Assembly: GCA_041749915.1 (NCBI GenBank)
Contig: JBGTAJ010000048.1
Span: forward strand, 17,844 to 81,843
Direction of reading: 5' to 3'
Origin: Flavobacteriales bacterium
GTDB lineage: Bacteria; Bacteroidota; Bacteroidia; Flavobacteriales_F; PHOS-HE28
Length of the DNA stretch: 64,000 nucleotides
The first letter of the stretch is position 1, and each line of letters begins with the position of its first letter. The notes below the pieces were generated by a model. The model saw only the letters and a program-made list of their open reading frames with translations. It did not search any database and was not told the origin of the DNA. The translations under genes were made by a program, and so were the position numbers. Positions 1 to 64,000 of this stretch are shown one piece after another.

Positions 1-1
1 C

Positions 2-631
2 CGCGCTCTGCTCCTCGCCAGTAGCCTGTTCCTGCACGTGGCGGTGGCATTCGCGCAGGAGGATACCTTGGCCATTCCCGTGCAGGCGGACAGCCTGATC
101 ATCACCGGCGGTGTTCCGGAACCCATGATGGACAGCACGGCCGTAGCGCCCGCACAAGCTGCTGACACCCTGGACTGGCGGGCCCGGCATTCACCGCACA
201 AGGCTTCCATCCTTTCTGCCGTCCTGCCCGGCGCCGGGCAGATATACAACCGCAAGTACTGGAAGGCGCCCATCGTCTGGGCCGGACTGGGCACCTGCGT
301 CTATTTCATCCAGGAGAACAGTGCCGAATACCGGCGCTACAAGGATGCCTACATCGCCTTGGTGGACGGTGACCCCACGACAACCGATGAGTTCAATGGC
401 CAGTTCAGCGCTGCCCAGGTGCTGGATGTGACGGATACCTACCGGCGCTGGCGTGACCTGAGCTACATCGCCTTCGGCCTGGTGTACATGCTGAACATCG
501 TCGATGCAGGTGTGGACGCGAACTTCGTTCATTTCGATGTGAGCCGCGACCTGAGCTTGAACGTCGGGCCATCCATGGAACTGGCCTCAAGAGGGGCGGC
601 CGGCCTGTCGTTCTCTCTGGCCCTGCGTTGA
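2..631 (+). CDS. DUF5683-type membrane/exported protein (5' end probably upstream of window)
   Basis: Frame open from base 2 with signal-peptide-like residues; SAVLPGAGQIYNRKYWKAPIVW motif; typically precedes dapB in Bacteroidota. Confidence 0.75.
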   Translation, partial: RALLLASSLFLHVAVAFAQEDTLAIPVQADSLIITGGVPEPMMDSTAVAPAQAADTLDWRARHSPHKASILSAVLPGAGQIYNRKYWKAPIVWAGLGTCVYFIQENSAEYRRYKDAYIALVDGDPTTTDEFNGQFSAAQVLDVTDTYRRWRDLSYIAFGLVYMLNIVDAGVDANFVHFDVSRDLSLNVGPSMELASRGAAGLSFSLALR

Positions 632-746
632 AGCATCGCACCCGGCCACATGTGCCGGGCGTTTACCTTCGGCGCCGGCCCTGAGCACTTGATCATCCGT
701 ACGGTGTCAGCGTATCCAGGACCAACGGACCAGAACTCTCCCTACC

Positions 747-1466
747 ATGCGCATCGCACTTTATGGATATGGCCGCATGGGCAAGGCCATTGAGGCCATT
801 GCCCTCAGCCGCGGGCACGAGGTGGTGCTGCGCGTGGATGCCTCCAATGCAGGCACCCCGCCCACCGGTTCCGACGTGGCCATCGAGTTCAGCAGGCCGG
901 AGCAGGCGCTGGGCAACATGCGGCTGTGCCTGGAACACGGCGTTCCCGTAGTGGTGGGAACCACCGGTTGGTACGACGAAATGAACACCGTGCAGGCGCT
1001 TGTGCGTCGAACGGGCGGGACGCTTCTGTGGGCCAGCAACTTCAGCATCGGGGTGAACCTGTTCTTCCGCGTGAACCGCATGCTGGCCGGGCTGATGGAC
1101 CGCCAGCCGCAGTACGGCGTGCACATCGATGAGGTCCACCACGTCCGCAAGCTGGACGCTCCCAGCGGGACCGCCATCACCCTGGCGCGGGACATCGACC
1201 TGAAGCATCGTGCGTATTCCGGTTGGGCCCTGGCACCGGCCCCTGCTCCCACCGGTACACCTACCTCAGTCCCCATCAACGCCGAGCGCATCGGTGAGGT
1301 CCCCGGAAAACATTCCGTGACCTGGACCGGCCCGGATGACCGCATCACCATTACTCACGAGGCCTTTGGTCGCACGGGTTTCGCGACCGGCGCGGTGGTG
1401 GCCGCGGAATGGCTGCAGGGCCGCAACGGGCTGTTCACCATGGATGATGTGCTGGATGTCTCCTGA
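747..1466 (+). CDS. dapB: 4-hydroxy-tetrahydrodipicolinate reductase
   Basis: GYGRMG Rossmann motif, VGTTG, ASNFSIG, EVHHVRKLDAPSGTA. Confidence 0.97.
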   Translation: MRIALYGYGRMGKAIEAIALSRGHEVVLRVDASNAGTPPTGSDVAIEFSRPEQALGNMRLCLEHGVPVVVGTTGWYDEMNTVQALVRRTGGTLLWASNFSIGVNLFFRVNRMLAGLMDRQPQYGVHIDEVHHVRKLDAPSGTAITLARDIDLKHRAYSGWALAPAPAPTGTPTSVPINAERIGEVPGKHSVTWTGPDDRITITHEAFGRTGFATGAVVAAEWLQGRNGLFTMDDVLDVS

Positions 1467-1594
1467 AACCCTCCGTTCATCGTACCCGATCACCACTTGT
1501 ACCGCCGTTCACAGCATTTCACGATCGGTCCGAGGCCTACGTCAGTCGTAGTTCGCACCTTCGCTGACCGCATCCATCCCCGCAACCCGCGATC

Positions 1595-3139
1595 ATGATC
1601 CCCTACCTCTTCCTCTTCGCCTATTTCGCTGTGCTGATGGCCAGCCTGTGGAAGCTGTTCCAGAAGGCCGGCAAGCCTGCCTGGGCCGGATTCGTTCCGG
1701 GGTACAACATCCTGGTGTGGCTGCAGATCACCGGCAAACCCTGGTGGTGGATCTTCCTCTTCGTGGTGCCGGGTGTGAACCTGCTCATGTTCATCATCAT
1801 GAACGTGAACATCAGCATCGTGCTAGGCGAACGGGAAGTGAAGGACCATGTGCTGATGGTGTTCGTTCCCTGGTGGAAGGTCCCCCAGCTGTGCTACTCC
1901 GACAAGACGTTCGTGGGCCCCATCCCCGTGGCGCAGCGCAAGCGGGGCATGGTGGGCCAGTGGGGCGATGCGATCCTGTTCGCGGTGATCGTGGCCACCG
2001 TGTTCCGCACCTTCACCTTCGAGGCCTTCACCATTCCCACGCCATCCATGGAGAAGAGCCTGCTGGTGGGTGACTACCTCTTTGTGAGCAAGCTGAGCTA
2101 CGGCCCACGCCTGCCCATCACCCCCATCACCTTCCCTTTCACGCACCACACCCTGCCGCTTACCACCAGCACGCCCTCCTTCGTGAACTGGTTCAGCCAA
2201 CCCTACCGCAGGCTTCCCGGTTTCGGGACCCCGCAACGCGGCGATGCAGTGGTCTTCAACTTCCCGGAGGGTGATACCGTGGTGGCCAATTTCCAGAACC
2301 AGAGCTACTACCAGATGGCCCGGCAATACGGCCGGGAGAAACTGCACGACCCCAATGCCCGCATCGAGAGCTATGATGAGCTCGGTCGGCGTACCATGAA
2401 GCCCACCGGAGGCATCCTGGTGCGCCCGGTGGACAAGCGCGAGAACTACATCAAACGCTGCGTGGCCATCGCCGGCGACAGTCTGCAGGTGGTGCATGGG
2501 CAGGTGCTGGTGAACGGGAAGGCCTCGCCCCTGGCGAACACCGGACAGTACGCCTACGAGTTCCAGCTAAAGAGCTCCTTCCGGCCGGACCTGCTAAAGA
2601 AACGCTTCGACATCTCGCCCAGTGATGTGCAGGACAACGGCCGCATGGCGCTGATCCCCATGACGGACGAGGTGGCGGAGAAAGTGGGGAAGTTCGACAA
2701 CGTGGTGAGCATGACCCGTCAGGACCACCCCGAAGGGTTCTACGATCCCTATGGCAGCTGGCCCATCTACCCCAACACCCCGGAGTATCACTGGACGGAG
2801 GACAACTTCGGCCCGATCTGGATCCCGAAGGCCGGGGTGACGATCACCCTGACTGAAAAGAACCTGCCCCTCTATCGCCGTGCCATCACACTATACGAAG
2901 GCAACACGCTGGAGGTGAAGGACGGCGCCATCCTGATCAACGGTGCGGTGTCGGACACGTACACATTCAAACAGGACTACTACTGGATGATGGGCGACAA
3001 CCGCCACCGTTCACAGGACAGTCGGTTCTGGGGCTTCGTGCCGCATGACCACGTCGTGGGCAAGGCCGTTCTCGTTTGGTTCACCAAGGACCCGTACACC
3101 GGCATACGCTGGAAACGATTGTTCACCCTAGTGAAGTGA
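1595..3139 (+). CDS. lepB: Signal peptidase I with N-terminal DUF5684-like membrane domain
   Basis: IPTPSMEKSLLVGD (Ser), YIKRCVA (Lys), MMGDNRHRSQDSRFWGFVP. Confidence 0.95.
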   Translation: MIPYLFLFAYFAVLMASLWKLFQKAGKPAWAGFVPGYNILVWLQITGKPWWWIFLFVVPGVNLLMFIIMNVNISIVLGEREVKDHVLMVFVPWWKVPQLCYSDKTFVGPIPVAQRKRGMVGQWGDAILFAVIVATVFRTFTFEAFTIPTPSMEKSLLVGDYLFVSKLSYGPRLPITPITFPFTHHTLPLTTSTPSFVNWFSQPYRRLPGFGTPQRGDAVVFNFPEGDTVVANFQNQSYYQMARQYGREKLHDPNARIESYDELGRRTMKPTGGILVRPVDKRENYIKRCVAIAGDSLQVVHGQVLVNGKASPLANTGQYAYEFQLKSSFRPDLLKKRFDISPSDVQDNGRMALIPMTDEVAEKVGKFDNVVSMTRQDHPEGFYDPYGSWPIYPNTPEYHWTEDNFGPIWIPKAGVTITLTEKNLPLYRRAITLYEGNTLEVKDGAILINGAVSDTYTFKQDYYWMMGDNRHRSQDSRFWGFVPHDHVVGKAVLVWFTKDPYTGIRWKRLFTLVK

Positions 3140-3186
3140 GCGGGGACGTGATCAACCGGCTCTTTCGCCTCGACCTGTCTTATTGA

Positions 3187-4143
3187 ATGGAGGTCGGGCC
3201 AGGGTCAGCGACCGGAAGGGTTGTGAAGCAGCGCCGGCCTGCTCTGCGGGATTGGATGCGTGCCCTGGTCCCGGCCCTTGGGCTGCTGGTCCTGCTGCAC
3301 CTGTTCGTGGTGCGCTGGGCCGTGGTGGAGAACACCAGCATGTACGCCACGCTTCGTCCGGGTGACCTGGTGATGGTGCAGCGCTGGGCCAAGTGGACCG
3401 GTGTCGGCCGCGGTGACATCGTCCTGTTCCGCGACCCCTTGAAGGACCGGTTGCCCTTGTGGCGCCGCCCGCTCATGGTGAAGCGCATCGTGGGCATGCC
3501 GGGTGACACCGTGGAGATCCGGAACGGCGTGCTGACCATCAATGGACAACGACAGGATGCCGCCCCGGGCGAGACCCGCAGCCACTTGGTGCGCTTGCGA
3601 TCCGGGGCCTCTCCGGCCGGGGTGTTGCAGTTCCTGGGCCTCGAAGGCATGGCGATCATGGAAGGCAGGTCATTCATCGAACTGCCGCTGAACGACAGCC
3701 TTGCGCAGGAACTGGAACGACGTCCCGACGTGGTGAGCGTTTCACCGATGGGGCCGTCCACGGGCTCACCGGGGCACATCTTTCCGTTCAGTCCACGCTA
3801 CCGGTGGAACGGGGATGACTACGGGCCCGTGGTAGTGCCGGCAAAGGGCGATACGGTGACCATCACCATCGATAACCTGCCGCTGTATGACCGGATCATC
3901 AGCCGGTATGAAGGACATCGCTTGGTGGCCAACGGCAACGTGCTCATGTTGGACGATGCGCCGCTGGAGCACTATGTGATCGAACAGGACTATTTCTTCG
4001 TGCTGGGCGACAGCCGGCATCACAGTGCGGATTCCCGTTACTGGGGCTTTGTGCCAAGGGACCATATGGTCGGAAGGACCGATCTGGTGATCACCGGTCA
4101 CGGCGCCAACGGTGAACGGAGCGGTCCGAGAATGCTGGAATGA
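3187..4143 (+). CDS. lepB: Second signal peptidase I (S26)
   Basis: NTSMYATLRPGD, VKRIVGMPGD, LGDSRHHSADSRYWGFVP. Confidence 0.9.
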   Translation: MEVGPGSATGRVVKQRRPALRDWMRALVPALGLLVLLHLFVVRWAVVENTSMYATLRPGDLVMVQRWAKWTGVGRGDIVLFRDPLKDRLPLWRRPLMVKRIVGMPGDTVEIRNGVLTINGQRQDAAPGETRSHLVRLRSGASPAGVLQFLGLEGMAIMEGRSFIELPLNDSLAQELERRPDVVSVSPMGPSTGSPGHIFPFSPRYRWNGDDYGPVVVPAKGDTVTITIDNLPLYDRIISRYEGHRLVANGNVLMLDDAPLEHYVIEQDYFFVLGDSRHHSADSRYWGFVPRDHMVGRTDLVITGHGANGERSGPRMLE

Positions 4144-4160
4144 GGGGTATTTTTAGCCCC

Positions 4161-4655
4161 ATGAAGATCTGGTCCGGTGGGTTTCTCGTGGTTGCGGCCT
4201 GGGTTCTGGGGGGATGTGGTGGAGCGCAGGACAAGGATGCCTGTACGAAGTTCTTCACGCCTTACCCGGACCTGTTCGCCAATACCGAGCGTAGCGTGAA
4301 GAACGCAGATCTGTTGGATGCCATGGCCAAATACCGAGCCGGAGACTATGCCGGTGCGGAGGAACTGCTGAAGGCCTATGTGGGACGTCCTGCTTCGAAG
4401 GACATCGCACTGATCTACCTGGCCAGCGCTCAACTGGCCCAGGGTAGGCCTTACGATGCCGAGCTGCAATTGGACCACCTGGAGGCCAGCAAGCTAAAGG
4501 ACATGAGCGATCAGACAGAGTGGTATACGCTGCTGTGCTGGGTGTGCAGCGAGCAGCATGATCGTGCGGTCACCGAGGCACGGCGCATCGCGGAAGCGGG
4601 TCGGCATACCTACCAGCGTGAGGCCCGGGAACTGCTGAAGATGTTGGAACAGTGA
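4161..4655 (+). CDS. TPR-like lipoprotein
   Basis: Lipobox LGGC after hydrophobic stretch; helical TPR-like repeats; ATG 4161 follows a TATTTTTA -7-like element. Confidence 0.65.
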   Translation: MKIWSGGFLVVAAWVLGGCGGAQDKDACTKFFTPYPDLFANTERSVKNADLLDAMAKYRAGDYAGAEELLKAYVGRPASKDIALIYLASAQLAQGRPYDAELQLDHLEASKLKDMSDQTEWYTLLCWVCSEQHDRAVTEARRIAEAGRHTYQREARELLKMLEQ

Positions 4656-5290
4656 CCTACGAGGAGGCGTTGCAGCAGCTTACCGAGGCGTTCCGGCGAC
4701 CGCTGCCCGGGCACGACCGTTTCCTGCGGATGTCCGGCTATCCCCGGCCCGATATGGACCAGGTCCGTGCGATGGTGCCCTCGCCCCGGGAGAGCGCCGT
4801 GCTGGCCATGGTCTACCCCAAGGGCTTGATGGCCCACGTGATGCTGATGGTGCGGCCCCAGTACGACGGCGTGCACAGCGGTCAGGTCGCCTTTCCAGGA
4901 GGGCGTCGCGAGGAAGTGGACGCCACCTTGGAGGATACCGCGCTACGTGAATTCCGGGAAGAGACGGGCGCTGCCATTGATGCTGTCACCGTCCACGGTG
5001 CCCTTTCACCGGTGTACATTCCGCCGAGCCGGAGCCTGGTGACGCCCTATGTGGCAAGCACCGCCGAACTGGGTCCCTTGGTGCCCGACCCCTACGAGGT
5101 GCAGGCGCTCATCGAGGCACCGCTGGAACTGCTGTTGCGCGCTGACATCCTGAAGAAAGGAGATCGCTTCGTGCAGGTGATGGATCGCACCATGGAGGTC
5201 CCCTACTTCGACGTGCAGGGCCACATGGTGTGGGGCGCCACGGCCATGATGATCGCCGAACTACGCGACCTGTTCGGCGGCCAGGGGTGA
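4652..5290 (+). CDS. Nudix hydrolase, CoA pyrophosphatase family
   Basis: HSGQVAFPGG...TALREFREETG Nudix box, VWGATAM. Confidence 0.92.
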   Translation: MTYEEALQQLTEAFRRPLPGHDRFLRMSGYPRPDMDQVRAMVPSPRESAVLAMVYPKGLMAHVMLMVRPQYDGVHSGQVAFPGGRREEVDATLEDTALREFREETGAAIDAVTVHGALSPVYIPPSRSLVTPYVASTAELGPLVPDPYEVQALIEAPLELLLRADILKKGDRFVQVMDRTMEVPYFDVQGHMVWGATAMMIAELRDLFGGQG

Positions 5291-8200
5291 TCCCACTTCG
5301 CGCCGGAACTTGTCGTTGGGGCGGGTCCCCTGCTCATCCGCACTGTACGCCGGTTTGATCCGGCGCACGAAGTACATGTCGATCGCGCCCTTGTTCTTGG
5401 CCGCGACCTGCCCACGGGATTCGCACTCGAAGCGGTCCTTGATGAGCTCGTATGTGGCACCGCTGATGTTCACTTCTCCGGGTGCACCGCTGCTCTCCAT
5501 CCGGCTGGCCGTGTTCACGGTATCGCCCCAGATGTCGTAGGCGAACTTTCGTTTGCCCACCACACCGGCCACCACCGGTCCGCTGTGCACGCCGATCCGC
5601 AGGATCCACGGGGTCTTCCCCTGCGCCTCGCGTTCGCGCCGCCAATCGTCCATCAGGTCCCGCACTTCCAAGGCCGCCAGGATGCACTTATGCGCATGGA
5701 ACGGGTCGCTGGTGGGAACGCCGGCGGCGCACATGTAACTGTCGCCGATGGTCTTGATCTTCTCGATACCGTAGTTGCCCACGATCTCGTCGAAGCGGAT
5801 GAAGCACTCATCCAGTTCGTTGACCAGCTCTTCCGGCGTCATCTTCTCCGCCGCCTGAGTGAAGCCCTTCATATCCGTGAACAGCACGGTGACCTTCTCA
5901 TGGCGGCGTGCGGTGGCCTTGCCCTTGTCCTTGAGCTCCTCGCTGATCTCCTTGGGCAGGATGTTCAGCAGCAGGTCCTCGATCCGGCCCTTCTGGCCTT
6001 CGATCTCCTTGCTCTGCGCCACTACTTCCGCGGTGCGCTCTTCCACCTTGCGCTCCAGGACCTGGTTGCGCAACCGGAGTTGGCGCTCGCGCACCTTGAT
6101 GTAGCTGAACAGCACGATGCCGATGGCCAGCACGAGCGCGGTGTAGAACCACCAGGAACGATACCACGGAGGAAGGATGATGAATCCCAGTTGCGCTGGG
6201 GGATCGCTCCACAGGCCACTTCGGTCCATGGCCTTCACCTGGAAGGTGTAGTCGCCTGGAGGAAGTGCCGGGTAGTACGCCTCAGCGGTCGTGGTGATGG
6301 GCTGCCAGTCGTCATCCAGACCATCCAATTTGTACATGTAGCGGACGGCTGCGGGATCACTGAGAGAGACGCTGCCATAGCTGATGCGCACGTTCCGGTC
6401 GCTATGGCTCAAGCGGGATTCCGTCAAGGAGCGGTCCTCGAGGTTCACTTTCCATCCGCGCAAAGCCACCAAGGGGGCGATGGAACGTTCTGCTCCTTTC
6501 TCACTGCCCACGCGGGTGGCACCGTTCACCGTGCCGAACCACAGGTCGCCCGTGCGCGTGGTCCACACGGCGTTCGGCTTCACTTCCAGCCCGGTGAACC
6601 CGGCACGCTCGGTGAAGGCGATGAAGCCTCCCTTCTTGGGCCGCCACTTGTTCAGGCCCCGGCTCGTGCCGATCCACACATGACCATGATCATCGATGCC
6701 CAATGCCTTGATGTTGTTGTGAAGCAGCCCTTCGTTGGTGGTGAACTCCTGCACCACCTTGCCGTTCTGAAGCACCATGATCCCCTGCCCTTCCGTGCCC
6801 ACCCAGATGCGGCCTTCGAGGTCCTGGACGAAAGCCGTGGGAGTGAACAGGCGGCCAAGGTCCACGCGCTGTGCCTGGCCATTGTCAATGCGTGTGATAC
6901 CCTTCGCCAAACTGCCAGCCCAAATGGTGCCTTTGGGGTCGCGATAGAGCGAAACAATGTTCCTTCCGGCCAGGCCTTCACCTTCGGTGTATACGGTCGG
7001 CACGGTGCCCGATCCGGGCAGATAGCGACGAAGACCGTTGACACCACCCACCCAAAGCTCGCCAGACTGGCCGACCTCGAGGGCGGTCACACGGTTATCG
7101 CCAAGGCTGGCCGACAGCTCGACGTCATACACCGCCTTGCCGCTTCGGGGGTCATAGCGGATCAGGCCTCCGTTGTGCGTGCCGATCCACATGTAGCCTT
7201 TGTCGTCCTCCCGCAAACAACGTATGAAGTTGGTAGTGAGCGTTCCCTGCTGTTGGGTGATGGTCTGTGCCACACCGCCACCTTGTTTGCCGGATATGAT
7301 GACGATGCCGCCGTTGGTGCCGAACCAAGTTCGCCCTTGGGAATCTTCGGTCACGGCGAACACCTGCGGATCGGAGAGCCCATCGGCTTCGCCGAAACTG
7401 ACGAAACGATCGCCCTTGAAGATGTCGAGGCCGCTGTCGTTGGTGCCGATCAACAAGTTGCCTTCCCGGTCGCGAACGATGCACCGCACGAAGTCGCTGT
7501 GCAAGCCATTGCTCTTGCTGAAAGTGCGCAAGCCATCCTTGGCGATCAAGCACACCCCCCCTTCCGTGGTACCGGCCCAGATCTGTCCTTCGCCGTCCTC
7601 GCCAAAGGCGAAGACGGTGCCATCGGAAAGACCATTGGACGGATCATAGCGCGAGATCAGCTTTCCACTGGCATCGAACTGGAACGCTCCACCACCAATG
7701 GTACCTACCCATATTGCTTTCCGACTGTCCTGAAAGAGCGTTATGGCTTTGAAGATGTCGGTCACACCGGGCAGTTCCACCAAGGCGAACTGCTTGGACC
7801 CGGGATCGTAGGCGCGGATCGTGCCGGCATCCTGCACGAAGCAGAGCCGGTCATCCTGCAGCTTCACCACACCGCGCAGCACCTTGCGAAGACCGGCAGC
7901 CTCCTCGAACTGCTGCACCTTCAATGTGCCACTTTCATCGGGGGCACCCTCCACCCGGAACGCTCCGTGGCCTGCGGTGCTCAGCCAGATGGAAGCATCA
8001 CTGGCCTGTGCAATGCCCGTGATGTCGCTGTGCATGCCGGTTGCCACCGCAAGCGTTCGGAACCGGTGACCGTCGTAATACGTGAGACCACCGTCCAGGT
8101 GACCGATCCAAAGCCCACCATCCTTGTCCAAACAGAGGGAAGGAACGCCATTGGCCGCCAGCCCGTCCTGCGTGCCGTAGTTGACCACCACATTACCGTC

Positions 8201-8425
8201 GTAGCTGGAAAGGCCCGTCTCCGTGCCGATCCAGATCAGGCCAAAGGGATCTTGCAGGGCGGTATACACCTTGGAGGTGAGCCCCTGCTGCACCGCAACG
8301 TTCTCGAAGAAGTAGCGCTGCGCGATCCCCGGAACGCACGCCACTAATGCCAGCGCAAGGAGCACCGAACGGGCATGGTGAAGAACACCGGAGGCGGAAC
8401 GGTGGAAGGGCAATGTTCGGGACAT
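5261..8425 (-). CDS. Beta-propeller (Reg_prop)/Y_Y_Y periplasmic sensor fused to class III adenylate cyclase
   Basis: Many D-x-x-G-x-x-W-x-G-T repeats; YMYKLDG...YPALPPGDYTFQVKA; PPWYRSWWF plus TM helix; FTDMKGFT, KIKTIGDSYM, YDIWGDTVNTASRME. Confidence 0.93.
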   Translation of the reverse strand: MSRTLPFHRSASGVLHHARSVLLALALVACVPGIAQRYFFENVAVQQGLTSKVYTALQDPFGLIWIGTETGLSSYDGNVVVNYGTQDGLAANGVPSLCLDKDGGLWIGHLDGGLTYYDGHRFRTLAVATGMHSDITGIAQASDASIWLSTAGHGAFRVEGAPDESGTLKVQQFEEAAGLRKVLRGVVKLQDDRLCFVQDAGTIRAYDPGSKQFALVELPGVTDIFKAITLFQDSRKAIWVGTIGGGAFQFDASGKLISRYDPSNGLSDGTVFAFGEDGEGQIWAGTTEGGVCLIAKDGLRTFSKSNGLHSDFVRCIVRDREGNLLIGTNDSGLDIFKGDRFVSFGEADGLSDPQVFAVTEDSQGRTWFGTNGGIVIISGKQGGGVAQTITQQQGTLTTNFIRCLREDDKGYMWIGTHNGGLIRYDPRSGKAVYDVELSASLGDNRVTALEVGQSGELWVGGVNGLRRYLPGSGTVPTVYTEGEGLAGRNIVSLYRDPKGTIWAGSLAKGITRIDNGQAQRVDLGRLFTPTAFVQDLEGRIWVGTEGQGIMVLQNGKVVQEFTTNEGLLHNNIKALGIDDHGHVWIGTSRGLNKWRPKKGGFIAFTERAGFTGLEVKPNAVWTTRTGDLWFGTVNGATRVGSEKGAERSIAPLVALRGWKVNLEDRSLTESRLSHSDRNVRISYGSVSLSDPAAVRYMYKLDGLDDDWQPITTTAEAYYPALPPGDYTFQVKAMDRSGLWSDPPAQLGFIILPPWYRSWWFYTALVLAIGIVLFSYIKVRERQLRLRNQVLERKVEERTAEVVAQSKEIEGQKGRIEDLLLNILPKEISEELKDKGKATARRHEKVTVLFTDMKGFTQAAEKMTPEELVNELDECFIRFDEIVGNYGIEKIKTIGDSYMCAAGVPTSDPFHAHKCILAALEVRDLMDDWRREREAQGKTPWILRIGVHSGPVVAGVVGKRKFAYDIWGDTVNTASRMESSGAPGEVNISGATYELIKDRFECESRGQVAAKNKGAIDMYFVRRIKPAYSADEQGTRPNDKFRREVGSPLAAEQVA

Positions 8426-8432
8426 GCGCGGG

Positions 8433-10664
8433 CTAGCGGGTCAGTTCGTAGAAGGAGGCGTCGCTGCCAGCGGCATCGGAGACCACCACCGTTTTATCGA
8501 CGCTCTCACTGTAGTTCTGCATCTGGGCCTTCAACGAGCCATAGTTGAAATAGCTGTAGATGTCATCCTTGCGGGCATCCACCGGCACCCAGTAGGCCTT
8601 TCCGCCCACCGATCGTCCGTGACCGGAGTACCACACGAGGATGGTGCTCACCTTGTTGGTGCGCACCAGGTCGCGCAGTTCGATGTTGAAGAAGCGCTCC
8701 AACTGTTCCTTGCTAAGGTTCTTCTTGGTGATGGTCTTGGAGATCGAGTAGTTCGCGAAGGCCTTCTGCATCTTCGACGCATCGGTAGCAGACGACTGGA
8801 TCGCCGGAAAGTTCCGGTAGTTCGCGTTCTCGATGTGGATCACCCAGGTGTTGCCGTTCCGCGAGGCGGATACTGCCGGGGTGGCGGTTGTGCCGGTTGG
8901 TCCGGGCTCTGAAGGTGGTTTGGCGGCCACCACCGGTTCGGCTTTCCGCGCCAGGCGATAGATCTGGTCCGTGCTGTTGCCGTGCTGGTCCTCCACATGG
9001 ACTGCGAAATGTTCCTTGTCCTTGACATCCAGCTTGATGCTGAAGTCCGGGTTCATCTGGTCGGGGGCGTAGCTGGCGTTCACGCCGTCCACGGTGACCA
9101 GGCGGATCAGGGATGCATCCGTCACCTTGCCTTCCAGGAAGACGCTCTCCTTTCCGGCGGTGATCGTGACGGTCCGGTCGGCATCAGCTACGGGCGCGGT
9201 CAGGGATACCAAGGGAGCAAGGCCTTCGGTGCGTTCCACGCGCAGCACCACGGAGGTGAAGTTGTCATAGGCATCGACCGCCTGCACCACGATCTCCGAA
9301 TCAGCAGGTCCCCAGGGGATGGAGGTGAAGAACTGTGGATCCTTTTCCTCCTTGTCGAACTGAGCCGGAGTCCCGTTCACCGTGATGGACTTCAGGTGGC
9401 TTTTGTCCAGCACGTAGCCGGTGACCTTCAGGTAAGCCAACGATGCCGACACCTGGGCCACACTGTCCCGGCTGAAAGGCTCCAGTACGGTAAGCCGGGG
9501 AGGGTCGCTTTCCCGGTTCATCTCGAACACCTGGAGGGCGATCCGTGCGCGGGAAGCCTCGATCACATTACGCTGGTCGGCACTGTAGGTGGCATCGCCT
9601 TCCATGACCTTTTGAGCGGTCTCCAGATCCTTCACGGCCCCATCCATGTCCAGGTTCGCCTCCCGGCATTCGGCGCGTAACAAGAGCAGGTCCACATCCC
9701 TCGGATGCTCCAACAACACCTTGTTCAGGTCGTTGATGGCGTTCTGCTGCTGGCCGAAGCCCTGGTAATAACGTGCCCGCTGTTCGTACACGGCACGATC
9801 GGTGCGCCCCAGGGCCATGCAGCGGCTGACGTCATCGATGGCCTTGGCATATTCCTTCTGCAGGGCCAGGGCTTTGCTGCGGGTGAACAGCGCATCAGTG
9901 CTTTGTGGGTTCAGTTCCAGTGCGCGCGTGCATTTCTCAATGGCCTTCTCCAAGGTGCGCATCTGCATGGTGGTGCCGCTGTATTGCTGGTACAGTTTCA
10001 GCTGCACCTCCGACAAGGCCACGTAAGCCGGTTCGTAGAGGTGGTTCCACTCGATGACCTTGTCCAGGTCGAACTCCGCCGTGGCATAATCCCGGGTGGC
10101 GGTGCGTACGAGCCCATGCAAGTAATAAGTGTCCGTGGTGGCCTTGAGCGCGAGTGCTGCATCGGACGCCTGGGTGGCAGCGTCGAGGTTGTTCAGCGCA
10201 AGGGCGGCCCTCACCTTGGTCTGCAGGGCGGGCATATGCTTGCCGTCCATCCGCAATGCCCGTTCACAGTAGTCCAGTGCCAGTGTGGCGCTGTCGATCT
10301 CTAGGTAGGCGGCCGCAGCCGCAGCGGCGTGGTTCGGTTCAGCAGGGTCCAGTTCGGCGATCTTCGCCCGGTCGGTGGCTACGGCCAATCGTTTGCCAAG
10401 CAGGGTGTTCACCTCCGCCCGGGCCTCATAGGCCTTGATGAGGTTCGGGTCCACCTTGATCGCCAGATCATACCGTTCCAAAGCACGGTCCAACTCGTTC
10501 GCTTTGCGAAGGACATCGCCTTCCTTCAGAAAGGCCTTGCCCCCTTGGGCCGAAGCAAGCAGGCTGAAAGACCCGACAAGCAGGCACGTGAGCAGGGACC
10601 TGCGGACCGACAGGCCCCATCGTTCCCGAACGACACGGTACACACCTGGCAGGCGGACCATCAT
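8433..10664 (-). CDS. Exported TPR protein with Ig-like repeats and a C-terminal degenerate caspase (C14) domain
   Basis: Signal peptide, ~10 TPRs, beta-rich repeats, WYSGHG...YWVPVDA and SDAAGS in place of DAC. Confidence 0.8.
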   Translation of the reverse strand: MMVRLPGVYRVVRERWGLSVRRSLLTCLLVGSFSLLASAQGGKAFLKEGDVLRKANELDRALERYDLAIKVDPNLIKAYEARAEVNTLLGKRLAVATDRAKIAELDPAEPNHAAAAAAAYLEIDSATLALDYCERALRMDGKHMPALQTKVRAALALNNLDAATQASDAALALKATTDTYYLHGLVRTATRDYATAEFDLDKVIEWNHLYEPAYVALSEVQLKLYQQYSGTTMQMRTLEKAIEKCTRALELNPQSTDALFTRSKALALQKEYAKAIDDVSRCMALGRTDRAVYEQRARYYQGFGQQQNAINDLNKVLLEHPRDVDLLLLRAECREANLDMDGAVKDLETAQKVMEGDATYSADQRNVIEASRARIALQVFEMNRESDPPRLTVLEPFSRDSVAQVSASLAYLKVTGYVLDKSHLKSITVNGTPAQFDKEEKDPQFFTSIPWGPADSEIVVQAVDAYDNFTSVVLRVERTEGLAPLVSLTAPVADADRTVTITAGKESVFLEGKVTDASLIRLVTVDGVNASYAPDQMNPDFSIKLDVKDKEHFAVHVEDQHGNSTDQIYRLARKAEPVVAAKPPSEPGPTGTTATPAVSASRNGNTWVIHIENANYRNFPAIQSSATDASKMQKAFANYSISKTITKKNLSKEQLERFFNIELRDLVRTNKVSTILVWYSGHGRSVGGKAYWVPVDARKDDIYSYFNYGSLKAQMQNYSESVDKTVVVSDAAGSDASFYELTR

Positions 10665-11479
10665 TCCGTGCCGACGAATTTGTCCATCACCTCCGGTGTC
10701 ACACCCGTGCTGCTGAAACCGCCATCGTGGAAGAGGTTCTGCATGGTGACGTACTTGGTCAGGTCACTGAACAGGGAGATGCAGTAACGGGCACAATCCT
10801 CGGCGGGCGCATTGCCCAATGGGCTCATGGCCTGGGCGAAACCGAAGAATCCGTCGAATCCTTTCACGCCCGAACCGGCCGTGGTCCAAGTGGGACTCTG
10901 GCTTACCGTGTTCACGCGCACCCGATTCTCCTTGCCCAAGCGGTATCCCCAGCTTCGGGTGATGGATTCCAGCAGTGCCTTGGCGTCGGCCATGTCCCCA
11001 TAATCCGGGAAAACGCGTTGCGCGGCGATGTAGCTGAGGGCCACCACGGAAGCCTCATGGGCCAAGGCGTTCTGCTTGTGGGCGGCCTGCAACATGCGAT
11101 GCAGGCTCATGGCGCTCACGTCCAGGGTCTGCTTGTACCACTCATAGTTCAGGTTGTCGTAGCTACGTCCCTTACGCACATTGGGGCTCATGCCGATGCT
11201 GTGCAGGAGGAAGTCCACCGGACCACCGAGCACTGCCTGGCTTTCCGTGAAGAGTTTCTCCAGGTCGGCATCATTCGTGGCATCCGCTGGAACGATGGAG
11301 GCACCGATGGCCTCGGCCAGTTTGTTGATCTCGCCCATACGCATGGCCACCGGGGCGTTCGTCAGAATGATGGTCGCCCCTTCTTCATGAGCAAGTTCGG
11401 CCACCTTCCAGGCAATGCTCTGGTCGTTCAATGCACCGGAGATGATGCCCCGTTTTCCCTTCAACAGTCCGTTGGCCAT
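10661..11479 (-). CDS. fabI: Enoyl-ACP reductase FabI
   Basis: GKRGII.GALN..SIAW, Y..M..AKA.LES, RVNTVSQSPT.T.AGSG. Confidence 0.95.
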   Translation of the reverse strand: MANGLLKGKRGIISGALNDQSIAWKVAELAHEEGATIILTNAPVAMRMGEINKLAEAIGASIVPADATNDADLEKLFTESQAVLGGPVDFLLHSIGMSPNVRKGRSYDNLNYEWYKQTLDVSAMSLHRMLQAAHKQNALAHEASVVALSYIAAQRVFPDYGDMADAKALLESITRSWGYRLGKENRVRVNTVSQSPTWTTAGSGVKGFDGFFGFAQAMSPLGNAPAEDCARYCISLFSDLTKYVTMQNLFHDGGFSSTGVTPEVMDKFVGTE

Positions 11480-11610
11480 GGCAGCTTTTGATTGATGCTG
11501 GCGAAGATAGGCGGTCCAACATTTTTACGTGGGATCCTCACCGGGAGGGACGAACGATTTTGCATTTTCGAGCCGTTCCTGTAGTTTACGCTCCAAACCT
11601 GCACCGATCC

Positions 11611-14600
11611 ATGTTACGAACCGCTACCCTGTCCGCCGCGCTATTGTTGTCGGTGACCCTTGCCCAAGCACAGTGCGTGACCACTTTCCCCTCGAACGAG
11701 GCCTTCACCGGCTTCACTGTGGGGACACCGGGGACACTGATCAACAATTGGTCCAACCTCACCATCGATGACATCGATTGGAACGTGGACAACAACGGTA
11801 CCCCTACGGCAGAAACGGGACCCATTGTGGACCATACGTTGAGCAATACCACGGGCAATGCCAAGTACATGTACGTGGAGAGTTCCGGTGCCAGCAACAC
11901 GCCGGCCAAGGTGGCCATCCTGCAGTCGCCGTGTTACAACATCTCAGGGCTGTCCAGCCCCTACCTCGTGTTCTGGTACCACATGCGCGGCAGCCAGACG
12001 GGGTCATTGCAGGTGGATGTGAACGCGGGCGGCGTGGTGACCCAGAGCCTTTGGACGGCTTCAGGGAACCAAGGGCTTTACTGGAAACAAGGCTGGTTGA
12101 ACCTGGCGCCATGGGCGGGGCAGGCTGATCTTCGGATCCGCTTCAGGGCCATCACCGGTTCGGGTGAACTGAGTGATATCGCCATTGATGACGTGTTCGT
12201 CGGGAACCTTACCCCGAACTTGGGATGCAGTGAGCCGACGGCCAACAACTTCAGTGCCGCCGTGAACCTGAACAACGGCACCTGCAATTACAGCTGTCCG
12301 GCCGGCCAGAAGCGGGTGCGCATCGATATCATGAACGACAGCTATCAGGGCGAGACCTCTTGGACCCTGACGAACGGCAGTACCAACGCGACGATCGTCA
12401 GTGGGAACAGCACCACGAACCGCACAGGCACTTCGGTCTGTGTGCCTGAGAACACCTGCCTGGTCTTCCGCATCAACGATACTGCCGGCGATGGCATTTA
12501 CCATAATACCTACGGTTTCGGGGCCTACTACGTCTGGCTCGATGGTGTCCTGATCAAGCAGGGCGGACAATTCGGCTCCTTCGAGGAGACCACCTTCAAC
12601 TGCCCCCCGGGATTCAGCTGCAGTTCCGCACTGCCACTAACACTTGCCCCGATCTCGGGAACGTACCCACAGACCCTGGCCACGGTGACCACCACAGCAG
12701 TGGAGCAGTGGTATGATTGGACTCCACCAGAGACCGGTGCGTACACCATCACCACCTGCGGAACGAACAGCTGCGATACCCGCCTGTGGTTGTATGATAT
12801 GAGCTGCGCGTCGATCGTGCTGAGCGATGGCGTGGAAGGTGCCACTTTCGCGGATGACGATGAAGGGGGCTGCGGTCTCCAGGCACAAGTGAACGCCAAT
12901 ATGCCCGGAGGGGTGCTCCACCACATGAGGGTCGGTGACAATGCCGGCGCATGCGGTGGATCCGTGACCTTCTCCATCGTCTACAATGGCCCCGTGGTGG
13001 GTTGCATGAACTCCCAATCGTGCAACTACGACCCGCTCGCCACCGTGGCCTGTGTGGATTGCTGCATGGCCTTCGGCGATCCGGAATGCCCTGAAGGTCC
13101 CGATCTGATCATGAGCTCCTCAGCCCTGCAGAGCAGCCTTTCCCTGTCCACTGTGAACATCACCGATGCCTGCGCACCGCAGGAAGGCTGCACCGGCGGA
13201 ATGGGTCAACGCTATGTGCTGCGCTTCACCACCCGCATCGAGAACATCGGCACCACCGACTACTACATCGGCAACCCCAGCACACAACCTTGGATGTTCA
13301 ACTCGAACAACTGCCATGGCCACTCCCACTTTTCAGGCTATGCGGATTACATCCTCTTCGACCAGGCGGGCAATGCGATCCCGGTGGGCTTCAAGAACGG
13401 CTTCTGTGTGATCGACGTGGGTTGCTATCCCGGTAACACCGGCCAGTTCGGTTGCAGCAACATGGGCATTTCCAAAGGCTGCTATGACATCTATGGTTCA
13501 GGCACCACTTGCAACTGGATCGACGTGACCAACGTGCCCGCCGGGCAATACACGCTGGTGCTGCGCACCAACTGGCAACGCGCTCCAGATGCCTTGGGCC
13601 GTCACGAGATGGACTACACCAACAACTTCGCCCAGGTCTGCATCAACCTCACCCGAAATGCCCAGAACGTGCCCTCGTTCTCTGTCGTCACAAACTGTGC
13701 ACCCTACACGGACTGCCTGGGCCAGCCCTATGGCGATGCCCGCTACGACTGCATGGGCACCTGCGCAGGAACCGTGAAGGACGGGGACCTGAACAACGAC
13801 CTGTTGCAAACTGCACCGGATGCCATGGAGTACGTGGCGGCCATCCTGGGCGATGACATCTCCCCCAACGCCTGCAACGACCTCAACGGTGACAATGCCA
13901 TCACGGTGACGGACGCGGCGTTGATGGTGAATTGCTACACGCAGCGCGACATCCACAACGCAGAGACCATCGTGGATTATCACCCTTGGTGCGAGTTCCC
14001 TCGCGGATGGCTCAGTGCCGAAGACCAGGTGGACCTCAAGCTCGCCAACCTGGACCCCGTGGCCAAGACGGTGGATGTGCTGATCCGTAACCCGAGCTGC
14101 AGGGTTCTCGGTTACGAATTCATGATGGGTGGGCTGCAAGTGCAGACCGTCACCAATCTGGCCCCCAACCTGGTGGGCGACATCGTGATCAGTTCCGGAC
14201 TGGGTGGTTCGCGGATCATCGGTCTTTCCTACACGGACAGCAGCTTGGTGAAGAACACCGACTTCACACCCCTGTGCCGCATCAATTATCTGGCCTTGAC
14301 CGCAGGCAACGTTTGCATCAGTGACATTGTGGACATCGTGAACGATCAGGCCAACAATGTCATGACCAGTGTCGTTGACGGTTGCCTTACGGTCCCGAAC
14401 GTTGTGGCGGTCAACCCCAAGGTCTTCCTCGAAGGACCTTTTGATGCCGCTCAGACCCTGATGCGTGATGACCTCCGGACCCAGTCGTTGATCCCGAACG
14501 TGGAGCCTTACACGGCCCTTGGCTATACCGGAGGACCAGGTGGGGAGACCATTGCCGCCGGCGTGTTGGACGTGACAGGCCCGAATGCCATCGTGGATTG

Positions 14601-15135
14601 GATCTGGGTGGAAGCCCGGTCCACGACCTCGCCGCATGCTGTCCTCGGTGCCCGCGCTTCGCTTCTGCAACGCGATGGTGATATCGTTGCCACGGACGGG
14701 ACTTCGGCCGTGTTGCTGCCGGTGGTACCCGGCAACTACCAGCTGGCCGTGCGCCACCGCAATCATCTTGGCATCATGACGCTTGCTCCCGTGGCGTTGT
14801 CCAGCAGCGTGGTCGAAGTGGACCTGCGAACTGCTTCCGTGACCATGTGGGGTACGGAGGCCCGCAAGCAGGACGGTGCATCCATGCTGATGTGGGCAGG
14901 AAATGCCACTCCCGATGAAAAACTGAGCTATGCCGGCCAGTCCAACGATCGCGATCCGATCCTGAGCGTGGTGGGGGGCTCGCTCCCAACGGGTACCGTG
15001 GTGGGCTACTACCTGGAGGATACCAACCTCAGCGGCGTGGTGAAGTACACCGGTGCCTCGAACGACCGTGACATCATCCTCTCCAACATCGGTGGGACGG
15101 TGCCGACTGCAACACGCCAGGAACAGTTGCCCTGA
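11611..15135 (+). CDS. Secreted multidomain protein: MAM, beta-sandwich modules, lysyl oxidase domain, dockerin-like, cohesin-like, ~240-aa C-terminal module
   Basis: Signal peptide from ATG 11611; MAM (TGP..DHT, YMYVE, FWYHM.G, DIAIDD); CHGHSH, GFKNGFC, GCYDIY, CNWIDVTNVPAGQY match the lysyl oxidase core. Confidence 0.85.
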   Translation: MLRTATLSAALLLSVTLAQAQCVTTFPSNEAFTGFTVGTPGTLINNWSNLTIDDIDWNVDNNGTPTAETGPIVDHTLSNTTGNAKYMYVESSGASNTPAKVAILQSPCYNISGLSSPYLVFWYHMRGSQTGSLQVDVNAGGVVTQSLWTASGNQGLYWKQGWLNLAPWAGQADLRIRFRAITGSGELSDIAIDDVFVGNLTPNLGCSEPTANNFSAAVNLNNGTCNYSCPAGQKRVRIDIMNDSYQGETSWTLTNGSTNATIVSGNSTTNRTGTSVCVPENTCLVFRINDTAGDGIYHNTYGFGAYYVWLDGVLIKQGGQFGSFEETTFNCPPGFSCSSALPLTLAPISGTYPQTLATVTTTAVEQWYDWTPPETGAYTITTCGTNSCDTRLWLYDMSCASIVLSDGVEGATFADDDEGGCGLQAQVNANMPGGVLHHMRVGDNAGACGGSVTFSIVYNGPVVGCMNSQSCNYDPLATVACVDCCMAFGDPECPEGPDLIMSSSALQSSLSLSTVNITDACAPQEGCTGGMGQRYVLRFTTRIENIGTTDYYIGNPSTQPWMFNSNNCHGHSHFSGYADYILFDQAGNAIPVGFKNGFCVIDVGCYPGNTGQFGCSNMGISKGCYDIYGSGTTCNWIDVTNVPAGQYTLVLRTNWQRAPDALGRHEMDYTNNFAQVCINLTRNAQNVPSFSVVTNCAPYTDCLGQPYGDARYDCMGTCAGTVKDGDLNNDLLQTAPDAMEYVAAILGDDISPNACNDLNGDNAITVTDAALMVNCYTQRDIHNAETIVDYHPWCEFPRGWLSAEDQVDLKLANLDPVAKTVDVLIRNPSCRVLGYEFMMGGLQVQTVTNLAPNLVGDIVISSGLGGSRIIGLSYTDSSLVKNTDFTPLCRINYLALTAGNVCISDIVDIVNDQANNVMTSVVDGCLTVPNVVAVNPKVFLEGPFDAAQTLMRDDLRTQSLIPNVEPYTALGYTGGPGGETIAAGVLDVTGPNAIVDWIWVEARSTTSPHAVLGARASLLQRDGDIVATDGTSAVLLPVVPGNYQLAVRHRNHLGIMTLAPVALSSSVVEVDLRTASVTMWGTEARKQDGASMLMWAGNATPDEKLSYAGQSNDRDPILSVVGGSLPTGTVVGYYLEDTNLSGVVKYTGASNDRDIILSNIGGTVPTATRQEQLP

Positions 15136-15162
15136 TCGGGTCCGAACACCGATGAAGCATTG

Positions 15163-15193
15163 GAACGCGCCTTTCGGGGCGCGTTCTGCTTTT
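15163..15193 (+). terminator. Intrinsic terminator
   Basis: GAACGCGCC-TTTCGG-GGCGCGTTC hairpin followed by TGCTTTT after stop 15135. Confidence 0.75.
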
Positions 15194-15267
15194 CCATCCT
15201 GGGACACTTTGGGCATTGCGCCGCATCTACCGATCCCGCTACATTGCCGACCCTTAAGAATTCAACC

Positions 15268-17946
15268 ATGTTGAGCGTCCGTATAACCTTTGTCAGCACC
15301 CTTCTTCTCGCGTCTTTTTCAGGGCTCCATGCCCAAGTGGCGCAGGGAGGGGTTCCCTTGTCCATCAGCCGAAGCACGAGCCTACCGGTACCCGCAGGAA
15401 TTCGCTTGCCGGATGTGGACCTGGGCCTGCTGGCTGCCCAGGATGCGATCAACGACCAGGACAAGTCGATCCCATATCGCTTCGGATACAACCACGCCAC
15501 AGATCTTGGCATCGAGAACTCGGGCACCTGGACCGAATTGGAGGATGGCTCGCGGCTGTGGCGGATGGGCATCGAATGTCCCGGTGCCTTGAGCATCAAT
15601 TTCGAGTTCACCGAATTCGACATCCCGGACGTGGCCAGGGTCTTCGTCACCAATGAGGCGGGCGAGTATATCGGTTCGTTCACCAATGCCAATGATCATG
15701 GCGACCATGTGCTGGGGGTGCAGCCTTTGCGGGGTTCGCGGATCACGGTGGAATACCAGGTGCCCACCGGTGCATCGCTGGGTGCACTGCGGATCGGTCA
15801 GGTCACGCACGGTTACCGCGACGTGTTCAACTACGGCCGTGGGCTCGGCGATTCCGGTTCGTGCAACAACAACGTCATCTGTCCCGAGGGCGATCCCTGG
15901 CGAGACCAGATCCGTTCGGTGGCCATGATCGTGGTCAACGGTAGCGGGATCTGCACCGGTACGCTGATCAATAACTGTGCGGCGAACGGTACCCCCTACT
16001 TTCTAACAGCCAACCACTGTCTTCCCGGCAACCTGAACGTAAGCACCTGGGTGTTCCGCTTCAACTGGGACAGCCCGGTGTGCGGCTCGAACCAGAACGG
16101 CCCCACCACACAGACGGTGAGCGGCGCATCGCTACTGGCCAACAGCGCTGGAACGGATGTTGCCCTGCTTCAACTGAACAGCACGCCACCGGGGAGCTAC
16201 AACGTGTACTACAGCGGGTGGGACAAGAGCGGTGTGTTCCCCACGAACCAGACGGCCATCCACCACCCCGCCGGTGACATTAAAAAGATCAGCTTCGACA
16301 ACCAGGCGGCTGGCCAGGCCAGCTATGGCGGTGCGCAGTGCTGGCGGATCTTCAATTGGGAGGATGGGACCACCGAACCGGGCTCCTCGGGAAGCGGGCT
16401 ATGGGACCAGAACAAGCGCTTGATCGGTCAGCTCTATGGAGGGCAGGCGACCTGCTCAAACAACGTGAACGACTACTACGGCCGCTTGGACCTGAGCTTT
16501 CCGCTGCTCCAACAATGGCTGGGAAGCTGCGGGAACACGGTGAACGGCTACGACCCGAACGCCCCCACCCTGACCTTGGATGCCCAGGTCACCGGATTCA
16601 CGGGTGTTGCCGCGAATACCTGCACTGCAACGGTAAGCCCCAGCGCCACGGTGCGGAACGGAGGCACCACCACCCTGACCAGCTTCCAACTGAGCTGGAC
16701 GGCATCAGGCGGGGCATCCGGAAACATCCCATGGACCGGTTCGCTCGCGAGCGGTGAGTCGGTCTCTCTGGCCTTGGGCAGCGTGGGTCTGGAACCTGGC
16801 GCGAACACGATCATCGCCACGGTCTCTTCTCCCAACGGAGGTGTGGACCAGAACGCCACGAACAACCAATCCCAAGTGGCGGTGCAGTATGGCAACAACC
16901 AGCTGACCTTGAACCTGGTGCTCGATCGTTACGGAGCGGAGACCACCTGGCAGATCCGCAACGGCGCCACGATCTATGCCAGCGGTGGTCCGTACACCAA
17001 CCAAGCGGCCAACGGCCAGTTCCCGCTTGCTCCCATCACCGTCTGTGTTCCCGATGGATGCCATGAGCTGGTGGTGTTCGACAGCTACGGAGACGGACTG
17101 TGCTGCGCCTATGGCAATGGCAGTTTCTCCCTGCTCGATGCACAGGGAGCTGTACTCGCTTCGGGGGGCACCTTCACCAGCAGTGTCACCTCGTCCTTCT
17201 GTGTCAGCGGTGAGATCGCCGTAAGGCCTCGCGTAATGTTGGAAGGCGCCTACGGCAATGGCCCATTGATGAGCGATGCATTGCGTTCAAACGGACTGTT
17301 GCCCCTCACCGAGCCTTACACTGCGCTAGGGTACACCCACGTGAGCGGTGGAGGCGAGACCACCACGGCACCGGTGCTCTCCGTGACGGGTGTGAATGCC
17401 GTAGTGGATTGGGTGATGGTGGAACTTCGGTCCACCACGGCCCCTTATGCGGTGCTTGCCACCCGGTCCGCACTGGTACAGGCCGATGGCGATGTGGTGG
17501 ATACCGATGGCACGTCAGCGGTGGCTTTCACCCTGGCCCCGGGCAACTACAGGCTGGCTATCCGGCACCGCAACCACCTCGGTGCCATGACGGCCTCCAA
17601 CATCGCGCTGAGCGCGACCGCTGCCACGGTCGATCTCACCTCAGCGGGGGTGGCAACCTATGGCACCGGTGCCCGCCGGGACGTGGCCGGTGTGCAGGTG
17701 CTTTGGACCGGGAATGCCATCAACGACGGACAGTTGTTGTACACCGGACAGGGCAACGACCGCGACCCCGTGCTGGTGCGCGTGGGCGGATCAGCCCCCA
17801 CGGCCACTGTCAGCGGCTACTGGCGTGAGGACATGAACATGGACGGCGTGGTGAAGTACACAGGCCAGAACAACGACCGCGACCCGATCCTGAGCAACGT
17901 GGGCGGCAGCGTGCCCACCGCCGCGAGGGCCGAGCAATTGCCATGA
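15268..17946 (+). CDS. Secreted trypsin-like protease (lysyl endopeptidase/Achromobacter protease I type) with CARDB-like domain and the ~240-aa C-terminal module
   Basis: YFLTANHC, TDVALLQL, GTTEPGSSGS triad; DYYGR; propeptide; C-terminus homologous to that of the upstream gene. Confidence 0.9.
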   Translation: MLSVRITFVSTLLLASFSGLHAQVAQGGVPLSISRSTSLPVPAGIRLPDVDLGLLAAQDAINDQDKSIPYRFGYNHATDLGIENSGTWTELEDGSRLWRMGIECPGALSINFEFTEFDIPDVARVFVTNEAGEYIGSFTNANDHGDHVLGVQPLRGSRITVEYQVPTGASLGALRIGQVTHGYRDVFNYGRGLGDSGSCNNNVICPEGDPWRDQIRSVAMIVVNGSGICTGTLINNCAANGTPYFLTANHCLPGNLNVSTWVFRFNWDSPVCGSNQNGPTTQTVSGASLLANSAGTDVALLQLNSTPPGSYNVYYSGWDKSGVFPTNQTAIHHPAGDIKKISFDNQAAGQASYGGAQCWRIFNWEDGTTEPGSSGSGLWDQNKRLIGQLYGGQATCSNNVNDYYGRLDLSFPLLQQWLGSCGNTVNGYDPNAPTLTLDAQVTGFTGVAANTCTATVSPSATVRNGGTTTLTSFQLSWTASGGASGNIPWTGSLASGESVSLALGSVGLEPGANTIIATVSSPNGGVDQNATNNQSQVAVQYGNNQLTLNLVLDRYGAETTWQIRNGATIYASGGPYTNQAANGQFPLAPITVCVPDGCHELVVFDSYGDGLCCAYGNGSFSLLDAQGAVLASGGTFTSSVTSSFCVSGEIAVRPRVMLEGAYGNGPLMSDALRSNGLLPLTEPYTALGYTHVSGGGETTTAPVLSVTGVNAVVDWVMVELRSTTAPYAVLATRSALVQADGDVVDTDGTSAVAFTLAPGNYRLAIRHRNHLGAMTASNIALSATAATVDLTSAGVATYGTGARRDVAGVQVLWTGNAINDGQLLYTGQGNDRDPVLVRVGGSAPTATVSGYWREDMNMDGVVKYTGQNNDRDPILSNVGGSVPTAARAEQLP

Positions 17947-17968
17947 ACCGGAGTTCCGTAGTGTAACA

Positions 17969-17994
17969 GATAAAGGGCCGTGAGGCCCTTTATC
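17969..17994. terminator. Bidirectional terminator between convergent protease and recN
   Basis: GATAAAGGGCC-GTGA-GGCCCTTTATC perfect 11-bp stem. Confidence 0.8.
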
Positions 17995-19642
17995 GCTGTT
18001 TGAGCAGTACCCGCGCGTTCTCCAAGGCCTGCTTGGTGAGCTTTCGCCCGCTGAGCATCTGGGCGATGGCCTCCACGCGCTGCTCGGCGTTGAGCTGGTT
18101 CAGGGTGGTGATCACTCGGCCATCGGTACCGGACTTGCTCACCAACAGGTGGTGTGTGGCCTTGCTGGCGATCTGCGGAAGGTGCGTGATGGCGAGCACC
18201 TGGCGCTCCTTCCCCATCCGTGCCATCAGGCTGCCCACACGGTCGGCCACTTCACCGCTCACGCCCGTGTCGATCTCATCGAAGATCACTGTGGACAGAC
18301 CCTGAGAATCGGCGGCCAAGGAGATCAAGGCGAGCATCACACGGCTCAGTTCGCCTCCGGAGGCCACCTTGTCCAAGGGTGCAGGCGCACGGTCCTTGTT
18401 GGCGGTGAACAGGGCCCGCACGGCATCCAGACCTTGTGGACCGATGTCCACCTTGCGGTGGTCGAACTGAAGCACGGCGTCGGGCATTCCCAGGTCGTGC
18501 AGGATACGCTCCAGCTGAAGGGCCAACGGCTTCACCGCTTTCGTGCGTTCCTTGGAGAGCTCTTTCGCCAATGATATGGCCTTGACGGAATGCTCGGTCG
18601 TGCGGGACGCGAGGTCCTCGATACGTTCGTCCAGGGAGCTGATATGCCGGGTGCGCTGCGACAGATCGTCGCGGATGGCGATGAGATCCGCAGTGCCTGA
18701 TACGCGGTGTTTCTGCTGCAGGCGAAGGAGTTCATCGAGTCGCTCGCGTTTCTGCTGCGCTTCGCGTGGGTCCAGGTCCACACGGCCGATCAGGTGTTCC
18801 GCCTCGTCGGCGATGTCCTTGAGCTCGATGTACGCGGCGTTCAACCGTTCGAGCAGGGTGTTCACAGCGGCATCCAGGCGTGCGGGACGGGTCAGTGCCT
18901 GGCGGAGTGCGGCCAGCTGCGCCTGTAATCCCCTTTCGGCACTGATCCCCTCCTCCACCAGTTTCAAGGAACGCTGAAGTTCCTCGGCATGGTCTGCACG
19001 GGCAAGCTCCTGCTCCAAACGCTCCTGTTCTCCCTCCTGCAGCCTGGCCTGGTCCAGTTCATTCAATTGGAACTGGAGGAAGTCCATCTCGGCCTTCGAC
19101 CTCGCGGCTTCCGTCCGGAGCCGTTCCAGGTCTCGCTCCAGTTCACGCCATTGGATATATTCTGCCTCATAGGCCCGCAAACGTTCGACATTGCCTGCGA
19201 GATGGTCCACCAAGCCCAACTGGAACCGGGTGTCGTTCAGCAACAGGGTGTGATGCTGGCTGTGCACGTGGAGCAGCCGGGTACCCAGATCTCGCAATTG
19301 TTCCAGCTTCACCGGAGTGTCATTGATGAAAGCCCTGGAACGGCCACCGGGTTCCAATTGCCGGCGCATGATGGTGTGCGCTTCATAGGGAAGCTCCTGG
19401 CCGGTGAACCATGGCGCGAGGTCGAGATGCCCCAGGTCCACCTCGAGCTCGATCACGCAGCGCGCGCCGGGGTCACGCAGGGCACCGGCCTCTGCGCGCT
19501 CACCCATGGCCAGCGCCAAGGCTCCGATGAGGATGCTCTTGCCGCTGCCGGTCTCGCCGGTGATGATGGTGAGCCCGTTCTCCAGTGGAAGGTCCAGGGC
19601 CTCGATCAACAGATAGTTGCGGATGTGGAGTCGCCGTAGCAT
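17990..19642 (-). CDS. recN: DNA repair protein RecN
   Basis: TGETGSGKS Walker A, ASGGELSR signature, IFDEIDTGVSG, ITHLPQIA. Confidence 0.97.
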   Translation of the reverse strand: MLRRLHIRNYLLIEALDLPLENGLTIITGETGSGKSILIGALALAMGERAEAGALRDPGARCVIELEVDLGHLDLAPWFTGQELPYEAHTIMRRQLEPGGRSRAFINDTPVKLEQLRDLGTRLLHVHSQHHTLLLNDTRFQLGLVDHLAGNVERLRAYEAEYIQWRELERDLERLRTEAARSKAEMDFLQFQLNELDQARLQEGEQERLEQELARADHAEELQRSLKLVEEGISAERGLQAQLAALRQALTRPARLDAAVNTLLERLNAAYIELKDIADEAEHLIGRVDLDPREAQQKRERLDELLRLQQKHRVSGTADLIAIRDDLSQRTRHISSLDERIEDLASRTTEHSVKAISLAKELSKERTKAVKPLALQLERILHDLGMPDAVLQFDHRKVDIGPQGLDAVRALFTANKDRAPAPLDKVASGGELSRVMLALISLAADSQGLSTVIFDEIDTGVSGEVADRVGSLMARMGKERQVLAITHLPQIASKATHHLLVSKSGTDGRVITTLNQLNAEQRVEAIAQMLSGRKLTKQALENARVLLKQR

Positions 19643-19710
19643 GCCGGTAATTCTGTCAAGGACGTGCCGGGAAAGATGCGCACATCCGGCGTCATTTCCA
19701 CACCGGTGGT

Positions 19711-20616
19711 TCAGGATCCCCGCATGATCCCCTGGTACTGGCTGATGTGGCCGGGGTCAATGATCTGGAGTGTGTTGAAGACCTTGGTCTTTTCCTGCGG
19801 ATCGCCCTGCTTGAACAGTTCCACCAGCTCATTGTACTTGGCGTTGAAGAACACCTGGAGGTTGTAGCTCGCCGGTTTCGCCTGATGGACGGATTTGAGC
19901 TTTTCGATCTGGGCTGCGATCAAGCGTCGTGATGCTGCGGCGTCCTCGGTCATGGTGTCCATCCCCTCACGGTGGTAAGAATAGAGCAGGTCGCGGAACG
20001 GGCGGAACACGGGTTGTAATTGATTGTCCAGCAACCAGTACCGGTTCCGCTGGTCCTCGAAGGCCTTCCACCCGGGCTCACTGGTGCTTTGGGCATTGTT
20101 CAACACCTGCTGGGCCTGGTTATAGAAGTCGGTGCCACCCAATGGGGCGAAACTGTCCGCGTCCACGCCCAGCACGAAGTAGGCGTAGAACCCGAGGATG
20201 CTGCTCAGGTTGTTCAGGAAACGCTCCGGCGCGAACTCGATCTGGGTGTTCTCGAGGAAGTTGAACTTCACCTCGTTGTCCACAAGGTCCAACACAGGGC
20301 TGTTGTAGTCCGAACCAAATACCGGCCTTACGTAGATGACCTGAAGGGTGCCCTCGAAACGATCGGGTGCTGGCTGGCTGCTGATGGTGAGTAGGAGGTT
20401 GATGTCCAGGCGCTCACTGGGTGCGAAGTTCAGGTTGGTGAACCGGCGGTTCTGGAAGAATTCCTTGATGGCCACCTCCAATGTCTGGAACACACGGGGT
20501 TGGGCGTTGGCCACCTGGGGAGCGATCACACTCACCTGGCAGTTGAACTCCTGTGCCACCCCGGCAGGGCCCATCATCATGAAAAGGAGCGGTATCAGGA
20601 GCTTACTCATGCTCAT
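19711..20616 (-). CDS. porD: DUF4835 family / T9SS-associated protein PorD
   Basis: AQEFNCQV N-terminus, NRYWL motif, conserved position between coaBC and recN. Confidence 0.8.
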   Translation of the reverse strand: MSMSKLLIPLLFMMMGPAGVAQEFNCQVSVIAPQVANAQPRVFQTLEVAIKEFFQNRRFTNLNFAPSERLDINLLLTISSQPAPDRFEGTLQVIYVRPVFGSDYNSPVLDLVDNEVKFNFLENTQIEFAPERFLNNLSSILGFYAYFVLGVDADSFAPLGGTDFYNQAQQVLNNAQSTSEPGWKAFEDQRNRYWLLDNQLQPVFRPFRDLLYSYHREGMDTMTEDAAASRRLIAAQIEKLKSVHQAKPASYNLQVFFNAKYNELVELFKQGDPQEKTKVFNTLQIIDPGHISQYQGIMRGS

Positions 20617-21851
20617 ATGATCTGTTCAAGGCGGTCCAAGATAGCACAGGCCACGGCGGCCTTGCTCATCAACGGCAGTTCAACCGGATCAGTGCCCGGC
20701 GAGAGCAATGTCACTTTGTTCGTGTCATGTCCGAAACCCGCACCGCTGTCCCGCAATGAATTCAGGACCAACAGGTCCAGGTTCTTCCGATGGAGCTTGT
20801 CCGTAGCGTGCACCAGTTCATTGGTGGTCTCCAGCGCAAAGCCCACGAGGCGCTGGCCGGGGCGTTTATTGCGTCCCATGCCGGCCAGGATGTCCATGGT
20901 GGGTTCCAAATGCAGGGTCTGCTCGGCACCGACCTTCTTGATCTTCTGTTCCGCCGGGTGGGCGGGCCTGAGGTCAGCCACCGCAGCGCTCATCACGATG
21001 ATATCACTGTCCGGGGCGGAACGATCACAGGCCGAGGCCATTTCCGCGGCGCTGGTCACATCCACCCGGGCGATGCCCGGATGATCGATCTGCAGGGCCA
21101 CGGGACCACTGACCAGGGTGACCATTGCTCCACGCTGGGCGGCCTCCAAGGCCAGGGCAAAGCCCATCTTTCCGGTGGACCGGTTGCCGATGTAGCGCAC
21201 GGGGTCGATGGCCTCCTGGGTGGGACCTGCGGTGATCAGCATTCGCCGACCACGCAAGGGGCTGTTGCCCATGAGGTCGGCTATCAATCGGTCGACCACG
21301 GCGGCAGGTTCGGTCATCCGGCCTTCGCCGCTCAATCCGCTGGCCAGCTCGCCACGGTCGGGACCGATGGTCCGCACACCGCGTTTCAGCAGGATGTCGA
21401 GGTTGGCCTGGGTGCTCGTATCGCGGTACATCTCCAGGTCCATCGCCGGCGCGACATAGACCGGGCAAGTGGCGCTGAGGAAGGTGGCCAGTAATAAATT
21501 GTCACAGAGACCATGGGCCATTTTGCCCAAGGTGTTCGCACTGGCCGGGGCGATCAGCATCACATCCGCCCATCGCGCCATGTGCACATGGTCGTTCCAG
21601 GTACCCTCTCCTGCGCGGTCGATCAGTTCCGTCAGCACTGGCCTGCCGCTGAGCGTGGCCAGGGTCAGGGGGGTCACGAAGTCGTGGGCGGACCGGGTCA
21701 TCACCACCTGCACATGGGCACCGGCCTTGACCAGTTCACGCACCAGCACGGCGGATTTATACGCGGCGATGCTTCCGGACACGCCCAGAAGCACTTTGCG
21801 GAGCAGCGACCGTTCGATCATGATGGCGGTCCGTTCCGCTCCGAGGTTCAA
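20613..21851 (-). CDS. coaBC: Phosphopantothenoylcysteine decarboxylase/ligase
   Basis: GVSGSIAAYK, APASAN, TAGPTQEAIDPVRYIGNRSTGKMG, VGFALET (start may be ATG 21821). Confidence 0.97.
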   Translation of the reverse strand: MNLGAERTAIMIERSLLRKVLLGVSGSIAAYKSAVLVRELVKAGAHVQVVMTRSAHDFVTPLTLATLSGRPVLTELIDRAGEGTWNDHVHMARWADVMLIAPASANTLGKMAHGLCDNLLLATFLSATCPVYVAPAMDLEMYRDTSTQANLDILLKRGVRTIGPDRGELASGLSGEGRMTEPAAVVDRLIADLMGNSPLRGRRMLITAGPTQEAIDPVRYIGNRSTGKMGFALALEAAQRGAMVTLVSGPVALQIDHPGIARVDVTSAAEMASACDRSAPDSDIIVMSAAVADLRPAHPAEQKIKKVGAEQTLHLEPTMDILAGMGRNKRPGQRLVGFALETTNELVHATDKLHRKNLDLLVLNSLRDSGAGFGHDTNKVTLLSPGTDPVELPLMSKAAVACAILDRLEQII

Positions 21852-22195
21852 TCCTGATCAGGGGCGACCTCCGGGGTGGCCGCATCGGCGCGACGGTGGT
21901 AGATCTTGCCGTCCAGCATTTCCTGGATGGCCAGGGCCGCAGGCTTGGGCATCCGCTCGTAGTGCTTGCTCACCTCGATCTGCTCGCGGTTCTCGTACAC
22001 TTCCTCCAGGTTCTCACTGCTCACAGCGAACTCCTCGAGCTTGGCACTGAGCTCTTCCTTCACCTGAACGCTGATCTGATTGGCACGCTTGCCCAAGATG
22101 GCCACGGCCTCGTAGATGTTGCCCGTTTCCGTGTCGAGCAGGGATACATCACGGGTCACGGTGGTCTTGGCGGCGGTGGTCGGCTTGTTCATCAT
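21848..22195 (-). CDS. rpoZ: RNA polymerase omega subunit (Bacteroidota type)
   Basis: TGNIYEAV...KRANQI...ENREQIEVSK.YE..PKP; between bamD and coaBC. Confidence 0.9.
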   Translation of the reverse strand: MMNKPTTAAKTTVTRDVSLLDTETGNIYEAVAILGKRANQISVQVKEELSAKLEEFAVSSENLEEVYENREQIEVSKHYERMPKPAALAIQEMLDGKIYHRRADAATPEVAPDQD

Positions 22196-22998
22196 GGTGT
22201 TGGTCTGTTGTTCTCCCGTTCCAGTGCGGCACTCAGCTCTTTGTTGATCCGTTCGGCCTCTGGCAGGGAACCGCTCTGGGGAAAAGCGTCCGCGAAATTA
22301 CGATATGATCGGATCGCTTCGTTCAGGCGCTCCCTTCTCTTGGTCTCAATGCTGTTGAGCGCCAGCTCATGGTCGGCATGGAGGATGTCCAACATGGCCT
22401 GTTCCCGGAACCGGGAGTTCGGCCATTCGCGGTTGAAGTTGCGCAGTGCCACACTGGCCGCCTGGTAGTTCTGCATGTGGAAATACTGCTGCGCGGCCTC
22501 ATAGGCCTTCACCTCCAGCTTGTTACGCATCCGGTCGATCAGGGTGTTGCAGCTGTCCTTGAGCGTGGTGCGCGGATAGCGCACCATGAACAACTGCATC
22601 TGGTCGATCGCGCTCCGGGTATCCTGCTGGTCCAACTCGTGGCCCGGAGAGTTCTTGTAGAAACAATAGGCCGCCAGGAAGGAACACTCCTCAGCGTACT
22701 TGCTCGTGGGGAAGGTCCGAACGAAGTTGGACAGGTAGTAACTGGCCAGTGTATAGTCCTTCAGTCCGAAATGGGCCTTGGCGTGCTTGTAGTTCACCTC
22801 CTCGCTGCGCTGTGTACCCCTCGTCAGCACGATCAGCTCCTCCAGCAGGGGGATCGCACGGTCCCAGCTCTCCTTGTCAAAATACTCCTGGGCCGTGGTC
22901 CACTTGTATTCCAGGTCGGTGCTCTTCAACGCACGGTTGAAGTCGCTGCAGGAGACAAGCACCAGCGAGAACAGTAGAAGGAGGAACGGTCGGTTCAT
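22192..22998 (-). CDS. bamD: Outer membrane assembly lipoprotein BamD
   Basis: Lipobox LVSC, TPRs, LDQ..T..AI..Q.F...YP motif. Confidence 0.92.
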   Translation of the reverse strand: MNRPFLLLLFSLVLVSCSDFNRALKSTDLEYKWTTAQEYFDKESWDRAIPLLEELIVLTRGTQRSEEVNYKHAKAHFGLKDYTLASYYLSNFVRTFPTSKYAEECSFLAAYCFYKNSPGHELDQQDTRSAIDQMQLFMVRYPRTTLKDSCNTLIDRMRNKLEVKAYEAAQQYFHMQNYQAASVALRNFNREWPNSRFREQAMLDILHADHELALNSIETKRRERLNEAIRSYRNFADAFPQSGSLPEAERINKELSAALERENNRPTP

Positions 22999-23033
22999 GC
23001 GGCGTTCGAACGTGCGGCCCGTCCGGCGGGCGG

Positions 23034-23120
23034 CAAAGATAGTTCCCGGGGGATGAACGATCTGGCGTTGGCATCAACGGTATCCATCATCAACGTAGTA
23101 TTTGCTCACCGTTACATTTG
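23034..23120. promoter_or_regulatory. Divergent Bacteroidota sigma70 -7 elements
   Basis: TATCTTTG on minus (23034-23041, bamD operon) and TACATTTG on plus (23113-23120). Confidence 0.65.
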
Positions 23121-23195
23121 ACCCGCCGTTCCGCTGGAGCGGCCCACACCACCAGGAACCATTACACGCCGCCCAGCGGCAAAGGCACCATCGCC

Positions 23196-24443
23196 ATGAA
23201 CGACATCTTCGACAAGCTTCGCAAGGACCTCGGCCACATCGGTCGCCACGCCAAGGAAAGTCACGGTTACTTCAGTTTTCCCAAATTGGAAGGAGAGTTG
23301 GGGCCTCACATGACCTTCCGCGGCAAGCCCGTCCTGGTCTGGAGCCTCAACAACTACCTGGGCCTGGCCAACCACCCCGAAGTGCGCAAGGTGGACGCTG
23401 AAGCCGCCGCCCAATGGGGCATGGCCTACCCGATGGGCGCCCGCATGATGAGCGGCCAGACCAAGTACCACGAACAGCTCGAAGATGAACTGAGCGACTT
23501 CATGGGCAAGGAGGATACCTTCCTGCTGAACTACGGCTACCAGGGCTGCATGAGCGCCATCGAGGCCCTCCTCTCCCGCCACGATGTGCTGGTGTATGAC
23601 AGCGAGTGCCACGCCTGCATGATCGACGGTGCCCGCCTGCACATGGGCAGGCGATTCGTGTTCCAGCACAACGATATGGCCAGCCTGGACAAGCAACTAG
23701 AAAGCGCCCGCAAAGTGGTGGAGCAGACCGGAGGCGGCATCATGGTGATGACCGAAGGCGTGTTCGGCATGGCCGGCGACCAAGGCAAGCTCAAGGAGAT
23801 CGTGGAGCGCAAGGCCAAGTACAACTTCCGCCTTTTTGTGGATGATGCCCATGGTTTCGGCATGATGGGCACTGATGGACGTGGTGCTGCAGAGGCTCAG
23901 GGCGTACTGGCCGATGTGGATATCTACTTCGCCACGTTCGCCAAGGCCATGGCCACCATCGGGGCTTTCGTTTGTGCTCCGGAGGACGTGATCATGTACC
24001 TGCGCTACAACATGCGCAGCCAGACCTTTGCGAAGAGCCTCCCCATGCCGATCGTCATCGGCGCGTTGAAGCGCCTGGAGATGATCCGTACCATGCCCGA
24101 GCTGAGCCAGAGGCTCTGGACGATCACCAAGGCCCTGCAGGACGGTCTGCGCAATGCTGGCTTGGACCTGGGCGATACCAATAGTTGTGTGACCCCCGTG
24201 ATCTTGAAGGGTAGTCTTCCCGAAGCCTCTAATGTGGTGGTGGACCTGCGCGAGAACCACGGTATCTTCTGCAGCATCGTGGTCTATCCTGTGGTCCCCA
24301 AGGACGTCATGCTGTTGCGCCTGATCCCCACGGCATCGCACTCGCTGGAGGACGTTGAGCGCACCGTGAAGAGCTTCATCTCTGTGAGGGAGAAGTTGGA
24401 GTCCGGTGCCTACAAGAGCGAGAAGGTATTGGACATGAAGTAG
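23196..24443 (+). CDS. PLP-dependent alpha-oxoamine synthase, probably cysteate acyltransferase (SulA/CapB, sulfonolipid synthesis)
   Basis: GYFSFPKLEG, WSLNNYLGLA, PMGARMMSG, DDAHG, TFAK (PLP Lys) and QTFAKSLP rather than the SPT-type FSAS; recalled similarity to Alistipes SulA. Confidence 0.75.
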   Translation: MNDIFDKLRKDLGHIGRHAKESHGYFSFPKLEGELGPHMTFRGKPVLVWSLNNYLGLANHPEVRKVDAEAAAQWGMAYPMGARMMSGQTKYHEQLEDELSDFMGKEDTFLLNYGYQGCMSAIEALLSRHDVLVYDSECHACMIDGARLHMGRRFVFQHNDMASLDKQLESARKVVEQTGGGIMVMTEGVFGMAGDQGKLKEIVERKAKYNFRLFVDDAHGFGMMGTDGRGAAEAQGVLADVDIYFATFAKAMATIGAFVCAPEDVIMYLRYNMRSQTFAKSLPMPIVIGALKRLEMIRTMPELSQRLWTITKALQDGLRNAGLDLGDTNSCVTPVILKGSLPEASNVVVDLRENHGIFCSIVVYPVVPKDVMLLRLIPTASHSLEDVERTVKSFISVREKLESGAYKSEKVLDMK

Positions 24444-24465
24444 CACCTACACCCCACCTAAGCGC

Positions 24466-24491
24466 AAAAGGCCCCATTCGTGGGGCTTTTT
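24466..24491 (+). terminator. Intrinsic terminator
   Basis: AAAAGGCCCCA-TTCG-TGGGGCTTTTT. Confidence 0.85.
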
Positions 24492-24546
24492 CGTTCCGGA
24501 CCTGATGCAGGCTTTCGGCACCGAAGGCTCGCTACATTCGCACAGC

Positions 24547-25587
24547 ATGCCCGCCTCCTCCGCTCTTCTCAGGAACCTGCTGATCACCTTGTGCGTCCTG
24601 GCGCTGCTCTATTTGGGTCGCACCGTGCTGATCCCCTTGTTCTACGGTCTCTTGGTGGCCCTGGTGATATACCCGCTTGTCTCGCGGATGGAGCGTGCTC
24701 GCTGGCCGCGATGGGCGGCGATCGCCATGGGGCTTCTTGTCGTCGGAGTGGTCTTCGGTGGCTTGGTCAGTGTACTGGTCTGGCAGCTCAACGGCTTCCT
24801 GGGTCAGCTGCCGCAGCTCACCGGTCAGGACCAGAGCGGCTTCGGTGCACTGTGGACCTGGTTGAACGAGTTGCTCTCCGACCTGAGCGACGATCACCAC
24901 AACGAATGGTGGGGACCAGCATTGGACAACCTGCCGGGAAAGATGTCTCCCTACTTGGGCACGGTGCTCAATGCGCTCTTCGGCATGTTGTTCAACCTTT
25001 TCATCATCCCGGTCTTCGCAGCACTGCTCCTCTACAACCGGTCCACGTATGTGGCTGCCCTCACGGCACTGGTCAGTCCGCAGTGGGTGCACCGGGTTCC
25101 GCAACTGCTGCACAGTGCCGTGACGAACTATGCCCGCTTCATCCTGGGCATGTTACAGGTCTACCTCATCGTCGGGGCATTGAACACGGTGGGCTTTCTG
25201 CTACTTGGTGTGCCCAATGCGCTGCTTTTCGGCATGATCACAGCGGTGGCCACCATGATCCCTTACGTGGGTATCATCTTCAGTTCATTGCTCCCGATCA
25301 CCCTGGCCTGGACCGCCACGGGAAGCCTGTGGATGCCGGTGGGGGTTGTCTTTGTGCTGGGACTTGTGCAGTACCTGGAGGCCAACCTGATCTTCCCCAA
25401 AGTGGTGGGCGGTAAACTGGGATTGAACACCCTGGCCTCCCTGCTGATCATCTTCGCAGGAGGGTTGCTCTGGGGCATGGCCGGCATGATCCTCTTCCTG
25501 CCTCTGGCCTCCATAGCCAAACTCGTCAGCCAGGAGGTCCCGGAATGGAAAGCGGTCCGCTTGATGCTGGGAGAGGAAAAGTCCTAA
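24547..25587 (+). CDS. AI-2E family transporter
   Basis: Hydrophobic, IPYVG, QYLEANLIFPKVVG, WGMAGMIL.LP. Confidence 0.9.
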   Translation: MPASSALLRNLLITLCVLALLYLGRTVLIPLFYGLLVALVIYPLVSRMERARWPRWAAIAMGLLVVGVVFGGLVSVLVWQLNGFLGQLPQLTGQDQSGFGALWTWLNELLSDLSDDHHNEWWGPALDNLPGKMSPYLGTVLNALFGMLFNLFIIPVFAALLLYNRSTYVAALTALVSPQWVHRVPQLLHSAVTNYARFILGMLQVYLIVGALNTVGFLLLGVPNALLFGMITAVATMIPYVGIIFSSLLPITLAWTATGSLWMPVGVVFVLGLVQYLEANLIFPKVVGGKLGLNTLASLLIIFAGGLLWGMAGMILFLPLASIAKLVSQEVPEWKAVRLMLGEEKS

Positions 25588-25599
25588 GTCTTACTTCAC

Positions 25600-26196
25600 A
25601 TGCCCCGGATACTCGTCCTGTTCGCACATCCCCGGTTGGAGAGAAGCCGGGCCAACCGCGCACTGCTCAAACGCTTTCCCGAGCACCGGGACATCACCTT
25701 CCGGGACCTGTACCAGCTCTATCCGGACTTCAATATCGACGTGACGAAGGAGCAGGATCTGCTTGCTGCCCATGACATCGTGGTGCTTCATCATCCCCTG
25801 TATTGGTACAGCATCCCTTCCCTTCTGAAACAATGGATCGACCTGGTTTACGCCTTTGGCTGGGCGTATGGCCCGGGCGGTACGCAGCTTGGGGGCAAGG
25901 TCTCCTTCCACGTGCTGACCACGGGTGGTGCCACGGAAGCATACTCCGTCGATGGGTTCCACGGATCAACGCTGGCGCAGTTCCTATTGCCGGTGAAGCG
26001 TACCGCCACCCTGTGCGGTATGACCTGGCTGCCACCGTTCGCTGTGCACGGCACCAACCGGCTGAGCGATACCGAACTGGAGCGGATCGCGGAGCAGTAC
26101 GGCTTGTTGTTGAGCGGTCTGGCCAGCGGGTCATTGGTGCCCAGGGAACTTGTGGAACTCGAACGGTTGAACCAGGCCGTGCCTTTGACCATCTGA
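25600..26196 (+). CDS. kefG: KefF/KefG-type NAD(P)H oxidoreductase (flavodoxin-like)
   Basis: LFAHP...SRAN, DLYQLYPDF.IDV..EQ, HPLYWYS.P.LLKQWID; upstream of a Kef antiporter. Confidence 0.8.
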   Translation: MPRILVLFAHPRLERSRANRALLKRFPEHRDITFRDLYQLYPDFNIDVTKEQDLLAAHDIVVLHHPLYWYSIPSLLKQWIDLVYAFGWAYGPGGTQLGGKVSFHVLTTGGATEAYSVDGFHGSTLAQFLLPVKRTATLCGMTWLPPFAVHGTNRLSDTELERIAEQYGLLLSGLASGSLVPRELVELERLNQAVPLTI

Positions 26197-26203
26197 TCGA
26201 TCC

Positions 26204-28063
26204 ATGGCCAGTTTTCTCGCAGACGCTGTCGTATACCTCGGTGCCGCAGTGCTCTGTGTGCCCATCGCCAAGCGCCTAGGGTTGGGCAGTGTGCTCGGTT
26301 ACCTCCTGGCAGGCATGGTGATCGGTCCCTACCTCTTGGGCTTCATCGGTCAGGAGGGCAAGGACATCATGCATTTCGCCGAGTTCGGTGTGGTGATGAT
26401 GCTCTTCCTGGTGGGGCTTGAGCTGGAGCCCCTGCTGTTCTGGAGGATGAGGAAACAAGTGCTCGGTTTGGGCGGTGTGCAGATGGGGCTCACCACCCTC
26501 GTCCTTGGCGGAATGGCCCTGACATTGGGGTACACGTGGCAGGCTGGTCTTGCCTTGGGCTTGTCCTTCGCCATGAGCTCCACGGCCATCGCCCTGCAAT
26601 CACTGAAGGAAAAGGGTCTCATGCACACGGCCGCCGGCCAGAGCAGCTTTGCCGTCCTGCTCTTCCAGGACATCGCCGTGATCCCCATACTGGCCCTGCT
26701 GCCGCTGATGGCCATGGCTCCGGTGTCCGCGGCAGGTCCTGGTCATTGGTTCGACGCACTGGCAGGCTGGCAGCACACACTGGTGGTGGTGGCCGCCGTG
26801 GGCGGCGTGGTGGTCGTGGGCCGGTACGTGGTCGTGCCCTTGCTGCGCATGGTGGCCCGTACGCGCCTGCGGGAACTGTTCGTGGCCTCCTCGCTATTGC
26901 TGGTGGTGGGCATCGCCTTCCTTATGGAAAGCGTGGGCCTGAGCCCTGCCTTGGGCACCTTCCTGGCCGGCGTGGTGCTGGCCAACATCGAGTACAAACA
27001 CGAGATGGAAAGCGACCTCGACCCGTTCAAGGGCCTGCTGCTCGGGCTGTTCTTCATGGCCGTGGGGGCTTCCATCAACTTCGACCTCATCCGGAACGCC
27101 CCTGGCGCCCTGCTCGGCACCACCCTGCTGGTGATGGTCGTGAAGGTCCTGCTGCTGTTGGCCATCGGGCGTCGGGCGGGCATGGCCTTCGACCAGAACA
27201 TGCTGTTCGCGATCGGGCTGGGGCAGGTCGGAGAGTTCGCCTTCGTGCTGCTCGCGTTCATCGCCCAGTTGGGGATCCTCGATGGACCCGCGATCGATAC
27301 GCTGATGGCCATCACGGCGCTCAGCATGACACTTACGCCACTGGCCATGCTCGCCAATGAAAAGTGGATCCTGCCCCATTTCGGCACCAAGGCTAAAGAA
27401 GAACAGCCCGCTGATAGCATCGATGCCAAGCATCCGGTGATCATTGCCGGCTTCGGTCATTTCGGAAGTACGCTGGGGCGTTTGCTGCGAGCCAACGGGG
27501 TGCAGGCCACGGTGCTCGACAACGACAGCGACCAGGTGGACCTGTTGCGGCGCATGGGCTTCAAGGTGTTCTATGGTGACGCAACCCGGCACGAACTACT
27601 GGAGGCGGCCGGCGCGCAGGAGGCCGAGATCCTGGTCTGTGCCATTGCACCCGAAGCGGCACCGCTGCTCGTGGAAGTGGTCCACAAACACTTCCCGCAC
27701 CTCAAATTGCTGGTGCGTAGCAGGGACCGGAACGATGCGTACGAACTCATGGACCAAGGGGTCCTGCACGTCTACCGGGAAACGCTGGACACCGCGGTAC
27801 GTATGGGCGTGGACGTCCTCAAGGAACTGGGGACGCGTCATTACAGCGCCTATCGCGCAGGACAGAACTTCATCCGCTACGACCAGGCCGCGCTGAAGGA
27901 ACTGGCGGCAAAGCGCGGCGACAAGGTGGATTACATCGCGAGCGTTCGGGAGAAGATCGCCGACCAGGAGGACCTGCTCCGTAAGGACCTGCAGCACGAC
28001 CCTTCACTTGGCGATCATGCCTGGGACAGTGAGGCGATGAGGCAGGCCAACAAGCAGAACTGA
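26204..28063 (+). CDS. kefB: CPA2 K+/H+ antiporter KefB/KefC with KTN domain
   Basis: LGLGSVLGYL, AEFGVV, SSTAI, LLFQD, IIAGFGHFG, YGDAT. Confidence 0.85.
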   Translation: MASFLADAVVYLGAAVLCVPIAKRLGLGSVLGYLLAGMVIGPYLLGFIGQEGKDIMHFAEFGVVMMLFLVGLELEPLLFWRMRKQVLGLGGVQMGLTTLVLGGMALTLGYTWQAGLALGLSFAMSSTAIALQSLKEKGLMHTAAGQSSFAVLLFQDIAVIPILALLPLMAMAPVSAAGPGHWFDALAGWQHTLVVVAAVGGVVVVGRYVVVPLLRMVARTRLRELFVASSLLLVVGIAFLMESVGLSPALGTFLAGVVLANIEYKHEMESDLDPFKGLLLGLFFMAVGASINFDLIRNAPGALLGTTLLVMVVKVLLLLAIGRRAGMAFDQNMLFAIGLGQVGEFAFVLLAFIAQLGILDGPAIDTLMAITALSMTLTPLAMLANEKWILPHFGTKAKEEQPADSIDAKHPVIIAGFGHFGSTLGRLLRANGVQATVLDNDSDQVDLLRRMGFKVFYGDATRHELLEAAGAQEAEILVCAIAPEAAPLLVEVVHKHFPHLKLLVRSRDRNDAYELMDQGVLHVYRETLDTAVRMGVDVLKELGTRHYSAYRAGQNFIRYDQAALKELAAKRGDKVDYIASVREKIADQEDLLRKDLQHDPSLGDHAWDSEAMRQANKQN

Positions 28064-28086
28064 GGAGGACCGGTGCTCATGCTATT

Positions 28087-28120
28087 TATTTTCCATGGGA
28101 AATAGCTTGACCTACCTTTG
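28087..28120 (+). promoter_or_regulatory. Palindromic operator plus -7 promoter upstream of ygiD
   Basis: TATTTtCCATGGgAAATA (28087-28104) 8 nt upstream of TACCTTTG (28113-28120). Confidence 0.55.
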
Positions 28121-28147
28121 TGCTCGTCAGCCTCCTCCATCTCTTAC

Positions 28148-29020
28148 ATGGATCGTCGCACAGCCCTTCACCTCATGACCATTGCACCACTGGGTGCCGC
28201 CTTGACCCAGCGTGAGCTTGGTCGCGTGGTGGATGGTTTCCCCTCCACTCCTGCCATGCCGGTGCTCTTTCTCGGGCATGGCAGTCCGATGAACGCGATC
28301 GAAGAGAACAGCTTCACACAAGGCTGGCGGGCTGTTGCCAAAGACCTGCCCTCTCCGAACGCCATCCTCTGCATCAGTGCACTTTGGGAGACGACGGGCA
28401 CCTTTGTCACCGGCATGGAGCGGCCACGTACCATCCATGACTTCGGTGGCTTTCCTAAGGCCTTGTTCGATGTGCAATACCCCGCACCAGGAAGCCCAAC
28501 GCTGGCAAAGCTTACACAGGATGCAGCCACCAGCGCGCACAGCGGCGTGGACCATCAATGGGGTCTTGACCATGGAGCCTGGAGCGTGATCATGCACCTG
28601 TTCCCGAAGGCTGACGTCCCGGTGGTGCAGCTCAGCCTGGACCGCCGTCTTTCGCCCCAGCAGCACTATGACCTTGCCCGTGACCTGTCCGGCCTGCGCC
28701 GCAAGGGCGTGCTCATCATCGGTAGTGGCAACATGGTGCACAACCTGGGCGTCATCGATTGGCAGAACCCCGACGGTGGCTACGATTGGGCCGTGGAGGC
28801 GAACACCCGGATGAAGGAACTGGTGCTGGGTGAAGGTCACGCCCAGTTGGCCAACTACGCCGCACAGGGAAAGGCCTTCCAACTGAGCATCCCCACACCG
28901 GAACACTATCTGCCACTGTTGTACACCCTGGGCTTGAAGGATCGGAACGAAGCGGTGTCGATCTTCAACGACCGGACCGTGATGGGAAGCATTTCCATGA
29001 CCAGTATCCGGATCGGCTGA
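28148..29020 (+). CDS. ygiD: 4,5-DOPA extradiol dioxygenase family (YgiD/LigB)
   Basis: FLGHGSPMNA, IHDFGGFP, GLDHGAW, GSGNMVHNL, PTPEHYLPL. Confidence 0.9.
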   Translation: MDRRTALHLMTIAPLGAALTQRELGRVVDGFPSTPAMPVLFLGHGSPMNAIEENSFTQGWRAVAKDLPSPNAILCISALWETTGTFVTGMERPRTIHDFGGFPKALFDVQYPAPGSPTLAKLTQDAATSAHSGVDHQWGLDHGAWSVIMHLFPKADVPVVQLSLDRRLSPQQHYDLARDLSGLRRKGVLIIGSGNMVHNLGVIDWQNPDGGYDWAVEANTRMKELVLGEGHAQLANYAAQGKAFQLSIPTPEHYLPLLYTLGLKDRNEAVSIFNDRTVMGSISMTSIRIG

Positions 29021-29045
29021 TACACGAACACGCTACCTTGCCGCC

Positions 29046-29603
29046 ATGCATATCGCCCTACTCTCCACCAGTGTCCGGGATGGCCGGATGAGCCACCGTG
29101 TCGCCCTTCATCTGCAGCGCTCCATCACCGCGGAGGGCCGGCATACAGTGGACCTGATCGACCTGCTGGACCATGACTTCCCGGTGTTCCACGAGCGATT
29201 GAAGTTCATGGCCGCTCCGGCACCGGAGGTGGTAGCGTTCGCGGAACGCATCCGCAAGGCGGACGGGGTGATCATCGTGACGCCGGAATACAACGGCAGC
29301 TATCCGGCCAGCCTGAAGAACATCATCGACCTGCTCACCGAGGATTGGAAGAAGAAGCCCATCGCCATCAGTTCCGTCTCCGGCGGTGCCTTCGGCGGTT
29401 CACAGGTGCTGACCCAATTGCTCTTCACCCTCTGGAAGATCAGGGCCTGGGTGGTGCCCGGTGCCATGCAGGTGCCCACGGTGAAGGAGAATTTCAACGA
29501 GGACGGTTCGCCTGCGGATGCGGAGGCCTGGGCCCGTCGCACCAAGGCTTTCCTGGAAGAGCTCGAGTGGGCCATGGAGGCCAAACACCGGATGAACGGC
29601 TAA
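29046..29603 (+). CDS. NADPH-dependent FMN reductase
   Basis: STSVR.GR.S, ADGVIIVTPEYNGSYPASLKN.ID. Confidence 0.92.
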   Translation: MHIALLSTSVRDGRMSHRVALHLQRSITAEGRHTVDLIDLLDHDFPVFHERLKFMAAPAPEVVAFAERIRKADGVIIVTPEYNGSYPASLKNIIDLLTEDWKKKPIAISSVSGGAFGGSQVLTQLLFTLWKIRAWVVPGAMQVPTVKENFNEDGSPADAEAWARRTKAFLEELEWAMEAKHRMNG

Positions 29604-29607
29604 TGCC

Positions 29608-30084
29608 ATGGCATCCAAGGTGCCGGTCGCTTCGCGGGTGAACTGGGCAGCGGTCGGGCTACAGATGGTTGTCTTACTATGCCTTTTCCTGCTCGTGGGC
29701 TTTCTCGGTCTGCATCTGATGTTCGCCCCGGTGATCTACCTCACTTGGTCGTGGGGTACGAAACTGTGGCTGGCCCGGGACCATCGCCGAAGTATCGGCC
29801 TGATCAAGGCCGGTCGTTATGCGGAGGCCATCCCCCACTGTGAGGCTAGTGCAGCTTGGTTCGAACAACGTTCATGGGTGGACCGCTACCGTGCACTTGT
29901 CATGCTGTCTCCTTCGGCATGGAGCTATCGCGAGATGGCCCTCGCCAACCGCGCCTTCTGCTTGGGTCTGTCGGGCCGGGGGCAGGAGGCCATGCTGGCC
30001 TATGAGGACATGCTGTTGGAATTCCCGGGAAGCGCTCTGGCCGGTCCGGCACTGACCATGATGCGCGCTGCGCAACAGGCCTAG
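29608..30084 (+). CDS. Hypothetical membrane protein with TPR-like C-terminus
   Basis: Two hydrophobic segments, YREMALAN.AFC helix repeat. Confidence 0.6.
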   Translation: MASKVPVASRVNWAAVGLQMVVLLCLFLLVGFLGLHLMFAPVIYLTWSWGTKLWLARDHRRSIGLIKAGRYAEAIPHCEASAAWFEQRSWVDRYRALVMLSPSAWSYREMALANRAFCLGLSGRGQEAMLAYEDMLLEFPGSALAGPALTMMRAAQQA

Positions 30085-30085
30085 C

Positions 30086-31237
30086 TCACGCCTTCGCAGG
30101 CACCAATTGGAAGATCCGCTGCAGGGCCTTCACCGTCTGTTCCACATCAGCCTTGGTGGTGTAGCGACTGAAGGAGAAGCGGATGTTCGCGCCCTGCACA
30201 TCCGGGTACAACGCGGCAAGGACGTGGCTGCCTTTGTTGCTGCCGCTGCTGCACGCACTGCCACCGCTGCAGGCGATCCCCTCGATGTCCAGGTTGTAGA
30301 CCAGCATCTCCGCCTTGCCGTCATCCGGGAAACGGACGTTCAACACCGTGTAAAGGGAATCGTCGGAGGTATCACCATTGAAGCGCACACCCGGGATGGC
30401 CTCGACCAGCAAGGCCTTCATCATGGTCTTCAGCCCCTGGACGTGCGCGTGGTGCTCCTCCAGGTGTTCGTAGGCCAGTTCCATCGCTTTGGCCAGCCCC
30501 ACGATCCCGGGGATGTTCTCGGTCCCGCCGCGCATGTTCCGCTCCTGCGAACCGCCCAGGATCATCGGCTTGAGGCCGGCCCCGCTGCGCATGTAGAGGA
30601 AGCCGATGCCCTTGGGGCCGTGGAACTTGTGCGCTGCGCAGGTGATGAAGTCCACCGGCAGATGTTCCAGGTCGAAGGCATAGTGCCCCATGGTCTGCAC
30701 GGTGTCGCTGTGGAAAAGGGCCCCGTATTCGTGACAGAGGCTGCCGATCGTCTGCAGGTCGATGCGGGTGCCGATCTCGTTGTTGGCATGCATCAGGCTG
30801 ACGAGCACCCCTTGTCCGCGCGTGGCTGCAAGCAGTTCACGCAGGTGACCAAGGTCGGGCTTGCCGTCCGCTTCCAAGCGCAACCAATGGATCGTAACAC
30901 CCTGCTGCTCACCAAGCTTCGATGCCGTCAGTTCAACCGCATGATGCTCGATGGCGGAGGTGATGATGTGCCGGACGCCAAGGTCGCGCACGCTGGATTG
31001 CAGGACCATGTTATCGGCCTCCGTGCCGCCACTGGTGAAGATGATCTCACCGGGTGTGCAGTGGAGCAGGGATGCCACCGTCCGGCGCGCCTTCTCCACC
31101 GATGCACGGGTCTGTCGACCGAAGGCGTGGATGGACGAAGGATTCCCGAACTGGTCCCGCAACACCGGCAACATGGCCTCGAAGACCTCGGGCGCAAGTG
31201 GTGTGGTGGCGGCGTTGTCCAGATAGATGCGGTTCAT
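30086..31237 (-). CDS. iscS: Cysteine desulfurase (IscS/NifS)
   Basis: IYLDNAATT, FTSGGTE, AHKFHGPKG, SGGSACSSG. Confidence 0.93.
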   Translation of the reverse strand: MNRIYLDNAATTPLAPEVFEAMLPVLRDQFGNPSSIHAFGRQTRASVEKARRTVASLLHCTPGEIIFTSGGTEADNMVLQSSVRDLGVRHIITSAIEHHAVELTASKLGEQQGVTIHWLRLEADGKPDLGHLRELLAATRGQGVLVSLMHANNEIGTRIDLQTIGSLCHEYGALFHSDTVQTMGHYAFDLEHLPVDFITCAAHKFHGPKGIGFLYMRSGAGLKPMILGGSQERNMRGGTENIPGIVGLAKAMELAYEHLEEHHAHVQGLKTMMKALLVEAIPGVRFNGDTSDDSLYTVLNVRFPDDGKAEMLVYNLDIEGIACSGGSACSSGSNKGSHVLAALYPDVQGANIRFSFSRYTTKADVEQTVKALQRIFQLVPAKA

Positions 31238-31248
31238 GGTGGGCAAAG

Positions 31249-32655
31249 TTACCGGGAGACGCCGGGCTCCTCGGCCAATTCACGCAGTTCGCTCATGATC
31301 CTTCGCGCCAGGGCATCGGCCTCGTCCATCGATGGGGCTTCGGCGTAGACCCGGATGATCGGCTCCGTGTTGCTGCGGCGCAGGTGCACCCATGTGTTCC
31401 CGAACTCGATGCGCAGCCCGTCCACCGTGCTGTGCGGCATGGCTGCATGTTTCACCTGCATGGCATCCACCAGGGCCTGAACATCCATGCCCGCTTGCAG
31501 GTTGATCTTGTTCTTGCTGATGAAGTAGTCCGGGTAGCTTCTGCGCAGTTCCAGGCTGGTCTTCCCGCTCTTCACGAGCAGGGTCAGGAAGAGGGCGATC
31601 CCGGCCAGGGCATCGCGGCCATAGTGCAGTTCGCTCAGGATCACGCCGCCGTTGCCCTCTCCGCCGATAGGGGCGCCCACGGCCTTCATGGTCTCCACCA
31701 CGTTCACCTCGCCCACTGCGCTGGCATGTCTTGCCCGGCCGTGCCTGGTCGCGATGTCGTCAAGTGCCCGCGTGCTGCTGAGGTTGCTCACCGTGTCGCC
31801 GGGGCGATGGGCCAGCACATGGTCGGCGCATGCCACCAGGGTGTACTCCTCCCCGAACAGGCTGCCATCGTCACAGACCAGCGCCAGACGGTCCACATCC
31901 GGGTCCACGGCGATGCCCAGGTGTGCCTTGTGTTTGCGCACCGTTTCGCACAGGTCCTTCAGGTGCTCGGGCAGCGGTTCCGGATCGTGCGGGAAACGGC
32001 CGTTGGGGATGCAGTGGATCTCGATCACATCGAGCACGCCCAGCGCAGTGAGCAACGCCGGGACGGCCTCCCCGCCCACCGAGTTCACCGCATCGACCAC
32101 CACGCGCAGGTTCGCGCTGCGGATGGCGTCCACGTCCACGAGGTCGAGCGAAAGAATGGCGTCGATGTGGCGCCGTGTCCACCCACTACGGAGCTGCACC
32201 TCGCCGAGGTTCTCCACCGAAGCGAAATCCAATTCCTCCGATGCCGCCAGCCGGAGCACTTCAGCCCCTTGCGCAGCACTGATGAACTCGCCGTGCTGGT
32301 TCAGCAACTTCAGCGCGTTCCACTGCGCCGGGTTATGGCTGGCGGTCAGGATGATGCCCCCATCGGCCTGCTCGCCGGGCACAGCCATCTCAACGGTCGG
32401 CGTGGTGGCCATGCCCAGGTCGAACACATCGAAGCCAAGGCCCACCAACGTACCGCGGACCAGGTCACTGACCATCGGGCCGCTGATGCGCGCATCGCGC
32501 CCCAGGACCATGCGCGGACGTTCACGGGTGCTGTTGCGTTTGATGAGCGTGCCGAAGGCGGCGGTGTAGCGCACCACGTCCAGCGGGGTCAGGCCCTCGC
32601 CGGGAGCGCCGCCGATGGTGCCACGGATGCCGGAAATGGATCGGATCAAGGTCAT
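31249..32655 (-). CDS. glmM: Phosphoglucosamine mutase / phosphohexomutase
   Basis: SISGIRG, TASHNP, DPDVDR, GGEGNGG, RRSNTEP. Confidence 0.9.
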   Translation of the reverse strand: MTLIRSISGIRGTIGGAPGEGLTPLDVVRYTAAFGTLIKRNSTRERPRMVLGRDARISGPMVSDLVRGTLVGLGFDVFDLGMATTPTVEMAVPGEQADGGIILTASHNPAQWNALKLLNQHGEFISAAQGAEVLRLAASEELDFASVENLGEVQLRSGWTRRHIDAILSLDLVDVDAIRSANLRVVVDAVNSVGGEAVPALLTALGVLDVIEIHCIPNGRFPHDPEPLPEHLKDLCETVRKHKAHLGIAVDPDVDRLALVCDDGSLFGEEYTLVACADHVLAHRPGDTVSNLSSTRALDDIATRHGRARHASAVGEVNVVETMKAVGAPIGGEGNGGVILSELHYGRDALAGIALFLTLLVKSGKTSLELRRSYPDYFISKNKINLQAGMDVQALVDAMQVKHAAMPHSTVDGLRIEFGNTWVHLRRSNTEPIIRVYAEAPSMDEADALARRIMSELRELAEEPGVSR

Positions 32656-32917
32656 GGTCAGGGGAATTAATGTCACTGCCGGATCTTCGCGCAGCGTCGT
32701 GCAAAGCTATCGGGCCACCTGGGGCGTCCTTGCCCTGGCCTGTCCCGGCGTCCACGATCGGCTGTTGAACCATCCCCCCAACTGTCCGGATCACTATGGA
32801 TCTGAGCTCCTTCAGGACCATCGCTGCACCAAAGGTTGTTCATAACCCAAAGGTCCATCCATCGGCTGGTGGGCGATATCCCTAATTTTGGGCCGAGGCC
32901 AACCCCTCAGCAGTTCC

Positions 32918-34327
32918 ATGAACGACGGACCCTATTCCCTGCACGACCGCGACGACCAGCAGAGTTCGGTGGAGCGGTACGAGTCGATGTTGCACCGGAA
33001 CGACCACCTGTTCTTCGATGTGGAGGAGTTCGAGCACATCATCGAATATTACCTGGAGGAGAACGAGCCCCGAAAGGCGCAGGAGGTCCTTGCATACGCC
33101 AATCAGCAGCACCCCAATTCACCCGACCTGCTCTTCTGTGAAGCGCATGTACTGATGAACCTGGGCAAGTTGAACAAAGCCCTGGAGGTGCTGGACGCCA
33201 TCGGTCGCGTGGAGCCCTTCAACGAGGATGTGCACCTGCACAAGGCCGGCATCTACAGCCAGCTCAGGAACTACAGGCGCGCCGTGGAGCATTACAAGCG
33301 GGCGCTGGACCTGGCCGATGAGGGCTTGGACGAGATCTACCTCGACCTCGCTTTCGAGTACGAGAACCTCGAATCGCTGGACCTCGCCATCGATTGCTTG
33401 AAGAAGGCGCTGGAGATCAATCCGGAGAACGAGGCCGTGCTCTACGAACTCTCCTACTGCTTCGAACTGGCTGATGCACACCGCTCGGCGGTTGCCTATT
33501 TTCGGGAATTCACCGACGAGCACCCCTATTCCTTCGTGGCCTGGTACAACCTGGGCGCTGCGCTGGCACGGCTGGAGCGCACGGAGGAGAGCAACGAGGC
33601 GCTCGACCTCTGCATGGCCATCGATGACCGTTTCACCTCGGCCTATTTCGCCAAGGCGCGCAACCTGCTCATCCAAGGCAACTACGAACAGGCCATCGAG
33701 TGTTACAACGAGACCATTACCATCGATGGGCCGCAGGCAGTGACCTTCAGCTACATCGGTGAATGCTATGAGAAGATGGAGCGCTTCGAGCAGGCGCTGA
33801 TCCACTACGACCAGGCATTGGCTATCGATCCCAACTGGGTGGATGCCTGGATCGGTCGTGGGGTCGTGAAGGACGTGCAAGGCCGTGCTGCCGAGTCCAT
33901 CAAGGACCTCGAAGTGGCCATCAAGCTGGCACCCGAGCACGGCGACGCCTGGTTCTACCTGGCCAATTCACTGGGCCGGATCGGGCGCTTTGAAGATGCC
34001 TTGGGCGCCTACTCCACCCTGAACACGCTGGAACCCGAAAGCCTCGACGGCTGGCTGGACCATGCCGACCTGCTGATGAACATCAAGGGACCCGAAGCGG
34101 CCCTGAAGAAGCTGGTCGAAGGTGAGGTCGTGCACAAGTTGAACGGACGTTTCCGTTATCGCAAGGTCAGTTACCTGCTTCGCTCGGGCCGCGAGCAGGA
34201 CGGCCTACTGGAACTGGAGGAAGCCCTGATGGCGGATCATGCCGGACATGACCAGCTGCTGGCCCATTATCCTGAGGCGCTGCAAATGCCCCAGGTCATA
34301 CACCTGTTGGAACTCTACCGCCGATGA
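32918..34327 (+). CDS. TPR repeat protein (conserved Bacteroidota family)
   Basis: FFDVEEFE.II.YY N-terminus, ~10 TPRs; TAATTTTG at 32883-32890. Confidence 0.85.
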   Translation: MNDGPYSLHDRDDQQSSVERYESMLHRNDHLFFDVEEFEHIIEYYLEENEPRKAQEVLAYANQQHPNSPDLLFCEAHVLMNLGKLNKALEVLDAIGRVEPFNEDVHLHKAGIYSQLRNYRRAVEHYKRALDLADEGLDEIYLDLAFEYENLESLDLAIDCLKKALEINPENEAVLYELSYCFELADAHRSAVAYFREFTDEHPYSFVAWYNLGAALARLERTEESNEALDLCMAIDDRFTSAYFAKARNLLIQGNYEQAIECYNETITIDGPQAVTFSYIGECYEKMERFEQALIHYDQALAIDPNWVDAWIGRGVVKDVQGRAAESIKDLEVAIKLAPEHGDAWFYLANSLGRIGRFEDALGAYSTLNTLEPESLDGWLDHADLLMNIKGPEAALKKLVEGEVVHKLNGRFRYRKVSYLLRSGREQDGLLELEEALMADHAGHDQLLAHYPEALQMPQVIHLLELYRR

Positions 34328-35130
34328 ATTTCAAGCTTTCCCACATTCCCGCCAGGAGCGTAAAACCTCGCGAGGATGGGGTCACCATGGTCATGGACAA
34401 GGGGCTCTCCCTGCGCCAGGCCGAAGACCTGATCAGTGCCAGTGGACATCTGGTGGATATGGTGAAGCTGGGCTTCGGCACCTCCTTCGTCACGCCCAAC
34501 CTGCAGGAGAAGGTGAAGCTTTACCAGAAGGCCGACATGCGGGTCTATCTCGGTGGCACCCTGTTCGAGGCCTTCGTTTCGCGAGGGATGGTGAAGGACT
34601 ATCGCAAGCTGGTCGATCAATTGGGCCTTGACCTGGTGGAGGTCAGCGATGGCTCCATCAGCATGCCAGCCAAGGAAAAATGCAAGTACATCACCGACCT
34701 GGCCAAACATTACACGGTGCTCAGCGAGGTCGGTTCCAAGGAGTCCGGTATCCTGATCAGCCCGGCGAAGTGGGTGAACATGATGCGCACCGAACTCGAT
34801 GCAGGCAGCTGGAAGGTGATCGCGGAGGCCCGTGAAAGCGGCACCGTGGGCATCTATCGACCCAATGGTCATGCGCACACGGCCTTGGTCAATCGCATCC
34901 TCGCGAAGGTCGCCGGCAAGGACATCCTCTGGGAGGCACCCCAGAAATCGCAGCAGGTCTGGTTCATCAAGCAATTGGGCGCCAACGTGAACCTGGGGAA
35001 CATCGCTCCCGATGAGGTCATCGCCCTGGAAACATTGCGCATCGGCCTGCGCGGCGACACCTTCTTCCAGTACCTGCCCGAGGAAATGGCGGAGAAGTTG
35101 CGTCAGATCAAGACGGAGAACGTCCAGTGA
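34324..35130 (+). CDS. comA: Phosphosulfolactate synthase (ComA/Hsa32 family)
   Basis: KPR..G.T.V.DKG, VK.GFGTS, GGTLFE, EVSDG, SEVGSK, EARESG, WEAP.K.QQ, LETLR.GLRGDT. Confidence 0.9.
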   Translation: MNFKLSHIPARSVKPREDGVTMVMDKGLSLRQAEDLISASGHLVDMVKLGFGTSFVTPNLQEKVKLYQKADMRVYLGGTLFEAFVSRGMVKDYRKLVDQLGLDLVEVSDGSISMPAKEKCKYITDLAKHYTVLSEVGSKESGILISPAKWVNMMRTELDAGSWKVIAEARESGTVGIYRPNGHAHTALVNRILAKVAGKDILWEAPQKSQQVWFIKQLGANVNLGNIAPDEVIALETLRIGLRGDTFFQYLPEEMAEKLRQIKTENVQ

Positions 35131-35162
35131 GCCTGCTCCCACCCACACGTCGATCCTCTACC

Positions 35163-35483
35163 ATGGAACTGGAGATCAGCATTGCGGAACTACTGAAGAT
35201 GCGGGCCGAACAGCGCCCTTTTCAACTCATCGACCTGCGTGAGCCATACGAGGCGGAGCGTTGCACCCTGGGCGGTACACTGATCCCCATGGGCGAGATA
35301 CTGGAGCGCAGCACCGAACTGCGTCGCGATGTTCCCGTGATCATGCATTGCAAGAGCGGCAACCGCGCAGGTGCCGTGGTTCATGCGCTCACCACCCGCT
35401 ATGGCTTCACCAACGTGATGAACCTAAAGGGGGGCATCGAAGCGTGGAAAGCCGAAGTGGACCAGACGATCAACTGCGAGTGA
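35163..35483 (+). CDS. Rhodanese-like sulfurtransferase
   Basis: LIDLREPYE, HCKSGNRA active loop, NLKGGIEAW. Confidence 0.9.
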   Translation: MELEISIAELLKMRAEQRPFQLIDLREPYEAERCTLGGTLIPMGEILERSTELRRDVPVIMHCKSGNRAGAVVHALTTRYGFTNVMNLKGGIEAWKAEVDQTINCE

Positions 35484-35485
35484 GC

Positions 35486-36454
35486 ATGATGGACATCCGT
35501 TCGCGCATCAAACTGTTCCTCAAAGGCATGGCCATGGGGGCCGCCGATGTGGTGCCAGGTGTCTCCGGCGGTACGATAGCCTTCATCTCCGGCATCTACG
35601 AGGAACTGCTGGCGTCCATCAAATCCGTGGGTCCGGATACCTTGGTCGTGCTGCGCCAGCGCGGGATCAAGGCGGCGTGGCAGCAGGTGAACGGTGACTT
35701 CCTCGCCACGCTGCTTGCGGGGATCGGCACGAGCATCCTGTTGCTCGTGAGGCCCATCACGTGGGCGATCGCGCACCATCCGGTGTTGATCTGGAGCTTC
35801 TTCTTCGGTCTGATCGCTGCCAGCGTATGGCTCTGTGGTCGATTGGTGAAGCATTGGGCCCTGGGTCCGATCGTCGGTCTGCTGGTCGGTGCCGCAATTG
35901 CCGTGGCCATTGGCATGCTCAACGCCGGCACGGGCTCCGGATCCCTCGCCTTCGTCTTCCTCTCCGGGGCCATCGCCATCTGCGCCATGATCCTGCCGGG
36001 GATCAGCGGCTCGTTCATCCTGCTCCTGATGGGCATGTACCTGCCGGTGATGACCGCCTTGAAGACCTTCGACATTCCGGTGATCGTTGTTTTCATCGTG
36101 GGCTGTCTCTTTGGTCTGATGGCCTTTTCCCGTCTCTTGTCCTGGATGTTCCAGCGCCACCATGACCTCACCGTGGCCTCGCTTACGGGCTTCCTGCTTG
36201 GCTCGCTCACCATCATCTGGCCGTGGAAGGAGGTGCTCAGCGTGCGGATGGTCCATGAAGGTCGTCCGGATGCCCACTTGGAGCCTTTCATCCAGAAGAA
36301 CATCCTGCCTGGCGACTACGCCATGATCACCGAGATGGACACGTTGCTGGGTGTCACGGCCAAGGACCCCCAACTGCTGTGGGCCGTGCTGTTGGCCTTG
36401 TTCGGTGCGGCTCTGCTCGTGGTCCTCGACCGCTTCTCGCCCGATCGCGCATGA
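35486..36454 (+). CDS. DUF368 undecaprenyl-phosphate translocase family
   Basis: KGMAMGAADVVPGVSGGTIA and AMILPGISGS repeats. Confidence 0.92.
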   Translation: MMDIRSRIKLFLKGMAMGAADVVPGVSGGTIAFISGIYEELLASIKSVGPDTLVVLRQRGIKAAWQQVNGDFLATLLAGIGTSILLLVRPITWAIAHHPVLIWSFFFGLIAASVWLCGRLVKHWALGPIVGLLVGAAIAVAIGMLNAGTGSGSLAFVFLSGAIAICAMILPGISGSFILLLMGMYLPVMTALKTFDIPVIVVFIVGCLFGLMAFSRLLSWMFQRHHDLTVASLTGFLLGSLTIIWPWKEVLSVRMVHEGRPDAHLEPFIQKNILPGDYAMITEMDTLLGVTAKDPQLLWAVLLALFGAALLVVLDRFSPDRA

Positions 36455-37191
36455 CCCGTTATGGCCTGATCGGCTTTCCGTTGACGCACTCGTTCAGTCA
36501 GCGCTACTTCACCGCAAAGTTCAAGGAGCTGCGCTTGAAGGACCATCGGTATGATCTCTTCCCCATTGTTTCCATTGACGACTTTCCTGCGTTGATCCGG
36601 GATACCTCCGGGCTTGCAGGCCTCAACGTGACCATTCCTTACAAGCAGTTGGTCATGCCCTTGTTGGATGAGCTGGATCCCATGGCCGCTGCGGTCGGAG
36701 CTGTGAACACCGTGGTGTTCCGCAACGGCCGGTCGATCGGTCACAACACGGATGTGGAGGGGTTCCGCTCGACCCTGCTGCCCCTGATCCGAAAGGACCG
36801 TCCGCGGGCTTTGGTGCTGGGCAGCGGCGGGGCCTGTCGCGCCGTGGTGTTCGTGCTGCGGGAACTGGGCATCCGCTTCAGGGTGGTGAGCCGCAGTCGC
36901 GAACGTGGCGACCTGACGTGGGACATGCTCGACCCCACGGTCCTCAAGGTCTGTCCGCTGGTGATCAACACCACGCCCGTGGGCATGTTCCCAGCGGTGG
37001 ACGAAGCTCCGGAACTGCCCTACACGGCGATCGGGGATCGGCACATCCTGATCGACCTGATCTACAACCCGGAGGAGACCCGGTTCCTGCGGGAAGGCCG
37101 GTCACACGGCGCGCGCACGGTGAACGGCACGCACATGCTCAAGGCACAGGCGGAGGCCGCTTGGGAGTTGTGGAGGGCAGGTGCGAGGTGA
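36451..37191 (+). CDS. aroE: Shikimate dehydrogenase
   Basis: HSFS, GLNVTIPYK, GAVNT, NTD..GF, LGSGGA, DLIYNP. Confidence 0.95.
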   Translation: MTRYGLIGFPLTHSFSQRYFTAKFKELRLKDHRYDLFPIVSIDDFPALIRDTSGLAGLNVTIPYKQLVMPLLDELDPMAAAVGAVNTVVFRNGRSIGHNTDVEGFRSTLLPLIRKDRPRALVLGSGGACRAVVFVLRELGIRFRVVSRSRERGDLTWDMLDPTVLKVCPLVINTTPVGMFPAVDEAPELPYTAIGDRHILIDLIYNPEETRFLREGRSHGARTVNGTHMLKAQAEAAWELWRAGAR

Positions 37192-37196
37192 CCGGC

Positions 37197-37442
37197 TCAG
37201 CGAAGCAGGCTTCCGGGGTCCAAGTGAACGTACTCGCTCAAGATGTCCAGGTTGCGGGCCACCTCGATCCATTCCGCCTGGTTCAGGCCCAGACGCATCC
37301 AGACCTCGCAGAAAAAACCGTCCATGCGATAGAGGTGCACGCGGTGACCGCCGTATTGGCGTGATCCGAGGTACTCTCCGTGGGAACGTACCGCATCCAG
37401 GCGTTGCTGCCGGTCCGAGGCAAGGAACTCACGCTCCTGCAT
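37197..37442 (-). CDS. Small hypothetical protein
   Basis: LY.M.GFFCEVW motif common in small Bacteroidota proteins; co-oriented with neighbours. Confidence 0.6.
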   Translation of the reverse strand: MQEREFLASDRQQRLDAVRSHGEYLGSRQYGGHRVHLYRMDGFFCEVWMRLGLNQAEWIEVARNLDILSEYVHLDPGSLLR

Positions 37443-37446
37443 GGTC

Positions 37447-37608
37447 TCAGCGGTTCATCGCCCGGAAGACCATCACCACCACACCGGCAAGGAACAATAG
37501 GATGCTGATCCGGTTGATGCCGTGCATGAACCGCAGGCTGCTGTTCTCGCTGGTCTTGCCGAACAGTGATGCCGGGTTCAGGTAGTAGAGAAGGCGCTTC
37601 AGGAACAT
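37447..37608 (-). CDS. DUF6728-like small membrane protein
   Basis: LRFMHGINRISILLFL motif. Confidence 0.65.
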   Translation of the reverse strand: MFLKRLLYYLNPASLFGKTSENSSLRFMHGINRISILLFLAGVVVMVFRAMNR

Positions 37609-37702
37609 GGTGCCGGGGGAGTTCTGTACAAAAGCAACAACGGTTCGCGCTGCCTGTTCGCCGAAGGTACTCTCCCGGAGCGATGCGTTCAAACTCCACC
37701 GT

Positions 37703-38251
37703 TCACTGCACAGCGGGAACTTCCTCCAGGATGAACGTCTCCCATTCCCGAGCTTCGGGACGATCGGCGAACAAGCGCCCCTTCAGGTCGCCCTCCAGAC
37801 CGAGGTCGGCGGTCACATAGCGGCCATCCGTCGTGCGCAGCACTTTGCGAGCACCATCAAAGGAGAGCAGTTCGAAGGTCTCCCAATCGCCCACCGTATC
37901 CCGGTTGGCGACCAACAGTCCTCCGATGCTCCGATCGGAAGAGACGAATTTGCCATTGGCCGCGCGGAAGGCCACCTTCCCTCCCCCCAGGTCCACCAGT
38001 TCAAAGGTCTCCCACTCCCCCGCTTCCGGACGATCTGCGATGAGGATCCCGGCACGCTCATCCTCAAGCCCCGCATTGCTGCTGACGTAGGTGTTGTTCG
38101 CTGCCTTGAGCGCAATCCTCTTAGGCAATTGCCGTGCGTCGGGTGCACGCTGTTCAATACCGGAATTCGGGGTCCCGGTACCGTTGCCGGTGCACGCGAC
38201 AAAGGCGATGGTCAGAAGGGTCATCGCCATCGCGTGGGCGTACGTTCTCAT
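37703..38251 (-). CDS. Fascin-like beta-trefoil lipoprotein
   Basis: Lipobox FVAC; three repeats of AL(K/R)A.NG..V...L.A(D/N)R...G.WETF. Confidence 0.8.
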   Translation of the reverse strand: MRTYAHAMAMTLLTIAFVACTGNGTGTPNSGIEQRAPDARQLPKRIALKAANNTYVSSNAGLEDERAGILIADRPEAGEWETFELVDLGGGKVAFRAANGKFVSSDRSIGGLLVANRDTVGDWETFELLSFDGARKVLRTTDGRYVTADLGLEGDLKGRLFADRPEAREWETFILEEVPAVQ

Positions 38252-38463
38252 CGGTCGGGTCGGTAATTGGCCGCGAATTTCGTGACTCTGCGTGGAAGTT
38301 CAACGCTCCGCATGCGGTCAATTGCGCAATGCGTTGCGCGTCCCGCTGTCAGGGCTTCCACCGAGCACACCATCGATCGGCCGGTAGGTGTTCGCCCTTG
38401 GCTTTGGCCCGGCGGTCACAGACGCTCCTCATCAGCGGTAACTTTGGCGCCTTCCCCATCAGC

Positions 38464-40503
38464 GTGTCCTTCCAGCTCATCTCTGAATTTACGCCCACCG
38501 GCGATCAGCCGGAGGCCATCCGCCAACTGGTGGAAGGCCTGAATGAAGGCGTCTCCGCACAGACCTTGCTCGGGGTCACGGGTTCCGGCAAGACCTTCAC
38601 CGTGGCCAACGTCATCGCCCAGGTCGACCGCCCGGCATTGATCCTGAGCCACAACAAGACCCTGGCGGCGCAGTTGTACGGGGAGTTCAAGCACTTCTTC
38701 CCCAATGACCGGGTGGAGTATTTCGTGAGCTACTACGATTATTATCAGCCTGAGGCCTACCTGCCCACCACGAACACCTATATCGAGAAGGACCTGTCGA
38801 TCAACGATGAGATCGAGAAACTGCGGCTGAGCGCCACCAGCGCCCTGCTGAGCGGTCGGCGCAATGTGATCGTGGTGGCGAGCGTGAGCTGCATCTATGG
38901 CATCGGCAACCCGGCGGAGTTCCACAAGACCATCCTGAAACTGGAGCGGGGCCAGAAGGTGACCCGCAACAAGCTGCTCCACGACCTGGTGGCCGCGCTA
39001 TACAGTCGCAAGGACGTGGATCCCACACGTGGCAATTTCAGGGTGCGCGGTGATGTGGTCGAGGTCTACCTGGCCTACGATGATGAAGGGGTAAGGATCC
39101 ACTTCTGGGGTGATGAGATCGAGCGCTTGGAGCGCTTCGAGATCGCCGGGAACCGGACGATCCAGGCCGAGGACCGGTTGACGATCTACCCGGCCAACAT
39201 CTTCGTCACCAGCCGCGATACGATGAACGCCGGTCTTGAGGCGATCAAGGCCGACATGTTGAAGCAGGTGGCGTTCTTCAACGAGATCGGCAAGCACCTC
39301 GAAGCCAAACGGCTTGAGGAGCGGGTGATGTATGACCTGGAGATGATGCGTGAGCTGGGCTACTGCTCAGGCATCGAGAACTACAGCCGTTACTTCGATC
39401 AGCGACAGACCGGCCAGCGGCCCTTCTGTCTGCTGGACTATTTTCCGGAGGATTTCCTCATGGTCATCGACGAAAGCCATGTGACCGTGAGCCAGGTGCA
39501 GGCCATGTACGGCGGTGACCGTTCCCGTAAGAAGAACCTGGTGGAATACGGTTTCCGCCTGCCCAGCGCCATGGACAACCGGCCCTTGAAGTTCGAGGAG
39601 TTCGAAGGCATGATGGGCCAGACGCTCTTCGTGAGCGCCACTCCGGCAGACTACGAACTAAGGCGCAGTGAGGGTGTGGTGGTGGAACAGGTGATCCGTC
39701 CCACGGGATTGCTGGACCCGCCGATCGAGGTGCGCCCGAGCCGGGACCAGATCGATGACCTGCTCTACGAGATCCGCCAACGGAGCCAGAAGGAGGAGCG
39801 TGTGCTGGTGACCACCCTGACCAAGCGGATGGCCGAGGAACTGAACGAGTTCCTGGGAAAGAACGGTGTGCGGAGCAAGTACATCCACAGCGATGTGGAG
39901 ACCCTGGAGCGCATCGAGATCCTGCGCCAGCTTCGTCTGGGGATGTTCGACGTGTTGGTGGGCGTGAACCTGCTGCGCGAAGGATTGGACCTGCCGGAGG
40001 TGAGCCTGGTGGCGGTGCTGGATGCGGACAAGGAAGGGTTCCTCCGCAGCAACCGCTCGCTGACCCAGACGGCGGGTCGTGCAGCGCGTAACGTGAACGG
40101 ACTCGTGATCTTCTACGCCGACAAGGTGACCGAGAGCATGAAGCGCACCATCGACGAAACGGGGCGCCGAAGGGAGAAGCAGCTGGCGTACAACATTGAG
40201 CATGGCATCACGCCCACACAGATCAAGCGCGACCGCGGTGAGGTGATGCGACAGACGGCCGTGATCGACATCCATGACGCCGACGGTCGACGGGCCTATG
40301 TGGAACCGGAGGAACTGAGCATTGCCGCCGACCCCGTGGTGAAGTACATGACAGCCGACCAACTGGAGAAGAACGTGGACGTGCTCGAGACCCAGATGCG
40401 CAAAGCCGCGAAGGAGCTGGATTTCATGGCCGCAGCACAGTTGCGCGACGAACTGTTCGCCATGCGCAAATTGCTGGAGGACCGAGGGAAGGTCTCCAAG
40501 TAA
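38464..40503 (+). CDS. uvrB: Excinuclease ABC subunit B
   Basis: PTGDQP, LLGVTGSGKT, YFVSYYDYYQPEAY, DESH, GRAARN, UVR domain; GTG start after TAACTTTG 38439-38446. Confidence 0.98.
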   Translation: MSFQLISEFTPTGDQPEAIRQLVEGLNEGVSAQTLLGVTGSGKTFTVANVIAQVDRPALILSHNKTLAAQLYGEFKHFFPNDRVEYFVSYYDYYQPEAYLPTTNTYIEKDLSINDEIEKLRLSATSALLSGRRNVIVVASVSCIYGIGNPAEFHKTILKLERGQKVTRNKLLHDLVAALYSRKDVDPTRGNFRVRGDVVEVYLAYDDEGVRIHFWGDEIERLERFEIAGNRTIQAEDRLTIYPANIFVTSRDTMNAGLEAIKADMLKQVAFFNEIGKHLEAKRLEERVMYDLEMMRELGYCSGIENYSRYFDQRQTGQRPFCLLDYFPEDFLMVIDESHVTVSQVQAMYGGDRSRKKNLVEYGFRLPSAMDNRPLKFEEFEGMMGQTLFVSATPADYELRRSEGVVVEQVIRPTGLLDPPIEVRPSRDQIDDLLYEIRQRSQKEERVLVTTLTKRMAEELNEFLGKNGVRSKYIHSDVETLERIEILRQLRLGMFDVLVGVNLLREGLDLPEVSLVAVLDADKEGFLRSNRSLTQTAGRAARNVNGLVIFYADKVTESMKRTIDETGRRREKQLAYNIEHGITPTQIKRDRGEVMRQTAVIDIHDADGRRAYVEPEELSIAADPVVKYMTADQLEKNVDVLETQMRKAAKELDFMAAAQLRDELFAMRKLLEDRGKVSK

Positions 40504-40650
40504 GGCCGCAAGCTGTCAGTCCTTTGCGCCGATCTGTAAGTATTTTCGTCGACGGTCGGGCCTGGACCTGACCTTACCGTACGATGACGAGCCGGTTGGT
40601 CCGTCATGTGTTAACTTTGAGTTTCCAACCAGAATCCCACCGTTCCGCTC

Positions 40651-42225
40651 ATGAAACACCTTTACACTACGCTGGCCATGGCCGTCTTCGGCCTCAGTCT
40701 GGGTGCAAGTGCACAGCTCTCCTTCGGAGGCCAACCCCGCGGCTTGTCCCCTAACGTCGATCTTCCTCAGGCACCTGTGGCCGTCATGCCGACCGTGGAT
40801 GCCGAGGCCCTGAAGGCCGAGGACGCCATCCGCGAGCAGCAGGGCATCAAGGGGCCCTACCGCTTCGGCTTCAATCATGCCACCGACCTCAGCCTGGACA
40901 ACAGTGGGGTGTGGCATACCAATGCTTCCGGCGAGCGGGTGTGGCGCGTTGCCATCCAGTGCCCACAGGCCTACAGCATCAACTTCGAGTTCCATGAATA
41001 TGTGGTCCCCGATGGTGCCGAGGTGTTCGTATACAACGACGCTGGTGAGCACATCGGCTCCTTCAACGCCGAAAGCAACCCCGGCCAAACGGTGCTGGGT
41101 GTGACCCAGTTGGCCGGTGAACGGATCACGGTGGAATATGTGGAACCTCTGGCTGTGCGCGGTCAGGGGCGTCTCCGCATCGGACAGGTGACCCATGCCT
41201 ACCGCGATATCATGGGCCTGGAAAAGGGATTGGGCGATTCCGGGTCCTGCAACAACAACGTCGTCTGCGCCGTGGGTGACAACTGGCGCGCGCAGATCCG
41301 TTCGGTGGCCATGATCACCGTGGGTGGAAGCGGTCTCTGCACCGGTACGTTGATCAACAACTGCGAAGAGGATGGAACACCTTACTTCCTCACCGCAAAC
41401 CACTGCCTGGGGGGGAACAATACCTGGGTGTTCCGCTTCAACTACAACAGTCCCTCGTGCATCCTGAACAACAACGGTCCCACCAACCAGACCGTGTCGG
41501 GTTCCACCTTGAAAGTGAACAGTGCCACCACCGATGTGGCCCTTTTGCAATTGAACACCACTCCGCCGACCAACTACAACGTGCACTACAGTGGTTGGGA
41601 CCGCAGCACCGCCATCCCCCAAAGCGCGGTGGGCATCCACCACCCGAGCGGCGACGTGAAGAAGATCTCCTTCGACAACAACCCGTTGACCACATCAGCC
41701 TACCTGGGCAATGCCAATTCCGGAACGAACTTCTGGCGTGTGGGGAACTGGGAGGACGGCACCACGGAAGGCGGAAGCTCCGGTAGCGCCCTGTTCAACC
41801 CGGACGGCCTGGTCATCGGACAACTCTATGGAGGCTTTGCGAGCTGTTCCAGCATCACGGCCGACTACTACGGTCGCTTCAACATCAGCTATCCCCTGTT
41901 GCAGAACTGGCTGGGGAACTGTGGCAACCAGCTGTTCGGCTTCCCATCCACGACCAGTGTGGACGAGAAGATCTCCGCAAACCGGGTCGGGCTCTTCCCC
42001 AACCCCACCAATGGCATGGTGACGGTGACCCTGCCGTTGACGATCCAAAAGGACGGACAGGTGAATCTGTATGACGCCTTGGGCCAGCGCATCCTCGAGC
42101 GGAACTTTCGCAGCGGTGCGGAGCGCCTGGAACTTGACCTGAGCGGCCGCAGCGAAGGAATCTACCTCGTGGAGGTGGTATCCGGCGGAACCCGGACCGT
42201 GGAGCGCCTGGTGCTGAACTACTGA
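40651..42225 (+). CDS. Lysyl-endopeptidase-type S1 protease with T9SS type A CTD
   Basis: TANHC/TDVALL/GTTEGGSSGS; FPNPTNG...GIYLVEV...ERLVL C-terminus. Confidence 0.92.
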   Translation: MKHLYTTLAMAVFGLSLGASAQLSFGGQPRGLSPNVDLPQAPVAVMPTVDAEALKAEDAIREQQGIKGPYRFGFNHATDLSLDNSGVWHTNASGERVWRVAIQCPQAYSINFEFHEYVVPDGAEVFVYNDAGEHIGSFNAESNPGQTVLGVTQLAGERITVEYVEPLAVRGQGRLRIGQVTHAYRDIMGLEKGLGDSGSCNNNVVCAVGDNWRAQIRSVAMITVGGSGLCTGTLINNCEEDGTPYFLTANHCLGGNNTWVFRFNYNSPSCILNNNGPTNQTVSGSTLKVNSATTDVALLQLNTTPPTNYNVHYSGWDRSTAIPQSAVGIHHPSGDVKKISFDNNPLTTSAYLGNANSGTNFWRVGNWEDGTTEGGSSGSALFNPDGLVIGQLYGGFASCSSITADYYGRFNISYPLLQNWLGNCGNQLFGFPSTTSVDEKISANRVGLFPNPTNGMVTVTLPLTIQKDGQVNLYDALGQRILERNFRSGAERLELDLSGRSEGIYLVEVVSGGTRTVERLVLNY

Positions 42226-42241
42226 TCGCACAGAACTGATG

Positions 42242-42284
42242 GAGGCCGATCGCCGGGATGGAACCCTGGTGGTCGGCCTTTTTC
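42242..42284 (+). terminator. Intrinsic terminator
   Basis: GAGGCCGATCGCCGGG...CCCTGGTGGTCGGCCTTTTTC hairpin with U tract. Confidence 0.7.
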
Positions 42285-42340
42285 ATTGCATCTGAACTGC
42301 GGCGCACGTTATTTTCACACCTTCTCCTGAGCCCTTCCCC

Positions 42341-44569
42341 ATGCTGCGAACCTTACTCGCCGTCAGCTTTCTGTTCACCCTTTCGGCCGCCTCCGCACAG
42401 ATCGCCTTCGGGGGCACTGCCCTGGGACTCCGGTCACGTGGGTTGATCCTGCCGGCCGCACCTGTGGTCGAGCTCCCCATGGTGGACGCGGAGGTCTTGA
42501 TGGCCGAGGATGAGGCCAGGGCTGCCGAAGGGATCAAGGGGCCTTTCCGTTTCGGTGCCAACCATTCCACGGACATCACCCTGGAGAACGCCGGTGTGTG
42601 GCACACCCTGCGCGGTGGTGATCGCATCTGGCGTGTGGCCCTGCACTGCCCCGGGGCATTCACCATCAACTTCAAATTCACCGAATACGTGATGCCCGAC
42701 GGTGCGAAGCTCTTCGTGTACAACGAGGCCGGGCAGCAGCTCGGAGCGTTCACAGCGGCCAGCAATCCCGGGCACCAGCGTTTGGGCGTCACCCAGTTGC
42801 CGGGTGAGCGCATCACCATCGAATACCACGAACCCTTCGCGGTGAGCGGTGAAGGCCGCCTGCGCATCGGACAGGTCACGCACGGCTATCGTGACCTGTT
42901 CAAGATCGCCCGCGACCTGGGCGATAGCGGGCCATGCAACATCAATGTGATCTGCCCGGAGGGGGACGACTGGCGTGATGAGATCCGCACCGTGGCCATC
43001 ATCACGGCGGGCGGCAACGGGTTCTGCACGGGAACCCTTTTGAACAATTGTGCATTGGACAGCATTCCCTATTTCCTGACCGCGAACCACTGCCTGGACC
43101 CCGATGTGGAGGATTGGGTGTTCCGCTTCAATTGGGACAGCCCCGTGTGCGACCCTACGGAGAACGGCCCCATCGACCAGACCGTTTCGGGCTGCGAACT
43201 GCTGGTGAGCAATGTGGGCACCGACATGGCCTTTCTGCGCCTGAACACCACGCCACCCGCGGAGTACAATGTCAACTGGGCGGGTTGGGACAAGCGCGAC
43301 ATCGCGGCCACCTCGGCGGTGGGCATCCACCACCCCAGCGGCGACATCAAGAAGATCAGCCGCACCGATGGTGCCCTGTCGCAGGCGGATATCGACCTGG
43401 GCACCGGGAATGCGGATTGCTGGCGCGTGGCCGTGTGGGATGCCGGTACCACGGAACCCGGAAGCTCGGGCAGTGCACTGTGGGACCAGAACCACCGCGT
43501 GGTGGGCCAGCTCTACGGTGGAGCGGCCAACTGCACCAACAGCGTGGATGATTACTACGGACGCTTCTCCACCAGCTGGCCCTTCCTGGAGGAATGGCTG
43601 GGCACCTGCGGCGATACGCTGGACGGACTGAACATCCCCTCGGTGGTGCCCATGAACTGGGATGCGGCCGTGACCTCGATCTACAACGTGCCGGAACTGG
43701 TGTGCAACAGCGATGTCATTACACCCTTCATCACCATCAAGAACAACGGCCTGATGTCCCTGACCAGCGTGGCCCTTTCCTATGGCGTCCCCGGTCAACC
43801 ACAGGCCAACACCTTCTGGACCGGTAGCCTGCAGCCCGGCGAGACGGTGAACCATCAGTTGCCTGCCATCTTCGTGGGTGCCGGTGAACACGTGCTCACG
43901 GTGAGCAGCAGTGCCCCCAATGGCTTTGAGGACCAGTTCATGGAGAACGACAGCTGGACCTTTGAATTCGTGGCCAACAGCCCCGGCCAGGAGGTGCTCT
44001 TCGACTTGATACTGGACGACTACGGCACCGACATCACCTGGACCCTGGAGACCGATAGCGGCACGGTGATCTACGAGGGCGGACCATATGCGGATGGACA
44101 GGACTGCGATCTGGTCTCGGTGCCCTTCTGCCTCACCAATGGTTGCTACACCTTCACCATCAACGACGCGCTTGCCGACGGCATCTGTTGCGACGCGGGT
44201 GAGGGGTCCTACAGCATCGGCATCGAGGGATGGGTGACCTTCGCGGAGAGCGATGGCCAGTACGGTGAGGGTGAGGTCCAACGCTTCTGCCTTGCGGAGG
44301 TCGCCGTGGCGGAGGTGGACGGTCGGGGATCCCTGCGGCTCGCGCCCAATCCATCGAGCGGACGCGTAAGGCTGGACCTGATCGGGCAGGAAGGAGCGCT
44401 TCTGCTGGAAGTAATGGACGTCTCGGGCCGCTCGTTGCTGGCCCAAGACCTGGCAGCGGGCACACGGACCACCTGGCTCGATCTCGGCGCCTGGGCCGAC
44501 GGCGTCTACCTCGTCAGCGTGCGGAATGCCGATGGTCGTTCGTTGCAGCGCCTGGTCCTTCAGCACTGA
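42341..44569 (+). CDS. Lysyl-endopeptidase-type S1 protease with CARDB-like domain and T9SS type A CTD
   Basis: TANHC/TDMAFL/GTTEPGSSGS; APNPSSG...GVYLVSV...QRLVLQH. Confidence 0.92.
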   Translation: MLRTLLAVSFLFTLSAASAQIAFGGTALGLRSRGLILPAAPVVELPMVDAEVLMAEDEARAAEGIKGPFRFGANHSTDITLENAGVWHTLRGGDRIWRVALHCPGAFTINFKFTEYVMPDGAKLFVYNEAGQQLGAFTAASNPGHQRLGVTQLPGERITIEYHEPFAVSGEGRLRIGQVTHGYRDLFKIARDLGDSGPCNINVICPEGDDWRDEIRTVAIITAGGNGFCTGTLLNNCALDSIPYFLTANHCLDPDVEDWVFRFNWDSPVCDPTENGPIDQTVSGCELLVSNVGTDMAFLRLNTTPPAEYNVNWAGWDKRDIAATSAVGIHHPSGDIKKISRTDGALSQADIDLGTGNADCWRVAVWDAGTTEPGSSGSALWDQNHRVVGQLYGGAANCTNSVDDYYGRFSTSWPFLEEWLGTCGDTLDGLNIPSVVPMNWDAAVTSIYNVPELVCNSDVITPFITIKNNGLMSLTSVALSYGVPGQPQANTFWTGSLQPGETVNHQLPAIFVGAGEHVLTVSSSAPNGFEDQFMENDSWTFEFVANSPGQEVLFDLILDDYGTDITWTLETDSGTVIYEGGPYADGQDCDLVSVPFCLTNGCYTFTINDALADGICCDAGEGSYSIGIEGWVTFAESDGQYGEGEVQRFCLAEVAVAEVDGRGSLRLAPNPSSGRVRLDLIGQEGALLLEVMDVSGRSLLAQDLAAGTRTTWLDLGAWADGVYLVSVRNADGRSLQRLVLQH

Positions 44570-44592
44570 TCTTCGCGATCGTCCGGGCCTGT

Positions 44593-45252
44593 TCAGTACT
44601 TGATCAGGTAGTACAGCAACTTCACGTATTCGTTGTTGACCATGAGCAGTCCCTCCTCACTGGTCCACCAGCGGTCGCTGTCATACACCAGGCTGTTCGC
44701 CGCCACGAAACGGAGGTGAACACCGCTTCCCGCGAAGCGTTTGCGGAACACGCGGGACACCCGCCGAAGGTGGAACTCCGTGGACACGACCAAGACGGTA
44801 TCGTAGCGCTGTTCCATGGCGTCGGCGTGGATCAGCGCGGCCTCCTCCCAGGTGCTGGTGCCTTTTTCGATCAGCCGTATCCGCGTGCTGTCGGCCCCGG
44901 CACGCAGCGCTGCCCGCTTGGACAGCACGGCCTCGTTGAGCATGATCCCCTCTCCTTCCATCACGCCGGGGATGTTACTTCCCGTGGCGATCATGGTGGA
45001 CGCCCAACCCTGCTGGAGCAGCTCCGCACCCTTGGCACCGCGTTCCCGGGGCGAGCCCCCCAGGACGTAGATCGCATCGGCATGCACCAAGGCATCCTCC
45101 TTGATCAACAGGGAACCGAAACCGTGCAACAGGGGGACCCGGAAGGCGAACAACAGCCCGATGAGGAGCAGTGGGATGAGGAACCACAGCACGCGACCGA
45201 GCAGGAACTCTCCGGTGCTCTGCAGAACCTGTTGAAGTGTTTTCGCCGCCAT
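44593..45252 (-). CDS. YdcF/ElyC (DUF218) family protein
   Basis: ADAIYVLGG, STWEEA, VSTEFHLRR, EYVKL. Confidence 0.88.
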   Translation of the reverse strand: MAAKTLQQVLQSTGEFLLGRVLWFLIPLLLIGLLFAFRVPLLHGFGSLLIKEDALVHADAIYVLGGSPRERGAKGAELLQQGWASTMIATGSNIPGVMEGEGIMLNEAVLSKRAALRAGADSTRIRLIEKGTSTWEEAALIHADAMEQRYDTVLVVSTEFHLRRVSRVFRKRFAGSGVHLRFVAANSLVYDSDRWWTSEEGLLMVNNEYVKLLYYLIKY

Positions 45253-45277
45253 CGCGCAAGTTCGGTCCCGCCCCCGG

Positions 45278-47356
45278 TCAATAGCTTCCACTGCGCCGAC
45301 GCAGGATCCATTCCAGCGAGAGCAGGGCGAGGATGGCGAAGAACAGGCCCCGCAAACTGATGAGGTCACTGTAGCGCGACCGCACATAGGAGCGCGCGAC
45401 GAGGCCCTGCTGGTCCTTGAGCACCTGGGTGAGCTCGTTCAGTTGAGCCGGATACAGCGTGCGTCCACCGGTGGTGGCGGAAAGGTCCGCAAGCAGGGCA
45501 TGGTCCGCCACGGTGGTGCTGCGCTCCAACATCGGCTCGTGCACGTGGAACACCCCGCTCCGGCTCAGTTTCCGGCCGTCGAGGTCCGCCGAGGCCGACC
45601 ATCGGTACGCCCCTGCGGCGAGCCGACCGGCATCCAGGCGATACGCGTTGCCCACCCGGTCGAAGACGTAGCTCAGCTCCTGGTCGGTGCTGTCCGTGAT
45701 GCGCAAGCGCACATCCGCCGTGTTGATGGCCTCGAGGTTGGCGTTGTAGAGCTCGGCGGTGAAGAGCACGGGCTCGTTGGCCTCGAACAGCGCGGCATGG
45801 TCCACCCGGAAGGGTTCCTTGCTCACCTTGAGGGCGAGGAACTGCACCGTGCGATGCAGGAGCTTGTCAAAGCGCGTGTGGTCGCCGTTCATGCGCAGAT
45901 CGGCCAGGCGCCAACGCCACAGGCCTTCACCCGTGATCACACCCATGCGCCGTTCACCCTCCTGCGTGAAGGCCATCAATGGTTGTGTGGTGCGCACCAT
46001 GCCGATCCGCTGGTGCAGCAGGACCTGGGCCGAACGACCGGCGGCATACTGCGCAAAGGGCACCTGCAGCGGCGGGAACCGTTCGATGGCGCGGATGAGC
46101 TCGTCCTCCAGCGTGAACAGCGCGAAGGTGCGGTCCATGGCAGGCAGCGCATCGGTCACCGCGGGCCTTCCGCCGGAAACGTCCACACCGGCGCGTGCGG
46201 CATCCAGTGCGGCCAGATCGCTGCCCTGGCCCGCGATGAACAGCATCGGGATCCCCTGTAACGCGGCGCGTTGCAGCAGGGCGGCCAGCGGCTGCCGGAT
46301 GGAGGGCAGTCCGTGCAACACCAAGAGGTCGGAACCGCTGAGGTCAACGTCCGGTCCGGTGGCGTAGGCCAGCTCCACTTCATAGCCTTCCATGCCTTGG
46401 AGGGCCTGGCGGATGGCGCCCAGATCGGGGTGCGGCGCGGCACCCAGCAGGATGACGCGCTGCCGGTCGTCCAGCACATCCACCACGAAGGCCTGCTCGT
46501 TGTTGGCCGTGGTCAGTTCACCATCCACCGGCACGATGCGCACCACGTACCGCTGCGGACCCGGCTGCTTGGAGTTGAGCTCCAGCACGAGCTCCGAGAG
46601 GTAGGGGTCACTGGTGATGGACACTTCGCGGCGCGCCTCGATGACGCCATCATGGGAGATGGTGACCTCCGTGCGACGCCCCTTGAGGTGGTGACCCTGC
46701 ACGCGCACCATTACAGGAAAGGCGTTGCCCATGTAGGTGATGCGGTTGTGCTCCACGGCCTTCAGCACCAGGTCGGGGCGTACGGTGGTATCGCCCAGCG
46801 CGATGGTGTGGATGGGAACGCCGAGCCGCGCGGCGTCGAGTCGTGGGTCGCGGCCCCGGTTGTGGATGCCGTCGCCGTCAAGGATCACCGCGCCCAGTTC
46901 CGATCCACCGACCCGGTCGTGGATCGTGCGGAACAGGTCGGACATGTCCGTGATGGCATCCTGCTGATCGAAATTCAAGCCGTCGGTGACCGCGGACCCA
47001 TAGGTGAAGGAACGCACATCATAGTTCTCAGAGAGGTCCTTTGTCAGCGTGGCCAGCGCTTCGCGATAGCTGCCGCGCAAGGCCGCCGTATCGCCCGCCA
47101 GCAGCAGGGATGAGGAACCGTCGTGCGCGATGACCACCACCGGCTTGCGCACCTCCCGTTCGTTGAACTGCAGCATCGGCTCCAGCAGGAAGAAGGCGAT
47201 CAGCGCGATGGTCAGGGTGCGGACCACGAACAGGACCTTGGCCAGACCGGCGGGCACATCGTTGCGGCCCCTGCGGTAGAGCAACCAGGCCATGAAGGCG
47301 CCCAGCATCAGGCAGGGGATCACCAGCCAAAGGGTATGTACCGTGGTCACGTTCAT
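45278..47356 (-). CDS. Membrane-anchored vWA-like protein
   Basis: Two N-terminal TMs, DGSSS, TDMS, DGDG.HNRG, G.WRWR, LEWILRRR terminal TM. Confidence 0.75.
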   Translation of the reverse strand: MNVTTVHTLWLVIPCLMLGAFMAWLLYRRGRNDVPAGLAKVLFVVRTLTIALIAFFLLEPMLQFNEREVRKPVVVIAHDGSSSLLLAGDTAALRGSYREALATLTKDLSENYDVRSFTYGSAVTDGLNFDQQDAITDMSDLFRTIHDRVGGSELGAVILDGDGIHNRGRDPRLDAARLGVPIHTIALGDTTVRPDLVLKAVEHNRITYMGNAFPVMVRVQGHHLKGRRTEVTISHDGVIEARREVSITSDPYLSELVLELNSKQPGPQRYVVRIVPVDGELTTANNEQAFVVDVLDDRQRVILLGAAPHPDLGAIRQALQGMEGYEVELAYATGPDVDLSGSDLLVLHGLPSIRQPLAALLQRAALQGIPMLFIAGQGSDLAALDAARAGVDVSGGRPAVTDALPAMDRTFALFTLEDELIRAIERFPPLQVPFAQYAAGRSAQVLLHQRIGMVRTTQPLMAFTQEGERRMGVITGEGLWRWRLADLRMNGDHTRFDKLLHRTVQFLALKVSKEPFRVDHAALFEANEPVLFTAELYNANLEAINTADVRLRITDSTDQELSYVFDRVGNAYRLDAGRLAAGAYRWSASADLDGRKLSRSGVFHVHEPMLERSTTVADHALLADLSATTGGRTLYPAQLNELTQVLKDQQGLVARSYVRSRYSDLISLRGLFFAILALLSLEWILRRRSGSY

Positions 47357-47491
47357 TGCGGGACAAAGGTCGGCGTTCGGCCCTCAACGCTGGTGCTCAT
47401 GCACAGAGGGTCATCATTCCGCAAGGCATGCTTCACCTCCGAAGGCATGCACGGGTCGCATGGCCGACTGAAGAGGAGCGCATGGCGATGC

Positions 47492-48241
47492 TCAGGTGAG
47501 CATTCCGCCGCAGACGTTGAGCGTCTGCCCGGTGATGTAGCCGCTGAGGTCGCTGCCGAGGAAGACGCAGGCGTTGGCCACATCGGCCGGAGAACCTCCG
47601 CGCTTCAAAGGGATGCCCTCGCGCCAGGTCTCCACCACCTTGGGGTCCAGTGCGCCGGTCATCTCGGTCTCGATGAAGCCCGGTGCGATGGCGTTGCTGC
47701 GTATGTTGCGGCTGCCCAGTTCCAGGGCCACGCTCTTGGTGAAGCCGATGACACCGGCCTTGCTGGCCGCATAGTTGGCCTGCCCGGCGTTGCCCTGCAC
47801 GCCCACCACGCTGCTCATGTTGATGATGCTGCCGCTGCGCTGTTTCAGCATGGTGCGCATCACCGCCTTGGTCATGTTGAAGACGCTCTTCAGGTTGGTG
47901 TTGATCACCGCATCCCAATCGGCCTCGCTCATGCGCATCAGCAGCTGGTCCTTGGTGATGCCGGCATTGTTCACCAGGATGTCCAGCCTGCCCCACGCGG
48001 CGACCACCTGGTCCACGGCCGCCTGTGCGCTGTTGAAGTCGCCTGCATCGCTCTGGATGGCCAGGACCTTGCGACCTGTGCGGCCGGCCAGTTCCTCTGC
48101 CAACGCGTTGGCCTTGTCGGGGCTGCTCACGTAGGTGAACGCCACGTCGGCGCCCTCCTCCAGGAATCGTTCCACGATGCCTTTGCCGATGCCACGGGTT
48201 CCACCGGTGACAAGGGCGACCTTTTGATCGAGTAGTGCCAT
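47492..48241 (-). CDS. fabG: 3-oxoacyl-ACP reductase
   Basis: TGGTRGIG, NNAGIT.D, GNAGQANYAASK, APGFIET. Confidence 0.96.
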   Translation of the reverse strand: MALLDQKVALVTGGTRGIGKGIVERFLEEGADVAFTYVSSPDKANALAEELAGRTGRKVLAIQSDAGDFNSAQAAVDQVVAAWGRLDILVNNAGITKDQLLMRMSEADWDAVINTNLKSVFNMTKAVMRTMLKQRSGSIINMSSVVGVQGNAGQANYAASKAGVIGFTKSVALELGSRNIRSNAIAPGFIETEMTGALDPKVVETWREGIPLKRGGSPADVANACVFLGSDLSGYITGQTLNVCGGMLT

Positions 48242-48412
48242 GTTCTATGCCTGTTGAGTGCGGTCGAATGGGTATGCGGCGAAGGTAGGAACGCGGTCCG
48301 TTCGCGCTGCGGAATTCCCCCTGAGCAGTAACTCAGGGGCCTCCATCGGCGTCCCATGGCCGAGGGAATGGAAGATCCGCGTGCCGTGAGATCGGTGCGG
48401 GCAGGACCGAAG

Positions 48413-48431
48413 GAGCGGGCAACACCCGCTC
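48413..48431 (-). terminator. Hairpin downstream of the GT2 gene
   Basis: GAGCGGG-CAACA-CCCGCTC 7 nt past the stop. Confidence 0.55.
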
Positions 48432-48438
48432 TTCTCGT

Positions 48439-49290
48439 TCAGTGGAAGAACTGCATCACCTTGCTCCAGAGCTTGCGGGTCACCAGCAAGGGCGGGGCCT
48501 GCAGGTCGTTCAGCGCCCAGGACCGGCGCACTTCGCGGTTGGCCCGGAGGATGTGCCGCACGCTGCCGTTGCTCATGCCGCCCAGCCGGAAGCGCACCAG
48601 CACCTCGCGCATGTGGACGGTGCGCACCTGGTGCTTGTACAGGAAGCGCAGCAGGATCTCGTAGTCCGCACCGATGCGCAGGTCGGTGTTGAAATGGCCG
48701 AACCGATCGTACACGCTTTTGCGGATGAAGGTGCCCACGTGCGGCGGCATCCAGCCCCTGCGGAAGTTCTCGCGGTGGTAGGTGCCGCTGATCCAGGTGC
48801 GGTGCACCTTGTGGATGTCGTGCTCGTCCACCATGATGATGTCGCCGTACACCGCATCCACGTGTGCCCGTTGGAAGGCGCTCACCACCTGTGCGATCAC
48901 GTTCGGCGTCATCAGCAGGTCACCGGCGTTCACGAAGCCGATGATCTCGCCCGTGGCGCGGGCAAGGCCCTTGTTCATGGCGTCGTAGATGCCCTTATCG
49001 GGTTCGCTGACGAGGGTGGTGATGCAGCGTTCGGTAGAGCTGCTTGACACCTCCGCAGGGTCTCCTGAAAGGGACCCTGAGGCTGCCGTGTTCCGCAGGG
49101 TCCCCTCCTGCGTCGGGAGACCCTGCGCAGGTTTTGCATACTCCCGCAGGATCTCCACAGTGCCATCGGTACTGGCACCATCGATCACCACCAGTTCGAT
49201 GTCCGGGTGCGTTTGGGCCAGGATGCTGTCCAGCGTCTCCCGGATCACGGGGGCCACGTTGCGGCAGACGGTGATGAGGGTGACCTTCAT
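48439..49290 (-). CDS. GT2 glycosyltransferase (WcaE-like) with in-frame palindromic insertion
   Basis: IDGASTDGT, SEPDKGIYDAMNKG, NAGD, ADYE. Confidence 0.9.
   Translation of the reverse strand: MKVTLITVCRNVAPVIRETLDSILAQTHPDIELVVIDGASTDGTVEILREYAKPAQGLPTQEGTLRNTAASGSLSGDPAEVSSSSTERCITTLVSEPDKGIYDAMNKGLARATGEIIGFVNAGDLLMTPNVIAQVVSAFQRAHVDAVYGDIIMVDEHDIHKVHRTWISGTYHRENFRRGWMPPHVGTFIRKSVYDRFGHFNTDLRIGADYEILLRFLYKHQVRTVHMREVLVRFRLGGMSNGSVRHILRANREVRRSWALNDLQAPPLLVTRKLWSKVMQFFH
49052..49127. repeat. Two REP-like palindromes inside the GT2 gene
   Basis: TCCGCAGGGTC at 49052 and 49092; CGCAGGGTCTCC (49054-65) is the perfect reverse complement of GGAGACCCTGCG (49116-27). Confidence 0.75.
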
Positions 49291-49307
49291 TGTGCTCGTG
49301 GTGTGGC

Positions 49308-49868
49308 TCACGGAATGATGCGCTCCCGCACCGCCACCGCCGGATTCCCCTGGTAGATCGTGTACGCCTCCAGATCCTTCGTTGCCACGCTTCCCACCGC
49401 CAGCACCGCATGGCTGTGGAGGGTGACGCCCAGCGTGACGATGGCCCCCGCTCCCACCCAGCTGCCGTACTCCAGCACCACGGGCTTGCTGTAGGTGGGA
49501 TAGTCGATCTTCTTGTAGTCGTGGCTGCCTTGGATGATCATGGCACCCTGGCTGATGACGACGTTGTTGCCGATGGTGAGCTGGTCCAGGTTGTCCAGCC
49601 ACGCCCGTTGACCGATCCAGCTATGGTCACCGATGCGGAGCTTCCACGGGAACTTGATGTTGACCCCCGGATGGATCACGACGCCCTTCCCCACTTGGGC
49701 ACCGAAGAGGCGCAGCAGATGCGGCTTGGGTGAGCGGAACGGGAAGGCCGGGTTCAGGAAGAACAGCACGTTGGTGAAGTACCACAGGGTGCGCTTCAGC
49801 AGACCGGCCCCGGGGTCGAAGGTGCTGGAATTGTCGAAACGCGAGAGGTCGACCGTTCGGCGTGTCAT
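49308..49868 (-). CDS. wcaF: WcaF-type polysaccharide acetyltransferase
   Basis: LLRLFGAQVG, PGVNIKFPWKL.IGD, GSHDY, hexapeptide repeats. Confidence 0.9.
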   Translation of the reverse strand: MTRRTVDLSRFDNSSTFDPGAGLLKRTLWYFTNVLFFLNPAFPFRSPKPHLLRLFGAQVGKGVVIHPGVNIKFPWKLRIGDHSWIGQRAWLDNLDQLTIGNNVVISQGAMIIQGSHDYKKIDYPTYSKPVVLEYGSWVGAGAIVTLGVTLHSHAVLAVGSVATKDLEAYTIYQGNPAVAVRERIIP

Positions 49869-50248
49869 TTCGATCCGGGACTGACCAGTTCCAGCTTGAG
49901 GTGATCCGCAACGCGGACGAAACCGTCATCTGCAGTAAGCAGCGTGGCGTCCAGCACCATGGCTGTTGCTGCGATGATGGCATCGGGCAGTTTCAGTTTC
50001 AATTGTGAGCGAAGACGTATGGTCTCCTGCTTCACCCGGTCACCAAGACCAATGACGGTGCATCGGGCCACATATGCAGAGATCCGCTTTCGCTCCTTTT
50101 CATCCAGGCCGGGAAAGCTCAATGCCTCGATCTCTGCGATCACGGAAAGCATGACCGTGCGCCCCTTGACCCTGTCGGCGAGGTCCTGTCGGCCTGCAAG
50201 TGTGTACAGGATGATGTTCGTATCCACACAGATGAGCTCACCATTCAT
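49865..50248 (-). CDS. vapC: VapC-family PIN toxin
   Basis: VDTNII, SVIAEIE, KLPDAIIAATA, LLTAD..F. Confidence 0.92.
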   Translation of the reverse strand: MNGELICVDTNIILYTLAGRQDLADRVKGRTVMLSVIAEIEALSFPGLDEKERKRISAYVARCTVIGLGDRVKQETIRLRSQLKLKLPDAIIAATAMVLDATLLTADDGFVRVADHLKLELVSPGSK

Positions 50249-50414
50249 TGCGGATGCTGCGCTGGTAATCGACAGGGTCTATCGAAATGGTGATGGTTCC
50301 CACCAGATCATCCATGTTCAGGCCACCTTGTTGGACATGCTTTCTTGATGTCACCGTCTTGCCGGGACGCTTCTTCAAGGCTTTCCTGGTCTTTCCTTTG
50401 GTCTTCTCCGCCAT
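50238..50414 (-). CDS. Putative antitoxin (58 aa, below the ORF-track cutoff)
   Basis: MAEKTKGK...LVGTITISIDPVDYQRSIRNEW*, overlaps the vapC start by 11 nt; own TAACTTTG at 50420-50427. Confidence 0.75.
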   Translation of the reverse strand: MAEKTKGKTRKALKKRPGKTVTSRKHVQQGGLNMDDLVGTITISIDPVDYQRSIRNEW

Positions 50415-50517
50415 GTGCTCAAAGTTAACTGCTACCGTATGGTATGGCCTGGTAGCAATGGTGGTGACGGTGATGCGATCGGACCGCCTGGTGATGCGAC
50501 CTGCTTACGGGGAGTGC

Positions 50518-51669
50518 TCATGCGCCTAACATCGCCCGGTTCGATGCCAATGGCGCCGGGTCCGTCAAATATCGTATTCCCCGGCGGAAGGCGCCTTGGG
50601 CGAAGGCTGCATAGGCGGTTCCGTCCATGTCCACCAAGGTCTGCAGCGCAGCCGTGAAACGTTCCGGTTGCTCCAGCGGAAGGTCCCATCCTGCGTGGTC
50701 CTGCTCCAGGTCTTTCCACGGTGTGCGATCACTGATCAGCAGGGGCCTGCCCGCGCCGAGCGCCTCTAGCAGGGTGTGGCCGAAGTTCTCGCCCATGCTC
50801 GGCATGTAAAGGACATGCGCTGCGGTGATGGCGCTCCGCACCGCATCCTGCTCCACGTGACCGTGCCAGCTGACCGTGATGCCGTCCGGCAGATGCGCGA
50901 TCGCGTCCTGACAGGCGCGCCAGTATGCTTCGTCGTAGATGGTGCCATAGAGATCGAGGTGGACGATGCCCCGGATCCCGTGCAGCCGTTCAATGGCGAA
51001 CAGGGTGTTCTTCTCCTGCGCTATGCGGGCCACGCTGACAAGGCGCAAAATGCCGCTGGTCTTCGGCATCGGGTCCGGTGCGCTCCCTTGCTCTTTCCGT
51101 GCCAGGTTGGGTGCCAGATGGATGGTCTGCCGATCGCCGAACCACTTGCGGATATCCTCCTCCTCTTCCGCACTGGTGGCCTGGAACTCCACGCCCTTGA
51201 AACAGCCCATGCATTGCAGCGCCCGGAGGTAGAAGGTCTTCTTCATCCGTCCCTGCTCCATGGCGCCCCTGGCCAGCATGCCCCGGACCGCCACGATCCG
51301 GCGCACGGTCGTTCCACGGGTCAGCCACAGCGGGATGGCCGTGGTCCAGGGCGAATACAGTCCGTTCAGGTAGATGACATCCCAGCGACCTTGCCCCAGC
51401 AGCTTCCGCCAGGTGGCCAGGCTGCGTTGCTCTTGGGAACAGAAACAGACCTTCTCCCCTGCCTCACCGCTGGTCCATCGGTCCTTGGGCAGATCGGCAG
51501 GTGAGCTCGCAGCGGTATAGTCGCGGTCTCCGGTGAGGATGTGGAAGTCGACCTCGTTATTCAACTGCTCCACCAGATTGACCAGGCTGCGCACAGGACC
51601 ACCGGCCTTGAAGAATGGGCGGTACCAATCAATGAACACCAGCACCTGCGGTCGTTCGCCTGTGCTCAT
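50518..51669 (-). CDS. GT4 glycosyltransferase
   Basis: KAGGPVRS, ARIAQEKN, PSMGENFGHTLLEA. Confidence 0.9.
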   Translation of the reverse strand: MSTGERPQVLVFIDWYRPFFKAGGPVRSLVNLVEQLNNEVDFHILTGDRDYTAASSPADLPKDRWTSGEAGEKVCFCSQEQRSLATWRKLLGQGRWDVIYLNGLYSPWTTAIPLWLTRGTTVRRIVAVRGMLARGAMEQGRMKKTFYLRALQCMGCFKGVEFQATSAEEEEDIRKWFGDRQTIHLAPNLARKEQGSAPDPMPKTSGILRLVSVARIAQEKNTLFAIERLHGIRGIVHLDLYGTIYDEAYWRACQDAIAHLPDGITVSWHGHVEQDAVRSAITAAHVLYMPSMGENFGHTLLEALGAGRPLLISDRTPWKDLEQDHAGWDLPLEQPERFTAALQTLVDMDGTAYAAFAQGAFRRGIRYLTDPAPLASNRAMLGA

Positions 51670-52754
51670 CGTTCGCTCAGGAGTTCGTTCAGGACCTTCG
51701 CCCAGGCTTCCGGTGACCAGGCCGTGCCGAGAAGTGCACTGTGCCGTCCCATCCGCAGAAGTTCAGGATCACTTCGTTCGATGATGGAGCGAAGGGCCTT
51801 CTGAAGGTCGGCACTGTTCCCGGCCTTGAAGGCGTAGCCGTTGCTGCCGGTTTCGAGGAAGCGTTCAGAGGCGCCCACGGCATCGCTCAGCACCAGCGGC
51901 AGGCCCGAGCAGGCCTGTTCCTGTACCACCACGCCCCAGGGTTCGTAGAGGCTGGGCAGCACAAAGGCGCCGGAGCGGGCGATGACCTCCTCCAGTTCAT
52001 GGGCCTGTCGGAAACCCAGGTGTTCGACCCGCGGATGACGGCCGGCCGCCGAGCTCGTCACGGCCTCGAACTGTTCGCCGGTGCCCACCAGGGTCAGTTG
52101 CCAGTCGCCCGCCTGTCCTGCATCGCAGAGCGCCGCAAAGGCTTCGCAGAGCAACTGCTGGCCCTTGGTGGGAATGTAGCGGGCCACGCACAGGAAGCGG
52201 TGCGGCCACTGCTGTGTGCGTTCGGCCAGCAGTCGTTCGCCCAGGGGCGCGAACAAGGCGGTGTCCGCTGCATAGAAGCCCGTCCGGATGCGGAAGGGCT
52301 GAAATCCCAGCAGGCGCGCATAGACCATCTGCCGTTGACCGGTGGCCCAGGCGTGGCTGAATGTGAGGGGCACCCAGAAGCGGGCGGCGATCGCCGAAAC
52401 CCACTGCCTGACGCTCCCGGTCCAGGCGGTATCGAAGGTCATGACCGTGGGCACACGCCGAAGGTTCAACTTCCGGCACACGGCGAGGTAGCCCTTGTCC
52501 ACCCATCCGCTGGTGAGGACCAATGCCGGGGCACATTGCTCCGCGAGCTTCAGCAGCGCCGGTGTATCGAAGTCCTTGCGATCATACAACGTGATCCCCT
52601 GTCCGGGCTCGAGGTCGAAGGGCGCCTCCTGGTTCACCGGCCAGCGCACCACATGGAACTCCACCCCATCGCGGGCCACGGCGGCCTTGAAGCACGCCAG
52701 CACGTAGGGCGCCAGTTCCGTGTACAGGACGAGGATCCGGATGGGGCTGGACAT
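51666..52754 (-). CDS. GT4 glycosyltransferase
   Basis: VARYIPTKG, LPSLYEPWGVVVQE, SDAVGA. Confidence 0.9.
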   Translation of the reverse strand: MSSPIRILVLYTELAPYVLACFKAAVARDGVEFHVVRWPVNQEAPFDLEPGQGITLYDRKDFDTPALLKLAEQCAPALVLTSGWVDKGYLAVCRKLNLRRVPTVMTFDTAWTGSVRQWVSAIAARFWVPLTFSHAWATGQRQMVYARLLGFQPFRIRTGFYAADTALFAPLGERLLAERTQQWPHRFLCVARYIPTKGQQLLCEAFAALCDAGQAGDWQLTLVGTGEQFEAVTSSAAGRHPRVEHLGFRQAHELEEVIARSGAFVLPSLYEPWGVVVQEQACSGLPLVLSDAVGASERFLETGSNGYAFKAGNSADLQKALRSIIERSDPELLRMGRHSALLGTAWSPEAWAKVLNELLSER

Positions 52755-52832
52755 GCGTTGGGAGGGCGGCGATCAGGCGGCCAAAGGTACCCGAAGCCCG
52801 CTTGCTATCTTGCCGCACCAGATCACCGGACC

Positions 52833-53228
52833 ATGTGGAGGAACATCCTGGCCCTCATCACGGGCATCGTCGTCAGCATCGGCTTCAACCTGCTCCTTAC
52901 CTCGGTGAGCGGCGTGCTCTATCCTCCCCCGGCGATGATGGACATGAACGACCCCGGAGCCTTCGCGAAGCATGTGGCCTCGCTGCCACCGCTGGCCATC
53001 ATCCTGGTGTTGATCGCCCATATCGGGGGAGCCTTCGCCGGTGCCTTGGTGGCCGCACGCATGGCGGTCTCCACGCCCATGAAGTGGGCCTTGATCGTGG
53101 GTGCGATCGCCTTGGTGGGCAGTCTGCTCAACCTGGTGATGATCCAGCATCCGGTGTGGATGTGGGCCGAACTTCCGTTCTATTTGCTTGCAGCATGGGC
53201 CGGCGGAAGACTGGGCCAGCGCCCCTGA
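52833..53228 (+). CDS. Four-TM hypothetical membrane protein
   Basis: MWRNILALITG..., HPVWM motif; true start lies inside the longer track ORF. Confidence 0.7.
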   Translation: MWRNILALITGIVVSIGFNLLLTSVSGVLYPPPAMMDMNDPGAFAKHVASLPPLAIILVLIAHIGGAFAGALVAARMAVSTPMKWALIVGAIALVGSLLNLVMIQHPVWMWAELPFYLLAAWAGGRLGQRP

Positions 53229-53231
53229 GGC

Positions 53232-53918
53232 TCACTGGATGCGCGTGCGCACCATGTCGCTCACGCGCTTGCCTTTCGCGAAGCCTTTCCTGTAGTAGCT
53301 GATCCAGTAAGCGATCAGCGGTGAGCCGATGATGGTGGGCCAGAGCCACTGGAGCCAGGTGGGTTGGATCATGTGAAGGTTCACGGCGCTGAAGGCGGAC
53401 ACCGTGGCGATGTAGCCACCCAGGAAACCCGTCATGTGCATGTACAGCCATTCCCGCTTGTCCACGCTGCGCTTGTAGAACTGGTGCAGGTTCCGCCAGA
53501 CCATGAACAGGCCCACGGATCCGTAGACGAAGAAGATGATGCTCGCGCTATCCCGGCGTCCCATCGTCAGGTTGATCAGCCCCCACAGGAACAAGGCCCC
53601 GTTGATCACCGCCGCGGAACCCTGCAGGATGAAGTCCCAGCGTTGCATGCGCTGCCCCTCGTGGAGCTTCTTCAGGAACAGTGCCCGGTACCCCGAGGCC
53701 AGCATGTGGAAACTGAACAAGGCCACCAGCGCCATCAGGATATTGGGACGCACGATGCCGGCAATGATCGCCGTGACCACCACGACGGACATGGCGTAAA
53801 AGAAGACCTTACCCCAACGACGATGCGCATCGCTGCCCTTGGAGGCGAGCATGGCCAGGGGGGCGATCACCAGGGCGAGGGTGCCTGCGAATGCATGCAA
53901 GTATAGAAGCGCTTTCAT
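53232..53918 (-). CDS. DUF2306-like membrane protein
   Basis: LH..AG, KGS..HRRWGKVF, H...F.GGYIATVSAF, WLWPT. Confidence 0.75.
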   Translation of the reverse strand: MKALLYLHAFAGTLALVIAPLAMLASKGSDAHRRWGKVFFYAMSVVVVTAIIAGIVRPNILMALVALFSFHMLASGYRALFLKKLHEGQRMQRWDFILQGSAAVINGALFLWGLINLTMGRRDSASIIFFVYGSVGLFMVWRNLHQFYKRSVDKREWLYMHMTGFLGGYIATVSAFSAVNLHMIQPTWLQWLWPTIIGSPLIAYWISYYRKGFAKGKRVSDMVRTRIQ

Positions 53919-53920
53919 CC

Positions 53921-55369
53921 TTAGGGATCGACGACCACTATACGCGAAAAGTAGCGATCGCCATTCATATCGACCAGATCTATCCCGTATATGCCAGAGC
54001 GAATATATCCAATATTAATGAATCTTCCTGACGCCACGACCCCTTGCATTATTTCCCGGCCTTGCATGTCGGAAATACGGAAAGATCTTACCGGCGTGGT
54101 TGCGTGCATTACTTCAACGCTTCCTCCAGATCTCACGGGATTGGGCGTGATCGTCCAGTCCGAAGCCAACTCAATCGCAGCGATACTGACCGGGTCGAAG
54201 GTTTCTTGGACCTGTTCGGACTGCGTTAATCCGTTCAGGCCTGTTCGGATAACGAACATGGCACCAGGCCCCGGACCGAAGCTTGTCGTTGAACCAGCAA
54301 GGATGTATCCACCATCACCGGTGAGTTCTATGGAATATCCAACATCCTCACCACCACCACCGAACGTGGTGCCGAACTCAAATTCACCTACTGCGTTGGT
54401 CATCAATAGGTAAACATCCTTGCCACCAAGGCCGAAGGCGGTCGTATAACCGACCATTGTCAACCCTCCGTCCGGACGCTGTAGTACATCGTAGCCCTCC
54501 CAGTCGGAGATCTGCCCTACATGGTTAGTCCATTGGATGGATCCGAACTGGTCAACTTCCGCCAAATACATTTCAGAGTTTGTGCTGAATCCATGTGAAG
54601 AACCACCGATGATGTACGTGCCTTCCATGGTGGCCCTTACGCTCTGGCCAAGGTCAATGGAGTCGGTGCCGATCGTTGTGTCCCATTCCATTACGCCCGA
54701 GGACGTGAATTTCATAAGATGTACATCGGTGGTCCCATCGGAGATCCCCATGGTCCCGACGACAATGCATCCTCCATCTGCTGTTGCTTGGACATCCCGA
54801 GCCTCATCCTCATGGACGCCGCCCTGCAGTGAAGACCAGATCACATCACCCACCCCGTCAGTTCTCAGGATCCAATGGTCTGCACCACCCAGGGTGCCGC
54901 CATACGTGCGTCCTGCCAGGTACAGGCCAACGTCGTCCACTGCAATGGCGTAAATGAAATCCCAGTCCGGTGTGCCATAGGACCTGGACCATAGCACCTG
55001 ACCGAGGAGGTCGATGTGAATCACAGCACCGTCATATCCGCCCAACCCTCCTCCGGATGAGGTGCCAGCGATGAAGTAGCCATCGTCCGTCAACGCTATG
55101 CTCCAAGCCTCCTCAACTGCTATTCCACCATAGTAACCTGACCATTCACGTTCGCCCTCTGCATCGACCTTCATCAGGTATGCATCTCCACCCTGTCCGA
55201 AACTTCCTGTGGCGCCTGCGATCAAAAAACCACCATCCGGTGTTTGGACCACGGAGCGTGCTATATCACTGCCTGCACCACCATATGTCCGTCTCCAAGT
55301 GACCTGAGCATTGACCGGGCATATGTTCATAATCTCGAAGAAGATCATCGCAATTGCCGCTGAACACAT
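53921..55369 (-). CDS. Beta-propeller repeat protein with T9SS type A CTD (start uncertain)
   Basis: ~7 repeats of W...YGG...D.A.SV.QT.DGG.IIAG.T.SFG; PNPV...SGIY...RIVV C-terminus. Confidence 0.8.
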   Translation of the reverse strand: MCSAAIAMIFFEIMNICPVNAQVTWRRTYGGAGSDIARSVVQTPDGGFLIAGATGSFGQGGDAYLMKVDAEGEREWSGYYGGIAVEEAWSIALTDDGYFIAGTSSGGGLGGYDGAVIHIDLLGQVLWSRSYGTPDWDFIYAIAVDDVGLYLAGRTYGGTLGGADHWILRTDGVGDVIWSSLQGGVHEDEARDVQATADGGCIVVGTMGISDGTTDVHLMKFTSSGVMEWDTTIGTDSIDLGQSVRATMEGTYIIGGSSHGFSTNSEMYLAEVDQFGSIQWTNHVGQISDWEGYDVLQRPDGGLTMVGYTTAFGLGGKDVYLLMTNAVGEFEFGTTFGGGGEDVGYSIELTGDGGYILAGSTTSFGPGPGAMFVIRTGLNGLTQSEQVQETFDPVSIAAIELASDWTITPNPVRSGGSVEVMHATTPVRSFRISDMQGREIMQGVVASGRFINIGYIRSGIYGIDLVDMNGDRYFSRIVVVDP

Positions 55370-55409
55370 CTTTTCGGCGAGGCCATGACCACCCAATACC
55401 TTTATCCCC

Positions 55410-56663
55410 ATGTCCCCCGCCGCGCTTCGCAACTTCAGCATCTTCCTGGTGCTGTTGGTCCTCATCGACCTGTACGCATACAAAGGCCTGAACACCGCGC
55501 TCGCGAACCATTCGCTCACGCTGCGGCGCATCGTGCGCTTCCTGTATTGGATCGTTTCCATCGGCATCATTGGCTTGATGATCTGGTCGGTGTTCAGCAT
55601 GCAGGACCCTAAAGTACGGCGTGACCACAGCTACGCGTTCTCGTTGGTCGCCCTGTTCCTGCTGTTCTTCCTCCCCAAGGTGGTGATCGTGATCTTCCAT
55701 GGGCTGGACGACCTCTTGCATCTGGCCCGCTTGGGGTGGAATAAATTGCTCCCAGGTCCCGTGGATGCTCCCGGTGAAGGCATCGACCGGGTGCGTTTCC
55801 TGAGCCAGCTGGGTTTAATCGTGGCCGCGATCCCGTTCACCGGCGTATTGTACGGCGTGACCAAGGGCCGGAGTCGATTCAACGTGTCGCGGGTGCCGGT
55901 GCGTTCCGCGGGGTTGCCATCAGCCTTCCACGGTCTCACCGTGATCCAGATCAGCGACATGCACCTGGGCAGCTACGGTGGCGATCCGGCGCTGGTGCAG
56001 AACGGCATCGACCTGATCAACGCCGAAAAACCCGATCTGATCGTGTTCACCGGTGACCTGGTGAACGACTATGCCGAAGAGGCGGAACCCTTCATCGATG
56101 TCCTGAAAGGCCTGGAGGCACGCTTGGGCAAGTTCTCCATCCTCGGCAACCACGACTACAGCGACTATCCGAAGTGGGAAAGCCCCACCGCCAAAGCCGC
56201 CAACCTGGAACGCTTGAAGGCCATCCATGCGGAGATGGGTTTCCGTCTGCTGCTGGATGAACACGTGACGATCGAGGTGGACGGTGAGCGGATCGGCCTG
56301 CTGGGCGTGCAGAACTGGGGGCACCGCTTCCAGCAGTACGGGGACCTGGCCAAGACCATCCGGGGCACCGAGGCCATGCCCTACCGCATCCTGCTGAGCC
56401 ATGATCCCACGCATTGGGAGCACCAGGTGCAGGGCACCGGTATCGACCTTACGCTGAGCGGCCACACCCATGGAGCGCAGCTCGGGGTGAAGCTCGGGAA
56501 CACCACGTACAGCCCGGCCCAATGGGTCTACAAGCACTGGGCGGGCCTTTATGCCGAAGGCGGACAGCAGCTCTATGTGAACCGCGGTTTCGGCTTCATC
56601 GGTTTCCCGGGGCGCGTGGGCATGCCGCCGGAGATCACGGTGCTGGAACTGCTGAAAGCCTGA
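55410..56663 (+). CDS. Membrane-bound metallophosphoesterase (YkuE-like)
   Basis: SDMH, TGDLVN, LGNHD, LSHDP, SGHTHG. Confidence 0.93.
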   Translation: MSPAALRNFSIFLVLLVLIDLYAYKGLNTALANHSLTLRRIVRFLYWIVSIGIIGLMIWSVFSMQDPKVRRDHSYAFSLVALFLLFFLPKVVIVIFHGLDDLLHLARLGWNKLLPGPVDAPGEGIDRVRFLSQLGLIVAAIPFTGVLYGVTKGRSRFNVSRVPVRSAGLPSAFHGLTVIQISDMHLGSYGGDPALVQNGIDLINAEKPDLIVFTGDLVNDYAEEAEPFIDVLKGLEARLGKFSILGNHDYSDYPKWESPTAKAANLERLKAIHAEMGFRLLLDEHVTIEVDGERIGLLGVQNWGHRFQQYGDLAKTIRGTEAMPYRILLSHDPTHWEHQVQGTGIDLTLSGHTHGAQLGVKLGNTTYSPAQWVYKHWAGLYAEGGQQLYVNRGFGFIGFPGRVGMPPEITVLELLKA

Positions 56664-56699
56664 CGGAAGAAACGCCAGCAAGGCGGGTGGATCGTCCTT

Positions 56700-57560
56700 C
56701 TAACCGGGGAAGACGCTCGCTGCCTCGACCACACAGCGGTCCAGCTGTGCCAGATCAAGGCCGGTGCGGATGCCCTGGTCGTCCAGGTGATGCACGAAGA
56801 GTTCGGTCTGCAGGTTGCCTACCAGCTCATCCTCGGCCATGGGGCAACCTCCGTAGCCCTTGATAGCGCCATCGAAACGACGGCAGCCACCGTCCCAGGC
56901 CGCCTGGGTCTTGGCCTTCCAGTTCTCGGGCGTGCAATGCAGGTGGGCGCCGAACTCCACCATGGGCAAGGCCGGGATCAGTGCACGGAACATGCTGGTG
57001 ATATCCTCGGGCCGGGCCACACCCACCGTGTCGCTGAGCGCTATGATGCCCACCCCCAGCTCCTTCACCAGACGGTCCACCCAGTGCAGGGCCACCTCGG
57101 GGCTCCACGCATCGCCGAAAGGGTTGCCGAAGGCCATGCTGATGTATACCACGAGTTCCTTGCCGTTCGCGCGGGCCAGTTCCGCGATCCGTGCAGTGCG
57201 CTCCCACGAACCATCGATGCCGGTGTTGGTGTTCCGCTGCTGGAAGGTCTCGCTGATGCTGAAGGGATAACCGAGGTAGGTGACACTTGCTTGCTTCACC
57301 GCTTCTTCCGCACCGCGTTCATTGGCGACGATGACCAGCAGCTTGCTCGTGGACCCGCGACGGTCAATGCGGGCGAGTACTTCGGCCGTGTCCGCCAGTT
57401 GCGGAATCGCCTTGGGGCTCACGAAACTCCCGATATCGATGGTGTCGAAGCCCACCTTCAGCAGTTCGTTGAGGTACTTCACCTTCATCTCCGTGGGGAT
57501 GAACGGTCCGATGCCCTGCATCGCGTCGCGCGGGCATTCGATGAATTTTACGTCGGGCAT
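56700..57560 (-). CDS. Hydroxymethylglutaryl-CoA lyase
   Basis: ECPRDAMQG, SFVSPKAIPQ.ADT, SDTVG, HLH, GYGGCPMA. Confidence 0.92.
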   Translation of the reverse strand: MPDVKFIECPRDAMQGIGPFIPTEMKVKYLNELLKVGFDTIDIGSFVSPKAIPQLADTAEVLARIDRRGSTSKLLVIVANERGAEEAVKQASVTYLGYPFSISETFQQRNTNTGIDGSWERTARIAELARANGKELVVYISMAFGNPFGDAWSPEVALHWVDRLVKELGVGIIALSDTVGVARPEDITSMFRALIPALPMVEFGAHLHCTPENWKAKTQAAWDGGCRRFDGAIKGYGGCPMAEDELVGNLQTELFVHHLDDQGIRTGLDLAQLDRCVVEAASVFPG

Positions 57561-57599
57561 GTCAACCTCGGATGATGTGTGAAATGCAGGGAATGCGTG

Positions 57600-58075
57600 A
57601 ACCACGGATGCACACGGATGGACACGGATAAATGCCTGATCGGATCAAAGTACCACCCGCTCCCATGTCAGCTTGGCTCGCTTGAAGTTGATGATCAGCC
57701 CCACCCGGAGCCCGGTGAGACCAAGGTAGTTGAGCATCTGTCCTTTCTCATGGTCTCCGATCCTGTCGATGGTCTTTGTATCCACCACCACCCTGTTCCG
57801 AACGATCAGGTCGGGGACGAACAGTCCAACTTGTATGCCTTTGTAGACGACATCGAATTGCGGTTGCTGCGTGAACGGTATTCCACGCAGCTTCAGTTCC
57901 ACGGCAAGCGCATTCTCATAGGGTTTCTCCAAGAGCCCATGTCCCAGCACGTTGATCACTTCCATCGAAGCGCCGATGATCTCCTCGGTCTCTGCAGCGA
58001 ATAGAAGTTTGCCTGTATCCATACCTATCCGTGCTTGGTTCAGACATCCGTGTCCATCCGTGTGCATCCGTGGTT
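57600..58075. mobile_element. GxxExxY cassette bounded by a perfect 30-bp inverted repeat
   Basis: AACCACGGATGCACACGGATGGACACGGAT (57600-57629) and its exact reverse complement (58046-58075). Confidence 0.7.
57645..58022 (-). CDS. GxxExxY protein (PD-(D/E)XK nuclease fold)
   Basis: GLLEKPY, PDLIV...VVDTK, QMLNYL, GLIINF. Confidence 0.93.
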   Translation of the reverse strand: MDTGKLLFAAETEEIIGASMEVINVLGHGLLEKPYENALAVELKLRGIPFTQQPQFDVVYKGIQVGLFVPDLIVRNRVVVDTKTIDRIGDHEKGQMLNYLGLTGLRVGLIINFKRAKLTWERVVL

Positions 58076-58083
58076 AATTACCC

Positions 58084-59136
58084 TTAATGACCACGGCCAG
58101 TGAAGGCCCGATTGATCCGCTTCACGAGCGCGGGTCCTTCGTAGATCAAGCCGGTGTAAACCTGCACCAGGTCGGCGCCGGCATCCAGTTTCTCCAGGGC
58201 AGCTTCGGCACTGTCGATGCCGCCTACGCCGATGATCACGAGCGGACGTGGAAGGCGTTCACGCAGGTAACGGACCACCTCGGTGCTGCGCGCACGCACA
58301 GGAGCACCGCTCACGCCGCCCATGCCCATGGCCTCCACTTCGGCTTTGGGTGTGGTCAATGCTTCACGCGAGATGGTGGTGTTGGTGGCGATGACCCCGG
58401 CAATGCCGCTCTCCTTCACCACCGCACAGACATCGTCCAACTGGGCATCCGTCAGGTCGGGCGCGATCTTCAGGAGGATCGGTCTCGAGCACATTTTCCG
58501 ATCTCCTGATCCGCTGATCTTCCGATCCCCCAGTTCCTTCAACCTTCCCAGAATTTCAAGAAGTGGTCCCTTCTCCTGCAGCGCGCGCAGACCGGGGGTG
58601 TTCGGACTGCTCACGTTCACCACGAAATAGTCCACCACGGGGTAAAGGGCCTCGAAGCACTTCACGTAATCGTCCACCGCTGCCTCGTTCGGCGTCACCT
58701 TGTTCTTGCCGATGTTCCCTCCGACGATGATGCCCGGGGTCCGCTTGCGCAGGCGTTCCACGGCCTCCACCACCCCGCCGTTGTTGAACCCCATGCGGTT
58801 GATGAGCGCACGATCGGCAGGCAGTCGGAACAGTCGGGGTGCTTCATTGCCCGGCTGGGGCAAGGGCGTGAGCGTGCCGACCTCGATGAAGCCGAAGCCC
58901 AGGGCCGACAGGGCTTTGACATGTTTCGCATCCTTGTCCATGCCGGCGGCGAGGCCCACGGGCGACGGGAAACGCAATCCCATGACCGTGACCGATGCCT
59001 TGTCCGGTGGGCGTTCCCCGCCTACCAAGGCCAGCAGACCGGGGACCTTGGACGCCAGTTCAAGCAGGTTGAAGGTGAGGTGATGCGCCCGCTCCGGGGA
59101 CAAGCGGAACAACAGCGGGCGGATGAGGGTGTACAT
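58084..59136 (-). CDS. pyrD: Quinone-dependent dihydroorotate dehydrogenase
   Basis: GLAAGMDK, QPGN..PRLFRL, INRMGFNN.G, NVSSPNTPGLR, KIAPDL, ATNTT. Confidence 0.97.
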   Translation of the reverse strand: MYTLIRPLLFRLSPERAHHLTFNLLELASKVPGLLALVGGERPPDKASVTVMGLRFPSPVGLAAGMDKDAKHVKALSALGFGFIEVGTLTPLPQPGNEAPRLFRLPADRALINRMGFNNGGVVEAVERLRKRTPGIIVGGNIGKNKVTPNEAAVDDYVKCFEALYPVVDYFVVNVSSPNTPGLRALQEKGPLLEILGRLKELGDRKISGSGDRKMCSRPILLKIAPDLTDAQLDDVCAVVKESGIAGVIATNTTISREALTTPKAEVEAMGMGGVSGAPVRARSTEVVRYLRERLPRPLVIIGVGGIDSAEAALEKLDAGADLVQVYTGLIYEGPALVKRINRAFTGRGH

Positions 59137-59195
59137 GCGCGGCAAAGCTAGACAGCACGATCGGAGTGGATCCCCGTCCATTCCACCGGGAGCTA

Positions 59196-59299
59196 GTCTT
59201 GTAGGGACGCGATATCGGTAGCAGTTCCGGCACATACGCGAAAACAGAGTCCCGTAGGGACGGCATATGGGTAGCCCCGTAGGGACGGCATATGGGTAC
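59196..59299. repeat. Three GTAG-type REP-like units
   Basis: GTCTTGTAGGGACGCGATATCGGTAG (59196), GTCCCGTAGGGACGGCATATGGGTAG (59249), CCCCGTAGGGACGGCATATGGGTAC (59275). Confidence 0.75.
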
Positions 59300-59319
59300 A
59301 GGGGGCGATGTCCGAGGCC

Positions 59320-61572
59320 TCACATCAGCGTGAACCGGATCCCCAGAAAGCCGCGCACACCTTGCATGGGCGCATACATGTAGCTCGTGTCGAAGCTGTA
59401 TCCGTTGGGGTTGGAAACGGGGTCGTTCGCCTGCCGGTCGAAGGGGTCGAAGGGGCGCATGAGCGGGTCGTCCGGCACGAAATCCAGCAGGTTCTTGACA
59501 CCGCCATAGAGTTCCATCCGGTCGTTCACACGGTGTTTCACCTGCACGTTGATCAACGCATACCAGGGTGAATATTCCGGCCGGAAGTCATTGGGCTGAA
59601 CGGGCAGACGCATCGGGCCATACCACTGTCCGGTAAGGTCCACGCTGGTCGCGGGCGTGAGGTCGATCCCCGCCGTGAAGGTTCCCGACCAGGTGGGTGC
59701 GAATAGCTGCTGCTCCCGCGCGCCCTCCCGGACGGTGAGCACATCCATGTACGTCGCGCCTGCCATGATGCGCAGGGGCTTGCCCACCCGGGCCTCGGCG
59801 TTCAGGCTCACGCCTTGTGCGATGCCCTCACCGTCCAGGTTCGCGTAGAGGATGAGGTCGGGGTCGGTGTCGTAGTCCGGTAGGATCCTGTTGCTGAAGC
59901 GGGTGTGGAACACCGAGCCGTCCAGTGCGAAGAAGCGCTTCTCTCCCACCCATTTGCGCACCACGTTCAAGGTGCCGTTCCAGGAACGTTCGGGGCGCAG
60001 TTCCTCGGTGATCACCACCGTCCGGGAGCCGGTGAGCGCGGCGTGGTCCTCGGTGAAGAGGTTCACCACCCTGTAGCCGGTGCCGAAGCTGGCGCGGACG
60101 GTCCAGCGACCACTGGGCGCGTACTTGTAGGCCACGCGCGGAGCATGCACCAAGCCATGGTCCACATCGTGGTCCAGGCGATAACCGAGCAGGAGCTTGT
60201 GCACCTCGGTCAGCGACCATTCATCCTGTACGAAGAGCCCGGGCATCGGCTTGCGCTGCGGACGGTCGGTGGTGTAGGGCTCATTGCCGCTGGAGGTGGC
60301 GGGCGTGTTGTCGTTGTAGGCCGTGAAACGATACGCCAACCCGGTCAGCACATCGTGCCGAGCTCCCCAACGCCGGTTCCAGAACAGCTGGCCGAAGAAG
60401 ACCTGCTGCACCGCGTCGAATGGCGTGGTGCCGTACCAGCTTTCCTGGTGGTGGCCGTTCATGGAGACCTGCGCCATCACGGTGCCCGGGACGGGGAGCT
60501 GGTACTGCCCGATGAGCTCCCAACGCCGCGTGGCGATCGTCTCACCATAGCGGAGATCGCTGCCCGCGAAGGCCGGTGTCCAATCCATCTCCCCACCCCA
60601 ACGGTCCTCCTGGACATAACGCGCAGCAAGACTGGCGGCCTTGCGGTCGGGTCTGCGGTAGCTGATCTTGTTGAAGATGGAGACCCGCTTCTGCAGGGTC
60701 ATGTCGGTGAAGCCATCGCCGTTGTTGTCGCGCGGCGCATCATAGGCGAAGACGTTGATCCCCGTGAGGTTGCTCACCTTGCCGCGGCGGACCGTGGCCC
60801 CCAGGTCGGCATTGTACTCCTCCCAGGTGGAGCCCATCACATCCACCGACACGCGCGGTGCCAGTGCGGGGTCCTTGGTGATGACGTTGATGATGCCGCC
60901 CATGGCCTCACTGCCATAAAGAGCCGAGCCCGGCCCCTTCACCACCTCCACACGTTCCACGAGGCTGGTGGGGATGCCGCTCAGGCCGTACACGGTGCTC
61001 AGCCCACTCACGATCGGCATGCCGTCGATCAGTACCATCGTGTAAGGGCCTTCCATCCCGTTGATGTGGATGTCGCCCGTGTTGCACACGCTGCAATTGA
61101 TCTGGGGGCGCACGCCGTTCACCATGCCGACCGAGCCGATCAGGGTGGGCTCCGGGTTGCGACGGAAGAGCGCAGGCGTGATCACTTCCACGGGTATCGG
61201 ACTGTCCGCCCGCGACATCTCCTTCATGGTGCCCGTGACCACCACCTCGCCCAGATCATTGGCCGTAGGCTCCATCATCAGGGTGCCCAGATCGAGCACT
61301 TCGTCGGCCACCACCCGAACCGTTCGGCGCAGAGGCAAGTGGCCGAGGTAGCTGACGCCGAGGGTGTAGGTCCCTGGCTCCACAGCGCTGATCAGGAAGC
61401 GCCCCTGAAGGTCGGTGCTGCTCCCGAGCGTGGTCCCTTCCAATGCCACATTGGCACTGATCAGCGCTCCCCCGGCTCCGGTCACCGTTCCGCGGATGGA
61501 ACCATGGCCGGCCAAGGCATCACCGCCCAACAGGAGGCATAGTATGCTGAGGGTTAGCTTGATGGGCTTCAT
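59320..61572 (-). CDS. TonB-dependent receptor, probably for Mn/transition metals
   Basis: Carboxypeptidase-reg-like domain, EVVVTGT TonB box, plug with NCSVC, ERVEVVKGPGSALYGSEAMGG; divergent from a DtxR regulator. Confidence 0.9.
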   Translation of the reverse strand: MKPIKLTLSILCLLLGGDALAGHGSIRGTVTGAGGALISANVALEGTTLGSSTDLQGRFLISAVEPGTYTLGVSYLGHLPLRRTVRVVADEVLDLGTLMMEPTANDLGEVVVTGTMKEMSRADSPIPVEVITPALFRRNPEPTLIGSVGMVNGVRPQINCSVCNTGDIHINGMEGPYTMVLIDGMPIVSGLSTVYGLSGIPTSLVERVEVVKGPGSALYGSEAMGGIINVITKDPALAPRVSVDVMGSTWEEYNADLGATVRRGKVSNLTGINVFAYDAPRDNNGDGFTDMTLQKRVSIFNKISYRRPDRKAASLAARYVQEDRWGGEMDWTPAFAGSDLRYGETIATRRWELIGQYQLPVPGTVMAQVSMNGHHQESWYGTTPFDAVQQVFFGQLFWNRRWGARHDVLTGLAYRFTAYNDNTPATSSGNEPYTTDRPQRKPMPGLFVQDEWSLTEVHKLLLGYRLDHDVDHGLVHAPRVAYKYAPSGRWTVRASFGTGYRVVNLFTEDHAALTGSRTVVITEELRPERSWNGTLNVVRKWVGEKRFFALDGSVFHTRFSNRILPDYDTDPDLILYANLDGEGIAQGVSLNAEARVGKPLRIMAGATYMDVLTVREGAREQQLFAPTWSGTFTAGIDLTPATSVDLTGQWYGPMRLPVQPNDFRPEYSPWYALINVQVKHRVNDRMELYGGVKNLLDFVPDDPLMRPFDPFDRQANDPVSNPNGYSFDTSYMYAPMQGVRGFLGIRFTLM

Positions 61573-61588
61573 GGCTTCGAATGGTCGA

Positions 61589-61636
61589 CAAATGTAGATC
61601 ATAAATTAGACCGGTCTAAAAATAATCTTACCTTCG
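61589..61636. promoter_or_regulatory. DtxR/MntR operator between divergent promoters
   Basis: Perfect palindrome TTAGACCGGTCTAA (61606-61619) flanked by TACATTTG (minus, 61589-96) and TACCTTCG (plus, 61629-36). Confidence 0.8.
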
Positions 61637-61659
61637 CCGCATCAACGCAGCGAACGCCC

Positions 61660-62322
61660 ATGAGAACGAGCGCGGAGGAGAATTACCTCAAGGCCATCTT
61701 CAGTCTGGCTGAACAGAACGGAAAGGGGGCCAGCACAACTGCCATTGCGGCGCACCTGAGGACCAAGGCCTCCTCCGTCACGGACATGGTGAAGCGACTG
61801 AACGAGAAAGGTCTGGTGGACCATCGACCCTATTACGGCGTGTCGCTGACGGACACCGGCACCCAGGTCGCGACGTTGATCGTGCGTAAGCACCGCCTGT
61901 GGGAGACCTTCCTGGTGAACCACCTGAACTACCGGTGGGACGAGGTGCACGACCTGGCCGAGCAGCTGGAGCACATCGATTCGGTCGACCTGCACGACCG
62001 GCTGGACAAGTTCATGGACCACCCCAAGTTCGATCCGCACGGCGACCCCATTCCCGACCGCGAGGGACGCATGGTGGACATGGCGGGGGCCCAGCCCCTT
62101 TCCGAAGTCGCGAAGGACACCTTGGTGCACATCGTGGGTGTGAAGGACTCCTCGCCCGCCTTCCTGAAGCTGCTGGACGGGCTCGGCCTGAAGCTGGGCA
62201 CGCAGCTCACGGTGAACCGGCGTTTCGAGTACGACAACTCGGTGGAGGTGAGCAGCCGTTTCCGGAGCGGACTGCTGCTGAATGAGCAAGTGAGCCTGAA
62301 CCTGACCGTGAAAGCGCTGTGA
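61660..62322 (+). CDS. mntR: DtxR/MntR family metal-dependent repressor with FeoA domain
   Basis: EENYLKAI, SVTDMVKRL, RKHRLWETFL, AEQLEH, DPHGDPIP. Confidence 0.9.
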   Translation: MRTSAEENYLKAIFSLAEQNGKGASTTAIAAHLRTKASSVTDMVKRLNEKGLVDHRPYYGVSLTDTGTQVATLIVRKHRLWETFLVNHLNYRWDEVHDLAEQLEHIDSVDLHDRLDKFMDHPKFDPHGDPIPDREGRMVDMAGAQPLSEVAKDTLVHIVGVKDSSPAFLKLLDGLGLKLGTQLTVNRRFEYDNSVEVSSRFRSGLLLNEQVSLNLTVKAL

Positions 62323-63146
62323 GCATGGAGACCATCATCCAGTACTTCGAGAGCATCGATCCCATCCTGGCCGCATTCCTGGCCACGATGTTCACCTGGG
62401 GCGTGACGGCTGCCGGGGCCTCGGTCGTGTTCTTTTTCAAGACCCTCAGCCGTCGCTGGCTGGACGGTATGCTAGGCTTCACCGGTGGTGTGATGATCGC
62501 CGCCAGCTACTGGAGCCTGCTGGCACCGAGCATCGAGATGAGCGAGCGCATGGGCATGATCCCCTGGCTGCCTCCGGCCGTGGGCTTCGCGCTGGGTGCG
62601 CTCTTCCTCTTCGTGCTGGACAAGTACGTGCCCCACCTGCACATCAACTTCGATCCCTCGGCCAGTGAAGGTCCAAAGACCGAATGGCGGCGCACCACCC
62701 TGCTGATCTTGGCCATCACCCTGCACAACATCCCGGAAGGACTGGCTGTGGGCGTGCTCTTTGGCGGTGTGGCGGCCGGCGTTCCGGAAGCCACCATCGG
62801 TGGCGCCGTGGCACTGGCCCTTGGCATCGGTCTGCAGAACTTCCCCGAAGGCATTGCGGTGAGCATGCCGCTGCGTCGCCTCGGTCTCTCCCGCCGGCGC
62901 AGCTTCTTCTACGGCCAGCTCAGCGCCATCGTGGAACCCATCGCCGGTGTGATCGGCGCCGTCGCAGTGCTGTGGATGCAACCCGTCCTACCCTACGCCT
63001 TGGCCTTTGCCGCCGGCGCGATGATCTACGTGGTCATCGAGGAGGTGATCCCCGAAACACAGGTGGACGGACATTCGGACATCCCCATCCTGGGCTTCAT
63101 CGGCGGCTTCATCGTGATGATGGTGCTGGATGTGGGGCTGGGGTGA
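62319..63146 (+). CDS. ZIP family metal transporter (GufA/ZupT)
   Basis: ITLHNIPEGLAVG, QNFPEG, FAAGAMIYVV.EE.IPE. Confidence 0.93.
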   Translation: MSMETIIQYFESIDPILAAFLATMFTWGVTAAGASVVFFFKTLSRRWLDGMLGFTGGVMIAASYWSLLAPSIEMSERMGMIPWLPPAVGFALGALFLFVLDKYVPHLHINFDPSASEGPKTEWRRTTLLILAITLHNIPEGLAVGVLFGGVAAGVPEATIGGAVALALGIGLQNFPEGIAVSMPLRRLGLSRRRSFFYGQLSAIVEPIAGVIGAVAVLWMQPVLPYALAFAAGAMIYVVIEEVIPETQVDGHSDIPILGFIGGFIVMMVLDVGLG

Positions 63147-63150
63147 GCGT

Positions 63151-63281
63151 TAACGTTTCGCAGCTACCCGAAGGTGGCGATTTCGAAGCATTTCACTGTC
63201 AACCAAGCAGAGACTTTGATAGAAGTACAAAGCTTGACTTAGCCACTGAACCGCCACTTTGGGGTAGGTTCTGTTACCTGC
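63151..63281 (-). repeat. attC-like imperfect palindrome
   Basis: TAAC(63151-54)/GTTA(63273-76) ends; 20-bp arms 63164-83 and 63248-67 with 16 Watson-Crick pairs; cassette gene stop lies inside the GGTAAC box. Confidence 0.7.
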
Positions 63282-63887
63282 TGGCTTCCTTCTCAATTCG
63301 TCCATTTTCTAAAATTCGATACTCGACCTTTCCTGTTGTAATTTTCATACTTCCTTCGATAATGTCCGTTTCTTCTTCATTAAAGTCCCAACGCTTTAAT
63401 GTGTCTCGGACGGTAATTGTTCGGTCAGCATTAAATGTCACATATTCTATTGCTTCATATCCCATGTCTTGACCACTCTTGTCGTAAAGTCCAGTCGAGT
63501 CAATTTATTTCCTTTTAGGTCATATGTAGTCAAGAAGGGTACAAGTCCCCAATCTCCAATTGAGCAGTCAATAATTCCAATTGTATTATCGTCCTTATAG
63601 TAGATTCCTAAGGGTTGGATCGTCCACGTGTGCTTATATTTTTCGAAGGCTTTATTGTCAAAGTTCTTTGAGGTCTCTGGAAGTTGTTCAAGTGGATTAG
63701 CTTCCAAGGGAAGAGGAATCTGGTCGAGTGTTGAAATGTAATTTTCAAAGTCTGAGTTTGTCTGTTCAGTTGCTTTATTAGATTCGGGTGAATTTTCCTT
63801 TTTAGTCGGACTGTCACAACTCCATAAAATGGATAATAAAATTATCGATATGATTAGTTCTCTCATTGTTGTTCAGCTTGCAGGTAA
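63154..63887 (-). mobile_element. Integron-like single gene cassette
   Basis: Sharp GC drop (~35-40%); TAAC at both junctions; GTTACCTGC (63273-81) and GCAGGTAAC (63880-88) would pair in the excised circle. Confidence 0.7.
63274..63866 (-). pseudogene. Frameshifted lipoprotein of unknown function (about 197 aa if repaired)
   Basis: Lipobox LWSC; one extra A in the run near 63503-63505 joins the two track ORFs as ...GNKIDSTGLYDKSGQDMGYEAIEY... Confidence 0.7.
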
Positions 63888-64000
63888 CTCTTAATAAACG
63901 CATTGCGTCTTACCACCCGATACGGCACAATTGAAGCAATACGTCAACTCACTGGCCATTGGGTGGAACTGATCAACAGGCATCATGGCTCACTTGGTCC

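Follow-up and report, generated by a model that had tools for sequence, protein, structure and literature searches.

A divergent X-module-plus-dockerin tail, by predicted fold, on secreted Bacteroidota proteins and a candidate cohesin-fold socket

Tandem ORFs and their shared tail

Two secreted enzymes encoded in tandem at this locus end in the same stretch of sequence, and in one of them this stretch stands where a paralog has a T9SS CTD. What is this tail, and does it act as a sorting signal or as a plug that docks its protein on the cell surface? The features discussed here lie in the window, that is, the whole 64,000-nucleotide stretch of DNA that was analyzed.

11611..15135, + strand: ORF A, with signal peptide, MAM, lysyl oxidase, internal Dockerin_1, possibly cohesin-like domain, and XDoc-like module
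13783..13932, + strand: canonical dockerin inside ORF A, upstream of the module (Pfam Dockerin_1; G000:C48:31626-31775)
13933..14403, + strand: 157-aa domain of ORF A between the internal dockerin and the module, possibly a cohesin going by its nearest Atlas clusters
14404..14898, + strand: module copy A, beta-sandwich (X-module-like) half; boundary approximate, carried over from the copy B model
14899..15135, + strand: module copy A, derived dockerin half, with two YxGxxNDRDxIL repeats and the EQLP end, including the stop codon
15268..17946, + strand: ORF B, with signal peptide, propeptide, trypsin-like S1 peptidase, weak CARDB, Cys-rich domain, and XDoc-like module
17215..17709, + strand: module copy B, beta-sandwich half (model residues 1-165), with invariant W66 and HRNHL 118-122
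17710..17946, + strand: module copy B, derived dockerin half (residues 166-243), with invariant NDRD 181-184 and 220-223, including the stop codon
40651..42225, + strand: second paralogous S1 protease, shorter, with a type A CTD scored by the same CTD models
42341..44569, + strand: paralog of ORF B with the same domains but a type A T9SS CTD at its end (residues about 668-741)

At their 3′ ends, ORFs A and B read in frame through the tails (14404-15135 and 17215-17946, respectively). The two tails align end to end over 243 aa, with 143 of 244 columns identical (59%; E of 7e-99), and share the same EQLP terminus, which bears out the original prediction that two secreted enzymes have one C-terminal module in common. 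The longest frame of ORF A runs from 11488, and the ATG at 11611 was inferred from the signal-peptide-like MLRTATLSAALLLSVTLAQAQ; the Pfam matches in this ORF are MAM and Lysyl_oxidase. ORF B spans 15160/15268 to 17946 and matches Pfam Trypsin_2 and, weakly, CARDB. Its residues 7 to 652 are 46% identical to residues 4 to 656 of the protease at 42341-44569, and the alignment stops exactly at the start of the module. The CTD of that protease scores 32.3 bits with TIGR04183 and 26.2 bits with PF18962. Thus, as had been proposed, the protease at 15268 is a paralog of the one at 42341, and its module sits precisely where the latter has a type A CTD.

Module copies and T9SS signals

A genome-wide count gave 34 copies of the module at an E value of ≤0.001, 29 of them full length. 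On stop-to-stop ORFs, 31 of the 34 were C-terminal, ending no more than 4 residues from the stop codon; one of the others reaches the contig end, and two run on into a Fib_succ_major domain. The carriers include proteases, a lysyl oxidase, PQQ-type dehydrogenases, and LRR and beta-helix proteins, and 21 of the 24 that are 5′ complete have a signal-peptide-like N terminus. None of the 31 carrier proteins scanned in this genome contained a T9SS domain of type A, B, or C. For type A (TIGR04183/PF18962), no match was found on ORFs A and B or on 29 further carriers at an E value of ≤0.001, and none of 29 isolated modules matched at ≤10, whereas the same models do score the paralogs at 42341 and 40651. 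Type B models (TIGR04131/PF13585) did not match the module carriers, and none of their 38 genome matches fell inside the module ORFs listed. The type C model (NF033708, ChiA type) was absent from ORFs A and B and gave 4 weak matches at other places in the genome. Neither PF18962 nor PF13585 occurred on the 31 carriers or among the 120 close homologs listed, and the anticipated mutual exclusivity with TIGR04183 and TIGR04131 held for all 31. The family as a whole comprises 12,909 clusters at 50% identity. All 132 genomes of the order have it, as do 55 of the 400 Bacteroidota sampled elsewhere. The module nearly always forms the C terminus (146 of the 150 top representatives and 115 of 115 representatives), and its last tetrapeptide, [EQAG]Q[LVIF]P, is conserved throughout the phylum.

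One explanation is that the module is a fourth T9SS signal class, recognized by the translocon or by a shuttle (PorV or PorP-like), and that any dockerin ancestry is incidental. Several observations fit this explanation. First, the module replaces a type A CTD exactly in the paralog pair, and PF18962 and PF13585 are missing from the carriers and close homologs described above. Second, the terminal position, the conserved last tetrapeptide, and the signal-peptide-like N termini all agree with it. Third, a T9SS is evident from one PorV, no fewer than 150 CTDs of type A, and 34 of type B that score over the cut-off, and no secretin was found in this 96%-complete genome. Export is not accounted for by docking alone; there is no secretin in the genome, and none of the known T9SS signals is present on the cargo. 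Also counting against docking, the conserved [EQAG]Q[LVIF]P end resembles a sorting signal more than it does any part of a dockerin. Finally, there is a precedent for further CTD classes in type C (ChiA), a third class (PMC10202324).

However, the module also occurs before a normal type A CTD in two proteins (L064 and L088), in five tandem copies followed by a CTD-like tail in another (P0009), and N-terminal to a Fib_succ_major domain in four (C162, C174, P0004, and P0142). A C-terminal signal would be useless there. Such arrangements, which would weaken the idea of a terminal tag if they were common, do occur but are rare: an internal or pre-CTD module was seen in 2 of 72 distant homologs, 2 of the 34 copies in this genome, and a small number of the 150 best representatives. 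Moreover, no dedicated shuttle gene recurs beside the module genes in this genome. PorV or PorP paralogs had been expected to co-occur with the module, but no PorP-like or PorV-like protein was a recurring neighbor in an all-against-all BLAST survey that took in 831 ORFs lying up to 8 kb from a module gene. The largest cluster of that survey consisted of antisense ORFs of the module itself and was rejected as an artifact of the 61% GC content. As for the suggestion of a new signal class, the module does take the place of the CTD within the protein, whereas its recognition by the T9SS is hypothetical. We consider a fourth class unlikely, although it is compatible with docking and both could hold together.

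Predicted folds of the module and its candidate partner

No Pfam or NCBIfam model matches the module itself; Pfam Dockerin_1 (PF00404) matched none of the 29 copies even at an E value of ≤10, and no solved chain was matched by sequence at ≤1. The AF2 model of copy B (pLDDT 92.7; pTM 0.90) was compared with 48,161 chains. The best two structural matches were CipA Coh9-X-DocII (3kcp_A; Z of 10.0; 146 residues aligned) and the XDoc of CipA (5g5d_B; Z of 9.5), the latter with 147 of 156 residues aligned, spanning module residues 1 to 243. The third-ranked match reached only a Z of 6.5. The top Foldseek matches were also XDoc but weak (E of 4.5e-3). The predicted structure has the duplicated loop-helix (F-hand) dockerin fold of about 60 to 70 aa, preceded directly by an Ig-like, X-module-like sandwich packed on it, the two forming one compact model. 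Residues 166 to 233 of the model align to the NagH dockerin 2ozn_B (Z of 5.1; rmsd of 2.0; 51 residues aligned) and to 2vn5_B (Z of 4.8). The beta-sandwich half also resembles solved CTDs weakly (8qb1_A, Z of 5.3; 8glk_D and 8gl8_D, Z of 4.8), as a fourth signal class might suggest, but these matches are within the noise of generic Ig-like sandwiches, which begins at the third rank with Z values of 6.5 and below.

Distant relatives point in the same direction. Among 72 distant family members, taken from 55 other Bacteroidota genomes, 19 match Dockerin_1 at an E value of ≤0.01 (6 over the 22.9-bit cut-off), and these matches overlap positions about 170 to 215 of the module profile. In two relatives (L060 and G320:C12), one or more Pfam Cohesin domains precede the module within a single protein. 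The claim that the last ~75 aa resemble a dockerin is thus confirmed by the predicted fold and by the Dockerin_1 matches of distant relatives. The fold is not new: judged from the model, the 243-aa tail is a divergent, uncatalogued X-module-plus-dockerin dyad, a homolog of the plug by which clostridial scaffoldins are anchored.

Cohesin-dockerin assembly is textbook knowledge for Gram-positive cellulosomes, and the C. thermocellum CipA XDoc pairs with type II cohesins of the SdbA/OlpB/ScaC type (PDB 2b59, 3kcp, and 5g5d). As in clostridial type II XDoc, a beta-sandwich is followed directly by a two-repeat dockerin at the extreme C terminus, the structural match extends across the whole module, and one or more cohesins lie upstream of XDoc in some relatives, as in scaffoldins. 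There are also differences. Instead of belonging to a single scaffoldin, the module is found on about 30 different enzymes and adhesins in each genome, its cargo is not cellulolytic, and it has the conserved QLP/QVP end and, as read from alignments, a calcium-loop insertion that canonical dockerins lack. The host here is a diderm, and therefore the cargo must also cross the outer membrane. With T9SS CTDs of types A, B, and C, the module shares its C-terminal position on Sec-exported, multidomain extracellular Bacteroidota proteins, its beta-sandwich first half, and, for type A, the swapping between paralogs. However, it is about three times longer, its second half is helical and dockerin-like, and it is sometimes internal or followed by a true CTD.

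A plug calls for a socket. The candidate partner is a small protein that was found in all 132 genomes of the order. It consists of a signal peptide, a 165-aa domain that recurs next to module genes, and a type A CTD. A CTD-like tail of approximately 80 aa ends all 29 socket orthologs inspected, and two copies in this genome (L071 and C7) score over the cut-off with Pfam Por_Secre_tail. The model of the 165-aa domain (pLDDT 89.9) is predicted to be a nine-stranded jelly roll of the cohesin type. The top 17 structural matches are all cohesins (Z of 9.8 to 7.8; 114 to 135 residues aligned), and Foldseek likewise has cohesins on top (E of 4.1e-4; prob 1.00). By sequence, Pfam Cohesin (PF00963) has no match in the genome at an E value of ≤0.1 and none on the socket proteins L071 to L073 at ≤1. 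An HMM built from 37 Bacteroidota cohesins found one weak match in the genome (C249; E of 0.014) and did not match the socket family, for which the profile-profile probability was only 1.4%. Because none of these comparisons finds a link, it is the predicted fold that assigns the 165-aa domain to the cohesins, as a member that Pfam misses. Modeling of a complex of the module, 2 Ca ions, and the cohesin gave a median score of 0.31, the mark being 0.32, with one of the controls at 0.40; the outcome was counted neither for nor against binding.

A different possibility is that the module binds a nonprotein ligand, such as a surface or substrate glycan, in a calcium-dependent manner and that the neighboring cohesin-fold proteins are unrelated T9SS cargo. 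Cohesin-like and X-like sandwiches do resemble carbohydrate-binding modules (CBM2 and CBM3 match the socket model at Z values of 6.5 to 5.7), and the carriers are hydrolases, oxidases, and adhesin-like proteins. However, the best fold matches, XDoc and cohesins, rank well above the CBMs, and glycan binding would leave the adjacency of plug and socket genes in at least five lineages without a reason. This explanation is very improbable.

Gene adjacency and a proposed docking system

The adjacency of the two gene families was seen at several taxonomic levels. In this genome, the four cohesin-fold domains lie at G000 C205:28122-28613, C7:13605-14030, C105:9435-9932, and C205:36552-37049, and three of the four socket genes directly neighbor a module gene. 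Five near-complete congeners have 23 socket domains among them; of these, 10 begin no more than 300 nt past a module on the same strand and 13 lie within 2 kb, compared to an expectation of 0.23 of 23 for random placement. Outside the order, in other classes, the socket profile picked out 6 good matches, spread over 5 genomes from 4 families. Each of them adjoins a full-length module gene and scores over the cut-off with Por_Secre_tail. At 25 of 60 distant module loci, the next downstream gene encodes a T9SS-CTD protein, 20 of them over the curated cut-off. Most of these neighbors in other lineages are, from their sequences, only candidate cohesins. Single linkage joined 25 of 26 downstream CTD proteins to the socket family, and this was rejected as cohesin evidence because only 4 of the 26 came back when the socket-family profile was iterated; the joins probably run through a spacer domain. 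The anticipated co-occurrence with cohesins was found in a modified form: a CTD protein with a predicted cohesin fold, which PF00963 does not match, adjoins module genes. In the phylum sample, Pfam Cohesin occurs in 29 of the 55 genomes that carry the module and in 97 of the 345 that lack it (odds ratio, 2.85), a difference given little weight because related genomes are not independent. In 25 of the 55, neither a Pfam cohesin nor the socket family was detectable.

Taken with the XDoc-like fold and the Dockerin_1 matches of distant relatives, this adjacency supports the surface-docking half of the original prediction, which had proposed an alternative sorting or anchoring tag. It is fairly probable that the XDoc module plugs, in a calcium-dependent manner, into cohesin-fold sockets on small type A CTD proteins. 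In this lineage, at least some 30 secreted enzymes and adhesins per genome have acquired the module, at the position that a CTD occupies in paralogs. The socket proteins, each with a signal peptide, a hidden cohesin, and a type A CTD, would be exported by the T9SS and are expected to be fixed on the cell surface. Cargo docked in this way would be displayed on the cell and not released. As in clostridial anchoring, the candidate partner would present a cohesin fold on a predicted cell-surface anchoring protein, although the anchor here would be a T9SS type A CTD as opposed to SLH domains or sortase.

Some 30 proteins per cell would have to leave through the outer membrane with no CTD of their own, in a genome in which no secretin was found. 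One rather unlikely route is that XDoc cargo folds in the periplasm, docks on a cohesin-CTD carrier, crosses the outer membrane on the CTD of that carrier, and stays docked. If so, a few small cohesin-CTD proteins would serve about 30 cargo proteins in common, both as adaptors for export and as anchors. A literature search found no paper on such a T9SS piggyback or hitch-hiking route.

The closest proposal concerns "Ca. Stygibacter" (Cloacimonadota), for which PMC8542988 describes a cellulosome-like complex of dockerin-tailed enzymes and a cohesin scaffoldin with a T9SS-type CTD. The two systems have in common dockerin-tailed secreted enzymes and cohesins on a CTD protein for attachment to the cell's own surface, and that proposal, too, comes from genomes alone. 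It describes canonical modules found by InterPro and one giant tandem-cohesin scaffoldin (PMC8542988), whereas here both modules escape Pfam, the sockets are small with a single cohesin, and the plug has an X-like sandwich and is hugely expanded. Literature searches found no paper on the module or on an XDoc-cohesin-T9SS system in Bacteroidota. Both plug and socket escape standard domain models, in a setting far from Gram-positive cellulosomes. If binding is confirmed, an entire level of surface organization would have gone unannotated across a major environmental phylum, a localization could be assigned to thousands of proteins currently listed as hypothetical, and T9SS cargo prediction based on CTD models would undercount the surface proteome.

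ORF A contains two further domains upstream of its module. The internal Dockerin_1 scores 18.6 bits alone and 26.7 bits counting neighbors (E of 0.0017). The 157-aa domain that follows shows no significant alignment to the L060 cohesin or to the socket-family alignment. It is unique in the genome, and its nearest Atlas clusters (scores of 0.93 to 0.94) have PF00963 in 14 to 56% of their members, so that it is possibly a cohesin and is noted as a lead only.

A shared C-terminal module

Further analysis of the window showed that two tandem genes on the plus strand end in the same 243-aa module:

11488/11611-15135, plus strand, ORF A, with Pfam MAM and Lysyl_oxidase domains
15160/15268-17946, plus strand, ORF B, with a Pfam Trypsin_2 domain and a sub-threshold CARDB match

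Over their last 243 residues, the two proteins share 59% identity with no large gaps (E = 7e-99), and both terminate in EQLP before the stop codon. The common tail module is real and far beyond chance, and the original prediction of two enzymes with a common tail was accurate. It had also claimed that the protease at 15268 carries this module where its paralog at 42341 has a type A (Por_Secre_tail, PF18962) C-terminal sorting domain (CTD) of the T9SS, the type IX secretion system. This was borne out, since the alignment of ORF B with the protease at 42341-44569 (46% identity, ORF B residues 7 to 652 against paralog residues 4 to 656) ends precisely at the module's first residues. A type A CTD is found at the end of this paralog and likewise at the end of the shorter paralog at 40651-42225.

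The genome from which the window comes (4.14 Mb, 329 contigs, 61% GC, 96% complete) contains 34 matches to the module, including 29 of full length. Judged from stop-to-stop ORFs, 31 of the 34 copies are followed by a stop within 4 residues; of the other three, one reaches a contig end and two run on into Fib_succ_major. One of these two (L034, C162:6874-8706) consists of a signal peptide, directly followed by the module and then Fib_succ_major (PF09603, E = 2.5e-35), and the other (L059, C174:2254-3255), whose 5′ end is lost at the contig end, has the module and then Fib_succ_major (E = 1.7e-41). The carriers include peptidases (reprolysin-like, M36, and a subtilase with 14 MopE repeats), PQQ-type sugar dehydrogenases with PKD and PA14, and lysyl oxidase, LRR, beta-helix, endonuclease/phosphatase, and other proteins. 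By a crude hydrophobicity rule, 21 of the 24 carriers with a complete 5′ end have a signal-peptide-like N terminus. Neither Por_Secre_tail nor CHU_C (type B CTD, PF13585) was found in any of the 31 carriers scanned. Type A CTD matches in this genome number at least 150 (229 candidates) and type B matches 38 (34 above the cut-off). The genome also has one PorV; no secretin was found in the 96% complete assembly. The type C model NF033708 did not match the module. Long antisense ORFs over the module genes of this GC-rich genome (G000) clustered genome-wide as a false "neighbor family" of 18 members.

A profile built from the 29 copies (A1) and searched against 1.84 billion cluster representatives matched 12,909 of them at E ≤ 0.001 and 3,964 at E ≤ 1e-30. 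The module is at the extreme end of the protein in 146 of the best 150 representatives and in all 115 close homologs, and the last four residues follow the pattern [EQAG]Q[LVIF]P. The exceptions among the best 150 are P0004 and P0142, with a signal peptide, the module, and a Fib_succ_major-like region; P0008, with three tandem modules, the last one terminal; and P0009, with five tandem modules and then a CTD-like tail. PF18962 and PF13585 were absent from the precomputed Pfam domains of all 120 listed homologs, whose names, where given, derive from the N-terminal enzyme ("MAG: Flavobacteriales bacterium" records). All 132 genomes from the order of the window, which belong to one family and two genera, contain the module; a first look gave as many as 90 candidates in a genome, of which at most 21 were scored. 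Among 400 other genomes sampled evenly from the phylum, with at most 6 candidates scored in each, the module occurs in 55.

Relationship of the module to XDoc

None of the Pfam and NCBIfam models matched the module, nor did any solved chain match its profile. In the AlphaFold model (pLDDT 92.7, pTM 0.90), a beta-sandwich (residues 1 to 165) precedes two strand-helix repeats. The top row of an all-against-all structural search was the C-terminal Coh9-X-DocII of Clostridium thermocellum CipA (3kcp_A, Z 10.0) and the second was the CipA XDoc in complex (5g5d_B, Z 9.5, 147 of 156 residues), the next row reaching only Z 6.5; Foldseek gave the same ranking, weakly. Residues 166 to 233 alone align to the dockerins 2ozn_B (Z 5.1, rmsd 2.0) and 2vn5_B (Z 4.8).

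Distant relatives point the same way. In many of the 72 distant module proteins taken from the phylum sample, the profile spans the sandwich together with the first repeat, beyond which the sequence looks like classical dockerin repeats. Pfam Dockerin_1 is matched at E ≤ 0.01 in 19 of the 72 and above the cut-off in six (L069, L099, L109, L116, L120, and L125). With these matches and the alignment of residues 166 to 233, the suspected likeness of the last part of the tail to a dockerin held. Because of the fold matches and the Dockerin_1 matches in distant members, the window's module is predicted to be a derived XDoc, which the Pfam model misses because each calcium loop has an insertion (YTGxxNDRD). 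Seventy of the 72 distant members end within about 70 residues of the profile end with no more domains, and two (L064 and L088) have a type A CTD after the module. In two relatives from other classes of Bacteroidota, L060 (G184:C12) and L137/L121 (G320:C12:1-2510, two cohesins), the module is preceded within one polypeptide by one or two Pfam Cohesin domains, the layout of a primary scaffoldin.

Candidate cohesin partners

Clustering of the neighbors of module genes gave a small family, here called the socket family, with a signal peptide, a 165-aa domain without a Pfam match, and a variable end. The window's genome has four copies:

C205:28014-28856, ending in a type A CTD
C7:13362-14357, ending in a type A CTD
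C105:9231-10076 (L072), ending in a canonical Dockerin_1 (28.5 bits), no CTD
C205:36336 onward, with Cys-rich repeats, end lost at the contig end

Three of the four abut module genes. L072, which like an adaptor scaffoldin has a canonical Dockerin_1 at its end, adjoins, divergently, the gene of a 2707-aa subtilase/MopE-repeat module carrier. Every one of the order's 132 genomes contains the family (1 to 10 copies each), and all 29 orthologs inspected end in a CTD-like tail of ∼80 aa. The model of the 165-aa domain (pLDDT 89.9) shows a cohesin fold: in a wide structural search, the first 17 rows were nothing but cohesins, from types I, II, and III (Z 9.8 to 7.8), and cohesins were in the top rows of Foldseek (E = 4.1e-4, prob 1.00). 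By sequence, the family matched neither Pfam Cohesin nor the PDB and showed no link to 37 Bacteroidota cohesins.

Several trends in gene order connect the two families. First, five near-complete congeneric genomes contain 23 cohesin-fold domains, of which 10 start within 300 nt after a module end on the same strand, although some of these pairs are orthologous loci, so that the independent events are fewer than ten; 13 are within 2 kb of a module and 17 within 10 kb. The expectation under random placement was 0.23 of 23. Second, outside the order, the socket profile matched in 6 of 400 genomes. Stop codons interrupt the match in G306, which was a weak one; the other six, from five genomes and four families, all adjoin a full-length module gene, five following it directly and the sixth 2.5 kb downstream. 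All six proteins have Por_Secre_tail above the cut-off, and one also has Pfam Cohesin. Third, as a looser association, among 60 distant module loci there are 25 whose next downstream gene encodes a 320- to 470-aa protein that has a T9SS CTD, above a curated cut-off in 20, and whose first part lacks other Pfam domains. Four of the 25 match the socket profile and two match our own cohesin HMM; the remaining ones are cohesin candidates.

In six proteins from other lineages (L195 to L199 and L202), the cohesin-fold domain and the CTD are separated by a shared stretch of ∼100 aa without a Pfam match (LPVELTSF...W.T..E.NN.GF...Y.RLKQ.D.DG), which probably explains the single-linkage clustering of the downstream CTD proteins. 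A PorV gene (L101, G298:C1; PF19572, 202.9 bits) lies ∼536 nt downstream of one XDoc-tailed gene, a single case that may be coincidence.

Proposed docking and possible routes of export

The best reading of these data is a cohesin-dockerin docking system. The T9SS would export the small cohesin proteins and would fix them on the surface, as is established for the type A cargo of Porphyromonas (see the review PMC10202324); XDoc-tailed enzymes and adhesins would then plug into them, presumably in a calcium-dependent manner. Of the original interpretation, an alternative tag that was either a new T9SS signal class or a dockerin, one half held up. The tail serves docking in the manner of a dockerin, and its partners are very probably cohesins anchored by the T9SS, as argued by the fold, Dockerin_1 in distant members, and gene adjacency; it may also take over the CTD's part as an export signal. 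Docking leaves the outer-membrane step unexplained, because the cargo has a Sec signal without a known T9SS signal and the genome is without secretin. Either the T9SS also reads the module itself as a signal, or the cargo crosses bound to its cohesin-CTD carrier. The strictly conserved free C terminus suggests that the protein end has a role other than those of a canonical dockerin, and the rare members in which the module precedes a true CTD or is N-terminal speak against its being only a signal.

This docking arrangement most closely resembles the way in which clostridial cellulosomes are anchored by type II XDoc and cohesin. Peer et al. reportedly surveyed cohesins and dockerins outside cellulosomes, across all life, in 2009. 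From genomes of a Cloacimonadota lineage, a cellulosome-like complex has been proposed that consists of enzymes with dockerins and a cohesin scaffoldin with a CTD (PMC8542988); dockerins are reported in rumen Bacteroidetes (PMC6487960), and a cohesin-dockerin pair is modeled in a Chlorobiota epibiont (bioRxiv 10.64898/2026.03.19.712371). The literature search found no description of the module family, the hidden cohesin family, or their pairing in Bacteroidota. This uncatalogued, very widespread module system poses a concrete secretion puzzle.

Finally, upstream of its XDoc tail (window 13783-14403), ORF A has a canonical Dockerin_1, which is followed by a 157-aa domain whose nearest ESM-Atlas clusters (scores 0.93 to 0.94) have Pfam Cohesin in 14 to 56% of members. 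The order of this tail may be dockerin, cohesin, XDoc, in which case the enzyme would be an adaptor as well as cargo.

Follow-up and report, generated by a model that had tools for sequence, protein, structure and literature searches.

The 23S rRNA of Leptospira holds one case of an ORF-bearing intervening sequence (IVS). Another, in helix 45 of the Coxiella burnetii 23S rRNA, is described in PMC4990558 as a 428-nt unit whose S23p four-helix-bundle ORF lies in an inverted-repeat stem loop; three heptamers stand in tandem, a fourth, degenerate copy lies immediately ahead of the ATG, and the stem is cut by RNase III. In REPIN/RAYT systems, according to the descriptions in PMC3116915 and PMC3337134, a gene is flanked by inverted copies of a repeat, the same repeats are also dispersed as gene-less doublets and singlets, and no target duplication is made; RAYTs are reported to be vertically kept (PMC5581495). 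Short non-coding copies with inverted ends, scattered in intergenic DNA, are familiar from MITEs and the IS200/IS605 group. IS200/IS605 elements make no target duplication, and homing endonuclease genes, including PD-(D/E)XK ones such as I-Ssp6803I, are free-standing or intron-borne.

Here we describe a cassette, 476 bp in total length, which shares traits with each of these systems. Like the IVS, it falls in the range of about 430-480 nt and has one small ORF, looped out by a stem of inverted repeats, with tandem heptamer-type units ahead of the start and one extra beside the ATG, with the ORF sense to the host transcript and no transposase, and with a sporadic distribution, which for the IVS has been read as horizontal transfer (PMC4990558). 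It differs in lying between protein-coding genes and not in rRNA helix 25/45 (it has no Rfam match), in carrying a PD-(D/E)XK nuclease where the IVS carries S23p, and in being built of 10-nt units with an 8-nt core where the IVS has contiguous heptamers. RNase III excision has been shown for the Coxiella IVS (PMC4990558), whereas for the cassette it is a prediction. With REPIN/RAYT systems it shares the flanking inverted repeats, their dispersal as gene-less doublets and singlets, and the lack of a target duplication. Nevertheless, the RAYT enzyme is an HUH Y1 protein and that of the cassette a hydrolytic PD-(D/E)XK one; REPs are single imperfect palindromes and the cassette repeats phased tandem units; the cassette gene is patchy and moves between junctions and phyla; and the spacers of cassette arm pairs are mostly not conserved between copies. 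The likeness to homing endonuclease genes, as far as it can be read from sequence, consists in a small nuclease gene, presence/absence and recurrent filling at a conserved site and no target duplication, the difference being that the cassette has no intron or intein and is enclosed by arms that also exist alone. From MITEs and insertion sequences it is set apart by the lack of a DDE or HUH transposase and of a target duplication.

The features of the locus are given below; "the window" denotes the whole 64-kb stretch of DNA analysed.

56700-57560, minus strand: HMG-CoA-lyase-like (HMGL-like, by Pfam) host gene, downstream of the cassette on the transcribed strand
57564-57573, no strand: degenerate single arm unit AACCTCGGAT, 3 nt from the lyase start codon
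57591-57599, no strand: nine bases GAATGCGTG outside the left arm, common to the gene-less C55 copy
57600-57629, no strand: left arm, stop-proximal (3') on the gene's strand, AAC plus three CACGGAT units
57645-58022, minus strand: GxxExxY protein gene, 125 aa (PF13366, TIGR04256)
58027-58033, no strand: fourth, isolated unit, ATCCGTG on the plus strand, 4 nt upstream of the ATG on the gene's strand
58046-58075, no strand: right arm, start-proximal (5') on the gene's strand, exact reverse complement of the left arm
58084-59235, minus strand: pyrD (dihydroorotate dehydrogenase, DHO_dh by Pfam), upstream of the cassette, ORF from the first ATG

An earlier note on this DNA had described an exact 30-bp inverted repeat of three CACGGAT 10-mers per arm, a further partial unit at 58027-58033, no transposase, no obvious target duplication, and a GxxExxY gene enclosed between pyrD and the HMG-CoA lyase gene. 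All of this was borne out. A repeat search returned a 30-nt inverted repeat (57600-57629 / 58046-58075) with 100% complementarity and 416 nt between its arms, each laid out as AAC-CACGGAT-gca-CACGGAT-gga-CACGGAT, i.e. as three 10-nt units. The two-unit pattern CACGGATNNNCACGGAT has 4 matches in the 64-kb window, every one within the arms, where 0.04 were expected, and a count of 4 was reached in none of 100 shuffles. The isolated unit ATCCGTG is indeed present, and in G070 (L152) an isolated unit also stands between the upstream arm and the start codon. No transposase and no partner gene were found among the ORFs inside the arms, and no target duplication was seen at the ends of the window element or at six other filled junctions (7 junctions read). 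Matches to both PF13366 and TIGR04256 identify the enclosed gene, which lies on the same strand as the lyase gene and pyrD. The true start of pyrD is probably later than the first ATG, judging from relatives, whose tblastn matches begin near residue 30.

Further details of the surroundings recur in other copies. The degenerate unit at 57564-57573 occupies the position of the first arm unit of the filled sites in three congeners (G010, G014, G015), and the junction sequence catgNNaacCACGGAT of L049, L051 and L053 has catgtcaacctcggat as its counterpart in the window. A gene-less copy elsewhere in the same genome (G000:C55:5225-5264) matches window positions 57591-57629 at 98%, so that the repeat shared with C55 starts 9 nt outside the left arm. 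On its inner side the left arm continues into AAATGCC, and other copies too have an inward extension, AATGC. Pfam gave no match for three further mechanical ORFs of the interval. Nor did it for a 141-aa ORF on the plus strand (57579-58004); this ORF lies opposite the GxxExxY gene, in antisense, and most likely arises from the high G+C content. A search of 57300-58400 against Rfam at E up to 1 gave nothing except a chance snoRNA match, and a promoter and terminator scan of the cassette, which is of sigma-70 type and does not cover Bacteroidota promoters, gave 0 sites.

The protein belongs to the PDDEXK_3 family (PF13366, E 3.1e-35, 121.5 bits, cut-off 22; TIGR04256, GxxExxY, 129.5 bits, cut-off 35), for which a table row in PMC3424549, the sole functional entry located in print, gives the function as unknown. 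The family motif reads G29-L-L-E32-K-P-Y35, and the PD-(D/E)XK catalytic residues are P70-D71 and D81-T-K83, plus E32. In an alignment of 80 sequences G27, G29, E32, Y35, K83, Y99 and N112 are invariant, D71 is conserved in at least 90%, and position 81 is D or E, i.e. (D/E)81-x-K83 is conserved. A structure model from the 80 sequences (pLDDT 95.4) has a restriction-endonuclease-like alpha/beta core, with Cas4 SSO0001 as its best structural match (Z 8.4, rmsd 2.6, 97 aligned), followed by BpuSI (7.4), SwaI (7.3) and Hjc (6.7); Foldseek pointed to lambda exonuclease and Cas4 at E about 4e-4. Among these structural matches no closer subfamily stands out. With active site and fold intact in alignment and model, the protein looks like an active metal-dependent nuclease. 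It is without a match in PADLOC and PHROGs, and the sole match of a PDB sequence search was 2n5u (E 0.23). Relatives of similar length, searched with this protein as the one query, number 4104, and its own genome (G000) holds three GxxExxY genes, the other two being 63% and 30% identical to the window protein.

Next, the pyrD/lyase junction was compared across 24 further species genomes of this genus. In 17 of these congeners the site is empty, the pyrD stop and lyase ATG abutting or overlapping with 4-22 nt between matched ends. Four (G004, G012, G014, G015) carry a GxxExxY gene with CACGGAT arms, one (G010) has arms and no gene, one (G011) retains a decayed gene fragment between duplicated pyrD ends, and in the last (G021) a contig break falls at the junction. 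Since the two genes are also adjacent in two outgroup families (G033, G038), the empty site is the older state. In a tree of the flanking proteins G000 groups with the empty-site genomes G018, G017 and G020, and the other filled genomes form a separate cluster; forcing G000, G004, G010, G012, G014 and G015 into one clade costs 86.5 units of lnL (AU p 1.4e-10). The flanking-gene tree thus rejects a single origin of the filled sites, with the caveat of recombination, because it is a tree of flanking proteins and not of species. By this comparison, which the earlier note had proposed as a search for an empty site, the 476-bp unit is evidently inserted DNA, and its patchy distribution, rather than vertical conservation, is upheld. 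Presence or absence at one conserved site among relatives, with apparently more than one gain, is a pattern of the homing type.

Closely related copies of the filled site exist. The G054 cassette is 98% identical to this one and differs in one arm by a single change that the other arm does not compensate; a lake metagenome contig of 2789 nt spans 57200-58483 with 55 differences (~96%), by its sequence a filled site in a related strain. An RNA-library contig of 181 nt covers 57845-58025. In public runs, searched as assembled contigs, none joins the flanks across the cassette. Two contigs do join left arm to right arm, with 21 and 38 other letters between; an excision product was considered as their source and rejected, as they are gene-less pairs from elsewhere. 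A fused palindrome, CCACGGATCCGTGG, was likewise tried as a recurrent excision scar and dropped, being present in 2/61 genomes versus 1 for the control; the G010 junction, which ends in T and not G, is unmatched in that search.

Some filled junctions are visibly rearranged: the lyase 5' end is duplicated in G004 (L050) and pyrD 3' fragments are duplicated in G011 (L054) and G012 (L052). In G012 a left-arm unit of 72 nt is additionally repeated in tandem arrays, both at the junction and at other places in the genome (e.g. G012:C1:402668-403131).

In a wider sample of 61 genus genomes, where a cognate gene was defined as a homologue of 68% identity or more, homologues of 68-98% identity were found in 18/61, at six junctions. 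The pyrD/lyase junction is filled by a homologue in ten genomes (including G047, G054, G061, G069 and G070), that between lgt and a radical-SAM gene in three (G003, G020, G021), that between dprA and cysS in two (G045, G060), and that between an LPG-synthase and a beta-lactamase gene in one (G022). G019 carries the gene between M23 and tatA, a junction that is empty in G000, and G075 carries it next to dnaG. The gene is on the strand of its identified neighbours in all six genus contexts (both neighbours at five, dnaG alone at the sixth), and at the junctions where this is readable a few bases part the arms from the stop codon on the upstream side or from the ATG on the downstream side. Across phyla co-orientation is a weak tendency, 63/78 upstream and 51/71 downstream by crude ORF calls.

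We then examined 80 GxxExxY loci from many phyla including archaea, 79 of them with enough flank to test, and used windows shifted by 700 nt as a control. A bracketing inverted repeat with a score of at least 14, our threshold, was present at 55/79 loci and in 1/147 shifted controls; at a score of at least 18 the numbers were 36 loci and 0 controls. The six homologues found on viral contigs are all bracketed too, by inverted repeats of 20-56 nt; in five the repeats reach at least 48 nt and consist of tandem units. Of the two paralogues in G000, one has arms of ACGGGAAT-type 10-nt units and the other an exact 18-nt pair of CGCGACG units. The GxxExxY gene in phased inverted arms is thus, on sequence evidence, a large cross-phylum cassette family; other GxxExxY genes do have periodic inverted arms, a point that the earlier note had wished to see checked.

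The type of arm follows the protein. In a tree of the 80 proteins, the GAT/AAT-type class of 10-nt arms coincides with a single clade (17/17 proteins), whose hosts are Bacteroidota, Planctomycetota, Verrucomicrobiota and Cloacimonadota. The class requires 1 change on the tree versus 15.6 in shuffles, none of 500 shuffles being as low, so that the expected co-variation of arm type with protein clade was indeed found. GAG-type 8-nt arms accompany 51/63 of the remaining proteins. Verrucomicrobiota and Planctomycetota are found in both big clades; therefore arm type follows protein, not host. The window's exact 30-nt arm sequence even occurs beside a protein that is only 73% identical (L059), the two arms of that locus not being identical to each other (bracket score 27 over 30 nt). 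Such co-variation can arise from linkage alone.

Arms are more numerous than genes. A search of G000 with an arm profile found 19 arms at 13 loci (E below 0.1), comprising 1 gene-carrying pair, 7 gene-less pairs of ~90-165 nt (C52, C55, C91, C99, C170, C172, C245) and about five solo arms; there is one gene-carrying copy per arm type in this genome. Both arms of the C55 pair are identical to those of the window (30/30), and its 110-nt interior is unrelated. Across the 61 genus genomes the two-unit pattern has 0-124 matches versus 0-2 for the reversed control, with a median of 34 in genomes with a cognate gene and 7 in those without (MWU p 1.7e-5, related genomes not being independent). At least 20 arm matches are nevertheless present in 10/43 genomes where no cognate gene was found. 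The fraction of exact cores in three of these (G056 41/68, G043 32/58, G068 23/40; completeness 99% for G043 and 97% for G068) is similar to that in gene-bearing genomes (G000 16/33, G070 62/87), i.e. no decay of arms was seen where no cognate gene was found. Arms that are numerous without the cognate gene, with exact cores as frequent, count against strict dependence on the gene. A restriction of arms to the gene is contradicted by the gene-less pairs and solo arms of G000 and by the intact arms of G043 and G068. As to the earlier note's proposal of a minimal selfish element, an inserted, patchy cassette is supported, and the evidence speaks against a simple unit of nuclease plus its own arms; the genome-wide count of solo arms that it called for gives about five, next to the 7 gene-less pairs, so arms also occur independently.

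Some gene-less copies have a vehicle of their own. In the complete genome of G070, five arm pairs lie at the centre of copies of a MITE, which is 250 nt long and has CAGGGCTATCGGGTCTT as its terminal repeats, and 9-10-bp target duplications were present in 5/5 copies read.

G070 L142, L147, L149, L155, L156 and G000:C99:660-900: CAGGGCTATCGGGTCTT MITE with a CACGGAT arm pair in the middle and inner GC hairpins

This MITE is a separate element merely carrying an arm pair, and it is too rare to explain most arms. In G012 its ends lie ~1.2 kb apart three times, and these elements are perhaps its parent insertion sequence. Among the G070 pairs outside the MITE, L139 and L153 share interiors; the interiors of the others are common to no other pair. 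Pairs are located at gene ends, some beside terminator-like hairpins.

Other repeats are associated with the arms. Small GC-rich palindromes of the TCCCGAGGCCTCGGGA and CCTGCCGGCCGGCAGG types are inserted within arm units of gene-less pairs, and look like a further tiny repeat family nested inside arms.

G000 C91:5780-5830, C170:64950-64975, C172:7335-7365 and C245:7725-7755: nested GC-rich palindromes

In G070, solo right arms of different families (units ATCCGTG, ATCTGTGtc and ATCTGCG) stand in series within single intergenic regions (L146, L150, L158), most of them preceded by a short cggcaacggcatt-like word. At L189 (G043:C21:3300-5000) an arm pair ~560 nt apart encloses no gene and several palindromic repeats of the GACCCCTnnnGGGGTCG type. 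Arm pairs seem to collect other repeats.

Which property of the arms is preserved was examined in 23 arm pairs with three recognisable units, the core positions being pre-selected by the search pattern. The core plus the preceding A is near-invariant, and each unit has two freely varying spacer positions. Within an element, the spacers of one arm match those of the other no better than shuffled partners do (0.61 versus 0.56 overall, 293/5000 shuffles as high; 0.73 versus 0.66 in gene-carrying pairs; 0.54 versus 0.54 in gene-less pairs), i.e. there is no covariation above that level, and mismatched spacers are present in many gene-less pairs. Neither is the excess of sense-strand G.U among arm mismatches significant (74 versus 62, p 0.35, 74 arm pairs). 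Because spacers match no better than shuffled ones and G.U pairs are not in significant excess, the perfect 30-bp complementarity of the window element is not the rule. The rule, as these alignments have it, is an 8-nt word at fixed phase and in inverted orientation, so what appears conserved is the phased core and not arm pairing. To us this points to recognition by a sequence-specific reader, not to selection for pairing as such. Still, the sense transcript of the window element is predicted to fold with its arms paired (dG -198.1 kcal/mol, z -4.9). The RNA stem offered as an alternative in the earlier note is physically plausible on this prediction and has a precedent in the rRNA IVS; it draws no support from covariation or G.U bias.

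Upon examination of PF05635 genes, which encode the four-helix-bundle 23S-IVS protein, in G000, G012, G015 and G070 (n=16), we detected the same packaging around an unrelated cargo: 9/16 have bracketing inverted repeats with a score of at least 14, made of 7-8-nt tandem units such as GATCAGAn or GTTGTCAn. Five in G000 have their own inverted arrays.

G000 C322:10366-10923: PF05635 gene with own inverted arrays
G000 C28:2005-2575: PF05635 gene with own inverted arrays
G000 C66:764-1305: PF05635 gene with own inverted arrays
G000 C47:1489-2116: PF05635 gene with own inverted arrays
G000 C258:10056-10709: PF05635 gene with own inverted arrays

Since PF05635 genes are packaged alike, the design does not need the GxxExxY nuclease. 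It is common to two unrelated small proteins and the classical IVS.

From sequence comparison we hold with high confidence that the locus is an inserted selfish cassette, a member of a widespread family whose build resembles that of an IVS and whose population structure resembles that of REPIN/RAYT systems. As to how it spreads, we incline, with a little less than even confidence, to a selfish cassette that lacks a transposase, has a nuclease acting on the phased arms around it, and moves by breakage and recombinational copying, not by transposition. A hydrolytic PD-(D/E)XK enzyme cannot by itself join DNA, which weighs against this reading. The cassette was inserted in the sense direction into an operon, where a few bases part pyrD from the lyase gene. 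We infer the following course of binding, cutting, repair and RNA processing. A nuclease oligomer would bind the 8-nt cores ACACGGAT, one per helical turn, and would cut at or beside arm arrays; host recombination would then repair the break from another arm-bearing copy, so that arms, and sometimes the gene, would be copied into the site in a homing-like manner. Gene-less pairs and solo arms would stand to the gene-carrying copy as REPINs do to RAYTs, a majority that is not autonomous. Transcription probably reaches the cassette from pyrD, no promoter having been detected by a sigma-70-type scan that does not cover Bacteroidota, and the arms might close into a 30-bp RNA stem which RNase III could remove as in the rRNA IVS, limiting harm to the operon. 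Several observations speak against the nuclease acting on the arms: intact arms without a cognate gene, the packaging of PF05635 genes, and the spread of some G070 gene-less copies inside a MITE. Moreover, one gene-carrying copy per arm type in G000 is not what efficient homing into arm pairs predicts. A broader version, in which GxxExxY cassettes, four-helix-bundle cassettes and rRNA IVS form one "hairpin cassette" superfamily, the arm units of each binding the encoded protein and spread proceeding by protein-directed breakage and recombinational copying, is possible, if on balance doubtful.

The perfect 30-bp stem predicted in the sense transcript (z -4.9), a gene on its identified neighbours' strand in 6/6 genus contexts and wedged between stop and start, the lack of any promoter-like site (in a sigma-70-type scan, which does not cover Bacteroidota) and a design common to two unrelated cargo families would all agree with generic packaging at the RNA level, by which the element would be a transcriptional parasite of operons and rRNA whose stem is cut by RNase III, leaving host messages usable, and whose nuclease is unconnected with the arms and serves some other purpose. 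The Coxiella IVS is a known case of RNase III excision at a stem of this sort (PMC4990558). We consider this explanation unlikely, however: what is conserved is an 8-nt core at fixed phase, with free spacers and complementarity not kept; the sense strand shows no G.U bias and many gene-less pairs have mismatched spacers; core type tracks protein clade across phyla, a match that a sequence-blind RNase III stem would not need; and co-orientation across phyla reaches only 63/78 upstream and 51/71 downstream by crude ORF calls.

In another explanation, an unlinked enzyme, or else general recombination between short tandem repeats, would move the arms, and GxxExxY would be a passenger, e.g. a toxin- or defence-like nuclease whose addictive effect would stabilise the cassette. 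Arms do spread without the gene and inside an ordinary MITE, different cargos share one design, and arm arrays, tandem 72-nt arrays and duplicated ends of flanking genes point to slippage or recombination. Yet the protein has no PADLOC or PHROGs match and no partner gene lies inside the arms, while the strict match of arm class and protein clade across phyla demands a long-term linkage that a free passenger would lose, which makes this course improbable in our view. Alternatively, the arms might be useful to the host, in message stability, termination or nucleoid organisation, and the nuclease might maintain or disperse them on its behalf, as in a domesticated system of REPIN/RAYT kind. One gene copy per arm type amid its own repeats and many gene-less pairs, higher arm counts where the cognate gene is present, and pairs at gene ends, some by terminator-like hairpins, would fit. 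But within one genus the gene has a patchy distribution and occupies six junctions, and gene and arms have crossed phyla together. RAYTs, which PMC5581495 describes as vertically kept, are unlike it in this; its fold differs from HUH Y1, and arms persist intact without it. Domestication seems to us improbable too.

Cassettes of this kind are widespread and seemingly without a published description. A search of the literature on GxxExxY, PDDEXK_3, PF13366 and TIGR04256 found nothing on repeats; that on TIGR02436/PF05635 found no such cassettes outside rRNA, and that on STRR passing mentions only. The finding ties a very large GxxExxY family to a fixed DNA design, namely phased inverted arms, insertion at operon junctions and gene-less copies, and so provides a testable substrate. 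It also links the family to an old question, the nature and movement of ORF-bearing rRNA intervening sequences. For annotation, many otherwise unexplained short tandem repeats at gene junctions, and many breaks of metagenome contigs, are accounted for by the arms. If the nuclease acts on the arms, the cassettes would be a compact, sequence-programmed DNA- or RNA-recognition system with many natural specificities, the arm core types seen being CACGGAT, CACAGAG, CGCGACG and ACGGGAAT. A hairpin-cassette superfamily, if true, would amount to a new way for DNA to move, present in bacteria and archaea and in the viruses of both.

What the first reader, a model, noticed from the sequence alone, without database searches (positions are those of the whole stretch)
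63147..63900. Integron-like gene cassette with a non-canonical attC in a Bacteroidota chromosome
Seen: a 734-bp AT-rich block sits directly after the ZIP stop codon. On the minus strand it reads G^TTACCTGC, then a lipoprotein gene starting 21 nt after the crossover. The TAA stop lies within GCAGGTAAC and is followed by a ~125-nt imperfect palindrome ending ...GAAACG^TTAACGC. Circularising 63154-63887 makes GCAGGTAAC pair perfectly (9 bp) with GTTACCTGC, a match that is broken in the integrated state. Established: this is how integron cassettes are built (promoterless ORF, stop in the R'' box, G^TT crossover, attC of about 57-141 bp). Unusual: the spacers between outer box and inner arm are 5 and 9 nt, the box is GGTAAC rather than RYYYAAC, and canonical integrons are rarely reported in Bacteroidota. 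Inference: a Bacteroidota-specific cassette system using single-strand hairpin recombination sites and an unidentified tyrosine recombinase.
Basis: partly seen in the sequence, partly recalled or inferred. Interest (0 to 1): 0.9.

Follow-up and report, generated by a model that had tools for sequence, protein, structure and literature searches.

The report
Integron-like gene cassette in Bacteroidota
The AT-rich block is one mobile gene cassette of an integron-like gene-capture system that is spread through the phylum Bacteroidota, and the enzyme beside its arrays lacks the domain that defines integron integrases.

Summary
Window 63154-63887 (minus strand) is a 734-bp AT-rich cassette: G|TT junction, a lipoprotein gene, then a 137-nt hairpin element ending G|TT.

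The hairpin is a family. A covariance model finds 4 copies in this genome, and matches in 117 of 151 genomes drawn from the class and 81 of 151 from the phylum. Copies often stand in long one-strand arrays. Its 19-bp stem covaries (13 of 19 pairs).

The decisive test was positive. In 57 of 62 neighbouring pairs, the bases after G|TT of one element are the reverse complement of the next element's inner box. Random pairs give 5.4%.

A tyrosine recombinase (contig C111 here) heads arrays in at least 15 genomes, co-oriented, with the first crossover 87-102 nt past its stop. It is Xer-like, scores below the IntI cut-off and lacks the IntI-specific insert.

Same-genus genomes have an empty site. One distant genome carries the same cassette with the same 5' boundary, inside an array.

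Eight literature searches found no description. Verdict: a real cassette and a new variant of the integron kind. Recombination itself is inferred, not shown.

The parts
63154..63887 (-). Whole cassette unit (TT...G), 734 bp. It is AT-rich and absent from same-genus genomes.
   Evidence: Junctions were read and GC. In relatives, ZIP and smpB are adjacent. Homology to the G494 cassette starts exactly at G|TT.
63147..63283 (-). 137-nt attC-like hairpin element: inner box, 19-bp covarying stem, variable top, conserved AAAC bulge, G|TT.
   Evidence: Model R1 scores it 131.8 bits, E 4.6e-27. Covariation is shown. Single-sequence folding z-scores are -1.3 and -2.0.
63273..63281 (-). Inner (R''-like) box GCAGGTAAC. 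It holds the TAA that ends the second reading frame.
   Evidence: It is the reverse complement of the first 9 nt at the cassette's 5' junction.
63880..63888 (-). 5' junction G|TTACCTGC. The G at 63888 belongs to the flank and the cassette starts at 63887.
   Evidence: The same junction sequence stands in G494 with a different upstream flank.
63152..63154 (-). 3' crossover G(63154)|TT(63153-63152). The TT and what follows belong to the chromosome, 6 nt after the ZIP stop.
   Evidence: The motif A-A-[A/C]-C-G|T-T is conserved in alignment A1.
63447..63866 (-). First part (139 aa) of a frameshifted lipoprotein-like gene. The break is near 63495-63498.
   Evidence: One search gives the ORF. Relatives are mostly 194 aa, best 85% identical. 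The window has one A fewer than G494.
63274..63465 (-). Second part (63 aa) of the same gene in another frame. It ends at the TAA inside the inner box.
   Evidence: An 8-nt gap relative to G494 just before the box moves the stop into it.
62319..63146 (+). Flank: ZIP-family metal transporter gene. The cassette insertion begins a few nt after its stop.
   Evidence: Pfam PF02535 scores 89.1 bits. The gene is conserved next to smpB in relatives.
63889..64000 (.). Unexplained spacer of about 260 nt. It runs on to about 64144, beyond the window, between the cassette and smpB, and has no counterpart in relatives.
   Evidence: No similarity to the integrase or attI regions or to anything else in the genome. 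Homology to relatives resumes at L001 position 2551, equivalent to window 64150.

Best explanation
The block is a single gene cassette of an integron-like gene-capture system that is widespread in Bacteroidota.

A cassette is the unit TT...ORF...hairpin...G. When the unit is cut out as a circle, its two ends join. This restores a stem between the inner box (...TAAC) and the outer box (GTTA...) of a 137-nt imperfect hairpin.

A Xer-like tyrosine recombinase is the presumed catalyst. In this genome it is the 388-aa protein on contig C111. It has its own N-terminal domain of about 100 aa and lacks the IntI-specific insert. It is presumed to recombine the folded hairpin at G|TT with an attI site about 90-100 nt downstream of its own stop codon, which builds co-oriented arrays.

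The window copy is a lone cassette. It entered a secondary G|TT site 6 nt past the ZIP stop codon, arrived from a low-GC relative, and is now decaying through a frameshift.

Shown here: the family, its structure, the chimeric boundaries, the arrays, the recombinase at array heads and the empty site.

Inferred: that the recombinase catalyses the reaction, that the substrate is single-stranded, and which strand is used.
For: 1. Repeat family. There are 4 copies in this genome, matches in 117 of 151 class genomes and in 81 of 151 phylum genomes. In 25 fetched loci there are 98 non-overlapping copies, all on one strand within each locus.

2. Structure. 13 of 19 stem pairs show compensatory changes. 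94.4% of cells are paired, against 74.5% in shuffles (0 of 500 reach the observed value) and 25-42% when partners are slid.

3. Cassette logic. In 57 of 62 neighbouring pairs the inner box matches the start of its own cassette for 7 nt or more (mean 8.9). The figure is 4 of 82 for an element's own integrated ends and 5.4% for 5000 random pairs. The three complete cases in this genome are the window (9 nt), C111 (8-9 nt) and C260 (10 nt).

4. Recombinase.
- Homologues (41-48% identical) stand at the heads of arrays in G146, G166 and G126, co-oriented.
- The predicted first crossover lies 87-102 nt past the stop in 3 of 4 heads.
- By my reading, the recombinase is co-located and co-oriented with an array in 15 genomes, plus 5 named contigs.
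- 75 of 79 recombinase-positive genomes carry the element, against 42 of 72 negative ones.

5. Insertion. ZIP and smpB are 0-80 nt apart in G018, G006, G011 and G001. 0 of 12 same-genus genomes hold the cassette gene.

6. Mobility as a unit. G494, from another family, has the cassette at 86% identity starting exactly at G|TT. It has a different flank and a diverged hairpin, and sits inside a 4-element array.
Against: - No recombination product was seen. Only assembled contigs were available, and they showed no joint, circle or empty-site form.
- The window's hairpin is not thermodynamically exceptional on its own.
- The 9-nt complementarity is at chance level within the window alone.
- 5 of 62 neighbouring pairs fail the complementarity test.
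- The first crossover was not found for the G166 head.
- 42 genomes have the element without a recombinase at E<=1e-60.
- Three loci (G127, G130, L083) have the recombinase divergent from the element.
- The C111 element ends G|TC, not G|TT.
- One stem pair is G-T in 12 of 14 copies. This favours the top strand or an RNA at that position, although the bottom strand folds better overall in 75 of 92 copies.
- About 260 nt next to the cassette are unexplained.
Confidence: 0.85

Rival explanations
1. It is an ordinary integron cassette: a standard attC recombined by a bona fide IntI. That would make it real but already known.
For: - The AAC...GTT cores, the G|TT crossover, the chimeric sites, attI beside the integrase and co-oriented arrays are all integron features.
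- NCBI's model name for the best-matching family reads 'site-specific tyrosine recombinase/integron integrase'.
Against: - The four array-head recombinases score 194-208 bits on TIGR02249, whose cut-off is 265. Each matches in two stretches that skip profile positions of about 180-238.
- Against the solved IntI4 structure sequence, 24 residues stand where IntI4 has 67.
- 0 of 5 genomes hold a match over the cut-off.
- The junction loop is 1 nt versus 5 nt, with a conserved AAAC bulge.
- IntegronFinder surveys report almost nothing in Bacteroidetes (passages read in PMC9024848). They also report that recombinases without the IntI region sit near fewer than three attC sites (PMC4889954).
Confidence: 0.07
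2. It is a transposable element moved by another enzyme. Candidates are a MITE with terminal inverted repeats, or a hairpin-recognising IS91-type or HUH-type system. In that case the tyrosine recombinase is a bystander.
For: - The cassette is bounded by a 9-nt inverted repeat.
- IS91-family transposase genes lie inside arrays as repeated units.
- A transposase-like ORF start follows the C111 element. Its identity is my recollection; Pfam found nothing.
Against: - The 'inverted repeat' differs in every cassette, whereas transposon ends are conserved within a family.
- The hairpin lies outside the repeat-bounded segment, but homology and unit boundaries include it.
- Units are head-to-tail on one strand in 25 of 25 loci.
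- The recombinase sits at array heads, with the first crossover at a fixed distance.
Confidence: 0.04
3. The hairpin is a structured RNA or terminator, a 3' UTR element carried along with transferred genes. The boundary matches would then be by-products.
For: - It lies downstream of ORFs, on the sense strand.
- G-T (G-U) pairs occur in the top strand.
- One copy (C111) is followed by a hairpin plus a T-run (read by eye).
Against: - No Rfam family matches it at E<=1.
- An RNA role does not explain why each inner box is complementary to the start of its own cassette.
- It does not explain the exact G|TT homology break.
- It does not explain the recombinase at array heads.
- The bottom strand folds better in 75 of 92 copies.
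Confidence: 0.03

Closest known systems
Sedentary chromosomal integrons, such as the Vibrio superintegron with its roughly 120-130-nt species-typical attC repeats (recalled)
   Same: - Long one-strand arrays of short cassettes. One array here spans at least 85 kb (G146).
- Repeats that are alike in sequence.
- G|TT crossovers and chimeric sites.
- Duplicated cassettes.
- Cargo rich in defence-type genes. The preprint 10.1101/2024.07.02.601686, of which I read the abstract and two passages, makes the same point for integrons.
   Different: - The recombinase lacks the IntI-specific domain and has an extra N-terminal domain.
- The hairpin junction is an asymmetric 1-nt versus 5-nt loop with a conserved bulge.
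- The integrase is co-oriented with the cassettes.
- One repeat family is shared across orders of a phylum rather than within a genus.
Integrons with attI downstream of a co-oriented intI: archaeal integrons (passage read in PMC9668308) and the 'inverted' Spirochaete group (recalled)
   Same: The integrase is transcribed towards the array, and attI lies just after its stop codon.
   Different: Those integrases carry the defining additional domain (PMC9668308 passage). These do not.
Xer recombinases acting on folded single-stranded DNA or on dif-like sites: CTX phage integration, IMEX elements and pdif modules (recalled, no paper read)
   Same: The closest sequence and fold matches are Xer proteins. 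XerA scores 220 bits against a cut-off of 220. 5hxy is the top match.
   Different: - The system has a dedicated accessory recombinase next to its own attI, not the housekeeping pair.
- Sites are 137-nt hairpins in direct orientation, not 28-bp duplex sites.
- It builds arrays of cassettes.
Cassette insertion at genomic secondary (attG) sites by integron integrases (10.1101/2022.09.11.507474; only the search listing and the start of the abstract were seen)
   Same: The window holds a lone cassette at a non-attI G|TT site in an intergenic spacer.
   Different: That work concerns IntI integrons. Here the event is inferred from comparison only.

Membership tests
Integron (IntI / attC platform) | The integrase carries the IntI-specific additional domain near patch III | tested here: not met
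   TIGR02249 scores are 194-208 bits against a cut-off of 265, each in two stretches. Where IntI4 has 67 residues, this protein has 24. The alignment of 6 family members shows no insert. 0 of 5 genomes hold a match over the cut-off.
Integron (IntI / attC platform) | Cassettes are bounded at G|TT, and sites are chimeric: the inner box pairs with the start of its own cassette | tested here: met
   57 of 62 neighbouring pairs meet this, against 4 of 82 own integrated ends and 5.4% of random pairs. The boundary is shared with G494.
Integron (IntI / attC platform) | Canonical attC geometry (R and L boxes, unpaired central spacers, extrahelical bases) and detection by IntegronFinder's model | not testable with these tools
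   That model is not on hand. The geometry measured here is TAAC, 1 nt, a 19-bp stem ... 5 nt, GTTA. The canonical spacer lengths are recalled, not read.
Integron (IntI / attC platform) | An attI insertion point lies next to the integrase gene | tested here: met
   The start of the first cassette lies 87, 92 and 102 nt past the stop in C111, G146 and G126. It was not found in G166.
Integron (IntI / attC platform) | Arrays of co-oriented, mostly single-gene cassettes | tested here: met
   25 of 25 loci have all copies on one strand. The median unit is 1072 bp. The longest ORF is co-oriented in 49 of 68 units.
Integron (IntI / attC platform) | Recombination of a folded single strand by the integrase | not testable with these tools
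   Only contigs were available, and they showed no joints. The bottom strand folds better in 75 of 92 copies, which is a hint only.
NCBIfam NF040815 (XerA-type recombinase) | Score over the curated cut-off of 220 bits | tested here: inconclusive
   The four scores are 220.3, 227.5, 213.0 and 208.4 bits. They straddle the cut-off.
pdif / Xer modules | Modules bounded by short duplex Xer sites in alternating orientation (recalled definition) | tested here: not met
   Units here are bounded by 137-nt hairpins, all in direct orientation.
MITE / IS with terminal inverted repeats | Conserved terminal inverted repeats across copies | tested here: not met
   The 9-10-nt end complementarity has a different sequence in nearly every cassette.

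The most novel reading that the evidence does not exclude
Bacteroidota carry a second lineage of integron-type gene-capture platforms that has gone unrecognised. It is present in most genera sampled. It is run by a Xer-like recombinase that never acquired, or has replaced, the IntI-specific domain. It uses its own 137-nt hairpin site and stocks defence genes. It would be either an independent invention of the integron principle or a surviving early form. Cultured carriers are at hand for testing.
Probability: 0.5. Interest if true: 0.9.

Novelty: new variant of a known kind. Interest (0 to 1): 0.82.

Why it matters
Integrons are defined by IntI and its special domain, which reads the extrahelical bases of attC. 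In the passages I read, they are reported as rare in Bacteroidetes (PMC9024848).

Here the same cassette logic appears in 117 of 151 genomes drawn from the class and 81 of 151 from the phylum. The recombinase beside the arrays lacks that domain.

If the system is active, several things follow.
- The IntI domain is not required for hairpin-based cassette capture.
- How integrons arose from Xer-type enzymes becomes a direct experimental question.
- A large untapped pool of cassettes opens up, many of them defence-like.
- Standard integron finders would be missing a major part of cassette diversity, including in environmental and host-associated Bacteroidota.

Tried and rejected
- Rfam at E<=1 on L001 and L002 found nothing at the element.
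- The 263 nt 5' of the cassette were compared with the integrase 3' end and attI regions of C111, C260 and L021, with the whole genome, and with the loci. There was no match above shuffles, so the stretch stays unexplained.
- I tested whether the conserved TAA of the inner box is the usual stop codon. It is not: 7 of 84 copies.
- Sequencing runs: 20 rows were listed, and only 4 runs of one study hold the stretch. All are kept as contigs. Laying them gave no joints, so this says nothing for or against excision.
- Foldseek on the recombinase model returned only tyrosine recombinases and nothing for the N-terminal domain. A separate fold of that domain was not made.
- A proxy for the canonical attC model was considered and dropped. 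I had no permitted source of curated attC sites.
- Supplements and figures of the IntegronFinder papers could not be seen. Their per-taxon tables could show whether any such arrays were ever listed as CALIN in Bacteroidetes.
- Literature searches found no description of this system. Paywalled papers are outside that library.
- The counts include one unpublished genome, G112, which is positive in both. Without it they are 116 of 150 and 78 of 150. No other claim rests on G112.

Full report
**The observation**

The window ends in a ZIP-family transporter gene (62319-63146; Pfam Zip). An AT-rich block follows it: GC is 0.36-0.42 there, against 0.58-0.68 before it.

Read on the minus strand, the block has these parts:
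- G(63888)|TTACCTGC at the 5' junction.
- An ATG at 63866.
- An ORF.
- The box GCAGGTAAC (63281-63273), whose TAA ends a reading frame.
- An imperfect hairpin.
- ...GAAACG(63154)|TTAACGC at the 3' junction.

One thing was missed: the gene is split into 139 aa and 63 aa in two frames. Relatives are mostly 194 aa, and the best is 85% identical. The window lacks one A of an A-run near 63495-63498. Contigs of three runs from one study show the same sequence.

Taken alone, the window's features are close to chance. The same 1 kb holds 11 inverted pairs. The hairpin's folding z-scores are -1.3 and -2.0.

**The hairpin is a family with a conserved structure**

BLAST found three more copies in the genome, on C111, C260 and C120, and copies in other families.

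Fourteen copies align at an almost fixed length of 137 nt. RNAalifold gives a 19-bp stem in which 13 pairs keep pairing through changes on both sides. With the four TAAC/GTTA pairs added, 94.4% of cells pair. Shuffles give 74.5% (0 of 500 reach the observed value) and slid partners give 25-42%.

The conserved layout is: variable box ending TAAC, one unpaired base, the stem, a variable top, the stem, an unpaired AAAAC or AAACC, then G|TTA.

One pair is G-T in 12 of 14 copies. Even so, the bottom strand folds better in 75 of 92 copies.

Model R1 finds:
- only the 4 copies in this genome;
- matches in 117 of 151 genomes drawn from the class, or 82 of 100 genera;
- matches in 81 of 151 genomes drawn from the phylum.

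An exact 33-nt sub-motif occurs on at least 119 contigs. These include cultured Pedobacter, Algoriphagus, Flavobacterium, Sphingobacterium, Cecembia and Mongoliitalea. A few MAG contigs labelled as other phyla also carry it.

**The cassette test**

In 25 fetched loci (263 kb) R1 gives 104 matches, which reduce to 98 non-overlapping elements. All elements are on one strand within each locus. The median unit is 1072 bp, with a range of 299-5728.

For 62 neighbouring pairs I compared two sequences: the bases from G|TT of the upstream element, and the reverse complement of the downstream element's inner box.
- 57 pairs agree for 7 nt or more (mean 8.9, usually 9-10 nt, then a 1-2-nt mismatch, then further matches).
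- An element's own integrated ends agree in 4 of 82 cases.
- Random pairs agree in 5.4% of 5000 trials.

So the unit that keeps its two halves matched is TT...G, as in integron cassettes. The window (9 nt), C111 (8-9 nt) and C260 (10 nt) follow the rule with three different sequences.

**The recombinase**

C111 carries a 388-aa tyrosine recombinase, P0001, transcribed towards AT-rich ORFs and the element. C260 and a same-genus genome (G005) keep only a decayed 3' end of such a gene plus a shared stretch of about 100 nt before their cassettes.

Homologues of 368-370 aa stand at the heads of the arrays of G146, G166 and G126. The crossover predicted from the first element's inner box lies 87, 92 and 102 nt past the stop in C111, G146 and G126. 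It was not found for G166.

A profile of the family finds it in 79 of 151 class genomes. Cross-tabulated with the element:
- 75 genomes have both;
- 4 have the recombinase only;
- 42 have the element only;
- 30 have neither.

Related genomes are not independent, so this is description only.

By my reading, the gene is on the same contig as an array, upstream of it and co-oriented, in 15 genomes. The same holds on five named contigs, among them Algoriphagus confluentis NBRC 111222 and Pedobacter glucosidilyticus DSM 23534. Three loci show a divergent arrangement instead (G127, G130, L083).

**The recombinase is not an IntI**

- The four array-head proteins score 194-208 bits on TIGR02249 (cut-off 265). 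Each matches in two stretches that leave out profile positions of about 180-238.
- Against IntI4 (2a3v), 24 residues stand where IntI4 has 67.
- The best matches are XerA-type, at 208-227 bits around a cut-off of 220, and by fold as well.
- The catalytic R-K-H-R-H-Y residues are invariant in the alignment.
- A confident N-terminal alpha/beta domain (residues 9-79, pLDDT about 90) precedes a disordered linker. It has no Pfam family above cut-off.
- None of 5 genomes, including four with large arrays, has any match over the IntI cut-off.
- Databases name the family 'tyrosine-type recombinase/integrase', 'XerD' or 'site-specific tyrosine recombinase/integron integrase'.

**The window copy is an insertion that moved as a unit**

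In same-genus genomes ZIP and smpB are 0-80 nt apart (G018, G006, G011, G001). None of 12 same-genus genomes holds the cassette gene.

Of 400 other class genomes, one (G494, another family) has it at 86% identity. In that genome:
- homology starts exactly at G|TTACCTGCAAGCTG, with an unrelated flank;
- the gene is intact;
- the hairpin has diverged but folds alike;
- the cassette is one of an array of four elements.

The window copy therefore sits alone at a secondary G|TT site. IntI integrons have a precedent for this (10.1101/2022.09.11.507474; listing and start of the abstract only).

**Comparison with what is known, and novelty**

The system works like a sedentary chromosomal integron with a co-oriented integrase. 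Sampled cargo includes the following:
- a C5 methylase with an HNH protein;
- GmrSD;
- an Eco57I-like methylase;
- a Schlafen-type helicase;
- an SF1 helicase-nuclease.

It fails the defining test of the integron family, the IntI domain, and its site geometry differs.

The integron surveys I read in passages report the following:
- only In0 elements, plus one complete integron in Salinibacter, for Bacteroidetes (PMC9024848);
- recombinases without the IntI region sit near fewer than three attC sites (PMC4889954).

Eight full-text searches found no description. Figures, supplements and paywalled papers were not seen.

**Verdict**

I file it as a new variant of a known kind. Catalysis, single-strand use and strand choice are inferred.

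Noticed in passing
L031:6225-7433, L031:8104-9315, L030:11485-12696 (G125); L020:2765-3976, 5815-7026 (G026): IS91-family transposase genes (Y2_Tnp plus Zn_Tnp_IS91) sit inside arrays as repeated units of about 1.9-3 kb. All start with the same box after G|TT. The element may target or ride on the hairpins.
   Followed up: partly
L034, L031, L032, L035 (arrays of G146, G125, G166, G126): The cassette cargo sampled (10 ORFs) includes several defence-type genes: a C5 DNA methylase next to an HNH protein, GmrSD, an Eco57I-like methylase, a Schlafen-type helicase with an S24 peptidase, and an SF1 helicase with a nuclease domain. Three of the 10 had no Pfam match.
   Followed up: partly
L003 (C111) 1-356: The C111 element ends G|TC instead of G|TT. 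About 110 nt further on stands the start of an ORF that I recall as the N-terminus of an IS transposase. Pfam found nothing for its 37 residues. The contig ends there.
   Followed up: partly
L004 (C260) about 1350-1600; C170 16692-16859; L021 (G005) 2739-2887: Decayed 3' ends of the recombinase gene, without the rest of the gene, precede cassettes. These look like integrase-less remnants of platforms.
   Followed up: partly
window 63889-64000 and on to about 64144 (L001 2290-2545): About 260 nt of 50% GC lie between the cassette and smpB. They have no counterpart in relatives and no match anywhere in the genome.
   Followed up: yes
L007 (G017:C6) after the ZIP stop; L003 2995-4377: In the closest relative, about 1.4 kb lie between ZIP and smpB. 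By eye they begin like the acyltransferase gene that stands next to the recombinase on C111 in this genome. This may be a rearrangement linking the two places.
   Followed up: no
G146:C1 13071, 3517464, 4305213, 4338592, 4372698: There are five identical-scoring copies of a 320-335-aa tyrosine recombinase. Three of them lie within the span of the big array, on the opposite strand. This looks like another mobile element nesting in the array.
   Followed up: no
L058, L062, L087, L099, L105: The exact 33-nt motif also occurs on MAG contigs labelled Limnohabitans, Chromatiales, Deltaproteobacteria, Roseobacteraceae and Leptonemataceae. This could be mis-binning or transfer outside the phylum.
   Followed up: no
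L001 1527-1709 (window 63126-63308): In the four metagenome runs, summed contig depth over the hairpin is 10-112, against about 2-7 over the cassette body, and unitigs break at its edge. The community therefore holds many copies of the element.
   Followed up: partly
G127:C23, G130:C150, L083: In these loci the recombinase and the nearest element point away from each other, as in classical integrons. The recombinase scores lower there (about 311 bits), which may mark a sub-type.
   Followed up: no
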